A DNA stretch of 64,000 nt from NCBI GenBank assembly GCA_021613535.1, contig CP075495.1, forward strand, positions 15,686,001-15,750,000, read 5' to 3'. The position numbers and the translations under genes are program-made. Under the pieces are notes generated by a model, which made no database searches, was not told the DNA's origin, and saw only the letters and a program-made list of their open reading frames with translations. This document shows, piece after piece, positions 1 to 64,000 of this stretch. Origin of the DNA: Adineta vaga (lineage: Eukaryota; Animalia; Rotifera). The number at the start of each line of letters is the position of its first letter. Within the stretch, counting starts at the first letter, position 1.

Positions 1-431
1 ATACTATGATTATGAACCCGAAAGCACATTCATCCCATCCTTCTTCAAATATTTTCCATATTATTCTCAAAAGGGAAAGATTACATGGGTAAAATAATTA
101 TGTATTGTAAATAATAGGAAATTAGAATAGATTTCAACCTTCATTAAGGATCATCTTGACATAATTAGAGAAATCCATCTATTTGTTTTGTATAAATTTT
201 AAGAACCTTTAAAGTAATTCTTCAAAGAAAACAAAAGTTTGAAAATCGTATGAAACGTTAAACAAAAGAGAAATCCATTTATTTCAGACGATCCATTTTG
301 GTAATTGTTATCTCAATAAGAATCGACATTTTATATATCGAGGTAAATAATACTGAATGAGTTTAAGTGCAAATAAGAAAGATAATAGGTATTAAATTGG
401 ATCTATAATGTCAGTTACTTTCAGGAGAATT

Positions 432-1402
432 TTACTGTGGCATTATTCTATGTTCTTTTCGACAAGAGAGTATTAGATTTTTCACTTTTTGACGAAATCG
501 TTTCGATGTTATTAAGAAAGTATAAAAACCTCCCTAAAAAAACAAAACAACGATATATCTTAAATGATCACATAGAAACTTTTTGATTCACATACAATGT
601 AATATAGATATGTTCCCATACCAACAACTGCATTAGCCAAATATTCTCTCATTTGTTGATCTGAATCTTTTCTAATTCCAATTGTAATTAAATTGTATAC
701 ATTCATACCGCCAAATGGTACCAGACTAAAAATAACAAGTAATGCATGAATGAAAGTCATCCTTATTAACTGACGATTAGCTCGTAGATGAACAAGAACT
801 AATGTTTGATGAATATTATGATAAGTTAACCATCCAAATACAAGAATTATGCCTACTGGTATTCCACAGATAATGCCAATTAAATAAACTGGTATATAAA
901 TAGCTAAACCAGCATTATCACTACCACACATCTTAGTAGTAGGTAAAATACGATACAAGACTAATATAGGAATATCATAGAGACACCAGAAAATGATGAC
1001 AATGAATGATATTTGATTAGCCCATTTTATTTGACTATAACTTCGAAGTAAATTACTTTTTGAAGTGACTAAAAATTGGTCTATTACAGCCAAACATGAA
1101 AAAGTTATAGAAATAAGACTAGGAATAGTAAGAAGAAATTGTCGTATTTTACACCACACATCAGAATTTCCATATATATTTATTCCATAACTAACACTCA
1201 GAATACGAATAGTAAGATTAAGTAGAACATAAAACATATTGTCAATTGAACCCATTAAAAAGTAAAATGTACAAGGATTTGTGCGATAAATACGATCTTT
1301 TGAAAATACTAAAATATTGATTCCATTACCAATAATACATGCAATAAGAAAACAAATACCAACATAAAGTGTAAATTGTTGAGTATCGTATAGCAATGTC
1401 AT
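432..1402 (-). CDS. Orphan rhodopsin-like (class A) GPCR, 2 exons (1402-596, 533-432)
   Basis: Seven hydrophobic segments; TM1 GN (IGNGINILVF), CKIRQF, LAVIDQFL (DRY-equivalent). A GT..AG intron at 595-534 restores the C-terminus GGFYTFLITSKRFRQKVK...PQ*. Confidence 0.85.
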
Positions 1403-2219
1403 GATAATTATTTTCTATTTGAAAAGTATTCGATGATTTCTAAAAGATAAGTAATAGATTTATATGGAGAAAAATAATGAGTTATTTAAAACAAAGCAAG
1501 ATATAGAGAATGTTGTTTGAAGTCTCATAGTCATTAAAGTGACGTTAATACCAATAAGTTAAAAGTATACAAAGAAAAATGAAGAATTATAAATATTGTT
1601 TGAAGAAAGAATAATGCGTATATATTGAGAATTCCTAACTCGCACGAAGCTTTCTGACTTAATTCATGCATTATAATTATTATCCAAATAGATTAACGTC
1701 ATAAAATTTTCAAAAAACCTAAATCAAGATCTCTAATGATTTTAGGTATATCGCACTCTTTGTAATTAGTGATACTATTTAAAGTATTTTGAAAAAAAAA
1801 GATTACCAAATAGAATGCATGAAAATTTACAAGAAAAAAAACACACACGAGCTTATGAGTAATTAAAGAAGAGGAAAAATGAAAGAGGAAATATGATCTT
1901 TTCTACTTTTATTTTAATCCAAGTCGACGAATATAGAAATCATATATACTTGTAAGCGGGTGTATATGTTTGCAATACTGAGGCAGATATTATGGTTGTA
2001 TTTCACTGTACATGATCGCTTGTAACCATGCTATTTCGATCTGAATTATTTAAGTTTAGAAATCTTACTTTTATCCGATCAAAAACTAGCTAACTATAAC
2101 ATTTAGAAATTTAAACAGCCAAAGCGGTCTAACCTTTAGTTTTTTTATTTATTTGATATTTGAAGTTGCGTTTATTTAAATGACTTCGTCAGTTAAGAAA
2201 AAAAGCAATGGATAAATTT

Positions 2220-2286
2220 TCTTGAGGGTGGGTGTGGGTGTGAGTTGAGAGTATAGCCTAACCTACACCCACCCACACCCTCAAGA
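2220..2286. repeat. Short palindromic GT/AC-rich element (TCTTGAGGGTG...CACCCTCAAGA), member of a dispersed family
   Basis: Inverted arms flank a short spacer. Related copies at about 3458-3514, 4264-4323, 5519-5543 (half), 20117-20164, 35469-35521 and 36285-36548. Confidence 0.7.
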
Positions 2287-2899
2287 TTTATAGAGCCTGG
2301 TATGAGGATTAAAATAAAATAAAAAAATTGGCACTCGCATCTCCCTACAAAAACTAGATAGGTTTACAAAATCCACCTATTAGTACCGTAGTGGAAGATA
2401 TTAGAAGTGCCACCATTAGAAGAGTTTTTGGGTCAATACCGATTTCAGACGTTTTTTAGAATCAGTTTTTTCAAGGATTTTGCGATTTTTTACTACAAAA
2501 CAGCTTCAAAAAATAATAAAAAGTAGTTCATCGAGATCTCTATCGTAAACCATGCGCAAAAAAAATAAAAATAAATTTCACTCGATTTTTGCATTGCGTG
2601 CGTCTTCCTTAAAAAAAGAAAACTTCTCATAAAGACGAATTATTGGAGAAGAAAACGAAAAGACATTTGATATAATTGATTTTATTCTGCTATTATGTTA
2701 ATTCTTTTGCTCCTCTATATCTATCCAGTTTTTACCTTTTGATTTTTCTCACTTTCTATGTTCGAATTTGATGAATAAAATAATAGTTCATAGTTTACAA
2801 TATTATACAACACAAAAAGTGTTCGAATTTATAAACAATTGAAAAGACCAAGATATATTGTATTGGAATTTTCTGAAACCATTTTCATTAATCTTTTTC

Positions 2900-3330
2900 A
2901 AATCTAATGAAATAACGGAATATGAAATATGTTTAGAAGACATCTCATCACTTGATGATAATCATTTAACATGTTGTTCATCATCAATATGTTCTAAATC
3001 TTTTTGTCTTCATTTATTAACAAATATAAATGGAAGTCGTATTCGTATATTTTATGTCTATCATGTTCACACATATTTACATATGAAGAAAATTTATCAT
3101 TATTAATTAAAAATGATCATGATCGAATATTAATTGAATTTTCTTTGAATAAAATTGATAGAAGATAAATTTATTTCAATAAAAATCAAATTTGAAAAAC
3201 ATCTTTTAACCTAATATCAATTGTACACACATATTTGTTAAGAAATTTAATTGAGATTAGTTTTCCATCATATGAAAATTAATCTGTTTTATTCTATAAC
3301 AAGAACATCAAAGTAAAGTCGAAATTTACA
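2900..3330 (+). pseudogene. Relic of an RBR (RNF217-like) E3 ligase, RING1 region
   Basis: EYEICLEDISSLDDNHLTCCSSSICSKSFCLHLLTNINGSRIRI resembles an RBR RING1 with lost cysteines; followed by frameshifts and stops; similar to the 19.2 kb copy (ECQICLEEVS). Confidence 0.5.
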
Positions 3331-3858
3331 ACAGAACAATGCAGTATGTGTAGAATTAATATGAAAATCAGTGATGAGAATATATGATAGTAACTCAGTT
3401 AATAAAATTGACCAATATTTAGTATTGACATATTAGTTCAATAAAATCTTGAAGTTTGAGTGAGAGTGTGACCGTATGTCCCCATCTTTCTCACCCACAC
3501 CCACACCCACCCATTCTATCCTCTAAGCTCTCAGATCGTAGGGCGGATGTACGTGAGAGTGCCATTTTATGCACGGCGGGAATCATCCTGTTGAGGATAC
3601 AGAAGCTCAATTAATTCAGTCTTCATCGGGTACCTCCCCTAGTTCATTATAAAGAACAGTTATTTTTATTATTTTTTCCTTTCATAGATTATAGAACTTC
3701 TAAAAGAGCCTTTTCCTCATCATAATAAAATCTGTAGTGTTAAAGTTGAAATTTGAATTGAAACTTCAATTGAACAGAACTTTCAAGTTTTACATGTATG
3801 TTTTCCGAATAAAAAAATAGATTTAAGATTAAAAATTCTTTTTCAATAGATTTGTATC

Positions 3859-3863
3859 GCCGG

Positions 3864-3920
<57 letters not shown>

Positions 3921-3931
3921 GGGTCACGGCA
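3859..3931 (+). tRNA. trnF-GAA: tRNA-Phe (GAA)
   Basis: 73-nt cloverleaf GCCGGGATAGCTCAGTTGGGAGAGCGTCAGACTGAAGATCTGAAGGTCCCTGGTTCGATCCCGGGTCACGGCA; A and B boxes intact, anticodon GAA, T-run just downstream. Confidence 0.95.
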
Positions 3932-6900
3932 TTCTCTTTTCTTGTTTTTCTCAAAAAATCAAATTATAAAAGAAAACGATTTTTCAGTTATAAATGTATA
4001 TAAATATGCAATACAGTTCTATCCAATCGACACAATAAATTATCGTCGATCATTACTTTTTCTCTGTCGTTTGAACGAAAAGTAGTGAGTTCAATTGAAT
4101 ATTCTATAGCTGAGTTTTCAAAAAGCTATCAATCTGACAAAATACTTTCTTTAGAACTTAAAAAATCTCAACATATTCACTTTTTTACTGCTTTACTTTA
4201 TGAAGATTATTTCGAATTCTCCTTATGGTTACTTGTCTGATCAGTACGAATGGGTGTTGATTTTGAGGGGTGTGAGTGTGTGTTAAAAGCATAGCCTCAT
4301 GTACTCCTACACTCGCACCCTCATTAAAGCTTTTCTGGTATATTATTCGACTTAAGCGATACGTCGGTTCGCTTCTCATAATTGAGATTAATTGTTTTAT
4401 TTTATGAAATATATTTATTTATTTATTTTATTGTACTTGATACAAACAATTACCGGTCGTGTGAAGTGAACAAAAGTGAAGTCCATGTTTTACCAATATA
4501 TGCATATAAATCGAAGAAAATCTTAAATTTTTTATTATTCTTATTCGCATATGTTTTCTCAGAATATCCCTGATATTCAACATAATGAAAGCTCCACAAC
4601 GCAAAATGTATGCTGATCTTATCGCTATATTTAGAATATACAATGTGATATGATGTAAATATTTTTTGTCTAATCTAAGTCTATTTAATGTGTTGCAGAT
4701 TTAATAAAAAAAAGTTTAGTAAAAGTACTCACGAATCTTAAAAACAATATATAAAAAACTAGGATACAAATAATAATAATAAATCACGTTCGTCGAGGCT
4801 GACTCGCTTGACCTTCGACTGAATTCTCATTAATTGGTCTAAACTATGTCTTCTTTGTGTGCGCTTTAAAAGTTTCCGCTCTGCGCAATCTCATGAAAAG
4901 ATGTGTCACATTGTCAGTGAGGTGTATTTCGTACAAACTGTAAAAACTTCAGCATCCTTTTGAAATCTTATATGACAAATCACTGCTCGCAGCTCCCAGT
5001 CGCTCGTCGGCGTTCCTTTGATTCGACACTCCCGACTGCTCGCTGTTGTTTTAAATGTCCGAGTGAATACCAGAATTACTTTCTTTTCTCTCAATGAAGA
5101 TGTGTTTGGAGCGTCGAAGAAACTGATGAAAATGCCATATATTCACATGCTCACTGCTAATCTATTCCATACTGAATGAAAGAAGCAGGTTAATATTCTA
5201 CATACATCTATCATGGCATTTTGATGGCATCAGCGTAAAATCATACAGACTGCGTGGCTTCTCTTTCTTATTAAGAGTACACTGTTTCAAATGTTGAACT
5301 AAAATCCAATAGGTACATACACACACTAGATATTGATATATATATGTCTATAAATAAACGTTGGCTTCACACATTAACGTCTCAAATATTTTTATAGCTT
5401 CTGTAGTCTTCAGTCGTATACTCTTATATCTTTTATAGATTTTACAGTTATATAAATTTATTGAAATTGTTCCTTTCAGAAGCTATGAGTACCTTCATAA
5501 TATAGCCTCTCTGAACCTCTTGAGGGTGTGGGTGGGTTTGAGGAATCAGTAAAAAAACGTCACACGCTTATATTTATCCTTGCTTTGAACTTTGTCCTTA
5601 TGCTGTATTCTATTCTTATAATCCTTTGTTCTTTTCTCTTTCGAAAGAGTATATAAGTGACTATTTAGTATGAGAACGATACGATATATGATATGAAGAA
5701 ATATAGGGAAGCGTAGCTCCATCAGCGTTAAAGCCTCTTTTATCAAAAATCATCACAGTGCGGGTCAGCAGAGAGACCTTGGTAACTTTCAGCTAAGTCT
5801 TCTTTGAATTTGAAGGACTCAGATGAACATAATCTAGGTATCAACAACATGTTATTGACAACATATTTGAAACCTCGTACTTTTTCAAGCATACGGGAAA
5901 AGTGAGCGCATTATTAGAATCAATCGATGTGTGCATCCATACGTTCGTTTACACGACAACTCCTAAAAGGCTAATCCGATTACGATGAAATTTTCTACTG
6001 AGTCTTGTTTCATCAATATCTCGGTGTAGTTCGAAGATGAGCCTGATTGGGTGAGCCGAAGCTGCGTTATTGGAAAAATACTGATATTTCCTTATATCAT
6101 CTATCTAATACACTTTTTGCAGTACACATAACTTTCGGATAAAATCCGAAGTTTCCGCATTTTTAGATTACTATTCACATTAAATCTCATATATTATTAC
6201 ACTTCATCATATTCTTTTTTTTCAATTCTATAACTCTAAAGTAGAACATAAGAAACAAGGAAGATATTTTCTATAGAACATGATTATTGTCGCTCAAAAA
6301 AATATCTCAATTTCTATATAAATAATCAAATGATAAATCATAATCTTGATGTGAAAACCATGATGTACGGGTTTCCTTATTCTCTGTAGGACAGCTCCGT
6401 CCCTCCAGACGTGCCATCTATCAAAAGATTTTTCCTGTACATTAAAATTGAAACCAATTCGAAATGCATATTACCTTTGAGAAACATATAAACTAGCAAA
6501 TATTGTGATATTGGCATAATAGAATGAATCTTTTTAATAAATTACGATGAGAAATACATCTTCAAGGAGAAAATGAGCACGTGGATGCATGATGGTGAGA
6601 GTACTTTCCTCATACGGATCACAGATGATTTCATTCAATATCCAACATCATAATTCACACTCATGATTTCGTTCATACCTTCAAATCAAATGGGAGCATA
6701 TTGATTATTATTAAACTGTCAGTCATTAACATCAAAGACATAATAAATCTGATATGATGACATGTAAATCACAAAGCATCGATGACCTTCGCAGCGGATG
6801 TGATGTGAGTGTACACGACGATAACCTTCTTCTCTTAAGAGACACCTTCACCCCTGTTTTCAATGGTTTTTTCTTATTACTTTATTTGAATATTATCAAA

Positions 6901-6952
6901 ATTGAAAAATTATCAATTGAAAACTATGTGAAACATTGCAGAACTTTATTGA

Positions 6953-7966
6953 TCATGACATTTTCGTCAAAAAATATAATCTAAAGCAGAATTTCTGTTG
7001 ATTTACAAATATTTTTTTAACTTCATTTCGAAATGCTTTTGAAATAAATAAATTTTTATAAAATCCAATACAATATGAAATATGTAGAAGGATTCCACAA
7101 ACATCTTGAATAAGAGTAATAACTGGTGTTTGTTCTACATTTGTTATATAATATTGAGTTGCTTGGATATAAATAGAAATAATTGCTACTGGAAAACTTG
7201 ATATAACATAAATCGCAACATCAATAAGTACAATACGAATTAGTTGAAGATCTTTCGATTGAGAATTTTGTAGATTACCATGAGCTGTTATTTCAGTATG
7301 TGATCCATTAACAGGTGCTTGATGTTTGCTTATTTGACGAACATTTTTAATTCCCAAATATCCTAAATACGCTAAAATTAACGGCGTAAGTACAGTTCTT
7401 GTTAATGAATAGTAAATAAAAATTGTATAATACAATTCATCTTGAAGATAACAAACAAAATAATTTGGTGCAACTTGAAAAATTTTTGAGAAAACCAATA
7501 TATGAGTATTACATAAGAACCAAAATAATGTTAAACTCATAGTAGAAATGAAAGCAAGACGTTGAGTGCTTCGTCGTCTTGTAGCTGCATTTGATGATGT
7601 AATTAATATTCGATCAATCGATGCCAAAATCAAATAATGTGAACTTAAAACACTGAAAACAATGGCCATATACAGAATAAATCGACAGACATGTATATTT
7701 TCTACAGAAAATGATTGATTATAACCAAATGCTAAAATTACTGGTAATATTACTGTATAAATATATATTAAATTACCACTATAATATGCAATCATATACG
7801 TTGAGCATGGACTTTTACGAAAAACTTTTTTACTAAAAACTATTAAACTAAATATACAACTTATAGTACCGAGAATAAGAAAACTCAATAAACCATATTG
7901 ATAAAGATATTTCTTTATCATTTGTAATGTATAAATTAATTCATAATTGATCGATTGTGAGGACAT
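6953..7966 (-). CDS. Orphan rhodopsin-like GPCR (intronless, 337 aa)
   Basis: 7TM pattern; RKSPCSTY, CRFILY, LASIDRIL, TM7 followed by SKAFRNEVKK; paralogue of 23461-24426. Confidence 0.88.
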   Translation of the reverse strand: MSSQSINYELIYTLQMIKKYLYQYGLLSFLILGTISCIFSLIVFSKKVFRKSPCSTYMIAYYSGNLIYIYTVILPVILAFGYNQSFSVENIHVCRFILYMAIVFSVLSSHYLILASIDRILITSSNAATRRRSTQRLAFISTMSLTLFWFLCNTHILVFSKIFQVAPNYFVCYLQDELYYTIFIYYSLTRTVLTPLILAYLGYLGIKNVRQISKHQAPVNGSHTEITAHGNLQNSQSKDLQLIRIVLIDVAIYVISSFPVAIISIYIQATQYYITNVEQTPVITLIQDVCGILLHISYCIGFYKNLFISKAFRNEVKKIFVNQQKFCFRLYFLTKMS

Positions 7967-9564
7967 TCTTATGAATGAAGTTTGAAAAATAAGATTGAAT
8001 CAAATAAGAAACTGAATAAAAATCTACAACCTTTTCTTAGTTTTTCTTTTCATTTCATTATTACTTATTTTCCAAGTCGGATTTATATGTTAATCGAACT
8101 AATTAATGTACTTAATGACTGTCAACGAAGCAATTTTGATAAAATTCATTACATTTCCTAATTATATTGTAAGCCGTCAACAATTTGGATAAACAAAAAG
8201 CAATCTCACTTTTTCTAATCTATAATTCATGATAAAATCTCAGACTACATGATTTGATTCAAAAGAAAATGTCTAGGTTCCTAGATGTATGCCTATATTT
8301 ACGTGATCTTTTCCGCAATATAAGAACAATCCAGAATAGATTTCTTCTATTTTCCTCTTCGAGAAGCTGCTAATCTCTCATAATGTCGCATTTTCTTAGC
8401 GTTATTATATTTGTTCCTCGATCCACCATTGTGAAATGAAATTGATTCTTTAATTTGAAGTTTACATTGAAATTGAAAATTAAAAAGTATATTGTTTAAC
8501 AAATAATAAGTTCCATTTAAGAACATTCGATACTTTAGTCAAGGATTGAGCGAGTCACTCTCGACGAGCATTATTCAGGATAGTCAAATCTTCTGGAAAG
8601 TAGGGAAAGTTTCTGTTTGTCGGAAGATTAAGTTTGTGGGTTAGTCTTGAGAAAGTATTTTGAAGAGTATTTTTTTATTTATATTTTGTTGTCTGACAAT
8701 ACGTTTGATTCGGTAACGGTTCCAGAAGAATAGTGCGGGATGATAGTCATAGTTGAAAAATCTTTTTTGAAGTCTATTACTAAAAAAGTAAAAGGAAAAA
8801 TCTCGTGCGGAATGATGACTGTTGGATTGTGAATTACTGAATGGAAGTGCGAATTAAATCAATTAACTCTTTGGTGACGGGATGAATATTCCAGAACAGA
8901 ATCATGAAATGAGAAACTAGTGCATATTAATCGACTTAATTTCGGTCTCTACTCTAAACGTTTTCGAGATAAATAACCTATATATGTATCACCCATATCG
9001 ACAATTAGGTCGATGTCGGTTGCACTTTATAAATAAAAAAAAGTATATATCTAGGAGTTTCGATGAATTCATTACAAGTGGTATATATGGTGTACCACCC
9101 GTCCTGAAAGGGTTAAGTGGGTGAGATACATATTTTTGACATTCTGCTCAACGCGGTGGTGTTCATTATAAAATTCAGGGCCGCATTGCTTTTTGCTCTT
9201 CTTGTCTTTTCAAATGATTTTATTAAACGATTTTACCACATAGAAAGAGAAGATGCATATCAAGAAAAATCTGTACAACAAAATATATTTATTATGATTG
9301 GATGATTCCTTTTTATTGAGTTTGAATCATGTTATTCATTGAAACATATAAATTTATATAGCAATGGAAGAGATTCCGTTAGGATTTCCCCATATGATCA
9401 AAGATTTTATTATGACCAACAAAAAAAGCTCTGTTCGAAGTTTGATAAACTATAAAATGGAAAAGAAAATAATAATAAAAGTTTGTTTTTTATAAGGAAA
9501 AGATATTGCAAAATGAATAAATTCACTGGGAAAAAAGCATACGAGTTTAAATTTGGAATGTTAT

Positions 9565-11729
9565 TTATTTCGCTGTTGTTTCTCTTTCAATCAGTTGATT
9601 TTGTTTTGGTTGTAGAAATTCTTGAACAACTTGTTCAACTAATTCATCAAGTTCATCTTTTGTTTGCTTTCGAAATTGTTCATCATCAATCATTGGATTT
9701 TCTTCTGATGGATTTTTCATTGGTTTCTTTTTTCTTATTTCTGAATACCATTTAATCTTTGGTTCAGTTCCACTTGCACGTATTGTTATTTCACAACCAT
9801 TATCAAAATAAAATGTAATCATTTGTGTTGATGATGAACAAGGTAATGTTGGTTTTTTATCTTTACCATTACCACGAAGATCAGCTTCAATTCCAACAGT
9901 TAAATCACGAATACCAGTTATTTGATATTTTCCACATGATTTTGGATAAACATATTCTTCATCATCATTTCGTCCATCTTTTGATTCTTTTTCATTTGCA
10001 CCAAGATGTGATTTGATTTTATTTGAATATTGAACAAGAATTTCCGGTTCTTTCTTTTCACTTTTTGTTGTTGTCGTTTCATTCGTTGTATGTTGATCTT
10101 TTCTTTGATCATAATGTCTTAAACGATCAAACATTTTCAACATAACATCAGTTTTATTACAAATAACATAAGAATTATTATTAATATGATAACCATAAAG
10201 TAATGAAAGATGATCTAATTGTTCATATAATGTTCGTCCAATAGATTTAATATAAGCACACATTTCAGATCCAATAGCTAATGCTGATATTCCATCTTTA
10301 TCTAAAACATTCTCTGGATCACACATAAATCCTCTATAAGAAAGAATTTCAAATAACAATTATATTTTCGAATTAGATAATAACTTACATAGCTTCTTCA
10401 AAAGCAAAGAGAACATGTTTTTTGTCATTTATTAATTCATTTGATCGATTTCCTAACCATTTAAAACCAGTTAAAGTATCAATTGTATTAAAACCTTCAA
10501 CTTCTCCAATAGATTTTAAAATATGTGATGAAACAGTTGAATAAAGCATATAAACATCTTTAACATTAACATCTGGATTTCGATTTCTCCAAGTAAACCA
10601 ACGCCACCAACCAAGTAAAGCACCTAATTGATTTCCAGATAAAATTCTCCATCCAGTTTCTGATGAACCAGTTGTATCTCTTTCAGCTAATGCAAATCGA
10701 TCAGCATCTGGATCAGTTGCAATAATAAAATCAGCATGATGTTTATTTGCAGTTCGAATAGCACATTCTAATGTTTCTTTTCCTTCTTCTGGATTTGGAT
10801 ATTTCACTGTTGAAAAATCTGGATCAGGATTTTTCTGTTCATCAACTGAAATAAATGGTTGAAAATGAAATGCAGCAAATGCACGTTCAGCATATGGTTG
10901 ACCAACACCATGAACTGGTGTATAAACAAATTTTAATGGTGTTGATGTATTTAATTCGGGAAAAAAACATAATTTTGATAAATTTGACATATATAAATCA
11001 CGAATCTAAAATTGAAAAAAAAATAATGAAATGATGAAAAAGAAAAAAGAAAAATGAAACTTTTTCAATTGGATCAGACATCAATTTTGAAGTTTTATCA
11101 TTGAAAATATCTAAATTCCAAGCTTTATTTTTCCATGGTTCTAAATTTTCATCAATTGATTGAGCAATTTCAACATCTAATGGTGAAACAATTTGTGCAC
11201 CATTTTCCCAATAAACTTTATAACCATTATCATCTTTTGGATTATGACTTGCTGTAACCATAATACCAGCTTGACATTGTAATTTTTTGACAGTAAATGG
11301 AATAAATGGTGTTGGAACTGTTATTGAATCAAATAAATAAACATGAATACCTTCATGAGCGAAAAGAGCAGCAGCTAAACGTGCAAATTGATGAGATTGA
11401 TGACGTGCATCAAAACCAATTGCAACGGATAATGAATCTTTTTTATTTTGAAATGTTTTTTGTAAATGACGAATAAGACCTTGTGTTGCTTGTATAACAG
11501 TTAATTCATTCATTAATGCAAATCCACTACCCATTTTAGCACGAAGACCAGCTGTACCAAATTGAATTCGATGAGATAAACGAACTTGTAAATCATCCCA
11601 TTTTGAATTCTTTTTTAATTCTTCAATTTCTTTTCGAGTTACTTCACATTGATCCCATTTTAACCATAAATCAATTGAATTTAAAAGTTCGTTAGATGGT
11701 GAACTCGTTATTCTTTTATCAAATGACAT
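9565..11729 (-). CDS. PGM2: Phosphoglucomutase-2 / phosphopentomutase-like alpha-D-phosphohexomutase, 3 exons
   Basis: FGTAGLR, catalytic TASHNP, metal-binding DPDADR, TGFKW, FAFEEA(I)G, DKDGISA, IRASGTEPKIKWY; introns at about 11060-11006 and 10388-10335. Confidence 0.93.
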
Positions 11730-12049
11730 TTTTTTACATAAAAATTTTCTAAATAAAAATAAACTTTTTCTTATAAAGAAAAACGAAGAAGAAAAAGATT
11801 CTTCGTAAAGATTAAAACTAATCCATAACCTTTTTTTTTTCTTTAGACATAAAAACAAGACGAAAAAAAAGAATGAGAGTTATCATCATCATCTATTCTA
11901 TTCTTTTTCTTTTCATTCGATTGACTGACTCATGATCATTTTTAATCATTGGAGAAAATAAATTTGATCTTTATACAAATGAAATATGATTATAGATGGC
12001 AATATATGTCTATTTTCAAGATAATGAATTTTATTTAAATAAAAATGAT

Positions 12050-12773
12050 TTATTTTTTTCGTTTCCATCGTGAATCTTTTTCAAGTAGAAATGATAAATT
12101 CATTTCTTTTTCTAATTCTTTGTCGAAAACTTTTTCTTTTTCTTTTTCCGTACGAATATGAATATTATTCCATTCAAATTGAATTGATCTTTGAATTTGT
12201 TGAACATTATTTATTTGATTATTATTGTTATTGATCGTAAAGAATAGAATTAAATCTTGATAATTTCTTGATTGATTCTTTCTTCGAATTTCTTCTGTAC
12301 GTTTTTGTAATTCTATACTCGATTTATTATTGAGTATATGAATAGATATATGCAGTTTTTGTTCAATTCTTTGAAGATTTTTTCCTTTTGAACCAACAAA
12401 ACGACCAGTTTTATATTGATGTTGAAGATTTGAATAATTCAAAGGAAAATAAACTATAAGATAATGAATTATTTTTAAAGGTTCACATTTTCGTTTCAAT
12501 GGTTGTTTTTCAAACGATTGAATTTCTTTACAAAGTTTATGTAAATAATAAATTGTTAATGAAGATTCTCCTAATTCAAAATAAAAAATCAATTAAAATA
12601 AGAAAAAACAATTTTTTTTTCTTTTTACCTGTTTGATCATCACATGAACAACATCGTTTAGGTAATTTTTGTAAAACTGATGGATGAAATTCATTTGTTT
12701 GACGAATTTTATTAATATTTTGATGAAAGATTGAACGAGATTTTCGATTATGTACAATACAATCGTTTTCCAT
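12050..12773 (-). CDS. KH-domain RNA-binding protein, 2 exons
   Basis: GRFVGSKGKNLQRIEQKLHISIHI is a KH GxxG motif; a GT-AG intron at 12628-12571 joins the two ORFs in frame. Confidence 0.7.
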
Positions 12774-13769
12774 TGAAATTTCTATTTTAAAAAAAACACG
12801 ATAAATAAACGAAATGAAATATTACATCATATATTTTTATTAACCAAAAAAAAATACATAATGACGTCATTTTTGATGTTGTAAGCACACGTGTATTCTT
12901 ACAATATTGTTAGAAAAGAACAAAAATGTCTTTTTTTTCCTTTTTTTTCGTATTTGATGATGTTATGAGCATAGATCGATGAAATAGATTGTAAAAATGA
13001 CAAATATCTCTAAACAAAATTCTAATTAGTATTGATTTTTATTTTCAACTTGTTATAATATATTTCTTTATTTGAAAATATTCTTAATTATAATTTTTAT
13101 TTATAAGATCTGTTGAATCTGCTATTTATCAAAAAAAGGAAATGATTTTATATAAAAATAAACATTAGAAGTCTTTATTATTGTTATTGAAAAATAAAAA
13201 ATGTCAAATATATATATTATTGAATAGATCGATAGAAATTCTTTCCTTAATAGTTTGATTCATCTTCTTCTGTTATTCATCATGTCATTTAAATAATTCA
13301 TTTTCATGATATTAAATATAAAGACAAAAGAAGGAAACATGTTTTTCAATTCCTGTGAGTTTATCTATGAAATATTTCTATTAATCGACTAGGACGTCAC
13401 AAGTAAAGCGATGTGTTGAGATCCGAGAAAAGAAAGATTCACAGTCTCTTCTCAGAATATTCCCGGTCAAATATAATTAAATCTATATTCAGTCACTTAA
13501 TCTCGGGTAACACTGAATACATGTTTAATCGTAATTATTAGTGATATAAAACAAAGTTTTAAAGAACAAAACCTGTTTAACTTTGTTTTTCAAGAGATAT
13601 TCAGTAATTTGGATCTTATTCTTAATTGAGATAAGATAGAAAAATAGTTCTATGTCATTTCTTTTATTATATAAAAGATCTATCATTTGTCTTCTTATTG
13701 ATATATTTGATAAAAATCTTTTTTTTTTCTTCTTATTTTAGATTAAAATAAATCATTTATAAAAAGAAA

Positions 13770-14913
13770 ATGTTATTAAATATTACATTAATTCTTGTTC
13801 AACAACATATCAATCATTATTTTTGTCCAATTCTGTTAATCTTTGGTGTTAGTGGATGTTTTTTTAATATAATACTTTTTTCTCAAAAACAATTTCGAAA
13901 TATTTCTTGTTGTTCATGTAAGTTTTTAATAATTCAAATAGATTTTATTTCAATTGAAAAATATTCTTTTTGTTTTTTTTCTTTTAGATTTTTTATTTGC
14001 ATCAATAACAATGATGTTTGTTCTATTAATTGGATTAGTTCCTCATGCATATTCAGCACATTATTTAAGTCTAACAGATCAAAAATCTATTGCTTGTAAA
14101 TTACGTGGTTATTTTGGACAAAGTTTTACAATGATATATCGTTGGTTAATGACAATGGCTTGTATTGATCGTTATTTTGCATCATCAACAAATGTTATTT
14201 TACGTAAATTAACAAATCAATATTTAGCTAATCGTATTATAATAATAGTAATTCTTCTATGGATGATATTACCATTACATAATTTATATTTTCTTGATAT
14301 AAAAGATGGTTTATGTAATATAATGAAAATAAATTTTGCACTTTATCATAGTTTATTTACACTTTGTTTTGGTGGACTTTTTCCTCCATTAATAATGATT
14401 ATATTTATTAAATTTATTCATTCAAATCTTCAATCAAAACAAAAACTTCGTCAAAGAAATTATTATTATTATATGAGAAAACATTCAACAGATCGTCTAT
14501 CAAATACACGTGATCATCAAGTACTTCTTATGTTATTTGTTCAAGTTGCATTTTATTTATTTACAACAATTCCTTGGATGATTTTTTTATTATATGGTGC
14601 TTTAACATATCAAATAGAAAAAGTATCAATTGAACAAAAACTAATTAAAAGATTTATTCGATATATAACTGAAATTCTTATATATATATATCCAACATTA
14701 TCATTTTATGTTTATACATTAACATCAAAAACATTTCGTAAAGAATTTAAGAATTTTATTTTTTCAATATTATTTAAGAGAAATCAACATCAAATTGTAA
14801 TAGGAAAAAAACAAGATCAATGGAAAAAAGGATATGAACAAACAAATAACAATTCTCTAATTGAAATGGATACTTTAGTCGAATTATCGGAAAAGAATTT
14901 TTCTTCTCAATAA
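13770..14913 (+). CDS. Orphan rhodopsin-like GPCR, 2 exons
   Basis: 7TM; CKLRGY, MACIDRYF, FYVYTLTSKTFRKE; intron 13918-13987. Confidence 0.88.
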
Positions 14914-15764
14914 AATAATGACACTTTTTTATTTTCAATTTTCTATAGATTTCGTTCGTTTTTGTACAAAAAATATGATATATGTATATAATCTCTTCAA
15001 ATATTAAAGTCTATTGATGTGCACTGACGATGTAGGGATATGACTACTAAGATAAATTCATACTTCACGTAAACCAACGAGAAAAAAAAAGGATTTTTAT
15101 CATACCTGAATAAACATTTTGTTATCCAAACGATCTTCACGCTTAGACATGGGATCGTAAAGAATGAACAAAGAAAAGTATTCTTTATAATCATGGTGTT
15201 TATACAAATGAATATCATTGGTTCTTCAAGTAAAAGTTATTGTTATTTTGATTGAAAGATAAATAGAAAAAGGTTAAACAGTTGAAATTATTTTTAAATC
15301 AATTGAATTGATTTTTATTGTTCATTTTTCACCTTAATAAAAATACAAATATATATCACAGACAAATTCAATGTCAAAATTAATTAATTCATAATTATAG
15401 ACATAAAATAATAAAATCAAATATAAACAATTGATTTGTTTTTAAAATTTTAATAAAATTAAAAATAATATTATTAAATTTAGAAGAAAAAGAAAATTTT
15501 AAAATCAATTTTATTCGTCGTTATTTGAATAACTTTATAGGTTCAACTGTACCTATCGGTACTTTTCTGAATGTTCTTTTTGACCTTTTCTTTTTTCTCT
15601 TTCATATGTTGTCTTTGTTTGACGAGAATATTTGATAAACAAAGAAACTTTAAACCAAATTAGTATTTTCAAATAAAAATGATTTTGGTAATATTTCTTC
15701 TCTATATTTGATTAAAAATTATTTACATATGAATTTTTCAAAAAGTCTATTTTAGATTAATATA

Positions 15765-16978
15765 ATGGAATTGTTTTTTAATAAAAATGAATCAAGAAAT
15801 TCCTTAGAAAAATGTCTTGTATGTGAAGATGATAATGCCAAGATGAATTATGGTGTTCGATGTTGTGATTCATGCAAAATCTTTTTTCGACGAAATGTTC
15901 ATTTGAATTTCGTTAGTAAATGATCTTTTTTCTTCAATTGATTTTGTTTTTCTTTCTTTATAGAATACAAATCAATGTAAATATAATGGAAATTGTTTAA
16001 TAACAAAATTAACTCGACATCAATGTCGAATTTGTCGATTGAACAAATGTTTAACAATTGGAATGAAAAAAGATCTTTTACGTTCTCCACATGGAAGTCA
16101 AAATGAAATGAAAATTAAACAAGAATATTCTTCAAGATTTCATATTCATTTACTTGAAAATAATCGATCAATTTTAACAGATAATCAATGGTCATTATTA
16201 TCAAATATAACAAATGCATTTAATGATTGTAATCCAATTGGTTATATTCGATATTTAATATCAAATCAATTACATTATCCACCAAAAATACGATTAAAAA
16301 TAGCAAATGATCATATTATGGATATTGTATATTCAATTTATGTTGTTATTGAATCATTTATGAAAATGATACCAGAATTTCTTAATATGAATATCAATGA
16401 TCAAACGACTTTAATTGAAAGAAATTTAAGAAATATTGGAGGATTTAATTATATTTTTATTATGCATGAAACAGATATTATCAATGATTTTGCTTATTCA
16501 AATAGTCTTATATCAATTTATGGATCTTTTTTATTTAATGAAACTTATAAACTTGTTCAAAATTTAGAAAATGATGGAACTTTAATTAAATTATTATTAA
16601 TTATTTTATCTTTTTCGACGTGTTCTGATGTTGTTCTTTTTCAATCAAATTCAAATCAATGTAATGAAATTTATTTAATAAATTTATTTCATTTATTAGA
16701 TTTGGTTTTTAGACAATAATTTAGTAAATTGTATTTTAATAAATACAAAAGAACTTTTTCAAATTCAAAATATTTATATTGAAATTATGTTTAAATATAT
16801 GATTTATCGATATGGTTATGAACAATCAACTTTACGTTTTGCTTCTCTTATTAAATCATTTCTTTATCAAAGTATTTTAACAGCAAATACAACAGATATT
16901 TCAATACATGAATTAATGATACAAACTGTTGTTGATAAAATTGAACAATCATTTATTCTAGAAGATTCAATTGTATGA
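15765..16978 (+). CDS. Nuclear hormone receptor (C4 zinc fingers + LBD), 3 exons
   Basis: CLVCEDDNAKMNYGVRCCDSCKIFFRR and CKYNGNCLITKLTRHQCRICRLNKCLTIGM; LBD signature FMKMIPEFLNMNINDQTTLI; introns 15912-15963 and 16661-16712. Confidence 0.9.
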
Positions 16979-17289
16979 TATAATGACATGTGATTTATTT
17001 TTTATATTCTTATGTATTCGTTCAAGTTTAATAAAAATCTTGTTTGTTTTTTTTGAAATAAATAAAGAAACTTTTCCAGAACATTAAAGAATAAATAAAT
17101 TTGAAATTCGTGTGAAAGTATAACTATCATTTATTAATAAACAAAAAAAGCAAAATTTATATTCATAAATAATTCCATCTGCCTATTTGGATTTTAAGTT
17201 CGAAGAAAAAAAAATGAACAAGAAGAAAAATACATTCTTCTTTTCTCAATAAAAAGAATAATTATTCATCTAAACTATCGTCCTAATCA

Positions 17290-17780
17290 TCTGCATGGGA
17301 ATGATGAAGATCTTTTATTTCATTTTTTTCTTCTTTAAATGTAATTAAACTTGCTTGAATAGTTTTTTCAATATTATCCACTTGTTGTCCATTGTCTTGA
17401 TATTGTTTCCCTTCGATGATTTTCATGTCTTTTTGATCGAATATGTTTAATTAAACGATATGTTCCATATTGTATGACATAAGAGAGGTTTATTAGGATA
17501 TAAATTAGTTATATTTACATCCTAATGGTGAATATTAACTTTCATATGAACCAAAGGATTTAAATTCTAATCTTCTTCGATCACAATTATAAAAAATCAT
17601 ATGTGAACAATCACCATTTCGTGAAATATAAACCTAAAGAAAAACATTTGAATTCAAAAGATTTTTTTATCGATTTTCTTAAACTAACTTTACAACGTGT
17701 ACATTTTTGTGCGTTATGTTGATTTTGATTAATTTATTGAGTCCATAAATGAAAGATTTTTTCATATTGTTTTATAGAAT
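17290..17780 (-). pseudogene. Decayed partial tandem copy of the RNF217-like gene
   Basis: Aligns by eye with 18.38-18.95 kb (e.g. tttttgatcgaatatgtttaattaaacgatatgttccata, caccatttcgtgaaatataaacctaaa) with deletions. Confidence 0.75.
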
Positions 17781-18281
17781 AAGAAGAATTTTTTCAATCT
17801 TTTCAATGAATCAACTGAATATGAGAAATTTCAATGAATATGAATTTGTTCAGTTAAATCATTTAAAATCCCAGCAGTAATTCAGCGAATAGGTGGAGTC
17901 ATGTAATTTATCACTGATGCGTTATCTATATATCTATTCTATTCTATTCTATTCTATAGGTTCTATCTATTTACTAAAGTAGTTCGGTACTCATTCAATA
18001 ATGATCGATTATTTCCGTGAACGAAATAAATATTCGAAATTAATTCAAACTAACTGATATATTTTTCACGTCCATGAAAACCTCCATCATTAATCTATAG
18101 TTTCTTTTGATTTCTCTCTTTTTCGAAACTTTTTCGTTTAATTTAGTATTTCGTCTGACTATTTAAGATTTTAAATTGAAAGTCAAGATATAGATTACAA
18201 TAATTATGATACAACAAACAAATGGATATCAAATGTCTTTTATATACATTTCTTTCTCCTCTGATAAAACTAAATTTGTAA

Positions 18282-19260
18282 TTATTCATCAAAACTATTA
18301 TGATCATTATCATCTTCATATAGATTATTTTGATAAGATGTATTTTCTCTTCGAATGATTTCTTCACGAAATATAACTAAACTTGCTTGAATAGCTCTTT
18401 CAATATCATCAACTTCCATATTTTGTTCATTAATACCATTGACATAGGTTGAAACGCTATATCTCTTGTTGTCCATTGTCTTGATATTGTTTCCCTTTGA
18501 TGATGTTCATATCTTTTTGATCGAATATGTTTAATTAAACGATATGTTCCATAACTTGGTACAGCAATTCTTGTTCCTACAGCTACAGTTACCACAGCAC
18601 CAACGATTGCAATTGGTATTGCTAATGTTGTAATACCAGTAACTAATCCACGTATTGTATGTATGACGTAAAAGAGGTTTATTAGGATATAAATTATATT
18701 AACATCTATAATGGTGAATATCGACTTTCACGTGAACCAAAGAATTTACAAGTTAATCTTCTTCGACCACAATTATAACTAAAATCACATTGACATTTTG
18801 AACAAATCATATGTGGACAACCACCATTTCGTGAAATATAAACCTAAAAATAAAGACAATCTTTTTCTGTCTTGTTTTCTTTTCGCATCATCAAATTTAC
18901 TTTACAACGAGGACATTTTTGTGCATTTTGTTGATTTTGATCTCTTTGTTCAGCCCACACTCGAAACATTTTTTCACCTTTTTGAAACTGTTTACAAGAC
19001 ATTTTGTCATGCCAAGGCGAATGACAAAAGAAACATCATTCAAATTGACATTCATCACAAAGAACTTTTCGTGGAATTCTCTTCTTCCATCGACTACCTT
19101 CAACTAAATCTTTATTAATTTCTTTAATTGAACAACATTTTGGAGACGTTTTTATATGTGATTCACTATTAAAATTTAGATAAAATTGTTTATAACGGAC
19201 GATGAACAACATTTTGATGAGTAGTTGAAACTTCTTCAAGACATATTTGACATTCAATTA
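18282..19260 (-). pseudogene. RBR E3 ubiquitin ligase (RNF217-like), disrupted
   Basis: IBR VLCDECQFE*CFFCHSPWH has TGA at the Trp; RING2 AQKCPRCK|VYISRNGGCPHMICSKCQCDFSYNC; C-terminal TM; RING1 largely deleted; further stops and frameshifts. Confidence 0.8.
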
Positions 19261-20460
19261 TTTGATCAGATTATAGACACAGATCTTAATGGAAATGGTT
19301 TAGAAAATTCAAATACAGTATCTTTTAGAATCTTCAATTATCTCTTATTAAAAGACTTTTTGTATTGCACAATATATTGTAATTTATGCACAGATTTGTT
19401 TTACAATATTTCTTATAAATTGTTATTTTATCGATGAGATTTGAAAACAAAAAAGTGGGAAAATCCGATGGTAAAAGATGGATAGAACTAGAGAAACGAA
19501 AGAATTAAATGGACGGTAGAAAAAGACGAACAATGTGAAATGCGTTTTTTCGTTTTCTTCTTCAACAATTCTTTGTTATACAAAACGTCATTTTAAAATA
19601 AACAATATTTTCCATTTTCAAATTTATCATGACTACTACAGGAAATGAAAAGAAAAAACTTAGCTTTTTCTTTCAAATTTTTCATCAATGTTTAAAAGAA
19701 GAAGGAATCAATCCAGTATCAAAGGAATAAGTAAGTGAATAAGCAAAACTAATATAAATTCTTTTTCATGATTTCTAGAAAGATTCAGTGATTACTCAAC
19801 TTGCTGAAGCATCTAGTTTTGACTGTCGTATAAATTACAGGTATGGTGTTGAATTCTTCTTAAAAATGAAGCGAGTTAACGATTTCTACACTACTTAAGT
19901 GATATTAAATATCTATGGTTTCTTGAATACAATTTCAATTGATTTTGTGTATGATGGTTCCATACTTATTTTGATTACTACTTCCGTTACATTGGCTGTT
20001 ATATTAATTGTTTCTTTACAAATTATTTTAAGAAGACTACTTTCGGATGGACTTCAGAACTGAGAACTCAGTCATCTTAATGAAGATAGCAGAGATTTTC
20101 CGTGCTAATTGAAGATGAAAGGTGTGGGGTGAACACTAGCTACTCATATAAACCGACACCCTCATACACAGCGACGCCATCATAATTTAGAAGTTGAATA
20201 GTTTAATGCTCGAATCGAATTAACGATTTCTACACTACTCATAATATGCAATCATCTAAACGATCTGAGCTGTTCGATATTTTTGTTCTTGACTCAATAA
20301 TTATCTTTGTATTTAAGCTTGTAATGATTTTCTCATTGATTTCACAAAGAAATTTTTATTTAAAAAATAAAATTCATATTAGTATTAGAATGAATACTAT
20401 CTCATAATAAAAGAAAATAAGACTTGAATATTGTGTCATGGAATATATTGTCAGTATTTG

Positions 20461-21160
20461 TCACAGATCATTTTGTTGATCTAAATCAACGTTTAAACTA
20501 AAATATCTGATATGAATAAAGATGAAATCTAACCTTTTTTCATTTCTTTGTTCAGTCACATCTCGTAGAGCTTTCGTTCGTTTATGATCGATATCTTTAT
20601 AATTTGCACGACAATCAATGACTGGAATTTCAAATACTCGTGGTTTTCCTATTACTGGTTGTACATATTTAAGATCAGGAATGTTTTGCATAACTTCACT
20701 TGGATTAAAATAACAATCAGATAAAGAACCTTATTATAAAAAGTATTCAATAAAATTCTTTTTTTTTCGGAAAACAAATACACTTACTACGATCTGATGA
20801 TGATGTCGTATTCTGGTTAACAGATTGAGAGAGAGTTCCAGAAGCCATCATTGGAAAGTAATCTACATCTGAATAAGATTGATTTTCTATTGGAGAAGAA
20901 GTATCAAGTACATTGAGAGTTGAAGATGATTTTATTGTATTTTTCTTTTTTTTTTTTTGTTTTTTCTTTCCATTATTATCAATACTTAATTCGTCGTTCG
21001 ATTGACTTCGATTTATATGAGAATCATCCTTTTAAATACGAAAAGTAAATGGAACATACTTCTTAAAACATCATTTCAATACTTTATTCGATTTGACATG
21101 TTGGAGATGTTCATCACTTCGATCTTTCGATGGTAGTCTTTTACGTATAAACGACAACAT
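20461..21160 (-). CDS. Hypothetical protein, 4 exons
   Basis: MLSFIRKRLPSKDRS... can be spliced through canonical short GT-AG introns into one open frame ending LNVDLDQQNDL*; no recognisable domain. Confidence 0.6.
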
Positions 21161-21859
21161 TATCCAAAAAGAAATGTCCCCTGAGTTCTAATGTATTTTC
21201 AATCCTTTACGTTTTTTATGAAGAATGAGTCATCACAACCAATCGAATCACATTCCAACTTTTACTTTTGCAAAATCCATGAAATGTTTGACATGTGTAT
21301 CAAAAGAAAGGTAACATATTTAATAAGACTACGTACAAACAAACTCATCTGTCTCGACATGTTTTATATATCACTTCCTTTTTTAGAATTCAACGGTTAT
21401 AATCACTTTATTTGAAAAATTATGATATTTTAATCGTATGTCATTCCATTGTTGGAAAATTGATGCAAATGCATGTAAATAAATAAAAAATTACAACGAT
21501 TCATAATCTTCCAATTCGATCGAAAAGTGAAAGACATAAAGTGTTCAAACTGTTGCGATAAAATTGAAGAGAAAGCTATCCGAAAAATGAATCTTTTATA
21601 ATTGGTGTATTATCAATCATTCACATTAATTCTACTGTCAACAACTTTTAAGAAAAGATAATATATGATTTTCTAAATGATAGTATTTTAAATAAAAAAT
21701 TTCTTGAAAAATAATTTTCATAAAGCTATAAGATTAATCAACAATAGATGTCGCTCTTGTAACTTATTTGTTTTTGTATGTGTTTATTTCATATGAAGAA
21801 AAGACTGAGTTGTAAAGTAATTCTGATTGATAAAAATATAATTGTATTTCTTTTTGTAG

Positions 21860-22872
21860 ATGTTAACTAAATTCATTCGTCCTGTTGTACCTAATGGTAT
21901 TTCATCATCATTGATCTTCAATCGATCATTATCCATCTCAAATAGATTCTTCCAAAGTACAACTTCAAAATCATCGAAAACAAGTTGGTTTCGAATCATT
22001 CTTTTTCTTTTCTAATTGAAATTTTTTTAGATGAAAAATCCTTAGTTGAACAAAATAAACAAGAAAAAGTTTTACGTGTTGAAGATTCATTAAAAGATTT
22101 ATCATCAGTTCAATGGCGAACAGAACATAATGGAAAACGTTTATGGCCACATGATCAATGGCCTGAACGTGATTTAGTTAATTATCCACCATATAAATTA
22201 CGTGAAACACCAAATCCAGTTCGTTGGTATTGTGTACCTGAATCATGGTTCAAATTTTTCCATGAAAAAACTGGTGTTACTGGACCATATATGTTTTTCT
22301 ATGGTTTACTTGTCTATGGATTTAGTAAAGAATATATTGTTTTATGGTATGATTTCACTGAATATCTTATATTAGCTGCTGCTGTTATTACTGTTGTTAA
22401 AAAGTAAATCATCCTTTTTATAAGAATTTTATTTGTAAGAAGTAAATTATTTGAATTTAGACTTGGTCCAACAGTTGGTGATGTTTTTCGAGGTTGGCAT
22501 AAAGAAGAAGTTGATCGATATACATCAGTAGTCAGTAATTCCAAAGCAATGGCTGGAAAAATGTTACATGGTTATGAAGAATCATTAACACGTGCTAAAG
22601 GTGTTGGACAATTAGCTGATGCACGAAAAGATATCGTTAGTATGGCACTTGAAACAGCATATCGTGATCGAATGAGACAAATGTATGAAGCTGTTAAACG
22701 TCGATTAGATTATCAAGTTGCTTTACAAAATGCACGAAAAGATTTTGAAAGAACAAATATGATTAATTGGATTACAAGTGAAGTTAAGAAATCAATTACA
22801 GCAAAACAAGAACAAGATGCTTTACAATCATGTCTTAATCAACTACGACAAATTGCTTCACACTCAACATAA
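21860..22872 (+). CDS. ATP5PB: Mitochondrial ATP synthase peripheral stalk subunit b, 3 exons
   Basis: Arg/Ser-rich presequence; VPESWFKFFHEKTGVTGPYMF, SKEYIV, ALETAYRDR..VKRRLDYQ, QEQDALQSCLNQL; introns 21984-22030 and 22404-22460. Confidence 0.93.
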
Positions 22873-23460
22873 ATCATTATTTATTCAAACATCATGAAAG
22901 ACATTCCTTCATCCATATTGATTTAGTAGAATTTCTTTCACTCCTTTAATCCTCTTTTTTTCCGAATTCTAGTGTTAAATAACACCAACAAAAAAACAAG
23001 TAGAAACGATGTTTAGTATTTTTCCTTCGATCATTCGTTCGTTCGTTTTTTAATTTTTTTTTCGAAAGATCTTGTAAAAAAGAAAGAAAGAATACACTAG
23101 TAATTTCATATTAACTCAAATGTTGATTTTGATAGATTAATCTGAGAAAGAATGAATCATCTATACAGTAAGTCTTCTAAAATTCAAACAAAGCAACAAC
23201 TCACAAGATATACTGATTTTGTATTTTATTAATATTAAGTAAAGACTTCTTCGACAGATAATAACAATTCATTTATTATGACAAGTCAATCTGAAATATT
23301 ATCAAATAGAAATATTAATAACACATTTCAATCGCAAAGGAAATACCTTTCGTGATTATATACAACAAAATCTTTATTATAATGATATACTGATAATTAT
23401 ACGACAATATTAAGGACATTGTTACAAAAAGAAACCATATTCTAGAATGCACTCAATTAT

Positions 23461-24426
23461 TCATTTACATAAAATAATTTTCTTCATTTCACTTCGGAAT
23501 GGTTTTGATATAATTAAATTTGTATAACAATTAATATAGAATGGAATACCAGCAAGAAAAAGAAATATATTTGTAAGACAACTTTGTATTTGTGCTTGTT
23601 CAAGAGTTACAACATATTTTATTGTGATTTGTTGATACATAAGAAAACTTGCAAAGAGAAAACTAAATGGTGTATAAATAATAATATCCATAATTAATAT
23701 TAAAGCTAATTGTCGATTTTTTGATGAAGTAGAACGTATATCATTATTATCAACAATAGTTTTACTTGCCGAAGAATCAGGAGCAACTCGAACACGTTTT
23801 AAACTTCGAATATTTTTGATTGCCCATAATCCAAAAATGATCATCAATGAAAGTACTAAAATTTCCTTAATAACAGCATAATAACCTACAAAAGTGAGTG
23901 GAATACCAGACTGAAAATAACAAAATGCTATTGTTGGACTATATTGTGTAATATTTGCAGAAATAATTGCATGTATATGAAATAAAATCCAAAATATTGT
24001 TCCAATTATAACAGATAAATAAGATAAACGAAGAGTACTTCGTCGTCTTGTATTTGCATTTGATGATGTTACTAAAACACGATCAATTGAAGCTAAGATT
24101 AAATAATATGGACTTAAAATATTAAATAAAACTGTTATATAAAGACGTAAACGACAAAGATTCCAATTTTTTGCACTTGGATCATATTTATATCCAACTT
24201 CTAATGTTGAAGAAAATAATGAAACATAAATATAAACGAAATTAGACAAATTATATGAAATTAAATAAATTGAACAGGGATTTTTTCGTAAAAGTTTTTT
24301 TGTAAATATAATTAAATTTAAGATACAACCTAAAGTACCGATTACAATTAATACTGAACCAGCAAATCGATACAAATACGTCTGTGCTACTAATAGTTCA
24401 GCAAGTTTATTACTCGATGTAGACAT
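23461..24426 (-). CDS. Orphan rhodopsin-like GPCR (intronless, 321 aa)
   Basis: 7TM; RKNPCSIY, CRLRLY, LASIDRVL, SKPFRSEMKK. Confidence 0.88.
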   Translation of the reverse strand: MSTSSNKLAELLVAQTYLYRFAGSVLIVIGTLGCILNLIIFTKKLLRKNPCSIYLISYNLSNFVYIYVSLFSSTLEVGYKYDPSAKNWNLCRLRLYITVLFNILSPYYLILASIDRVLVTSSNANTRRRSTLRLSYLSVIIGTIFWILFHIHAIISANITQYSPTIAFCYFQSGIPLTFVGYYAVIKEILVLSLMIIFGLWAIKNIRSLKRVRVAPDSSASKTIVDNNDIRSTSSKNRQLALILIMDIIIYTPFSFLFASFLMYQQITIKYVVTLEQAQIQSCLTNIFLFLAGIPFYINCYTNLIISKPFRSEMKKIILCK

Positions 24427-25814
24427 TACAATATGAAATTTTGAAAAGTTCTCTAAAAAAAGACATACTACCTATGTTGAATCATTCATTCTAATTAAAA
24501 TAGAAAAAAAAGAAATTATAATACACGTTTTCTTTTTGAACAGACTATTTAAAAAGAAACAATGAGATTCTATATAAACTCTTTTTTTCTTTAGTCTTTT
24601 TTTTTTCAAAAGAAAAAGAAGAAAACAATGAAAGATTCAAGAAGTAATACATGAGAAATTACTGAAGTATAATGTTGTTTATTATTTATTAATAATATAT
24701 TCTTTGAAAATTATGTAGGAAAACAACGAGAAACATGATTACTACTAATGAATTAGCATTTCTCGTTAACTAGTATTATACATTTTGTTCTATCCTATTT
24801 TTGAGAATATACACTTAAATGTGTCATTTTCTTCGTTAATATCGAATGAGAACTATCCATGCAGAAATTCGTTAAAACTTATTACCTTACTTCTGGTCAT
24901 AATGAAAATATGTTAAAATCATGTTCTCTAAAGAGTTGTTATACAAGTACACATGACTATCTTGAATTCTTTATCATATGACTAAACTATGAAAATCAAT
25001 GAAGTATAATATCATGTCATTAGAAGATGATATTGTCAAATTAAAAACAAAAGTGATTTTCACGATTTATTCTACAAAACTTCACCAATAAAAGTTTTCA
25101 AAAAATAATCCGTTTGGTTTTAGGCCGAACATTGATATCGTACCTCATCAGGGACGAAATTCCAAATACTAGCTATGATTAAATCATACTGTAGTCAAGT
25201 AGGTAATCGACAAGTAACGTTCATCGGAAGTCGACTCACTCGATCCTAGCCTGTCACAATTTACCTGCAGATATAGTCCTATTTATATATAACTGACAGC
25301 TAATCGAGACTGTTTAAAAACTGAAACATATATTTTACTGATTTTTGAGGCAAGATATTCCACTCCTTTTTATTAAAAAAAGGTGTTCAGCACAACCCTT
25401 CTGAGACTAAAATATGGAACTCATATAGCTCATTCGCGATGATTGTAAGTTTCTATTGGAACTTCGTCTATAGTGAAAATTTGCTGTAAGGATGGGTGTG
25501 GATACGGAGGAGATTAGTTGGATAGTTGAATTCAACTTTCAAGTTTGACACTACTGCACTATTGATGATTAGAGTGAACTGGTTAATCTTAATATTCCCT
25601 TTCATCCTCCTCGTCCATATACGCTCAAGATGATGATGAGCTATTTGCAGTGTCTGAAATAATCGAGTGTTGATTGCATATTCAACTGTAAGGAACATAT
25701 CTGTGATAATTATAAAGAAGAATGAATGCGAAAATTATTATTACAATAATAAACTGGTAATTTTAATAATATAGTACAAAGTTGACAAAAATAAAATGTT
25801 TTTGAAATAACTAA

Positions 25815-26100
25815 CTTGTAAACGATTGTTTGGATTGATAATCTTACCGGTAATTGCTTGTTGATCATTTGAATTTGAATTTGAATTTGAATTCTGATTA
25901 ATTAATCTTAAACATTCACCTGTTTTAACAATCCAAACATAAACACAACCATCAGCAATTGTAAAGACACATCTAAATAAATTGTTTTCCATTTATTTTA
26001 TTTTATTTCCAAATATTACTTTGAATTTGATCAGATTAATGAAAAATATTTCCTTTACTTTGACGCATAGATTATACCATCGAAATTTTGATAACTTCAT
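25815..26100 (-). pseudogene. 5' fragment of a WDR75/UTP17-like WD40 gene
   Basis: SNSK|CVFTIADGCVYVWIVKTGECLRLI...AITGKIINPNNRLQ resembles the WDR75 N-terminus (recalled as VYSTVTEECVHIL...VTGIQLNPNNHLQ); exon 1 has a stop/frameshift and no downstream exons were found. Confidence 0.55.
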
Positions 26101-26752
26101 GTTTAAACTATTTTTCGTTTTTTTTTCTTTCAAAGATAAGGAAGAGTTATGTTCTTTTATCTTCTTATAAATAACAAGTAACGCTCATCCGCAGGATTCG
26201 CTGACCCCTCTCTGAAAGAACTATAATGATGATTAACGTATCGATATTCTTTAAAAAACTCTCTTAAAGAGAAGAAACACTGGTCAAAATTTCTTTTCTT
26301 GATTTTATGTTTTGATTTTGTTCAGCATCATTGAAAATCTCGAGATCCACATTTTAGCGCATCTGGTTGAACGAATAAAAAAATACATCAATTTTACTGA
26401 CAACCACTCCCGAAACTATTTTGAGATTTCTCAAAAAATATAGCTAAAAAGAACGCTCATAAAATTTGCAGCTTCCGACGGAAATTCTACTGACGGAATC
26501 CAATACAGATCCGTCACCAGGAATCCGATACGATTTTGTCGGAACGTTGGATCCTATAAGATCCTATCGGATTTGTCGACCTGGAAAGAGCTTTATGAAA
26601 TTATTCGTTTAATATACTAAAAGATACAGCATCGAAAACTGAACAAAATTCTCTATTTAGATATTCTCGTTCTGTCGACCGATCGGTACTAGTCGAACAT
26701 TAAAAATACGTAAATTTGATAAATATAATGATATTAATTGTTTCTATCTATT

Positions 26753-29143
26753 CTTTGAAAGAAAAAAAGGAGTGTTCCAAAACCTTTTTGGGTTCTGCAA
26801 CATCTCCAGAACCAGAAAAAGTTCTGTATGACATATGAGAAACCAAGAAAGGTTCTGGGCAACAATTCTGAACTACAAAGGCTTTTGTCCGACAATTCTA
26901 AACTATGAAGAGTTCTGTCAGTCATCCCTTAAACTACAGAAGGTTTAGTTATTTTTCTACTGAACCTTGAAAACTCCTTCGTGAGACGAAACTGAATCCA
27001 GTTGGTTCAATAGTACAACTGCAGAACTTTAAAAAGTTCTGTTTTATTAATTTTGAACCAAAAGGGTTCTGCCCAAAAATACTCAGTTTGAAAGGGTTCG
27101 GTCTGATAATATTGAATCATAGAGATTTTTTCCTTCGACGTTACTAAATGTAAAGTTTCTTCTCTAAAATCCGCAACCTGATATAGCTGCCCCAGTGAAT
27201 GTTGGAGTATCGTAAGTTTCCTCAACTGAAGAAGAGAGTCACACACTCAAAAAATGTATATACGTTCATTTGTTCATGCAAGTCAACAACAATTTAACAA
27301 CTTTCTTTTCTCTTTTGAGTTTTGTCATAACAAAAAACGGAAATGCTTTGGCCATTTCAAGTTGTCAATAACGATCTTAGGTATGAACTGAACAACTTAA
27401 TGTTTTGCATCGACGATGGTGGGAGTCCACTATCAGTATATGATTATTCCAAGCAATTTTTCAGTCATCCAAATCTGAGGGAGGTTTTTCTCTTATTACT
27501 TACATGTAACAAAATCATGTTCAGGCCAGTTACAAGTTAACAGAGAACGACTCTAATATAGCTCAAACTAACTTATATGTTATGTCAACAATAGAGGGTA
27601 GGAGTTGATCAGCTCAAGTCCATGAACTCTGATGAAATGAACTAAAGAACTATTCAAAAGTTTATCATTTCACCGAGCTCAATCTTTTAAAAATATTCTT
27701 TACAAATAAAATGATCTTTTTCAGCGGTTCCTCTATTCGATTATGTAGAGATATCACGCAGTCATCAACTGATAGTATGTAGGGGTATTTGTATACCCTT
27801 GAGCATAGAAGATATCTTTATATAATGAGACTAGCAGACAGGGACGGGCTGAGGATTTTATAATACTCGAAAACTTAACTTCAAAGCATGGGTCCCGCAT
27901 GAAACTTATGAAAGATGATAAGTGACCCAAATGGTGACTTTTTACCAAAGACATTTTGTGATTGAAGTTTGCGAAAAAAAATTCTTTTAATTGCTACACC
28001 CAACTTTTGTTTTTGGTTTAAGCAGTACTCAGATTCTTAGAATGTTATCGGAATCTACATCGAATTTCATCCACAGATTTCAAATCTTTCAGAAGCTATC
28101 AAGAGATATATTCAATACGACTTGTTCAATCCCTCTTTCTATTCGGACAGCTTTCGAAACTAAATATCAGTCCCTGATAGCAGCAGATATTGAGAAGGTC
28201 ATAGCTTTTAGCGAGAATGTTTATGTTATTATATTTAAAATGAAAAACTAAATATTGTGTTATCATTTAGGTTCATATTGATGTGTGAGTAAAGGTGAGT
28301 TGTATTTGAAATATGATATGAAATATTTCTTATTGTTGTATATTGATACATATCGATATCTGATTAAGAGTAAGTAATATTTCAAATACGAAATGAAACA
28401 TTCTCTATTATCATTTATGTTTGTATAGATATGTGGGTACAAATGAGTTATTTTCAAAACAATATGTTAAATATTTATTGTTATCATTTCGGTTCATAGC
28501 CATATCTGATTAAAGTTGAGTGATATTTTGAATTTTAGATTAAATATTTTCTATTGTCATTTAGATTCAGATCGAAGTCTAACGCAATGTGACTTTTATT
28601 TTATATAGAAAACTAAATATTTTCTTCTTTCATATTTATACCGATCTATATTGCAGAGAAATGGTAAGTGGGATATTAGAAACAAAATAGTAGAATGATT
28701 TTCTTTTTATATCTAGGTTGATTTGTACACGTATTCAAGTACTGCAAGTGCGTCTGTTTATATTACAAGGTCAAAAACAGACTGAGAAAGTGAATTAGGT
28801 TAGGGCTGAATTGAGCCAATCGGCAGCAAGCAAAAAGCGTGATTCGACTGTAGCTTAATTCACTTTTTCGGTCTATTTGAGAGCTTAACATAAACAGACG
28901 CACTTGCAACACTGGAATATGTGTACAAATCAACCTAGATATAAAGAGAAAATAATTTTCTGAAAAACCATTTAACACACCTTTTATGTCAGACTGAACC
29001 TTATTTTTGTATAGAATAATGAAGAGTTCTGTTAGGTTTTAACAGAACCCTCTATGAGCCAGAACATTTTTGTGGGTTCTGAATTTTACCAGCGGGCAGA
29101 ACCCTCAAAAAGGTTCTGGAAAACTCCTTTTTTATTTTCAGAG
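26753..29143. mobile_element. Non-autonomous TIR DNA transposon, CMC/EnSpm(CACTA)-like, 2-bp TSD (TT)
   Basis: Left end CTTTGAAAGAAAAAAAGGAGTGTTCCAAAACCTTTTTGGGTTCTGC matches the reverse complement of the right end (CTCTGAAAATAAAAAAAGGAGTTTCCAGAACCTTTTTGAGGGTTCTGC); many subterminal GGTTCT/AGAACC motifs; removing it plus one TT restores the host codons AAA GCC AAT AGA. Confidence 0.8.
28271..28663 (+). repeat. Degenerate 73-75-bp tandem repeat with the architecture of six 24-nt micro-exons and 49-51-nt introns
   Basis: 24-nt units at 28271, 28346, 28419, 28492, 28565 and 28640, each preceded by a T-rich tract ending AG or a 1-nt variant and followed by GTRAGT or a 1-nt variant. Confidence 0.65.
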
Positions 29144-31749
29144 TTGGCTTTCATGCATCTAATATCTGATGCGATGAATAAAATTTCAATAGAAGGAAAA
29201 TGATTGATAAAAAATTGTTCAAAAATATCAACTGCTTCGGATTTGAATTTAAAAGATGCATATGTCAAATTAATCAACATCATGCCATATAAATTTGGTT
29301 GTGTAGGACCATATTGACGTAATAAATTTGCTGATAAATAACGAAATTATGGAACACACGATAATAAACAAATCAATTGATTACAATATATTGAATTATC
29401 AACGATTAAATATTCCATTGAGCTATATGAGAAAGTCATAATGTATTGTGTATATTTCGGAAAGTATAGAGGCAATTGATCTCAAATTGTGTCGAAGGAA
29501 AATAATATGAAAGTGTTCCACAATAGATTTTTAATGTTGAGAGAATCTGAAATAAAACATAGTTTCTCGTAATATTAACGTAAGATACGATCAAATGAGA
29601 ATTAAATAGGTTTCGAAAAAAACAGTCGAGTATTCCAGAAGGTCTTCTATTGTAAACCTAGATTTACATAAATGAATAGACAACACTATTCTATAGAAGA
29701 ATAAAATAATAGGGATCTATCGAAAACGATAATGAGAAGGATATATCACATGATGCTCTAAACAAATATTACCTTCAAAGACAATGATCAAAAAAAGATT
29801 AGAACACTTATGATAATTAAATGAAAATAGAGTTGCTCTAATAAATTTTTGCTTGTCTATAAATAAGAAACAAAATGAGTAGAAATATAGATGAGATTTA
29901 CGGAATGTTCATTTTTAATTTTGTTCTCATTTCGTAAGTCTAAATATGGAAGTTTTTTTTTATCTCTTTTGCCATGAAAGTAGAAAAGAAAAACTTCTTC
30001 TACGCAAGACATCAACATTATTATTTGTTTTCATTAGAATTTAAAACACTGAAAAAAGAACAAACAATCATATACTCTATAATTTTGGTCAAAATGTATA
30101 TGTTTTCTGATAGAAGACAAAGTTTCTATCCGGAAACATCAAGTATTAAAAAAAAAGAAAAAGAGTTTATTGAATTTTTGTATGGATTCAATAGTTATTT
30201 ACCTAATTATGACAATGGATAATATCCGTTTACAATCGATTATTTTAAAATTTACAAGTTCGTCTTTCGAATGACGTTTGATAATGTATTCATTTTTATC
30301 TTGGTTATGATGCAACACTCGTTTGAATTCTCGTTGTTTGGATGCTGTGAAATTGTTCAAAGGTTATAGGTAACTATTATACGAATTCGATATTTTTTAC
30401 AAATATATTTAGAGCATTGCAATCAAAATTGATTAAATCAAATCAAACAAAGTTTATCATTAATTTTGTTATCTCTGTTCGACTAATGTTAGATATTATT
30501 TGTTAATTCATGTCAGATATAATCCTATCTTTGTTAAAATACCAATATTATATGGAAGAAAATTTCCATTTAGTGTAAATATGACAATTATATACTTCAT
30601 CAATATATTCATAGTCAAAAAGTCAGTGATCAATATGCCATTGGTTCAATGAAACAAATGTCATGATACATGCGTCGATGGTGTATTTTAGAAGAATCTT
30701 CATCACAATCGATGAATTCAGAAAGGCAGTTCACATTGATTTCTCAAATAAACAAAATCGTCATATTAGATAAAGAAACTATTTTGGGTGTACATTCAAC
30801 AACTAAATGTTCATTATCATGTGTAATTATTTGAATACACAGCATGAAAAACTTCGATAGATCTAGTATAGCCGGTTTCATCGACACCGATGCTGAATAT
30901 ATTCAAAAAGAAATATGTGTAAACTTAAGACAGAACGACTTTACCACTCGCGAATTTATCATACTCTTGTGATTCTCAGAATGATAATGAATAGGAAGGG
31001 ACTATAAGTACGGGTCACTATGTAAACATGAAACACTCTTTGTGTTTACAAGTGCATTTCGCCGTCTTTCATTGACACTCAAATATATCGGAAGCTGCAT
31101 CCAGATGCGATTTATATCCTTAATTGTGTCTCTACACATTAGTTTGTTGAGACTGAGATACACTCCTTTCTCTAAAACTTTCTTTTTTATCTTGAAAGAT
31201 GTACGAATACAAAACATTTTTCTATCATTAGACATCAAACGTCAAATCAAAGAAGCAACTAAATAAAGTTGTCAAACTCGTCATCCACTTTATCTTGCCG
31301 TCAACCCCAACTCTCTATTATGAGAAATATTCAAAATAAAGTTCGAAAGAATATTTTGCTACGTTTTCACGCACAACAGAATGTTTAAGAAATAATTTCC
31401 CAGTCGTTCCTACTAGATCAGCGATGGGAATAAATGCAGCGGACCCATTAAAAGGCTCATAAGACGCATCAACGGTCGTCCTTCTTCTTTATAACCTTTC
31501 CACTATTGAAAAATTTTCAGAAGACATTATATTAAGAGTAGACACTTTCACAAAATATCATATGATACCCATCAAACTTCAACTAATAAACTATAGTGCA
31601 TTTTAAACATGGGATTTCGCTATCTCGGACATACACAAATCAACAACTTAGATCATAGACACATCTCTCACGGCCGGAAATCAAGAGCTTAAAACAAAAC
31701 ACGTTATTGTACGATCAATACGACTTCGAAGCACACTGTGTATTCATTC

Positions 31750-34700
31750 CTAACCACATCGGTTTCCTCTAAAACAATTCCCAGAAAAGGGAACTAAAAA
31801 ACAATGTCCCTCGAATCCCAACAACAACGTTAACCTATTTCCAAAAGTATTTCGGAGATACTTTCTTTCTTGAGCACCAATTTGATTGTCCTCCAGATTT
31901 AGTGTGGTGAGTGTCTACATAGCAGAGAGAGTATGGATGTGTCAATTAGGTCAAGAGCAAATGAGTACTACCGTGTTTGTTCGCAAGGCATCACCAATAT
32001 GTTGTGCTCCTTGATCGCCGATTTGATTGTATCGCAGATTTAGTGTGGTCAGTGTCTACATAGCAGAGAGAGTATGGATGTGTCAATCAGGACAAGAGCG
32101 AATGAATATTACTGTGTTTATTCGCAAGGCACCACAAATATGTTGTGCTCCTTGATCGCCGATTCCATTGTTCTCGAGATATAGTGTGTTAAGTGTCTAT
32201 AGAGGAGAGAGAGCATGGATGTGTCAATCAGGACAAGAGCGAATAAATATTACCGTGTTTATTCGCAAGGCACCACCAATATGTTGTGCTCCTTGATCGC
32301 CGAATCGATTGTATCGGAGATATAGTGTGTTAAGTGTCTATAGAGGAGAGAGAGCATGGATGTGTTAATCAGGACAAGAGCGAATGAATATTACCGTGTT
32401 TGTTCGCAAGGCATCACCAATATGTTGTGCTCCTTGATCACCGATTTCATTGTCCTCCAGATTTAGTGTGGTGAGTGTCTACATAGCAGAGAGAGTATGG
32501 ATGTGTCAATTAGGTCAAGAGCAAATGAGTACTACCGTGTTTGTTCGCAAGGCATCACCAATATGTTGTGCTCCTTGATCACCGATTTCATTGTCCTCCA
32601 GATTTAGTGTGGTGAGTGTCTACATAGCAGAGAGAGTATGGATGTGTCAATTAGGTCAAGAGCAAATGAGTACTACCGTGTTTGTTCGCAAGGCATCACC
32701 AATATGTTGTGCTCCTTGATCGCCGATTCCATTGTTCTCCAGATTTAGTGTGGTGAGTGTCTACATAGCAGAGAGAGTATGGATGTGTCATTCAGGACAA
32801 GAGCGAATGAATATTACCGTGTTTATTCGCAAGGTATCACCAATATGTTTTGCTCCTTGATCGCCGATTTGATTGTATCGCAGATTTAGTGTGGTCAGTG
32901 TCTATAGAGGAGAGAGAGCATCGATGTCAATTAGGACAAGAGCGAATGAATATTACCGTGTTTATTCGCAAGGCACCACAAATATGTTGTGCTCCTTGAT
33001 CGCCGATTCCATTGTTCTCGAGATTTAGTGTGGTGAGTGTCTATAGAGGAGAGAGAGCATAGATGTGTCAATTAGGACACGAGCGAATGAATATTACCGT
33101 GTTTATTCGCAAGGCATCACCAATATGTTGTGCTCCTTGATCGCCGATTCTATTGTTCTCGAGATTTAGTGTGTTGAGTGTCTATAGAGGAGAGAAAGCA
33201 TAGATGTGTCAATTAGGACAAGAGCGAATGAATATTACTGTGTTTGTTCGCAAGGCATCACCAATATGTTGTGCTCCTTGATCGTCGATTCGATTGTATC
33301 GGAGATTTAGTGTGTTGAGTGTCTATAGAGGAGAGAGAGCATGGATGTGTTAATCAGGACAAGAGCGAATGAATATTACCGTGTTTGTTCGCAAGGCATC
33401 ACCAATATGTTGTGCTCCTTGATCACCGATTCCATTGTTCTTCAGATTTAGTGTGGTGAGTGTCTACATAGCAGAGAGAGTATGGATGTGTCAATCAGGA
33501 CAAGAGCGAATGAATATTACTGTGTTTTTTCGCAAGGCATCACCAATATGTTGTGCTCCTTGATCACCGATTTCATTGTCCTCCAGATTTAGTGTGGTGA
33601 GTGTCTACATAGCAGAGAGAGTATGGATGTGTCAATTAGGTCAAGAGCAAATGAGTACTACCGTGTTTGTTCGCAAGGCATCACCAATATGTTGTGCTCC
33701 TTGATCGCCGATTTGATTGTATCGCAGATTTAGTGTGGTCAGTGTCTACATAGCAGAGAGAGTATGGATGTGTCAATCAGGACAAGAGCGAATGAATATT
33801 ACTGTGTTTATTCGCAAGGCACCACAAATATGTTGTGCTCCTTGATCGCCGATTCCATTGTTCTCGAGATTTAGTGTGTTAAGTGTCTATAGAGGAGAGA
33901 AAGCATGGATGTGTCAATTAGGTCAAGAGCAAATGAGTACTACCGTGTTTGTTCGCAAGGCATCACCAATATGTTGTGCTCCTTGATTGCCGATTTGATT
34001 GTATCGCAGATTTAGTGTGGTCAGTGTCTACATAGCAGAGAGAGTATGGATGTGTCAATCAGGACAAGAGCGAATGAATATTACTGTGTTTATTCGCAAG
34101 GCACCACAAATATGTTGTGCTCCTTGATCGCCGATTCCATTGTTCTCGAGATTTAGTGTGTTAAGTGTCTATAGAGGAGAGAGAGCATGGATGTGTTAAT
34201 CAGGACAAGAGCGAATAAATATTACCGTATTTGTTCGCAAGGCATCACCAATATGTTGTGCCCCTTGATGGCCGATTTGATTGTACCCGAGATCTAGTGC
34301 GGTGAGTGTCTATGTATAGAATATTCCTTTCGACAATGTGAGTAAAGAAATCTGAACTTTAGAGTAAGGTTTTTCAATTAGATATAGGATTATACAAGAG
34401 GTGTGGCTGTAGTGTGTGAAAGTGTTCGATCGGGTTTCATGGAGTGAAAAGAGAAATCGGTGCTTGTCTGATTATTACTGAGTTAATGTTGGAATCGTCG
34501 AATGAGTGGAGTGAGTACTGTACTGAAGGTAGTGATACTTGTTGATTTCGAATGGTTTTGGATTGTTATTTTTAGATTTGGATTGCGAAAGATCGTATGG
34601 AGTCGGGGTAGAATATAAAACAGTTCAGTTTATTTTGTTCGGTGGGTGTCAGAGATAGTTGTGGAATTGTTTAAGAGTTGCAATAGGGACATTTGTTTGA

Positions 34701-35117
34701 AAAGTGAAAGATGTTTCAATGCTGCGGTTTTATTCTTGTGCGGCACATGAGTGCGCGTTGAATATGATATATATTATATGTGCATAGATAGAAAAGAACA
34801 GGTGAGAGGAAGTGTTGTTTTAATAGCATGAGTCAATATTGTGTTTGGTTGACTCGTGTGAATTGCTTCGGAATTGTGAAATTTGTTTTTTCTTTGAGTA
34901 AACTGATTAAGTTAGATATTGCGAGGCTCGTGTGTGCTTGAACAGATGAGAAAATAGGTAAAGCACTTTGCAAACTTACTTGATATGGATGATAAATGTT
35001 CAGAATGTGATTAAAACGTTGGCAAACATTTTGCATTGAGCAAAATAGTGTAAAACCAGACAGATGATCCAAAATTCGATAGACCAGTTCAATCGGTAAT
35101 GTTGAAAATGTGTGCAT
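31750..35117 (-). CDS. F-box protein with 17 single-LRR exon cassettes plus a terminal LRR exon (RI/NLRC3-like 28-aa repeats), about 576 aa, 19 exons
   Basis: Exon 1 (35117-34980) MHTFSTLPIELVYRILDHL...NVCQRFNHIL is an F-box ending phase 0 at GTAAGT. There are 17 stop-free 84-nt exons, consensus TLTTLNLxxNxIGDQGAQHIGDALRTNT, all with intact GT/AG. Terminal exon 31914-31750; its 3' end is less certain. Confidence 0.9.
31881..34312. repeat. 141-bp tandem array (84-nt exon + 57-nt intron), about 17.2 units
   Basis: Exon lower bounds 31972, 32113, 32254, 32395, 32536, 32677, 32818, 32957, 33098, 33239, 33380, 33521, 33662, 33803, 33944, 34085, 34226; one intron (32902-32956) is 55 nt. Confidence 0.97.
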
Positions 35118-37921
35118 ATTCGCTTTAAATTCCATAAAATTTTGTTGAGAATACAAGCTATTGAATATATTCTGTTTGTTATGAAAAGAAATTCGCTTTA
35201 CTGATAGTATTGTATTATTGTTATTTGAAAAAGATAATGAAATCTGATGATTTCAACAAAAGCGAATAGCTCGTTTATGCAGAAAGATGGCGTTAACGTA
35301 TGTATTGAGTGGAGTTTCGTTTGACGTGTATGATTATCAGTGTCAGTATACACTCAAGATACGTATTTTTCATCAGTAATTTTTTGAGTTTTACAAAGGA
35401 GTTCGTTTTACGAAAGGATATTTTTGCATGTGATATTCAACAAAAGTTCAATCAGAAAAGGAAATCTTTGAGGGTAGATACCGATACTCTCTACTTTTCA
35501 CGCTCACGCTTCATACCCTCATAAACTAATTTCATTCTATTAGTTCGACGTAAGGCAATTTTTATTTCAAACACGTCTATCCTTAAAGATCTTAACAAGA
35601 AAATTAATTGAATTAAAGAAAACAAAATCGGTTCATCTTATCGTGATGTGTGAGATAAATTTTTTGTATGAACAATTGCTGGTGTATCAAATATTCTCAA
35701 AAGCAAAAGAGAACACATGAAATTATAAACTAAGTTCGAGTCTGACTCTCACCCGAGTTAACTGACACTGTTGCATGCCTATGCCATCGTATCTCTAAGA
35801 TGTTCTTATATGATTTGCTTATTCCCCTACGTTTTTCATTAATTCCAATAGTGTTCAAACTAGACAAATTTAACTGTACTTTATTTTTCTCAAACCTGCT
35901 ACGGGTTCGATTCTACCTATGTGTTCATTTATTGAATTATCATCTCTAGAATGATCAATAGTTTCTATGTAAGTATTGCTAAACTTTTAATGATTTTATG
36001 AATAAATAACGACCGACTGATTGTAATCTCATATTATATCTATCGAAAGCGCGTACTTACCTCGTACTGAAGGGTAGAGCAATATTTTGATCTTGTGCAG
36101 CCTTTAACTTTTAACCCTTGATCCTTCACATTGATCCCACCTATCTATCATCCTGCCCTTAATCTACTCTCGGTTTCCGATGTTTAAGACAGTCTTTAAA
36201 AAAATGTTTTTTCGATCTTTGACACTGACACAAAAGCGCACAGAAACTTTTTTTCCATATGACGCTCCTTTCTGTGGAAGGAATAAGGTGTGGGTGTAAG
36301 TGTTCCTTGACAGAGTACGCACATACATACATCCACACAAGGGGAAAAGGCCGATCCGGGATCCTCATAGTTCCTGCGATCACACAGTTCATGAAGACCA
36401 ATGATAATCCAAGAGTATCTTTCAGGATTCACGAGCGTCAGCCTTTTTGAGATGCCAGGATTTATGGAGAGCCATGAGAGTCCGAACGTTTTATAGGATT
36501 TGGGTATCCAGGATCCGCTTTTTCCCCCTTGCAGACCCACACCCTCAACTTCAACTGAAAAAACATTTCTTCAATGAACCCAGTAGCTTTATTAAAGAAT
36601 TCACAGTCAGAATTTTTTTGTTTTATGCTTAATAACAGGTTATTTTCAGTTTCGCAATAATTATAATAATTGATTAGAATTATGAAAAGCTAACATCAGA
36701 CTTGAAATCCTCGACTTCGATTACTTTTGGGTAAATCATATAAAGATGATTATTAGTAAATTTTCATGAATTTTTATATAGCTGCAATCTGACTGGATTA
36801 GACAAATAAGAAATAGCAATTAATTAATTATGGTTCATAGAAAAATATTTTTGAGAAAGGAACCCAAGATTCATATTCCTCGATCTCGATTCCATATGAC
36901 GAATCGTTGTCCGATGACAAGGGGTGAGTTTTCATCGATTTATACGCTGCTTTCACTTGATTGGCTTGGACAAACAAATAAACTTTAAGCATTTTAACGA
37001 CCCCATTTAAGAAGCATATAACCCTTTCTTTCAGAAAAGGGAACAATGTTTATTTTGTCAGTCTTGAGATCACTACACATAGAAGTATTGATGTAATAGT
37101 CTAAAAGAGTATTCGTTATTATTTACGTAATATATTAAATTTATTGTACACTTACAGAAGACATTATTTAGATAGCACCCATTGCAAGTATACCAGTGTT
37201 GAGTTCGCTTAATTTTGCCTCGATAGACGTAAGTCTACTATCTACATTGTTTGATGAAGCATTGGACTGTGATGATAGTGGTGAACGAGAATCATGTCCC
37301 AATGTACCAGCCATTGATTGTATGTCATGTTCGGCAATTAATTCATTTTGATTTATCTGTTCGATTTGTTCGTTAACATCACCATGAGTTTCATCTGGCA
37401 TGATAACCAATTTACCAGTAGTGTCAAACTCGACAGTTGAATTCAACTATATAACTATCCAAATTATCCAAACTTTTCAATTATCCAAACTATTCATTTA
37501 TTCAACTATTCAAACCAGAGACCGGCGGGACAAGGGTTTTTCTGTCCCGTCCCGTCTTGTCCCGCCTCCTACGAAAAATTTTGAACAAGATATTTTAAAT
37601 AAACAATCATTAGCTTAATATTTTTTCTATATATCATTATTTATTTTCAAACTATATCTTATTATATATTTCCACAATGAATTTGCTCTATATGATTGAA
37701 AAATATAAATTCATTCGGACCTATAAATAAAATCTGAGAAACTTCTATTGCTACTACAGAAAATATTGTAACTATCGTTCGTGTAGCAAATATAAAAAAT
37801 ACAAGCGGTTGATAAATTTACGGGAATAAAAAGATTCAGTTTTTTTTCATACAGACCGTTTTGGAAAGCTCAATGAGCTTTATTGAACTATATAAGAAAG
37901 ATCACAATAAAACTTTTATTA

Positions 37922-39627
37922 CCCAGGTGCATGAAAACGGCTACATTTACGGTATGTAGACGTTCCGTAAACGTTTTAAAAACGGTATCTTTACGGTATG
38001 ATACGGTATCAATTCGGACCGTTTTTGGTCCGTATCGAACCGTATTTTCAGGCACAGAATTACGTATCGTAATGTGTCCGTTCAGTAAACGTTCCGTATT
38101 TGGTGGTTTTCTAGGAATTATCGGATAGCAGACGGTAGTATGTTTTACACCATATTGAGGCCGTTTTTGACCGAAAATGGGCCGATTTATATCCGTTTAC
38201 ACGAATCAGTATCTGTCATCTCCACAATAACTTAATTTTAAATCATCCACCTCATTTATCAATAGCTCTTTGAGTTTGCTTCGAACTATAGTTAGACTTT
38301 ATTATCATGTTCAATATAAAAAAACAATAACAACAAAAAACAATATCCAGGACGAGTAATCCGGTTTTCAGATCCGACGGAATCCTGTTAGATTCTCATA
38401 ACTAAGCTAGATATCGTCTGCAACATGAACACTTCACTCGTCATTTTATTATATCTAATATATCAATCGCCCATAGTCTGATTGGATGACTGAGTTTTAT
38501 TCTCATGGTGTTCTTGTAATGTATCAGGAAACTATGATTTTTTTACCAACTATGGTACTCATATACGAGCTCGTATACGAGTACTGTAGCTGGTGAAAAA
38601 ACCATATTTATCTGACACATTACAAAAACACCATCGAAACAGAAATCAGTCAGCTATAGCTAGACTAATCAGCACCACTTACTTGATTCATACTTATCAA
38701 TAATCTAAGTTTTTAAAAAATTCATTTTAAAAAATCTTACTTATTTTTCAACTAATGATTATACTCTAAAAGTAAACAATAAAATTCATTCGAAAAATTC
38801 TTACTGTTCAGTTGATTATTATAAATAATCTAAAAAAGAAAAGAAAATTTATCTAAATAAAATTCTTACTTACTGTTCAATCTGATTTATTCCATCTAAA
38901 ATTGCAAAACCAAAATAAATTTTGTCAGTAAGGTGACCCACCAATATACTCACTCGTCAGTCACAAATTAGACTAGAGAATAGATCTTTCGAAATTATAT
39001 GTGAACGAGAAAAACGAACTGACATAATAAAGATGCTTCCAAAAAACATCGAAAGCTGATTACATTGAATGTCTATAGCATCTTTTATTTCGTTAGGTAT
39101 ATCTGCCTAGACGGTTGTGAATGTACAAAAATATAAAAATATAAATATAAAAAACCTTGTGATTTACTAATATGTATTGAAATTTCTATTAATTATTTAT
39201 TATTTATATATGTATATTCGAATGTTAAGTCGTGTGTTTAACTATTTATATTTGAAGTTTTGTATAGATGGCGCCATAATTTGCACAATATATTAATTAT
39301 ATTTTTGTTCTACTTCTCACTCTCCATCTATCTAGAAAATCACTTTTCATTTTATAAAAAATCATAATATTGTACAGAATGTCATATACCGGGATCTGTG
39401 GCCTTATTAAGTAGGTTTTCAGAAAAAACGGTTTAAAAACAGGGCGTAATCTGAGTTCCGTTTTCGAATAGAATTCGGTGCTCCGTAATACGGTCCGTAA
39501 ATGGTGCGAAAAATATCCGTATTTACACCGTTAACTGCGGTCGGTATACAAAAAAAATCGGAGATCCGTTTAGATGCCGTTTTTTATTGGTATACTGCCG
39601 TTTTCGGTCCGACTCGTTCGACCTGGG
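37922..39627. mobile_element. Nested TA-flanked CCCAGGT-family MITE-like element
   Basis: TA|CCCAGGT...ACCTGGG|TA with ACGG/CCGT-rich subterminal regions at both ends. Confidence 0.65.
38474..38667. repeat. Imperfect spacer-less palindrome of about 190 bp (foldback)
   Basis: Centre TATACGAG|CTCGTATA at 38569/38570; the arms pair outward through ATGGTGTT..AACACCAT and TGACTGA..TCAGTCA. Confidence 0.8.
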
Positions 39628-41213
39628 TAGATTGCATAGTTACATGTGTCTCGGTTAAAATACTTAAACGTATGATAACAACATTTATTTGCAGTTTTTT
39701 GTGTGATTTTTTTCTTATCACACTAGTTTATTCACATCTATTAAATTCTATCTTCAAAGAGTTTTTTCTATTATACAGGTGTCTATATTTATAGAGAGAG
39801 AAACAGTGATAGAAAGATAGATACATAGTACTCGCCTTACGCTATCAAATGACGAAAAAACAATCGAATCGTCTGAGATCCGAATTATCCTAACGAGAAA
39901 ATTTCCAGCAAATTTGTAATGATATTCAGAAATAGAAAAAAGTTAAAGCATGGTTTACGAGGGCAATGTGCATAACCTTAATGCGGTATAGATGTCTTAT
40001 AACAGTTTCTAGTATTTTTGTTCACGATCTTTCATATTAATTTAAAAAAACTACTGCACAAAAAGAGTTAAAGCATATGCAGTATTTTTGATATTATTAG
40101 ACTGAAATAGTTCAACTTCATCAGATAATCTAAATATATGACTCAAAACTAAAACTGAATCAAGACTTTTGATCATCACTATTTGAATAAAAACATACGG
40201 TTCTAAAAAAAGTCATTTTTTTCTTTTTGTAGAAAAATAACGAATAAATATTTAACAGATTTGGTGCAATTAGTGACCAAAGAAATATTTCCACATTGGA
40301 GATAAAAATAATAAATTAGATTATTTTCACAGATATTCTGAGAAAAATATTAGTGCGGTACAAAAATAAAAGAAATATTCCTCGCGGGACAATTCAATAT
40401 AAATTTTATCCCGTCCCGTCCCGCCGGTCTCTGATATGAAATGTCCGAATCCGAAATAATCGAAGAAGTGTTTTTCAGAAGAGTTCTCTAAAAAGAAATA
40501 TCACAGTCATTAACTTCATTCGAATTAAATTAGAAATAATATGAATCTACAAACTCTTTTTTTTCTCAATTCTATGTTTGAGAATAAAGAAAGAGAGCAA
40601 TGGCAGATTCAAGAAATATAGGACATGAAATATTACTGAGGTACATTATCATAAATTACTTGTTAAAAAGAAAACGTTTTTTTATGTTAAATTCTATGGA
40701 ATTATATCATTTGAAAATTATATAAATAAATAACGACAAGGTGATTTTCACAGTTCAATTAGTATTCACCATATGCTCTCGTTAACACTGTTCTATATTT
40801 CTGAGTACATTCATCTATAAGTTTCTTGTTTTTCTTTTTTGATGGAATAAGAATTAACGATGTAGAACTTCCTGAAAAATTGTCGCCCTGTTTCTCATCA
40901 ATTAGAACATTTATTTAGAAAATTCTAAAATATCTCTTTGAAATAATATTTCAAAGCCATGTTTTCTAAACAGTTTTCTTTTTCAAATAATAATCATTTC
41001 GAGTGGAAAAAAAACTTTTACGATTAAAAGATTAAAATTAATGAGATGTGATATCATATGACTAGAAAATTGCATAGACAAATAAAGAAAAAGTAATATT
41101 CATGAATGAGATAGTAGTTAGTACTATATTATAGGGTTAATTAGTTTTGCACATTTTTAGTTGATTTATTCTATAAAAGTTGAATAAAATTAAAAAATGA
41201 TCCCTTATTAATC

Positions 41214-42257
41214 TTAGTCCAAACATTGATACCGTACGCCATCCGGAATAAAATTCCAAACATTTTCTATTATTTTATCACTAATCCAAGTTGGTAATAA
41301 ATATAAAGCGAAAAAGATTAATTTTCCTTGCCAACCTGGTCGATAATGAATTGAAGGTTTAATATTCACAATGGCATGCTCAATTGCTCGTACTACAGTT
41401 AATGGATTATCTGCATTGGTCATAAATGGACTACGAAGTGCTTTTGTTATATTCTTTTCTAAATAATTAATTCCCCAACGTTGTTGAACATCAATTGAAA
41501 GTTCATTCCAAACATTTCTCCATGTTTGTTCATAGTTTTCCATCATTGGTGTTTTCAAAGCACCTGGTTCAATTGTACTAACATATAAATTCCATGAAGA
41601 CATTTCACGACGAAGACAATCAGAGAAAGATTTCATTGCATATTTTGATGCTGAATAAGCTGATGTATTTGGAAAAGCAAAAAATCCCGCCGCTGAAACG
41701 ACATTAACTACACGTGAATAACGTTTTGTAATTAATAAAGGTAAAAATTTCTTTGTCATCATTACATGTCCAAAAAAATTGACATTCATTATTTGACGCA
41801 TCATATCCATCGATGTCCAATCAATACAACCATGTGTCATAATACCAGCATTGTTTACTATTGCATGTAAAGTGTTTGTTCTTTCTCGAATTAAATCATA
41901 TACATAATCAATATCTTCTTGTTTTGTTATATCTAAATGAAAGATTATTGCTCGAGGAGAAAGTTTTTCTTTTAATAAATTAACATTGTCTTGAAGAAAT
42001 ACACCAGCAAGAACATGAAAACCTTTTTTATCAAGTTCAATTGCTAATAGATGACCAACACCTGTATCACAACCACTAATAAGAACAAATTTATTTTGTG
42101 GATCAATGTTTCGTGAATGAAATATATATTGATATAAACGATAAATAGAATAAAATGTAATAATTATAATAAAAATCATCTGTGTTGATTTATCACAATG
42201 AAAATGAAATGATGAATCATATTTATCAACATCTGAATGTGGTCCGATAGATAACAT
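41214..42257 (-). CDS. Short-chain dehydrogenase/reductase, RDH/HSD17B6/BDH1-like (SDR9C)
   Basis: VLISGCDTGVG, VNNAG, NFFG, YSASK catalytic motif, IEPG; start ATG at 42257 or 42179. Confidence 0.9.
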   Translation of the reverse strand: MLSIGPHSDVDKYDSSFHFHCDKSTQMIFIIIITFYSIYRLYQYIFHSRNIDPQNKFVLISGCDTGVGHLLAIELDKKGFHVLAGVFLQDNVNLLKEKLSPRAIIFHLDITKQEDIDYVYDLIRERTNTLHAIVNNAGIMTHGCIDWTSMDMMRQIMNVNFFGHVMMTKKFLPLLITKRYSRVVNVVSAAGFFAFPNTSAYSASKYAMKSFSDCLRREMSSWNLYVSTIEPGALKTPMMENYEQTWRNVWNELSIDVQQRWGINYLEKNITKALRSPFMTNADNPLTVVRAIEHAIVNIKPSIHYRPGWQGKLIFFALYLLPTWISDKIIENVWNFIPDGVRYQCLD

Positions 42258-42310
42258 TTCATAAGAAGAAAACAATGAATATCATTTGATATTATAGATA
42301 AAAGAACAAA

Positions 42311-43987
42311 ATGATAATCACAATTTGTCTTTCTACATGTTTCATATGTCTTTTAATTTCATATTTATTAACAATTCATTATAGTTATAATTATTTTAAA
42401 TCTCGTCATATTCCCGGACCACCACATGAATTTTTCTTTGGTCATTTAAGACGTTTATGGTCAACAAAAAGATATTCAAAACAAATACAAGAATGGACAC
42501 ATCAATATGGTTCAATTTATGGATTATATGAAGGAACACGACCATTATATATTGTATCTGATGTTAATTTTCTTCAAGAAGTTTTTATTAAACAATTTTC
42601 ATCATTTCATTCACGTCGTGTTCTATTTCTTGCACGTATGGGTGTTGGTACACCAGAAAATCTTTTTGGTTCATCAGGTTCAACATGGAGACGTCAACGA
42701 TTGATTGTTAATCCAACATTTTCTCTTAATAAAATGAAACTTATGTTACCGATTGTTAATCAATGTATTGATATTTTAATGAATAAATTATCAATTCTTT
42801 ATGAAAATAATGAAGAATTTAATATTTATGATATGTTTAAACGTATGACAATGGATGTTATTTGTAAATTCAATTCTCTTTTTATTTATTTTCATTTGAA
42901 TGTTTTATTTTTAGGGCGTTCTGGATTTGGTATTGAAAGTGATATGCAAAATGATATTGAAAATATTTATTTAAAAAAATCCGCTGAAGTTATTGAAATC
43001 AACTATGATAAATTATTTGTTGTTCGATTAAGTAATTTAATGCCATTTCTTAAACCTTTTCTTCGAATTCTTGTCATTTTTCAATTAAAATTAATTCAAA
43101 CAATTGGAAAGAAAATTTCATTTATAAATCATTTTATAGAAGAATTAGCTCCATTTTGGATTATTAATCAAGCAAAAGAAATTATTAATTATCGAAAAGA
43201 ACATTTAAATGAACAAAAACGTAATGATTTACTTCAATTAATGATTGATGCAACAATATCAAATGACAAAGATAAAATTGTTCGTTTATTTCATATATTT
43301 TAATTGAAAAAAATTGAATAATTTTCTTTATAGGAAAATATGGATGAAGAAATTGAACAAAAGAAATTGTATTCGGATGAAATAGCTGGAAATATTCTTA
43401 TTTTTATGATTGCTGGTTATGAAACAACATCAACAACATTAGCTTATTGTATTTATATTCTTGCAACAAAAGCAAATATTCAAGAAAAACTTTTCAATGA
43501 AATTAATCAACATAAAAATGAATATGAAGATGATTATGATTTAATTACAAATCTGTCTTATATTGATTTATTTATTCGTGAAGTACTTCGAATTTTTCCT
43601 ATTATAATTCAATCAACATCAAGAGAATGTAATAAAACAACAACAATATGTGGACATGAAATTGAAAAAGGAAGTGTTATTCAAGCGGATATATTAACAA
43701 TTCATTTTCATTCAGATATTTGGGGTCCTGAAGATCCAAATGAATTTATTCCTGAACGACATTTAACAAAACGTCATCCAGTATCATGGATGGCTTTTGG
43801 TATTGGTCCAAGAAATTGTATTGGAATGCGTTTTGCAATTATGGAATTGAAAATTTGTTTAACACGTCTTTTAAATCAATATGAAATTCTACCAGGAGAT
43901 AAATTAGAAGAACATTTTAAACTAACTGAATTAACTGTTATTAATCCTGAAGCAATTTTTATTAAATTAAAAAAACGAATTTATTAA
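42311..43987 (+). CDS. Cytochrome P450, CYP3 clan, 3 exons
   Basis: N-terminal TM + PGPP, WRRQR, AGYETT, EVLR (ExxR), PERH, heme motif FGIGPRNCIG; introns 42864-42914 and 43280-43333. Confidence 0.93.
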
Positions 43988-46351
43988 ATTAATAAAGAGA
44001 ATAAATTAAAATTTTCCAAGCATTTTAGATGAAAAACTTGTTATGTATTGAAAATTCACTAAGAGACTTTTCATCCGCTAAGCGGCAAACTGAAAATAAA
44101 GGACAACGTTTCTAATCACACAATTTAGTAGGATTATAGTCAGTCAAACAAATGTTAGAAGTATCAAAACTCGTAAACTTTTTTTTGATAGATATTAGAT
44201 CATTTGGAAATTCATTTTCTTTTTATATGCAAGTATTTCATTATTAAAGTAATTTTATTTATTTAAATACAACATAGAAAGATGAAAGATATATAAATGA
44301 ATTGTATAGTCCTTGACTATTAAGAAAATCCCATTGGTTTCTACAAAAACAACGAGACAATACGACTAGACTAGAATGTTTGTAATCAATAATACTCGCA
44401 CATATTCTCGTAATGATTTGATCGTGGAATCAACAATATCATCATTATTAAATGTTGTTTCTCGTTTGTGGTATTATGACGAATATTATTATGATTGGTA
44501 TCCTGTTTAGTAGTCTGTCGAAAAATATTTTCTTTATCATTTAGAAGACACATGAATAATTCGTAGATTTGTTCTTCATAAAGACCCATTTTATGCATTA
44601 ACGTCAATTTTACTAACATTGTCTTATCTAGAAATATGAAATGATATTTGATATTCTAGAAAAATTCATTTTGTTTTAACACTCTTGCCTGAGGGAACAC
44701 TATGATATTTGTGAAGAAAAGAATCAATACGTAATGCTGTAGTTAAACTATGTTCGAATTTCTCTTCCCGAGAAACACTAGAAAGAAAAATCGATTAACA
44801 TCTATCATATTCACCACTTGAGAATGATAAATTCTCTAGAATAAACAATGATTAATATTTTTTCACATCTTTTCAAATCTTCTTCTCTTACCTCGATTGG
44901 ATCCTTGACGATGTTGTCACTAAACATTCAAAGAATATCCCAGGACGATGGTTTCTGGAAGCAGGATTCCGCTTATTTCCGATGAAAACTTACAGAATAT
45001 TTATGTTTTCCGCGTTGGATACCATCGATAGTAAATCATCTTTATGGATAATATTTCATCATAAATATCTGATTTATTCAACAAAAAAATCCAATACAGT
45101 AAAAAAACTTCGTTACTAAAGTTTGATTTGTGTTTGATGGATCGTTTTCTAATTCTTATTCATATTTCTTTGTGAATGGTATCAGTAAATGTGCAAAATT
45201 ATCGTTCAATATTTTTGTACTTATTTGTTTTACAAATATAAAATAAATCTAAAACATTACTTCAGAATAATAATTTCTTGTTGCATTTCTTTTAATATGT
45301 AATCTTGTTAGGTAATTTGACATTTCATTTCTTTCATATCATGCTAAACAACAAGCGATGAATTAAAAAAAATAGATTAATATCTCACAGAACAAGATTC
45401 AATATTATTAAAAGTAGTGTCGACCATTTTTTCACAACAATGTTCAATACGAGATAAACAACTTGGAGGAATATCCCAGGTCGAACAGTACAGCCCGGAA
45501 ACGGGAGGTTTCATGGGATTCCAAGAATTTCATAATTACTAGTACGTTTTCTCTTAAAGATCTTATGGATAATATATAGATATGCAATCTATTTATCACA
45601 GTAATTCTTATTCGAATGAATAAGTTGAAATCCAATTTAGGACTTTTCTTCATACTTTCTCTCTTTTCTTATAGATATACATGTGCAAATACGTTGTAGA
45701 AGAGAAAGTATAGAGCATGACTATTGGAATTTGTTTTGAAATTAATTCTTAACGAAAGAAGTGTTGATAATATAGACTGACTACTTAGTACTTTCCTCAC
45801 ATTGACCTATTTTTCTTCACTTCTCTCTCCTGTCGATTCCGCTCTGTCTGTGCGTGATCAACAGTCGCATACATGTTCTCTCTCTTCTTCTTCTCTCGTT
45901 TCTTCTGTTTGTACTGTTGTTGTGTTCGTTCCAATAAACTTGATTTCACACACACATATACTACACACGAGCATCAACAAGAAGAAAATATAATAAAGAA
46001 AACATTTGTACGCAGTTATCGTCTCATAAAGGATATGGACACGATATTTTATCCAATTCAAAAGAAAACAAATTTCGAAATAAAAGAAAATGTTTAAAAG
46101 TATTGTTTATTCATCTTTCTCGTACTGATCACAGTACCACGTGTAGCTAAGAAATAAAAAAAGAAGACATATAATACAAAATAGAAATTGAATAGTAAGA
46201 TCTACAAAAGGAGGAATAAAATATTTGATTGATGATAAAGCTGTTAAACAACCCAAAACACCAGCAAACCAATTCAAATAATCTATGACTGATCGATTTC
46301 ATATTTTATATTTAACGTCTTTTATTTTTGAGCCAACAAACACTATAATTA

Positions 46352-46527
46352 CCCAGGTTGATCAAAACGGCACCGTATACAGTGCGTTTTCGGAACGTAA
46401 ACTGTGACAAAACGGTACCTTTACGGCAGTAAATAGGCCGTTTCGTCCTGTAATCACGGGCGTAGTTTTACGGCCTCGAAAACCGACTGTATTCTGCTTC
46501 AAAACGGACCGTATTGTTCGACATGGG
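46352..46527. mobile_element. 176-bp MITE, CCCAGGT family, TA-flanked
   Basis: TA|CCCAGGTTGATCAA...TTGTTCGACATGGG|TA; related ends at about 26575-26584, 38346, 44939, 45475 and 57408. Confidence 0.7.
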
Positions 46528-47193
46528 TAATATACACAAAGCTTGCGTATCTTTTATAATCATCATAGTATATATTGCCGACTCTTCCTCGATTCCATAT
46601 CGTACAAATTGAGCTATGCACAACAAGAACGACAGAAATCCACAAAAGACAACGCCAATACACAACCAAAAAAATGCTTCATCTTATTTTTATACGTGTA
46701 GAGTTTAGATGATTTTGAAAATATTTACGTGAAATAACTAGTGAAATAAGTCATGTATTTATATTCTACAAAATACGTCAGATCGAAACGAAATTTCTTT
46801 ACTTTTCTTTCCTATAGCCGTTAATGAACACAATCAGCTAGACGAAAATATCATGTTCATGTACTATTTTTCAATAAGAAACAAATGGAACGATTCATTT
46901 AACTGTGTAACAGCAAGCACGAATCCAATAATGAGTAGAAAAATGAATGTTTCTTTTTATTATTATTTCTTTATGTGAAATAATTTTCAGTTTACATAGA
47001 AATTTCATTAATAATCGAATTGATTTCTCATATACGAATGATGAATATAACAGAATATGTGATTCCTTCGAATAAATATTCTAAACCAGTGAGTGAGATT
47101 TATTTATTTGAATTTCTACATAATATTTAGAAAAAAAAGCATTCGAACAAAAAAATTCAAAATTCAAAACAATGTTTAAAGAGAAGATCAGAT

Positions 47194-49275
47194 TCAAAAA
47201 AGACCTTTTTTCGTTGATTTTCTAAAAAGAAAAAATAATAAAAATTAAAAAAGAAAGAAAAAAAACAAATGAAATTTACGAATGAGAAGAATTTTGATCA
47301 TGAAATCCTTGTTTATTGAAATTTTCTTCCCATTGACGTCGATTTCGTTCAAATTCTTGACGTTTCTGTTCAATTTTCTGTTCTTCTTGTTGAATATTCA
47401 CTTGAAATGTTTCTTGTGTTTTTAAGAGCTAAAGAGCAACAAAAAAACGAGATTTTTTGACGTGAAAAAAGAAACTCTTTTACATTTTGTTTATTTTCTT
47501 CTAATTTATGTAATTTTTCTTCAACTTTCGTTTGATAAACATTTTCCATATCTCGTGACATTTTCTCTAATCTTGCTTCAGTTTCCATTCTTTCATCATC
47601 AAGTTGAGATAATAAATTTCTTTTCAAAAGAAAAAATAAAGATAAATGAATTGCAATGAAAAAGGAAAAGAAAGAACAAACTTATTAATTGATGATGTTT
47701 GTAAAATCTTTCCATTTTTTGATTCATTTCCATGAAAAGAACTTAATTTTTTATATCGATAATTTTCATAATGATTATTATGTGTTACATCGCGTAAATC
47801 ATTCAAATTTGTTTTAATTATCATTGATCGTAATGCAATAAAATCACTATGAGCTTCATCTTCAACTAAATATCGAAAAACAAAAAAGGAAATGTGAGAA
47901 AGAAAACGAGAATATTCTTTACCATCAACAGTTCCCCAAGCATATTGTCGAACTCTTGAACGTTTAGTTCCACGTTCTAAAACAAAATTACTTCCAACGA
48001 CAGCAAATGGAACTTTATCTTTATAAGTTTTATTTATTTTATTTTCATCATTATGATCGGGAAATTCATAAAGTTTAATTTTTTCATTTGTTATATCTTG
48101 CATAATGGATTTTTTAAATAAACGTAATTCTTCTGATGTTAATGTATCAGCTTTAGCAATAACAGGAATAATATTAACACGATCATGAAGACGTTTCATA
48201 AATTCAATATCTAATGATTGAAGACTAAAATCAAAATAATATTTCTTTGATTTTGAAAATATTTAATAATAATAATTCAAATACCTATGACCTGTTGGTG
48301 TTATAAAATAAAGACAAGCATGAATTCGATTATCAATAATATGTGCTTTTCGTACAACACGTGATTCAGCATTAAGATATTCTTCATATTTTGAATCAAT
48401 ATAATCAATAATTGGTTGCCAACTAAAATTAAAAGTTTTGAAAAGAAAAAGAGAAGTTTTTTTCTAAAACAAACCAATTTGAATTATCAACTGAATCTCC
48501 AAAACCAGGTGTATCAACAATAGTTAAACGTAATTGAACACCTTTTTCTTTTAAAATAATTGATGATGAATCAATAGTAATAGTTTTCTTTTTTCGATGA
48601 ACAGTTGATGGAAAATCTTGACCATAAAGTTCAGTTTGAAATAAAGTATTTATAAATGTTGATTTTCCTAAACCAGATTGACCAACAACCATTAAATTAA
48701 ATTCAAAACCTTTTTTCACGGCTCGTCGATGAACTTGATCAGGTAATGAAACAAAACCAACATTTGAACTGATTTCTCTTATACGTGGTGCTGTTTGTTG
48801 CTGATCTTTATTCGAAGAATTTAATTCAGATTCTCGACGTGTTGAAAGTAATTTCGATATTGATGATGATGAGGAAGGATTTAATGAAGGTAATGGACGA
48901 TAATAATCACCATTTGTTGTTGATGATGATGATAAACTTTGAAGTAAAGGAGATTGTTGAAGATCATCAATTGTTATTCGATGTGGAGAACTTTTTCGAG
49001 TTGTTAATGATGTTAATGTTGATGAAGGTGGTGGAGGTGGAGGAGGAATGGGAGGAGGACTATCAAGGGTTGAAGTTTCACTTTTTGATCCAATAGAATT
49101 CGATGTTGATCGAAGATATTGATCATTACGACGCTAAAATGAAAGATAAATAAAAATATTTTAGAAAATAAAAGAAAAATTCTACTTTTGATTTCCAATC
49201 AAAGTATTTTTCCAGATTTTCTCTTAATAAAACTGAATCAGATAGAATATTCTTCTCATGTCCACCAATAAACAT
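47194..49275 (-). CDS. Septin-7/peanut-like septin, multi-exon
   Basis: [41 protein letters not shown] (P-loop), DTPGFGD, AKAD, PFAVVGS, RQYAWG, HYENYR, coiled coil, C-terminus KKGLF*. Confidence 0.92.
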
Positions 49276-50362
49276 ATCTTTGAGATTTTTTATTCAAAAA
49301 AAAAACGAACATTTTCTTTCTGATCTTATCTTTTCTCTTTTTTTTGCGATAAAACTATTCATGGAATGTCAAATGATTTACGTGATTACAACTCATTTTT
49401 TTTTCTTCTTAATGAAAATCAAAAGAAAAAAAAAGCTTTAATAGAATCATTTTTGATTTGATCGTTTCGGTTCAAAGACAAAATGAACAACTGTTTGATC
49501 GATCAATCAGTTTCAACAAAACTCATTTGTTTTTTTCTTCTTCTTAAACTGAACTTTAACATAAAATCATTTATAATATTGAGAAAAGATCAATGAATAG
49601 TTTTGATGATGTAATTCGTATTTTCTTGAGAATGAAAAGATTAAAAATGTGAAAAGACTCTATACTTATTTGAAAGATCGAATAAGAGAAATTTCTACAA
49701 GAAAATATTTTTCATTAAAAAAACTAAAGATTTGAAATTTATCGAATGTTTTTTTATGTAAATAAAAAGAAAAATGAATAATAAATTTCGAAAATAAATA
49801 AAATTCATTTCCATAAGAATACCTGTTGTCGTATTGTAGTCATTTTTGTTTGTGGTATACGTAACGCCATGAATGATGTTCAACAAGAAATGTCTCACCT
49901 AGAGAAATGTCAAGAAGAAAAAGAGACACACTTTCTTCTTCTTCTTCTTCTTTTTCTTCTTTTCTTTTTCTTCTTCTCTTTACAATTCTTTTATAAAATA
50001 GTAACGATAGTCCGTGATGTAATTTCGATGTCTATGAAGGTTATCACAATCGTCAAAAAGAAAAAAACCAAATCGAATTTGATACACTTTACAAAAATCA
50101 ATCGATTACAAGAAGGTTAAACGAAATCGATTCAGACTTATCAATAAACAACCAATGAGGATCATCTCTTTCTCTCTCTCTCTTTTTACACATTTTTATT
50201 GATTTATTCTTCTCACTACTATTTTATTTTCAATACACGTTTAGAACAAAATACCATCATGCATCAATAAAAAAAAGAAATATATCGATACATCTATTTG
50301 CTATTGACATATGTGACAACTCATTTAACATTTCTTTCTTTTCATTTCGAATTCCAACTTAC

Positions 50363-50611
50363 ATATTTATTATTCATATTTGTTTGCTGATCAGATAAAA
50401 TATGATTGATTTGTTTAAGAGTTGAAAGTGGATGTGTAAAATCTGATTTGATTAAATTTTGATATTTATTCATAACTGTTGATTGATAACGAGATGTTGA
50501 TGTGGAAAATGATGATGAACTAAGTGGATTTGTTATAATAAAATTGTTTTTTTCATTTAAATCTTGAGAATAAGTTTTTGATGATGAATCAGACGTTAAA
50601 ATTGATGACAT
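50363..50611 (-). CDS. Probable alternative first coding exon of the septin
   Basis: ATG-initiated 83-codon frame ending phase 0 at GTAAGT, compatible with the phase-0 acceptor at 49135-49134. Confidence 0.55.
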
Positions 50612-52189
50612 GACCTAAATAAAAAAACAAAATGATATATGAGCTTTGTTCCGTTCGTTCGTTTTTTCTTCTTCTTGTTCTATGTCGATGTCTCTAGTGA
50701 ACAGTGAATGAGAAGATTACTCGGCATTGCGTCTTCTCGTTTCTCCGATTATATAACATCTATTCATATTTTATCATCAATAGAATATTTATTAAATTAG
50801 ATACAAAACTTTCTCTCTCGTTTTCTTTACAAATAGACAATGTGTCAAGGTCAATAAATACTTAAATTATCTTTATTTATTACAAAATATCTCGATTCAT
50901 TTATTCAATATAGACGAGATTGACTTCCTGTATGTTTTATTCGATTGATCAATTCTTATATTAAAATTATTCATTGAGAAAAATAAAGAGTATAGATACA
51001 TTTCGACTTACTTAAACTTCTCTTTTTTTGGATTAAAAAGAAAGCGCAACGTTCTTCTGTTTATTTGCTTAAAGCATTGTTTAAATAATTGATCTGCAGA
51101 TGAATACAGTTGGTCATCATTTCTTTAGAAAGAATAAGAAGTCTATTTGATATAAGTAAGAGCACCTTAAGAAAGAAAGAAAGAAAGAAAGAAAGAGAGT
51201 TAACGAGATTCACTCATTGATATTAGTGAATATAATGATAGTCTGTACCTCTCCCTTTCTTTTGTATATATTTGATAGACATATAAACGCTCCCTTACAA
51301 CAAGAAAAAACTAACAGCAGAGGTCAAATAACAGCTGGATTTATAATTGATAACAAAATCTATTCAATGATAATCAATTTTTTCTCATTGAATAAAAAGA
51401 TATGATGTGATATCTTAAATGATAAATAAGAGAAAAAAAGACATGCTGAATAAAGAAAAATTTTTATTGTTTAACTGTTTTTTAATGCGTAGAGAGAAAG
51501 AGATGAAAGAAAACATATTTAATAAATAACTGTCACGATGAATTAGAATTCTGTGATGAGAGATAAAATTTATCTTTTTCTTCTCTATACTAACAAGTCA
51601 AAATAACGATGTACACTGCACACTTCTTCAACAAGAAAATATCTTTGTCATTCCAAATAATGAACATAACTATACTATGTACTTTTTCAGGATTTCTAAT
51701 CTGTATTACAACTCAAATTATCTTGATAAAAGCTACGAAAAAACTTTTTGTTTTACTACAGATTTCTAGAGATAAACTTGCTCTATAAAATATACAAATT
51801 TTTTCCTAATTTCTAGAAACATTCATTCGAAGGAGCACAAAACAGTGATTCTATTTGACTATTTTTCATTCTTTTGATCAAGTTATATATGAATAAAAAT
51901 CTATTAAATATTAATTACACAGCTTATTAGAATAAAACTAAAAATTACTGTAAAAAAGTGCATGTTACAGTCACATTTATAACTTCTTTGTTTCTTAAGT
52001 TATAGATTAGCAAGTTTTTTGCAATAACTACATCAATATATTCTCTTTAAAATGACTGATAAAACATACTTTACGTTGGAAATTATCAAGCACGTTTATC
52101 AACGTAAATCAATCATTAAGAGGATAAAACATTTTCTTTTCTTTTCTTTTCATTTTTTTCAATAATTGTTACATTCTAAATTCTTTGCA

Positions 52190-54072
52190 ATGCAACAACT
52201 AAAACGTCAACGAGGCGATAGTTTTGGTAATTTTCATGAAATGAATGATCGAAAAAAAATCATAATGAAAACAAAGAGTGTGTAAGTAAAATAAATAAAC
52301 TTAATTTTATTTGAATTCTCGTTGAATCTTTTAGTATTAGACAATTTGAAGATCTTCCAAATGAACTTATTTATGAAATATTTGATTATCTTGAATATTA
52401 TCATATTTATGAAAGTTTTTCCAATCTTAATGATCGATTTCGTTTTCTTCTTATGGAATCAACTCTTCTACCAAAAATTAATATTTCTTTAATATCAAAA
52501 ACAACATTCAATCGTCATAATAAAGATATAATTATACCTAATAGACATCGAATTGGTGTTCTTAGAATATCGAATTATTTTATGTTTGATGAAAATACAT
52601 TTATCTTCTCACAATATCAATCTCTTCGAACACTTATCATTGAAAAAATCAAATTAATACATCTAATAGATGTTCTTCATCAATTAACTTCATTACCAAA
52701 TCTTTCTTCATTAAATATTTCATTTGTTTTCATTGCGATATTGTAAATTATCATTGAGAAGAATGATTTTTGACGATGATATAATACCATTAATTATCAA
52801 TAAATATAGTTCAATAGAACGTTTAATTATCGATCATCGAATAGGATTTTATGAATTAATTACATTATTATCATATTTTCCATGTCTTCGTTCTATTTCG
52901 ACAACATATTTATGGCATGAGCAGAATCTGATATTAAAATCATCTTGTCCTATTTTAAATCATTTAACACATGCATATTTGAAATTATTGTCTGGTGTAA
53001 CATTCAATAATTTAGAACAGTTCTTAATCAACTGTTGTCCTTCTCTTCAAATGTTACGTATTTCTGGTGATGAAGAATTTCTAAATGCTAACAGATGGCA
53101 ACAATTAATATCTTCGTTTTTAGTACATTTACAAACTTTTGATATTCAGTGTAAAATACGTCCACAAAACGATATTACTCATCGAAAACAAATTGAAGAA
53201 CAGATGGATCTTTTTAATTCATCATTTTGGTCTGAACGACAATGGTTTTTTGAATGTCGTGTTTATTCACAAAGAAATTATTATCAAACAATCTTCTGTT
53301 CAACAAATCCATTTAGGTAATTAATAAGAGCATTTTTAATACCATTATATATTTAGGAATTTTTTTTATTTTAGACGAAAAACTTACAGATTATGTAAAC
53401 AATGGGATAAAATAATTCATAAAAATAATTTTCAAACAATTTTCAATTCAGTCGACCATGTCATAGTGAAAAGTAAAGCGGCAATTAATGAATATATGTA
53501 TTATTTTCCATACACTACAACACTCACACTAAATCGTAATATTTTTGTTATTGAAAAAGAGATTGAAATTAGTCTTATTTGTGTTATACCTTTGAAAAAA
53601 ATTAAGACTTTAATAATGGATTGTAATCATTTATGTCCTTTGGTAATGTGTCAATTATTATCTCATATGCCCAATCTTCATACATTAGTATTTCGAGGAA
53701 TATCATTTTACAAACGAAACAGAATATTTATTGAACAAAATGAATTATTTCGATCAACATCTAAAACAAATTTAATTAAAAATCTTAATATTGATGAAAG
53801 TTGTAGATTAGAGGACCTAGAATTTATTCTTAAATTATTTCCTCATTTTGCAATATCTTGAAATATACACAGAACTATATGACATGGAATTAATATTACA
53901 AAATCTATTGGATAAAAATAATACGAATACTGATCATTTGATCTTATTATGTTTTCTAAGGACAAATAAATTTTATTATCGCAAATTGATACAATTAATT
54001 AGATTAAAAATTCTGCCACGTAAATGTAAAACAATTCTTAATGAACGTAATAAAAAGTTATATGTGTGGTGA
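52190..54072 (+). pseudogene. F-box/LRR-like gene with two frameshifts
   Basis: FEDLPNELIYEIFDYL F-box; collinear with 60719-62516 but with a frameshifting deletion near 52722 and an extra T near 53847. Confidence 0.8.
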
Positions 54073-54999
54073 TAATGTTCATGTTCAACTTGTATGAGAA
54101 ACAATGTTTGTTTTTGAATATTTCTTTTTATTATGAGTAAACGAGCTGTTTCGAAGAACGTTTGTTGAACATCTGATTTGCCTCTTTTTTTAGTTTGTAA
54201 ATGACATTTTCTTAATCAAACAATTTATTTTAAAAGTATCCATACCACAAGAACTGATACTTCTGTGTTATTACGACGATTAGAAATAATATCACTAATT
54301 ATTTTACTCATCGCGATGTCTGTATATCAGCTTCTAGGAGCTATATTTATTTTTTATTTTTTTGAATAAAAAAATTCACTAAATTTCAATACTTTTAAAC
54401 TGCGATTTTGTCACGCATGGACAGGTCATATTTACAAAGAATTTTTACCACGATCATGAAGAACCATTTGCATTTGCGATCCTTCAGCTAATTTAAGTTG
54501 AAATCTGAACATTCAGAATGGACAATCTAAAGAATATCTACTACTTGTCTCATCGAATCCGCATTCGCCTATTGTGACTTTCTTTGCAGTTTTCAGATTC
54601 CATTAGGTTGCCATTATCGATGCATCTGAAATAATGATGTCGTAATTTATGAGCTAACACTGATATTTATGATGGTTATCAATTGAAAAAAAAAGGATTT
54701 TTCGACCGCGAGGAAGTTGCACACTAAATCATCTTCATCACAATCATAGTTGAAAAATAAATTAACATGGCAATATTCAGCATATATAATGGTAATTTTA
54801 ATGGCAAATGATATTTCTTTTTACATGAACATATGTTGTAATAACTGCTCCAACTATTCACACATTGATTGAAGGATTTGTCGTTTAATAACACCACTAA
54901 ATAGGATTAATATGAACAACTGATGTTTCGAATATTATTTTGAGTAAGTATGAATAGGAAGTTTTGTAAGTATCTATTGAACTTAATAACAATAGTTGA

Positions 55000-57230
55000 T
55001 TTGTATCATATAAAATAGAATCTGTTGCTTAGAACTATATAGTACTGATCTTTGTAGTAGTTCTCTCTTGCTTTTCGAGTTTATATTCTATTGCGCCTTC
55101 TCCTTCGTTTATTTCTAATCTTCGCATCAAGTATACGACATTGTGAAAACTAAATGACAAACTACAGACAGCTAAGTGTGATGTAGCGAGTTTCTTAGAT
55201 GTTGTTTAAACTATAATATAAGATCTAATCTTCGTTAATATACGTTTGTGGAAGCTAGGTTTATAAGAATATTAGAAAAATATACGACTTTTCTACGTAA
55301 TTATCTTATTCGTAAATTCGAAACTAGACAGAAACAATCGAGAGAGCCAGAAAAGCGTCGCTCAAGTTTAGATTATAGTAATGTAAGTTAAATTACAAAG
55401 ATTAGATGGAGGTCCATTTGGACAAAATTATGAAGAAATGAAACATAAACTAATTCAAAATATATCATCATGTACAGTTTCAGAAATAGAAGAAAGATTA
55501 TTATGTAGTGGTTGAGATTTTTGTATAGAGAATAAGATTAAGAATTTTCTATAGTTTGAAACAGACTAAGAACTACGGAATGCTTCGCAACAACTGATGA
55601 AAGTATCTAAACATAAGAAAACAAATAATCTGTGTGATGAAGAATCAGCTGCTTTAAAATCATTAAAATGTAATAATAGTATAGTTATATTAGATCGCGA
55701 AGGATACATGAAAAAGAGCAATTTGAGCAATTAAATATCGATAAATTTCATTTTAAACGAGAAGAAGAATTAAATAAATATATTTTATCATTGTACAAAG
55801 ATAATGTAATAGATAGCACAGTTCGTCATAATCTAAAATCAACATGTCAGTTTCTTATGGACTTACGATTACGACCGATTATATCAACCATCGAAATACT
55901 TAGCTAAAGCTATAGGAGATGCTCGTTTACAAACTTCATTATATATCAAAGAGATAATACTTGATGAGAATAAATCATACGTAAAATGTAGTTTTTATGT
56001 AGAAAGTCTGTGTACGAATGTGCCAGTTAAAGTAGCAATAGAAAGCATCTAGATTATATGTGCTAACATAGGAAAATAACAGACGCACCTTTCAGATATC
56101 ATAATACGGCTTATAAACAGATAGACGGAGTTGTCATCAATAATCCTCTAGCACCTAGATTAGTCAATTTATAGATGCTGAAAATGTAAGAAACATTAAA
56201 TAGAATTCGTAAAAATAGACTCATAGTCCGATTAATATATTTAGATGACATTCTTGTCTAATAAACAAATGACATGAGACTTTTAATTTTACGCTTGGAC
56301 GTGAGTCAGATAATTCTATTTCATTTCTTTATGTTCTTGTAACTCAAAGATGAAAAAGATAACTAGCCACATCATTGTATCGTAAGCCAATTTATATAGG
56401 ATTGTGCGTGTTCTAGGATAGTAATCATAAAATCGTCGCTAGAAGTTAGATCTAATAAGAACATTACTAATACGTTTCCATAGAATCTGTTCGAAACAAT
56501 CAATAATGAAAGATGAGTTATATTTAAGACAAGAGGCATTAAATGATGATGCATATCTGCCACATATAATTCGAAGAGATATAGCTGAAGGAGAAATAAT
56601 TCAGACAAGACTCACCCATTTGTACGTCAAAAATTAAGAAATATTGTAGAAAACCAATCCCTAATGTAGATATTCAATTCGCATTCAAGGAAAACATGAG
56701 TTTAAAAAGCGTTTTCTGACCTACACCAAAAGAAACAGATTAGAATAAGAACTTAGTACATTCTATCCCCTGTTTAGATTGCAATAAAGTTTATATAGGT
56801 GAAACTAGTCGTACGAAAGAAAGTCGAATGAAAGAACATAAAGCGAATATTAGAACTCTATATCGACTAAATCTAAATTAGTAGAACACATTATGACACA
56901 AAAACATCAGTTTGACTTTTCGAATATTCAAGCACTAGCGTTAGAAAGCGTCTGGAAAAAACGAGTAATCCAAGACAATATTCTATCCAGTAGAACTTTA
57001 GGGAAATCGATCAACCAACAAAAAGATACAATTCAAGTAGTTATATCGATAACATCCATAGCTAAAAATAGAGAAGATTAAGAGAAATACCATTTCAACA
57101 TAAATCATTAAAATTCATTAAGTCAGTCCCCGTCTTTTTATTATAGTCTTATTTATTGTTTATATGTTGTGAGAAGTGTTCCACACCTTAAGATTAGGGT
57201 CGACACCCTCTACATAGTTATAAATAAGTT
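55000..57230 (+). mobile_element. Decayed Penelope-like retroelement (RT + GIY-YIG endonuclease)
   Basis: Ordered motif relics: VILDR, LRPIIST (about 55870), SFYVESLCTNVP (about 55990), YKQIDGV..NPLAP (about 56112), YLDDI (about 56238), IPCLDCNKVYIGETSR..RMKEH (about 56765); many stops and frameshifts; boundaries approximate. Confidence 0.85.
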
Positions 57231-60200
57231 ATTAGCATATGATTCGATTGTATTCCTTTAATTAGTCTACCTATTCTTGTTTATATCTTTAATAGAATTC
57301 AGTCTTACTTATCTTATCAGTCTTGTTTATATTTTCCAATAATAATTCAGTCTCATTCATCTTACATTTACCAAATAAAAATAAAAATAAAAATAACACT
57401 AATAACAACCCAGGTGTATGAAAACGGCGATCGTAATCAAGAATTATAAATTACGGTCAAATACGGTCAAAATTAAAGCATTACGTTACCATTTTCGATC
57501 GCTGGAATGATCGTCCTGAGAACAAAAGCAATATCTATACACCACGAAAAACACGTTAAACATCAACAACAATAATCCATATTTTTTTTGTTTATATCTC
57601 CTTAGATTTATGTAAAATTAATTTTCATTTCATTTAATAAATATTCATAAGATCATTCCTGATGTTGTGTTCAGTTTAAACACGAAAGCTCGAATCTCTC
57701 GTCTTTTATTCCTGTCGATTATGTTTCTGTCCTGTGATTTTCGTTAGACTTTTTCGATGACCTTTTGTTACGCAATATTATGTCCGTATATTATTACGTC
57801 ATTATATTGCGTCGTTGTTTTTCTCTTGTTGTTTCAATTACACCTTATCTATTTTCACTGTTTCATCTTTTTCTTTTTTGTGGCTTTTTTCATTGCCTAT
57901 TTATTGATTTCAACAATCGCATCATTTATCATTACGGTAGGATATTTTATTTTATTGCGTGAGTTCTCTTTCATTAGAATAGATCCTGTTCCTGTTGTTT
58001 GGCCTTCTTTGTTTCGAAGGTTACAGTCAGAGTCATCACACATTATAGAGAACCTCACGAATAGTTTAGAAGTCAAAGAAAAAGTTTAATCCTCAAATCG
58101 AGTTAACGATCTCCACACTACTCAGATGTTAAATCAGCATTTGAACCTTTATAATCATTAGATGAATCTTTAGGTGCTGCACCATCATCTCCACCAGGAA
58201 CATCTACATTTGCATCAACCTCTGTATCGGGTAAATAATCGTGTAAAAATTTATAATCATCATCTGAATCACCAAGGAATTAGGCAGAGCATCATCAGAA
58301 CCATTAGAAGCTAAATCAGCATCGGAAATATCATTCAGTGAATCAAATAATACAGAAGATATGACGATACAATCACACGATCCAATAAATATTTCTGTCC
58401 AGTCATTACAATAGTTATTAAGAAGACATAATCCAAATAAAGTAGCAATATTTAAGTTTGGTGCAGCTACAAATTTAATCATGGATTATATAAAAAAATT
58501 GATGCAGAAACAAAATTAGATGGAACTGTTGATTGTAATTTAATTGACGTTGAATAGATCGATGGTATGATATTTACATCAGGTGGTGACTCTGGATTAT
58601 TGTATTTTGTTCCTGTTGCTAGGCATGTTGGGTCGAGAGAAAAGAAGTCATATAGTATCACAATATCGTTTATATTTCGAGAACTGTTCGATAAACAATA
58701 TATACATTTTTAATTTGCAGTTCAACTGATTGTAATGAGAATTAGTTTTTCTTTTCTTTGCATAAAAAATATGTTGAACGAATATCGTTAATTTGCTGTT
58801 TGAACTTATATAAACTTTGCATTATCTACTTCTAGATTTATGCTATTGGAGACTGTTGATTTTATGAGAATAGAATAATACCATATATTGGTGTTACTTT
58901 CACAGAACAAAAAGAGATATCCTTCAACTATAAATCTAATGAACAAGTTTTATAAATGCTGATAAAATAATTGTTTAAGAAAGATCATTTGAAACTTTTA
59001 ATGACATAGGTGACATTGTATTTTTCTTTTCTGCAGTCAGAAAAGACAAGTTTCATCTTTCAACAACAGAGTAGCAAGAAGGAAGAATAGCACAATCGTT
59101 TATTATGACTATGTATTTGAAAGTAAGTTTTTCTCTTTCAATTGTATTATTTTAGGTTGTTCATACGATGAATTAATGATCATTGATTTAAAATGTATTG
59201 TACAATCCATACCCATTGTTGATTATTCATACAATTTAAAAGCTACTATAATCGAGGATCACTTGAATATATTAGACATTTCCTTATGATTACATTTTTT
59301 AGTCAATATAAGGAAAAGATCACAAACAGAACTGTTATAAATAAAAAGAGTTTGAATATGAATGTATATGAAATAGATTTATTTATTTTCTTTCTAGAGT
59401 AGTTCTAGTATATACTGTATGAATTGATATCGAAAGAAAAAGATTGTTGATCATAAACCGAATGGAAGTAAATAGAAAAAAAGTATTTTTGTCGGTTTTT
59501 TTATTATTAAAAAGAATCAACTAATGGATGATTTATTAAACATATAAAAAGAAAGAATGAATCGTGAACAAATTAGATTTCACATATATATTGGTAAAAT
59601 ATTGAGACTTGAATTATATTTTTGTCAATTTTCGGTATATTGTCTCTATTTCTAAGTGTCTATAACTGTGTTGTTTTTTAAGTACGTATATTTATTTTCC
59701 ATCACTAATTTATAATAAATTTTCAATAGCTGATATTTGCGAAATAATATTCTGGTTTGTCCAATTTTTAATAATTTATTATATAAATCTAATTGATTTT
59801 CGTAGAAGAATTTTCAATACAGTTATTAAACCAGCTTAGAATTCAAATTATAGAAAATTTTTCTTGATGAAAAATCTTTTTTTATTCAATAATAACGAAC
59901 AAACACTTTCTGATCGAATTTTTGTATAATAAGAATAAATATCTTTTTTCTATTAGAAATTTCATAGTAATCAACAGTTTCAATTGAATATTCTCATTGA
60001 TTCTTTGAAGAAAACAATACTTTCGACTTAAGGAGAATGTGCTGTAGATAAAATATGGTCCCATTCTCATCCACTTTCACATGACAATCAATTTTTCTTC
60101 TATTGTTTATTCGTTGATTTGAAATAAAAACTTTAGTTATTCCTAAACTATAATCATCAATATATAAAGTAAAAGAATTTCGACATCGCCACATATAAAA

Positions 60201-60718
60201 CGTACGTGATATTCTTTAAACAATTGACTATTTTATCATGCATAGATCTTATGATGGCTTCCTTTCTCTCTCGAAATTTAATGTTTAATAAACAGATATA
60301 TTCTTTTGTCCAATTATAAAATTATTTTCGTGCATAATTATCAAAAGAATTGATTTACATCATTATTAGTTAAATTAAATATTCAATTCATGTAGTTAGA
60401 TCAATTCAACAAATACATCTATGATAAATAACACGAAATATTATTTAATTAATATTATTGAAGAGAAAAAAAAGCACGAGTTTAAATATTCGAATTTTGT
60501 CTAGAACACATATTTGATACTTCCTATCTTTTCTTCTTCTTCCTTTTCTATTCATCAAAAGTTTTACTGCAGAAAATATAAATACAAATTAGTTAACGAT
60601 GATGAATTAAAGTTTCTATTGAATTATAAAAAAAAACGAAAATAAATCTTCCTAATAATCAATTCTATGTCTTGTCAATCATTAAAATCTTTATTCAAAA
60701 ACAAATCTTGTCTTTTAA

Positions 60719-62516
60719 TCACCACCATATATATAAATTTAAACGTTGATCATCAAAAATGGTTTTACAATCTCTTGGTAAAAGTTTTGATTTAATTAAT
60801 TTACTAACATAATGTGATTCTTTTCCATCACAACTAAAACATAATAATTTTAAATGACGAGTATTTATATTATTTTTATCTAATAAATATTGTAAAATTA
60901 ATTGTATCTGTGATAATTCTGTTGATGTTTTAATATATTGTAAATGAGGAAATAATTTAATTATTAATTCAATATTTTGTAATGTACATTTACCATATCC
61001 ATCAAGTGATATCGATTGAAATCTTATTGTATGAACATTCGACATATATGATAATAATTCACACATTTTTAAAAGACATAAATGATCACATAGAATTTCA
61101 AGAATTTTAATTTGTTTTAAAAATAAAATATGACGAAGATTATTGATAATTATCATATCATTTATAGAAATTTTATGTTCTAAAGTTAATTTAATAATAT
61201 TTGGAAAATAATAAATATTTTTATCAATTGAATTTAAATTTGTAATTTCAATATGTTTAACAGAATTGAAATTTATTTGAGAATTATTTAAATTAATTCT
61301 TTTATTTAATTGTTTACATAAACGATATTTTTTTCTTCTAAAATAAATTTAAAAAAGAAATCTTTTAATCATTATTTGATTATTATAATTACCTAAATGG
61401 ATTTATTGAATAAAAGATTAAGTTATGTTGATATTTTGTTGAATAAGTACAAAATTGAAAAAACCATTGTCGTTTAGTCCAAAATAAAGAATTCAAAAGT
61501 TTTATTTCTTGTTTAATTAGTATATCGGTAGGTAAACATATTCTACATTTAATATCGAAAATTTCTAATTTTGGTAAAGATAAAGATAGGAATTTTTCCC
61601 ATCTATTAGCTTTGAGAAATTCTTTATCGTCAGAAAGACGTAAGAATTGAATAGAAGAACAATAATTAATTAAGAATAGTTCTAAATCATTAAATGTTAC
61701 ACTACCATATAATTTAAAAGATACATGTGTTAACTGATTTCGAATAGGATAAGGAGATTTTAATATAAAATTCGTTTTATTCCATATACATGTTGAAAGA
61801 TGTTGAAGATTAGGAAGATATAATAATAATGTACTTAATTCATTAAATCCTAATCCATGATCGATAATTAAATATTCAATTGAACTATATTGATTTAAAG
61901 TTAATGGTAAGATTTTTCTCGGAAATTTTCTTGATAATGATAATTTACAATATCGTAATGAAGTTAAACGAAATATTTGTTTATAAATAAAATCAATATT
62001 TTCAATTGCATTTATAGTTGAAAGATTTAATGAAGAAAGATTTGGTAAGAAAATTAATTGTTCAATTATATCTTTTATTTCTATTGATCTAATAGTTTCA
62101 ATAATAAGTGTTTGAAGTGATGTCATTTGTGAAAAGATAAATGTATTTTTATCGAACATAAAATAATTTGAAATTCGAAAAATATCAATTCGTTGTTTAT
62201 TTGGTTGAATTATATCTTCATTATAACAATTGAATGTTGTTTCAGACATTAAAAATAAATTGATTGTTAATGGAAAAGTTGATTTGATAAGAAAAGAACG
62301 AAATCGATAATTAAGATTGAAGAAACGTTCATAAATATGATAAAAATTAAGATAATCAAATATTTCATAGATAAGTTCATTGGCAAGATGTTCGAATTGT
62401 GTAATACTAAAAGATTTTATTAGCTCATTTGTTGTTAATGTTAAGAATCGTTTTCGATCATTTGTTTCATGAAAATTATCAAAACTTTTACTTCGTTGAC
62501 GTTTCTTTTGTTCCAT
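60719..62516 (-). CDS. F-box/LRR-like protein, 2 exons, intact
   Basis: FEHLANELIYEIFDYL F-box followed by degenerate LRRs; intron 61392-61338 joins in frame through to YIWW*. Confidence 0.85.
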
Positions 62517-63269
62517 TGAAAATGATCGAAAATATTTGAATGAAAATTAAGATTTAGAAAAGAAAAGAAAAGAAAAGAAATCATCCACGTTTTATCTGTT
62601 CACGTCTGTGATAGTTTTAGAGAGAGTGAAAAGAAAATATTTTATATTCTTCGTCGATGAATCATTTACAGTTCATAAAAATCATTAGTTATTTCTAATA
62701 AGACCAATCGAATTAAAATAAATCGACATTTGAAATCATCAAGATAATCAATATGGAACAATTTTGTTCATTCAATATAAAACTTTGTATTCTTTTTATT
62801 TCTCCTTTCTAAAAATTTGTCTTGATTTTATTTGAACGAGAGACAATGTATATTCATTAATTATAAGAAGATTTAATCATATGAAAACATAGTTTTCTAA
62901 TCCACCGGTAAAATTTCAGTTAGTTGTTACAATAAGCTTTATGAACGTTGTTTTCTATATGTATACATTGTATTACAGTCTTAGACGCACCTATGAAATC
63001 TGATAGGAATCAACATCGAACTGCTGATCGACTTCGAAATGAATCAAGTGAATCTATTTGAAGTGATGTTAATTGACGAATGTTTTGATACTTTTTTAAA
63101 GTTAAGTTTAATATCAATATTGAACAAAAAAAAGAATAGGAAGAGAATCGTTTAATGTTTAATAAAAATACTCTTTACAGATCTTTTTTTCTCATCACTT
63201 TTGATCGAGATTCTTCTTTGTTACTATGTTGATTTTTGTTTTGCTTTTCTATCTTCATAAAGATCTTCA

Positions 63270-63560
63270 TGTCCAAGCTTCTGTTACTACTACTTTAATT
63301 CGTTGTGGTGTTTCAAATCCAGTGTTTTTACAAGTTGTTTGAACTTCTTTAAGAACTAAATCTATAAATGCATCATCATCAACTAGTTTTTGCCAATCTC
63401 TTTCTCCAAAATGATTTTCAGTAAAATTCTAAAAAGAAGAAAAAAAACGAAGAAATTAAACCTTTTCAATACTTATATCGACTTAGTTTTGCAGTTGGAT
63501 AAATCAATGCAACTGTGTATTCTGATGAAGCTGACGTACATAAACAATATAAAATTGATT
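63270..63560 (-). pseudogene. C-terminal fragment of a long-chain acyl-CoA synthetase (ACSL3/4-like)
   Basis: CLCTSASSEYTVALIYP ... DWQKLVDDDAFIDLVLKEVQTTCKNTGFETPQRIKVVVTEAWT* resembles the ACSL C-terminus (recalled as FEIPxKVRLxxEPWTP), truncated. Confidence 0.55.
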
Positions 63561-64000
63561 TCAATCTCATTGTTATTTGTAACATTATACAGATAAACAT
63601 ATTTCGTTTTTCATTTACTTATTTATCTTACAAATGAGTCGTTTAACTTCATTTCAACAGCACACGTTTTATATTGCTGAACGGTTTTTTTTCCCCTTAG
63701 CTATTCACTTTGATATGTATAGGAATAAATTGAAATTGTTTTCAAATTGACGAATAAAAAGATCGAGGAAATGTTGATTGTCGAGTGAAAGTGTGAATGA
63801 AATTTGGATCAAGTTTCATAAAAACTGAAGAAAAAAGTTTTATTGAGAAGAAGATCCTTAATAGTATAAAAAGAAAAAGAAAACATATATAGTTATAATA
63901 AAATACAGTTTAAAAGTGGAAGCAGGATACATGATTTTATTTGAAGAAAACAAAAGGAAAAGAAGAGAATTGTTCATGTTTAATAAAAATACTTTTTAAA

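Follow-up and report, generated by a model that had tools for sequence, protein, structure and literature searches.

Bdelloid rotifers are ancient asexuals, and their defences against pathogens and selfish DNA are poorly understood. Viral and bacterial F-box proteins that hijack the SCF ubiquitin ligase exist, host genes captured by Helitrons usually decay, and the germline genes of the VLR system of lampreys and hagfish are incomplete, being assembled somatically from flanking donor cassettes of the leucine-rich repeat (LRR). SCF receptors of the FBXL type, such as Skp2 and TIR1, have an N-terminal F-box of about 45 amino acids that is followed directly by an LRR solenoid, and they serve as substrate adaptors of cullin-RING ligases. 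In the lineage expansions of F-box (and MATH-BTB) genes in Caenorhabditis and in plants the binding domain is positively selected, in keeping with the hypothesis of Thomas 2006 (PMC8120010, PMC8665587), and the genes have been proposed to act against foreign or selfish proteins (PMC8120010, PMC8665587). The LRR multigene expansions of Adineta vaga have received a mention in passing only (PMC3846280), the published mobilisation of LRR genes in this species involves the pLTRs of Penelope elements (PMC3846280), and our search of the literature on bdelloid or Adineta F-box or leucine-rich repeat genes found no description of an F-box/LRR family.

The window analysed here is a stretch of 64,000 nucleotides from A. 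vaga (contig CP075495.1, positions 15,686,001 to 15,750,000). Its minus strand carries a gene (35117-31750) in which an F-box exon is followed by a 670-nt intron, 17 LRR cassettes and a terminal exon, and which is complete in the germline, with an ATG, 19 exons, GT-AG introns and a stop. Exon 1 (34979..35117) contains the start codon and the F-box domain (46 aa), and its 3' end is in phase 0. It matches the Pfam F-box profile (PF00646) at 23.3 bits against a cut-off of 20.5 (E 5.8e-5), over profile positions 1-37 of 43; its translation shows the F-box residues LP, IEL, IL and VCQRF, and the full-length relatives P0155 and P0157 likewise pass the cut-off. Intron 1 (34310..34978; 670 nt, GT..AG) lies between the GT of exon 1 and the first LRR exon. 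At the other end of the gene, a last intron of 57 nt (31915..31971; GT..AG, its sequence read directly) precedes the terminal exon (31750..31914), which encodes a partial 18th LRR and a tail and ends with a TAG at 31752-31750.

TRF detected a single array (31885-34312; period 141, 17.2 copies, 89% matches). Its 17 cassettes (31972..34309, minus strand), a number that is taken from the assembly and that short contigs could not confirm independently, each consist of an 84-nt exon and a 57-nt intron. Exons 1-6 of the array lie at 34309-34226, 34168-34085, 34027-33944, 33886-33803, 33745-33662 and 33604-33521, exons 7-12 at 33463-33380, 33322-33239, 33181-33098, 33040-32957, 32901-32818 and 32760-32677, and exons 13-17 at 32619-32536, 32478-32395, 32337-32254, 32196-32113 and 32055-31972. 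A scripted scan found that all 17 are exactly 84 nt long, flanked by AG and GT, in phase 0 and free of stops; each encodes 28 amino acids of the pattern TLxxLxLxxNxIGDQGAQHIGDALRxNT, that is, one LRR of the RI/NLR type. Sixteen of the array introns are 57 nt long and one, after exon 10, is 55 nt, so the only indel of the array is intronic. Since all of the cassettes are symmetric phase-0 exons, any subset of them stays in frame. Random substitutions at the observed density would be expected to place a stop in about 19% of exons, and the probability that all 17 are stop-free is 0.02. A preliminary description of this DNA had put forward an F-box gene with 17 symmetric exons of one LRR each and a 2-nt indel confined to an intron; the exon scan, the Pfam matches and the joints in presumed RNA agree with the gene model, and the uniform exons with intact splice sites and the lone 55-nt intron bear out the rest. 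To call the gene hidden was an overstatement, for family members have already been deposited from A. vaga, A. ricciae, A. steineri and Rotaria as LRR-containing, F-box domain-containing or hypothetical proteins.

The domain order of the gene is that of the FBXL receptors, and its product would likewise act as a substrate adaptor of a cullin-RING ligase. Unlike in the FBXL receptors, the repeats are of a uniform 28-aa RI/NLR type with one exon each, the closest folds are those of NLRP1, NOD2 and ribonuclease inhibitor, and the family is made up of dozens of near-identical young copies in which the repeat number varies. The window gene was searched exon by exon, while wider comparisons made use of database proteins of its paralogues: Pfam LRR_6 (PF13516) scored 22.1 and 26.6 bits on single exons, against a cut-off of 23.4, and 112.8 bits on the paralogue protein P0151. 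An AF2 model of six cassettes from this paralogue (P0151:146-316; pLDDT 76) alternates strand and helix with a period of 28 aa, positions 4-9 forming the strand and 14-26 the helix, and Foldseek matched it to the NLRP1 LRR, NOD2 and RI (TMq 0.8-0.92, E to 6e-10), the LRRs of NLRP1 and NOD2 lying at TM 0.84-0.92. As modelled on the paralogue fragment, the predicted fold is a curved alpha/beta solenoid. The LRR subtype, the fold and the repeat-per-exon structure are shared with the NLR and ribonuclease-inhibitor genes, in which an exon encodes one or two repeats and, as here, symmetric exon phases allow exons to be duplicated; in contrast to those genes, the rotifer introns are minimal (57 nt) and duplicate along with the exons. 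The protein also differs from an NLR in its effector module. Neither the exons nor the ORFs that were tested from the rest of the 10.9-kb unit described below contained a NACHT or NB-ARC domain and, judged by its sequence, the gene is not an NLR, its predicted N-terminal module being an F-box. We infer that the F-box would dock on Skp1 and that the concave face of the LRRs would bind proteins and present them for ubiquitination; the targets would be fast-evolving proteins, whether foreign or selfish.

It had been suggested that the genome be searched with the array unit, and paralogous arrays are indeed present: at least 30 loci in A. vaga have the same architecture, with 1-23 internal cassettes. 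The 282-bp double unit gave at least 291 matches genome-wide, at least 132 related F-box exons were found at E <= 1e-5, and homologues occur in Adineta and Rotaria species. Among the 30 paralogues the F-box is 83-100% identical in amino acid sequence, and intron 1 measures 666-670 nt at 20 of the 30 cassette-bearing loci, with 89-95% nucleotide identity in the closer copies. Cassette number runs from 1 to 23 even among copies whose flanks are 92-99% identical. Blocks within arrays reach 99-100% identity, cassettes 2 and 4 and cassettes 5 and 17 of the window are identical over 141 nt, and the closest relatives of the window cassettes occupy non-collinear positions in two other arrays (L011 and L021). 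The unit of duplication and deletion is the 141-bp exon-plus-intron cassette. The introns, described earlier as homogenised together with the exons, do match equally well, but there is nothing unusual in this because duplication of the 141-bp unit produces the same result. In the germ line, the arrays would be remodelled through unequal crossing-over together with gene conversion, and the cassette offers a simple mechanism for altering repeat number.

Purifying selection acts on both the F-box and the scaffold of the LRRs (pN/pS 0.2-0.5; 0.26 for the F-box). A comparison of 98 independent pairs of close cassettes put nonsynonymous change in the six predicted concave-face codons (positions 3, 4, 6, 8, 9 and 11 of each repeat) at 0.098, as against 0.030 in introns (Fisher p 2e-23) and 0.021 in scaffold codons, while synonymous change in the concave codons was not raised (0.039). 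Within arrays, concave pN/pS was 0.9-8.5 and exceeded 1 in 17 of the 18 computable arrays, whereas scaffold pN/pS was 0.3-0.8 in 18 of 19, a contrast that is not a formal site-model test because the paralogous repeats compared recombine. Entropy is maximal at repeat positions 8, 9, 11, 6 and 14. There is clear diversifying selection on the predicted binding face, where amino-acid change is about three times the base change in introns. Both the excess of concave-face change and the range of 1-23 cassettes among similar copies fit the earlier proposal of a fast-evolving recognition surface.

Like the Caenorhabditis and plant expansions, this is a large, species-specific adaptor family with a fast turnover and a conserved F-box, located on TE-rich chromosome arms; it differs from them in that an array of LRR cassettes takes the place of FBA/FTH as the binding domain, in that variation also arises through repeat number, and in that the copies lie inside a defined mobile unit. 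We consider it probable that the genes make up a germline family of SCF substrate receptors with 17-18 RI/NLR-type LRRs, remodelled by unequal recombination and spread by this mobile unit. The F-box/LRR family is well defined, with a signature of diversifying selection on its predicted binding face, and its members are concrete candidates for intracellular receptors that combine recognition with degradation.

The whole gene rides in a dispersed, transposon-like unit of about 10.9 kb (26174..37046, minus strand), which was missed in the first reading of the locus. Homology to the unit is found at at least 26 other loci (84-99% identity) and stops sharply at both ends, beyond which the flanks are unrelated between copies; its roughly 26 sites are scattered through the genome and lie mainly towards the ends of chromosomes, and each terminus has about 26 full matches genome-wide. 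The 1.9 kb upstream of the gene (35118..37046), the presumed promoter and 5' UTR, and the 5.6 kb of the 3' part (26174..31749) are both 92-99% identical between copies. The former has no coding signal, its ORFs of 61-114 aa being without a Pfam match, and the latter has no ORF of at least 100 aa and no recognisable gene. None of 20 ORFs (50-114 aa) from the two flanks of the gene matched Pfam at the cut-off, the sole weak match (LydB, E 0.0045, in the 3' part) being sub-cut-off and at chance level, and Rfam returned nothing at E <= 0.1. Apart from the F-box/LRR gene, the unit has no recognisable gene.

The termini were aligned from the 5' ends of 8 copies and the 3' ends of 14. In the first 89 nt (36958..37046) there is a weak 6-bp hairpin and, at nt 6-21, the 16-nt motif CCCTTTTCTGAAAGAA, which agrees at 14 of 16 positions with the reverse complement of TTCTTTCAGAGAGGGG; this inverted copy stands about 34 nt from the 3' end, ahead of the terminus itself (last 53 nt, 26174..26226). 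The motif pair is kept across copies and forms an asymmetric terminal inverted repeat. The 3' end is conserved in 14 copies, the next base is always T, and the 11 copies with both flanks show no target-site duplication and have a T on each side. The same 89-nt 5' end begins short elements of 0.9-1.9 kb elsewhere; these have the last 53 nt in common and share only their ends with the unit. Compared with shuffled sequences, neither terminal fold is significant (z -1.2 for the 5' 6-bp stem, z +1.0 at the 3' end).

Fixed ends, the lack of a target-site duplication, an inverted terminal motif, short derivatives that retain only the termini and insertion next to T are shared with the non-autonomous elements of the Helitron2/Helentron group, whose 5' terminal motif is inverted 20-40 bp before the 3' end (PMC5148889). 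From its termini, we tentatively classify the unit as a non-autonomous Helitron2/Helentron-like transposon. It departs from that group in that its hairpins are weak and no RepHel partner with its ends was found. Among the Rep and PIF1 matches of the genome there was no Rep or helicase gene bearing the termini of the unit; a match resembling the 3' terminus (C2:81289) lies 8 kb from a Rep match with no helicase match between them, and the Rep genes of A. vaga may belong to Terminons. An LTR/Penelope-type or cut-and-paste origin was rejected because the ends of the unit have no LTRs, terminal TIRs or pLTRs, and in its lack of pLTRs the unit also differs from the published Penelope case. Spy elements lack target-site duplications too, but their TIRs and their AAA|TTT target led us to reject this assignment. 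No paralogous empty site was found for the copy at C4:14587878-14599286, the flanks of which had no matches other than themselves and a partial repeat nearby.

Our observations suggest that the 10.9-kb unit copied the F-box/LRR gene around the genome, and that this transposon-like vehicle has done so with the whole gene about 26 times. As in gene capture by Helitrons, a host-like gene is carried inside (PMC6431247), although here the cargo is a whole, selected gene and not fragments; an intact gene under selection that is amplified by a mobile element would be an unusual case. Three old copies (L014, L015 and L037), with F-box amino acid identity of 83-85% and intron-1 identity of about 75-77%, still bear unit ends or unit-internal sequence, and their gene is intact and under purifying selection. 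One may go further and see in the unit a rolling-circle-type transposon whose sole and long-maintained cargo is a functional SCF adaptor under diversifying selection on its LRR face, a reading that we regard as rather unlikely. If true, the mobile element would possess a ubiquitin-ligase targeting module of its own (serving counter-defence, addiction or incompatibility); it might equally be a mobile vehicle by which host defence receptors are spread and diversified in an asexual animal.

We are also doubtful that the gene belongs to the transposon itself, as an accessory or selfish gene that would recruit SCF to destroy a host factor (for example, one of silencing) or would cause addiction or incompatibility, and whose LRR surface would evolve in an arms race against proteins of the host and not against pathogens. 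Consistent with such a role are the lack of any other recognisable gene in the unit, the maintenance of the gene in the three old copies when captured host genes usually decay, and the precedent of F-box proteins by which viruses and bacteria subvert SCF. Among proteins of solved structure, an A. ricciae homologue is matched best in sequence by the LRR domain of Ralstonia RipG4 (GALA; E 5e-46). The GALA/RipG type III effectors share the F-box plus LRR architecture, but they are secreted bacterial effectors with a repeat type of their own, the rotifer genes are intron-bearing animal genes, and the similarity is confined to the LRR part. Nematode F-box genes are central to toxin-antidote and hybrid-incompatibility systems (PMC12062965). 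Against a selfish role, the unit has no transposase or Rep and therefore depends on a partner element, at least 100 more distant F-box exons together with the F-box/LRR genes of other bdelloid genera suggest an ordinary host family that preceded the capture, and host-level selection on each copy accounts for the same data.

The support from RNA for the receptor family that we favour consists of short assembled contigs, from runs that are only presumed to be RNA and that give no readout of isoforms or levels. Exon 11, which is specific to this locus, has an 85-nt match with no mismatches and with non-intron flanks on both sides in two such runs (X2 and X3). Exon-exon and F-box-to-LRR joints occur in presumed RNA contigs and in none from the DNA run X9, and presumed RNA contigs fuse the end of a paralogue's F-box exon straight to position 34309. 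The gene is real, spliced and expressed, the RNA nature of the runs being presumed.

The preliminary description had gone on to propose a rapidly reconfigurable receptor whose cassettes can be added, dropped, skipped or swapped. Taken as a VLR-like system that generates receptor diversity within an animal or clone, whether through somatic recombination or through exon skipping in varying combinations, or as reconfiguration between individuals, we judge this to be very improbable. Interchangeable modules do make up the LRR concave face that is predicted to serve recognition, as in the lamprey and hagfish VLR genes; in the rotifer gene any subset of them remains in frame, and cassette order and number vary between very similar copies. 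The rotifer gene is unlike those of the VLR system in that its germline form is complete, from the ATG to the stop, and its splice sites are intact, its cassettes lie inside the gene with splice sites of their own, there is no sign of somatic assembly, its LRR subtype is different and its product is predicted to be intracellular. One joint in presumed RNA (33040>33239) would omit exon 9, but it is ambiguous because it is 1 nt off the normal junction of exons 8 and 9 and the normal junctions in 8 paralogues; the remaining joints (three in all) are accounted for by the identity of exons 2 and 4, and the skipped isoforms were rejected. No rearranged forms of the array are present in DNA run X9, and the genome itself already holds the diversity, in the form of about 26 or more genes. 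The findings give no support to a somatic system resembling adaptive immunity.

It is just as improbable that the arrays are decaying pseudogene cargo that owes its regularity merely to recent duplication. The copies are young (flank divergence of 1-8% in the closer ones), and the paralogues include three with a stop in the terminal exon, one with a mutated acceptor there and two defective internal cassettes; but 327 of the 329 internal cassettes across the 30 paralogues are intact, when about 19% with stops would be expected, the scaffold and the F-box are constrained as described above, and spliced transcripts are found in the presumed RNA runs. That the 17-copy array was mis-assembled or mis-sized is extremely unlikely: short contigs cannot span it, every run is without depth in one bin (32519-32635, 117 nt) and, depending on the run, 52-70% of the placed contigs fit two places, but the architecture recurs at 30 loci with differing cassette orders, 29 of the 30 bins have coverage in DNA run X9, among them those with the unique junctions at either end of the array, and the cassettes have locus-specific substitutions.

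Two smaller features of the unit may be added. Its 3' part contains a 264-bp palindrome (28694..28957) with 72-nt arms that are 90% complementary, which matches itself and the other copies in reverse. In 19 of the 19 other paralogues aligned across the position, a stop follows ...GNRLTL or its equivalent in the terminal exon; the window gene does not have this stop and is extended by 24 codons.

The evidence is best accounted for by a germline multigene family of putative SCF substrate receptors, in which an F-box is combined with leucine-rich repeats (LRRs) of the RI/NLR type and diversifying selection acts on the binding face. Cassette duplication and loss would alter repeat number, and a mobile unit would have carried the gene copies to dispersed sites. 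The anatomy given in the preliminary description for the minus-strand member in the window (35117-31750), with 17 cassettes of an 84-nt exon and a 57-nt intron in phase 0 between an F-box exon and an end exon, was right in every structural detail. Exon 1 (35117-34979, minus strand) has an ATG start, and matches the Pfam F-box model above its curated threshold; its 3' end, next to a GT, is in phase 0, with the first repeat exon 670 nt downstream. The tandem array at 31885-34312 (period 141, 17.2 copies, 89% matches), the sole array reported by TRF, was resolved by script into 17 minus-strand exons, 17 being the count as assembled. Each exon is exactly 84 nt, is preceded by AG and followed by GT, lacks stops and encodes a single 28-aa repeat with the pattern TLxxLxLxxNxIGDQGAQHIGDALRxNT; LRR_6 (Pfam) is matched by single repeat exons. 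The exons are open beyond chance expectation: random placement of the observed number of substitutions puts a stop in about 19% of exons and leaves all 17 open in only 2% of trials. The introns that follow measure 57 nt in 16 cases and 55 nt in one. A TG insertion at 32924 occurs at about 45% of depth in the DNA run X9, so the 55-nt intron also exists in a 57-nt form; this difference is a polymorphism, or it represents the other haplotype, another strain or a paralogue. The terminal exon (31914-31750, minus strand), preceded by a 57-nt intron, begins as a partial 18th repeat and ends with TAG. Within it, at 31820-31832, TTG (Leu) replaces the stop that follows ...GNRLTL in 19 of 19 other aligned paralogues, and the frame therefore extends for 24 codons to the TAG at 31752-31750.

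The window gene belongs to a large family and is not singular. In the 100.8-Mb genome assembly (six contigs) we found at least 291 matches to a 282-bp double cassette and at least 132 matches to the F-box exon at E <= 1e-5. Thirty paralogous loci that we compared have a common architecture: all possess the F-box exon (83-100% amino acid identity) and an array period of 141 (sometimes 143-147), 20 of the 30 loci with LRR cassettes have an intron 1 measuring 666-670 nt, and the terminal exon is the same wherever it can be aligned. Internal cassettes number from 1 to 23 per locus, and 327 of 329 keep an open frame and AG/GT borders. Relatives have been deposited as 'leucine rich repeat containing protein' (ADD91459.1, A. 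vaga, whose gene model runs exon 1 into intron 1), as 'hypothetical protein I4U23_011037' and, in A. ricciae, A. steineri and three Rotaria species, as 'F-box domain-containing protein'. RI-type LRR arrays like these follow varied N-terminal modules in fusion proteins among the Adineta and Rotaria database entries P0159-P0256. The heads found on bdelloid arrays of this type are F-box, B-box/RING (TRIM-like), ADP-ribosyltransferase (PF01129), NACHT and kinase/U-box. This variety suggests that bdelloids possess a broader repertoire of LRR sensors whose effector heads can be exchanged. The nearest systems in concept are the F-box expansions of nematodes and plants, for which a role against foreign proteins has been proposed (PMC8120010, PMC8665587).

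Similarity between loci extends beyond the gene to a unit of 10.9 kb (window 37046 to 26174; 84-99% identity), whose ends fall at the same positions, within a base or two, in every copy, with unrelated flanks. Each terminus has about 26 full-length matches in the genome, 18 of 26 (counted from one terminus) lying less than 3.5 Mb from a contig end. Outside the F-box gene the unit contains no ORF of at least 115 aa, no Pfam domain and no Rfam match. Older copies keep termini or unit-internal sequence together with intact arrays, at F-box identities of 83-85% and intron-1 identities of about 75-77%. That the gene has long been kept intact inside the unit speaks for a different, and in our judgement unlikely, reading in which the adaptor works for the mobile element itself, as a counter-defence or a selfish incompatibility factor. 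At one C4 locus, L021 (14587000-14596500), the 5' junction of the unit at 14587878 directly follows host-gene sequence encoding ...YQEEFREQL. The partial NCBI model I4U23_021784 (UJR34376.1, A. vaga), which contains this paralogous F-box exon as an exact match, splices the host exon with that ending onto it; the model either reflects a chimeric transcript or is an artefact of annotation due to insertion of the unit.

The 11 copies with both flanks lack a target-site duplication and lie between two T residues. Nt 6-21 of the unit form a 16-nt motif that is repeated inversely (14/16) about 34 nt from the 3' end, and the first 89 nt and last 53 nt also delimit three short elements of 0.9-1.9 kb (C4:5786281-5788164, C2:1324382-1326272 and C1:7715676-7716587). 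These traits of the unit have been listed for Helitron2/Helentrons and for the non-autonomous elements derived from them (PMC5148889), and we tentatively regard the unit as Helitron2/Helentron-like and non-autonomous. The assignment stays tentative because the terminal hairpins are weak, none of the Rep/helicase genes of the assembly compared with the unit ends could be tied to them, A. vaga Rep genes occur in Terminons too (PMC6431247) and no empty site was found from the flanks of one copy (C4:14587878-14599286). Near contig ends (for example C2:32-327 kb, C1:16.98-18.05 Mb and C3:0.23-0.87 Mb) there are clusters of genes for Helitron-like Rep (PF14214, 24 hits) and for PIF1 helicase (25 hits), often on the same strand and 3.2-3.6 kb apart, which may be Helitrons or the Rep-bearing Terminons reported in A. 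vaga. Intron-containing host genes of this species, an LRR gene among them, are reported to have been spread by transposable elements via Penelope pLTRs (PMC3846280); such pLTRs are absent from the unit. A 264-bp palindrome in its non-coding 3' part (28694-28957; 72-nt arms, 90% complementary, 120-nt spacer), conserved in other copies, may stem from an old MITE insertion or serve the unit as a structural element.

The F-box exon shows a pN/pS of 0.26 across 24 close copies. In LRRs the x positions point to a concave ligand-binding surface; assigned here by motif, the predicted concave set comprises positions 3, 4, 6, 8, 9 and 11 (the x of LxxLxLxxNx), the remaining 22 codons forming the scaffold. 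Within arrays, pN/pS was 0.9-8.5 at concave codons, exceeding 1 in 17 of 18 computable arrays, and 0.3-0.8 at scaffold codons in 18 of 19. A cleaner test used 98 non-overlapping close cassette pairs with 1-10 differences per 141 nt. Nonsynonymous differences at concave codons amounted to 0.098 per site against 0.030 in the adjoining introns (Fisher p 2e-23); the values were 0.046 for all synonymous sites, 0.039 for synonymous sites of concave codons and 0.021 for nonsynonymous sites of scaffold codons. Only amino-acid-changing differences are raised at concave codons, and a local mutation or gene-conversion hotspot fails to explain the excess because it would lift synonymous change too. The 317 cassettes examined encode 255 different peptides, among which 161 six-residue codes can be told apart, with entropy highest at repeat positions 9, 8, 11, 6 and 14. 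Exons of the window gene were analysed singly, and protein searches and fold prediction used database proteins of paralogues. An AF2 model of six cassettes of one of these (P0151:146-316; pLDDT 76) places a beta-strand at 4-9 and a helix at 14-26; this model comes nearest to the LRR domains of NLRP1 and NOD2, to ribonuclease inhibitor and to RipG4. Among known systems, NLR/RI LRR domains are the closest in fold to the family.

Window cassettes 2 and 4, like 5 and 17, are identical over the full 141 nt, and the double unit (16,17) shares 99% identity with each of (4,5) and (2,3). Nearest relatives in the two most similar genes occupy non-collinear positions (in L021, cassettes 6, 16 and 17 are nearest to window cassettes 12, 11 and 7), and the window copy is a mosaic, its upstream part 98.7% identical to a copy at C6:12.89 Mb and its downstream part 99.0% to one at C4:14.59 Mb. 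The patterns are consistent with a 141-bp exon+intron unit that undergoes unequal crossing-over and gene conversion, and with ectopic exchange among copies. Introns do match as well as exons, as first described, because the duplicated unit comprises both; co-homogenisation is thus no separate phenomenon. Cassettes had also been thought free to be added, dropped or swapped: their number and order vary, but all of this variation lies between germline copies. The proposed VLR-like system can be set aside because the germline gene is complete and nothing points to somatic assembly.

Expression data consist of short assembled contigs from public runs, X2 and X3 being presumed to be RNA. In both, a 120-nt contig contains the complete exon 11 with 0 mismatches and non-intron sequence on both sides; this exon is separated from all other exons compared by 3 nt or more. 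Further contigs join the 3' end of a paralogue's F-box exon straight onto base 1 of an LRR exon. The DNA run X9 contains none of the exon-exon or F-box-to-LRR joints. The presumed-RNA contigs support splicing as modelled, in line with the spliced transcripts expected earlier, and say nothing reliable on isoforms. An apparent skipping of exon 9 was rejected, its joint being only 1 nt from normal junctions in the window gene and eight other genes; two other apparent skip joints are no evidence of skipping because identical exons yield them.

The flanks of the unit in the window have no further genome copies at E <= 1e-30. A 55-nt inverted repeat (25515-25569 and 37403-37457, 82% complementary) brackets the unit about 0.6 and 0.36 kb out, and a small TIR element, or else an inverted duplication of local extent, may have been its landing site. 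Just upstream, 37516-40437 holds other dispersed repeats, nested: one family (about 37.5-37.9 and 39.6-40.4 kb) is split by another (about 37.9-39.6 kb), each with several copies of 87-97% identity. Ordinary host genes in the window encode a phosphoglucomutase (9568-11858, minus strand; three exons, PGM_PMM I, II and IV), a rhodopsin-type GPCR (13954-14910, plus), a short-chain dehydrogenase (41217-42275, minus) and a cytochrome P450 (42311-43987, plus).
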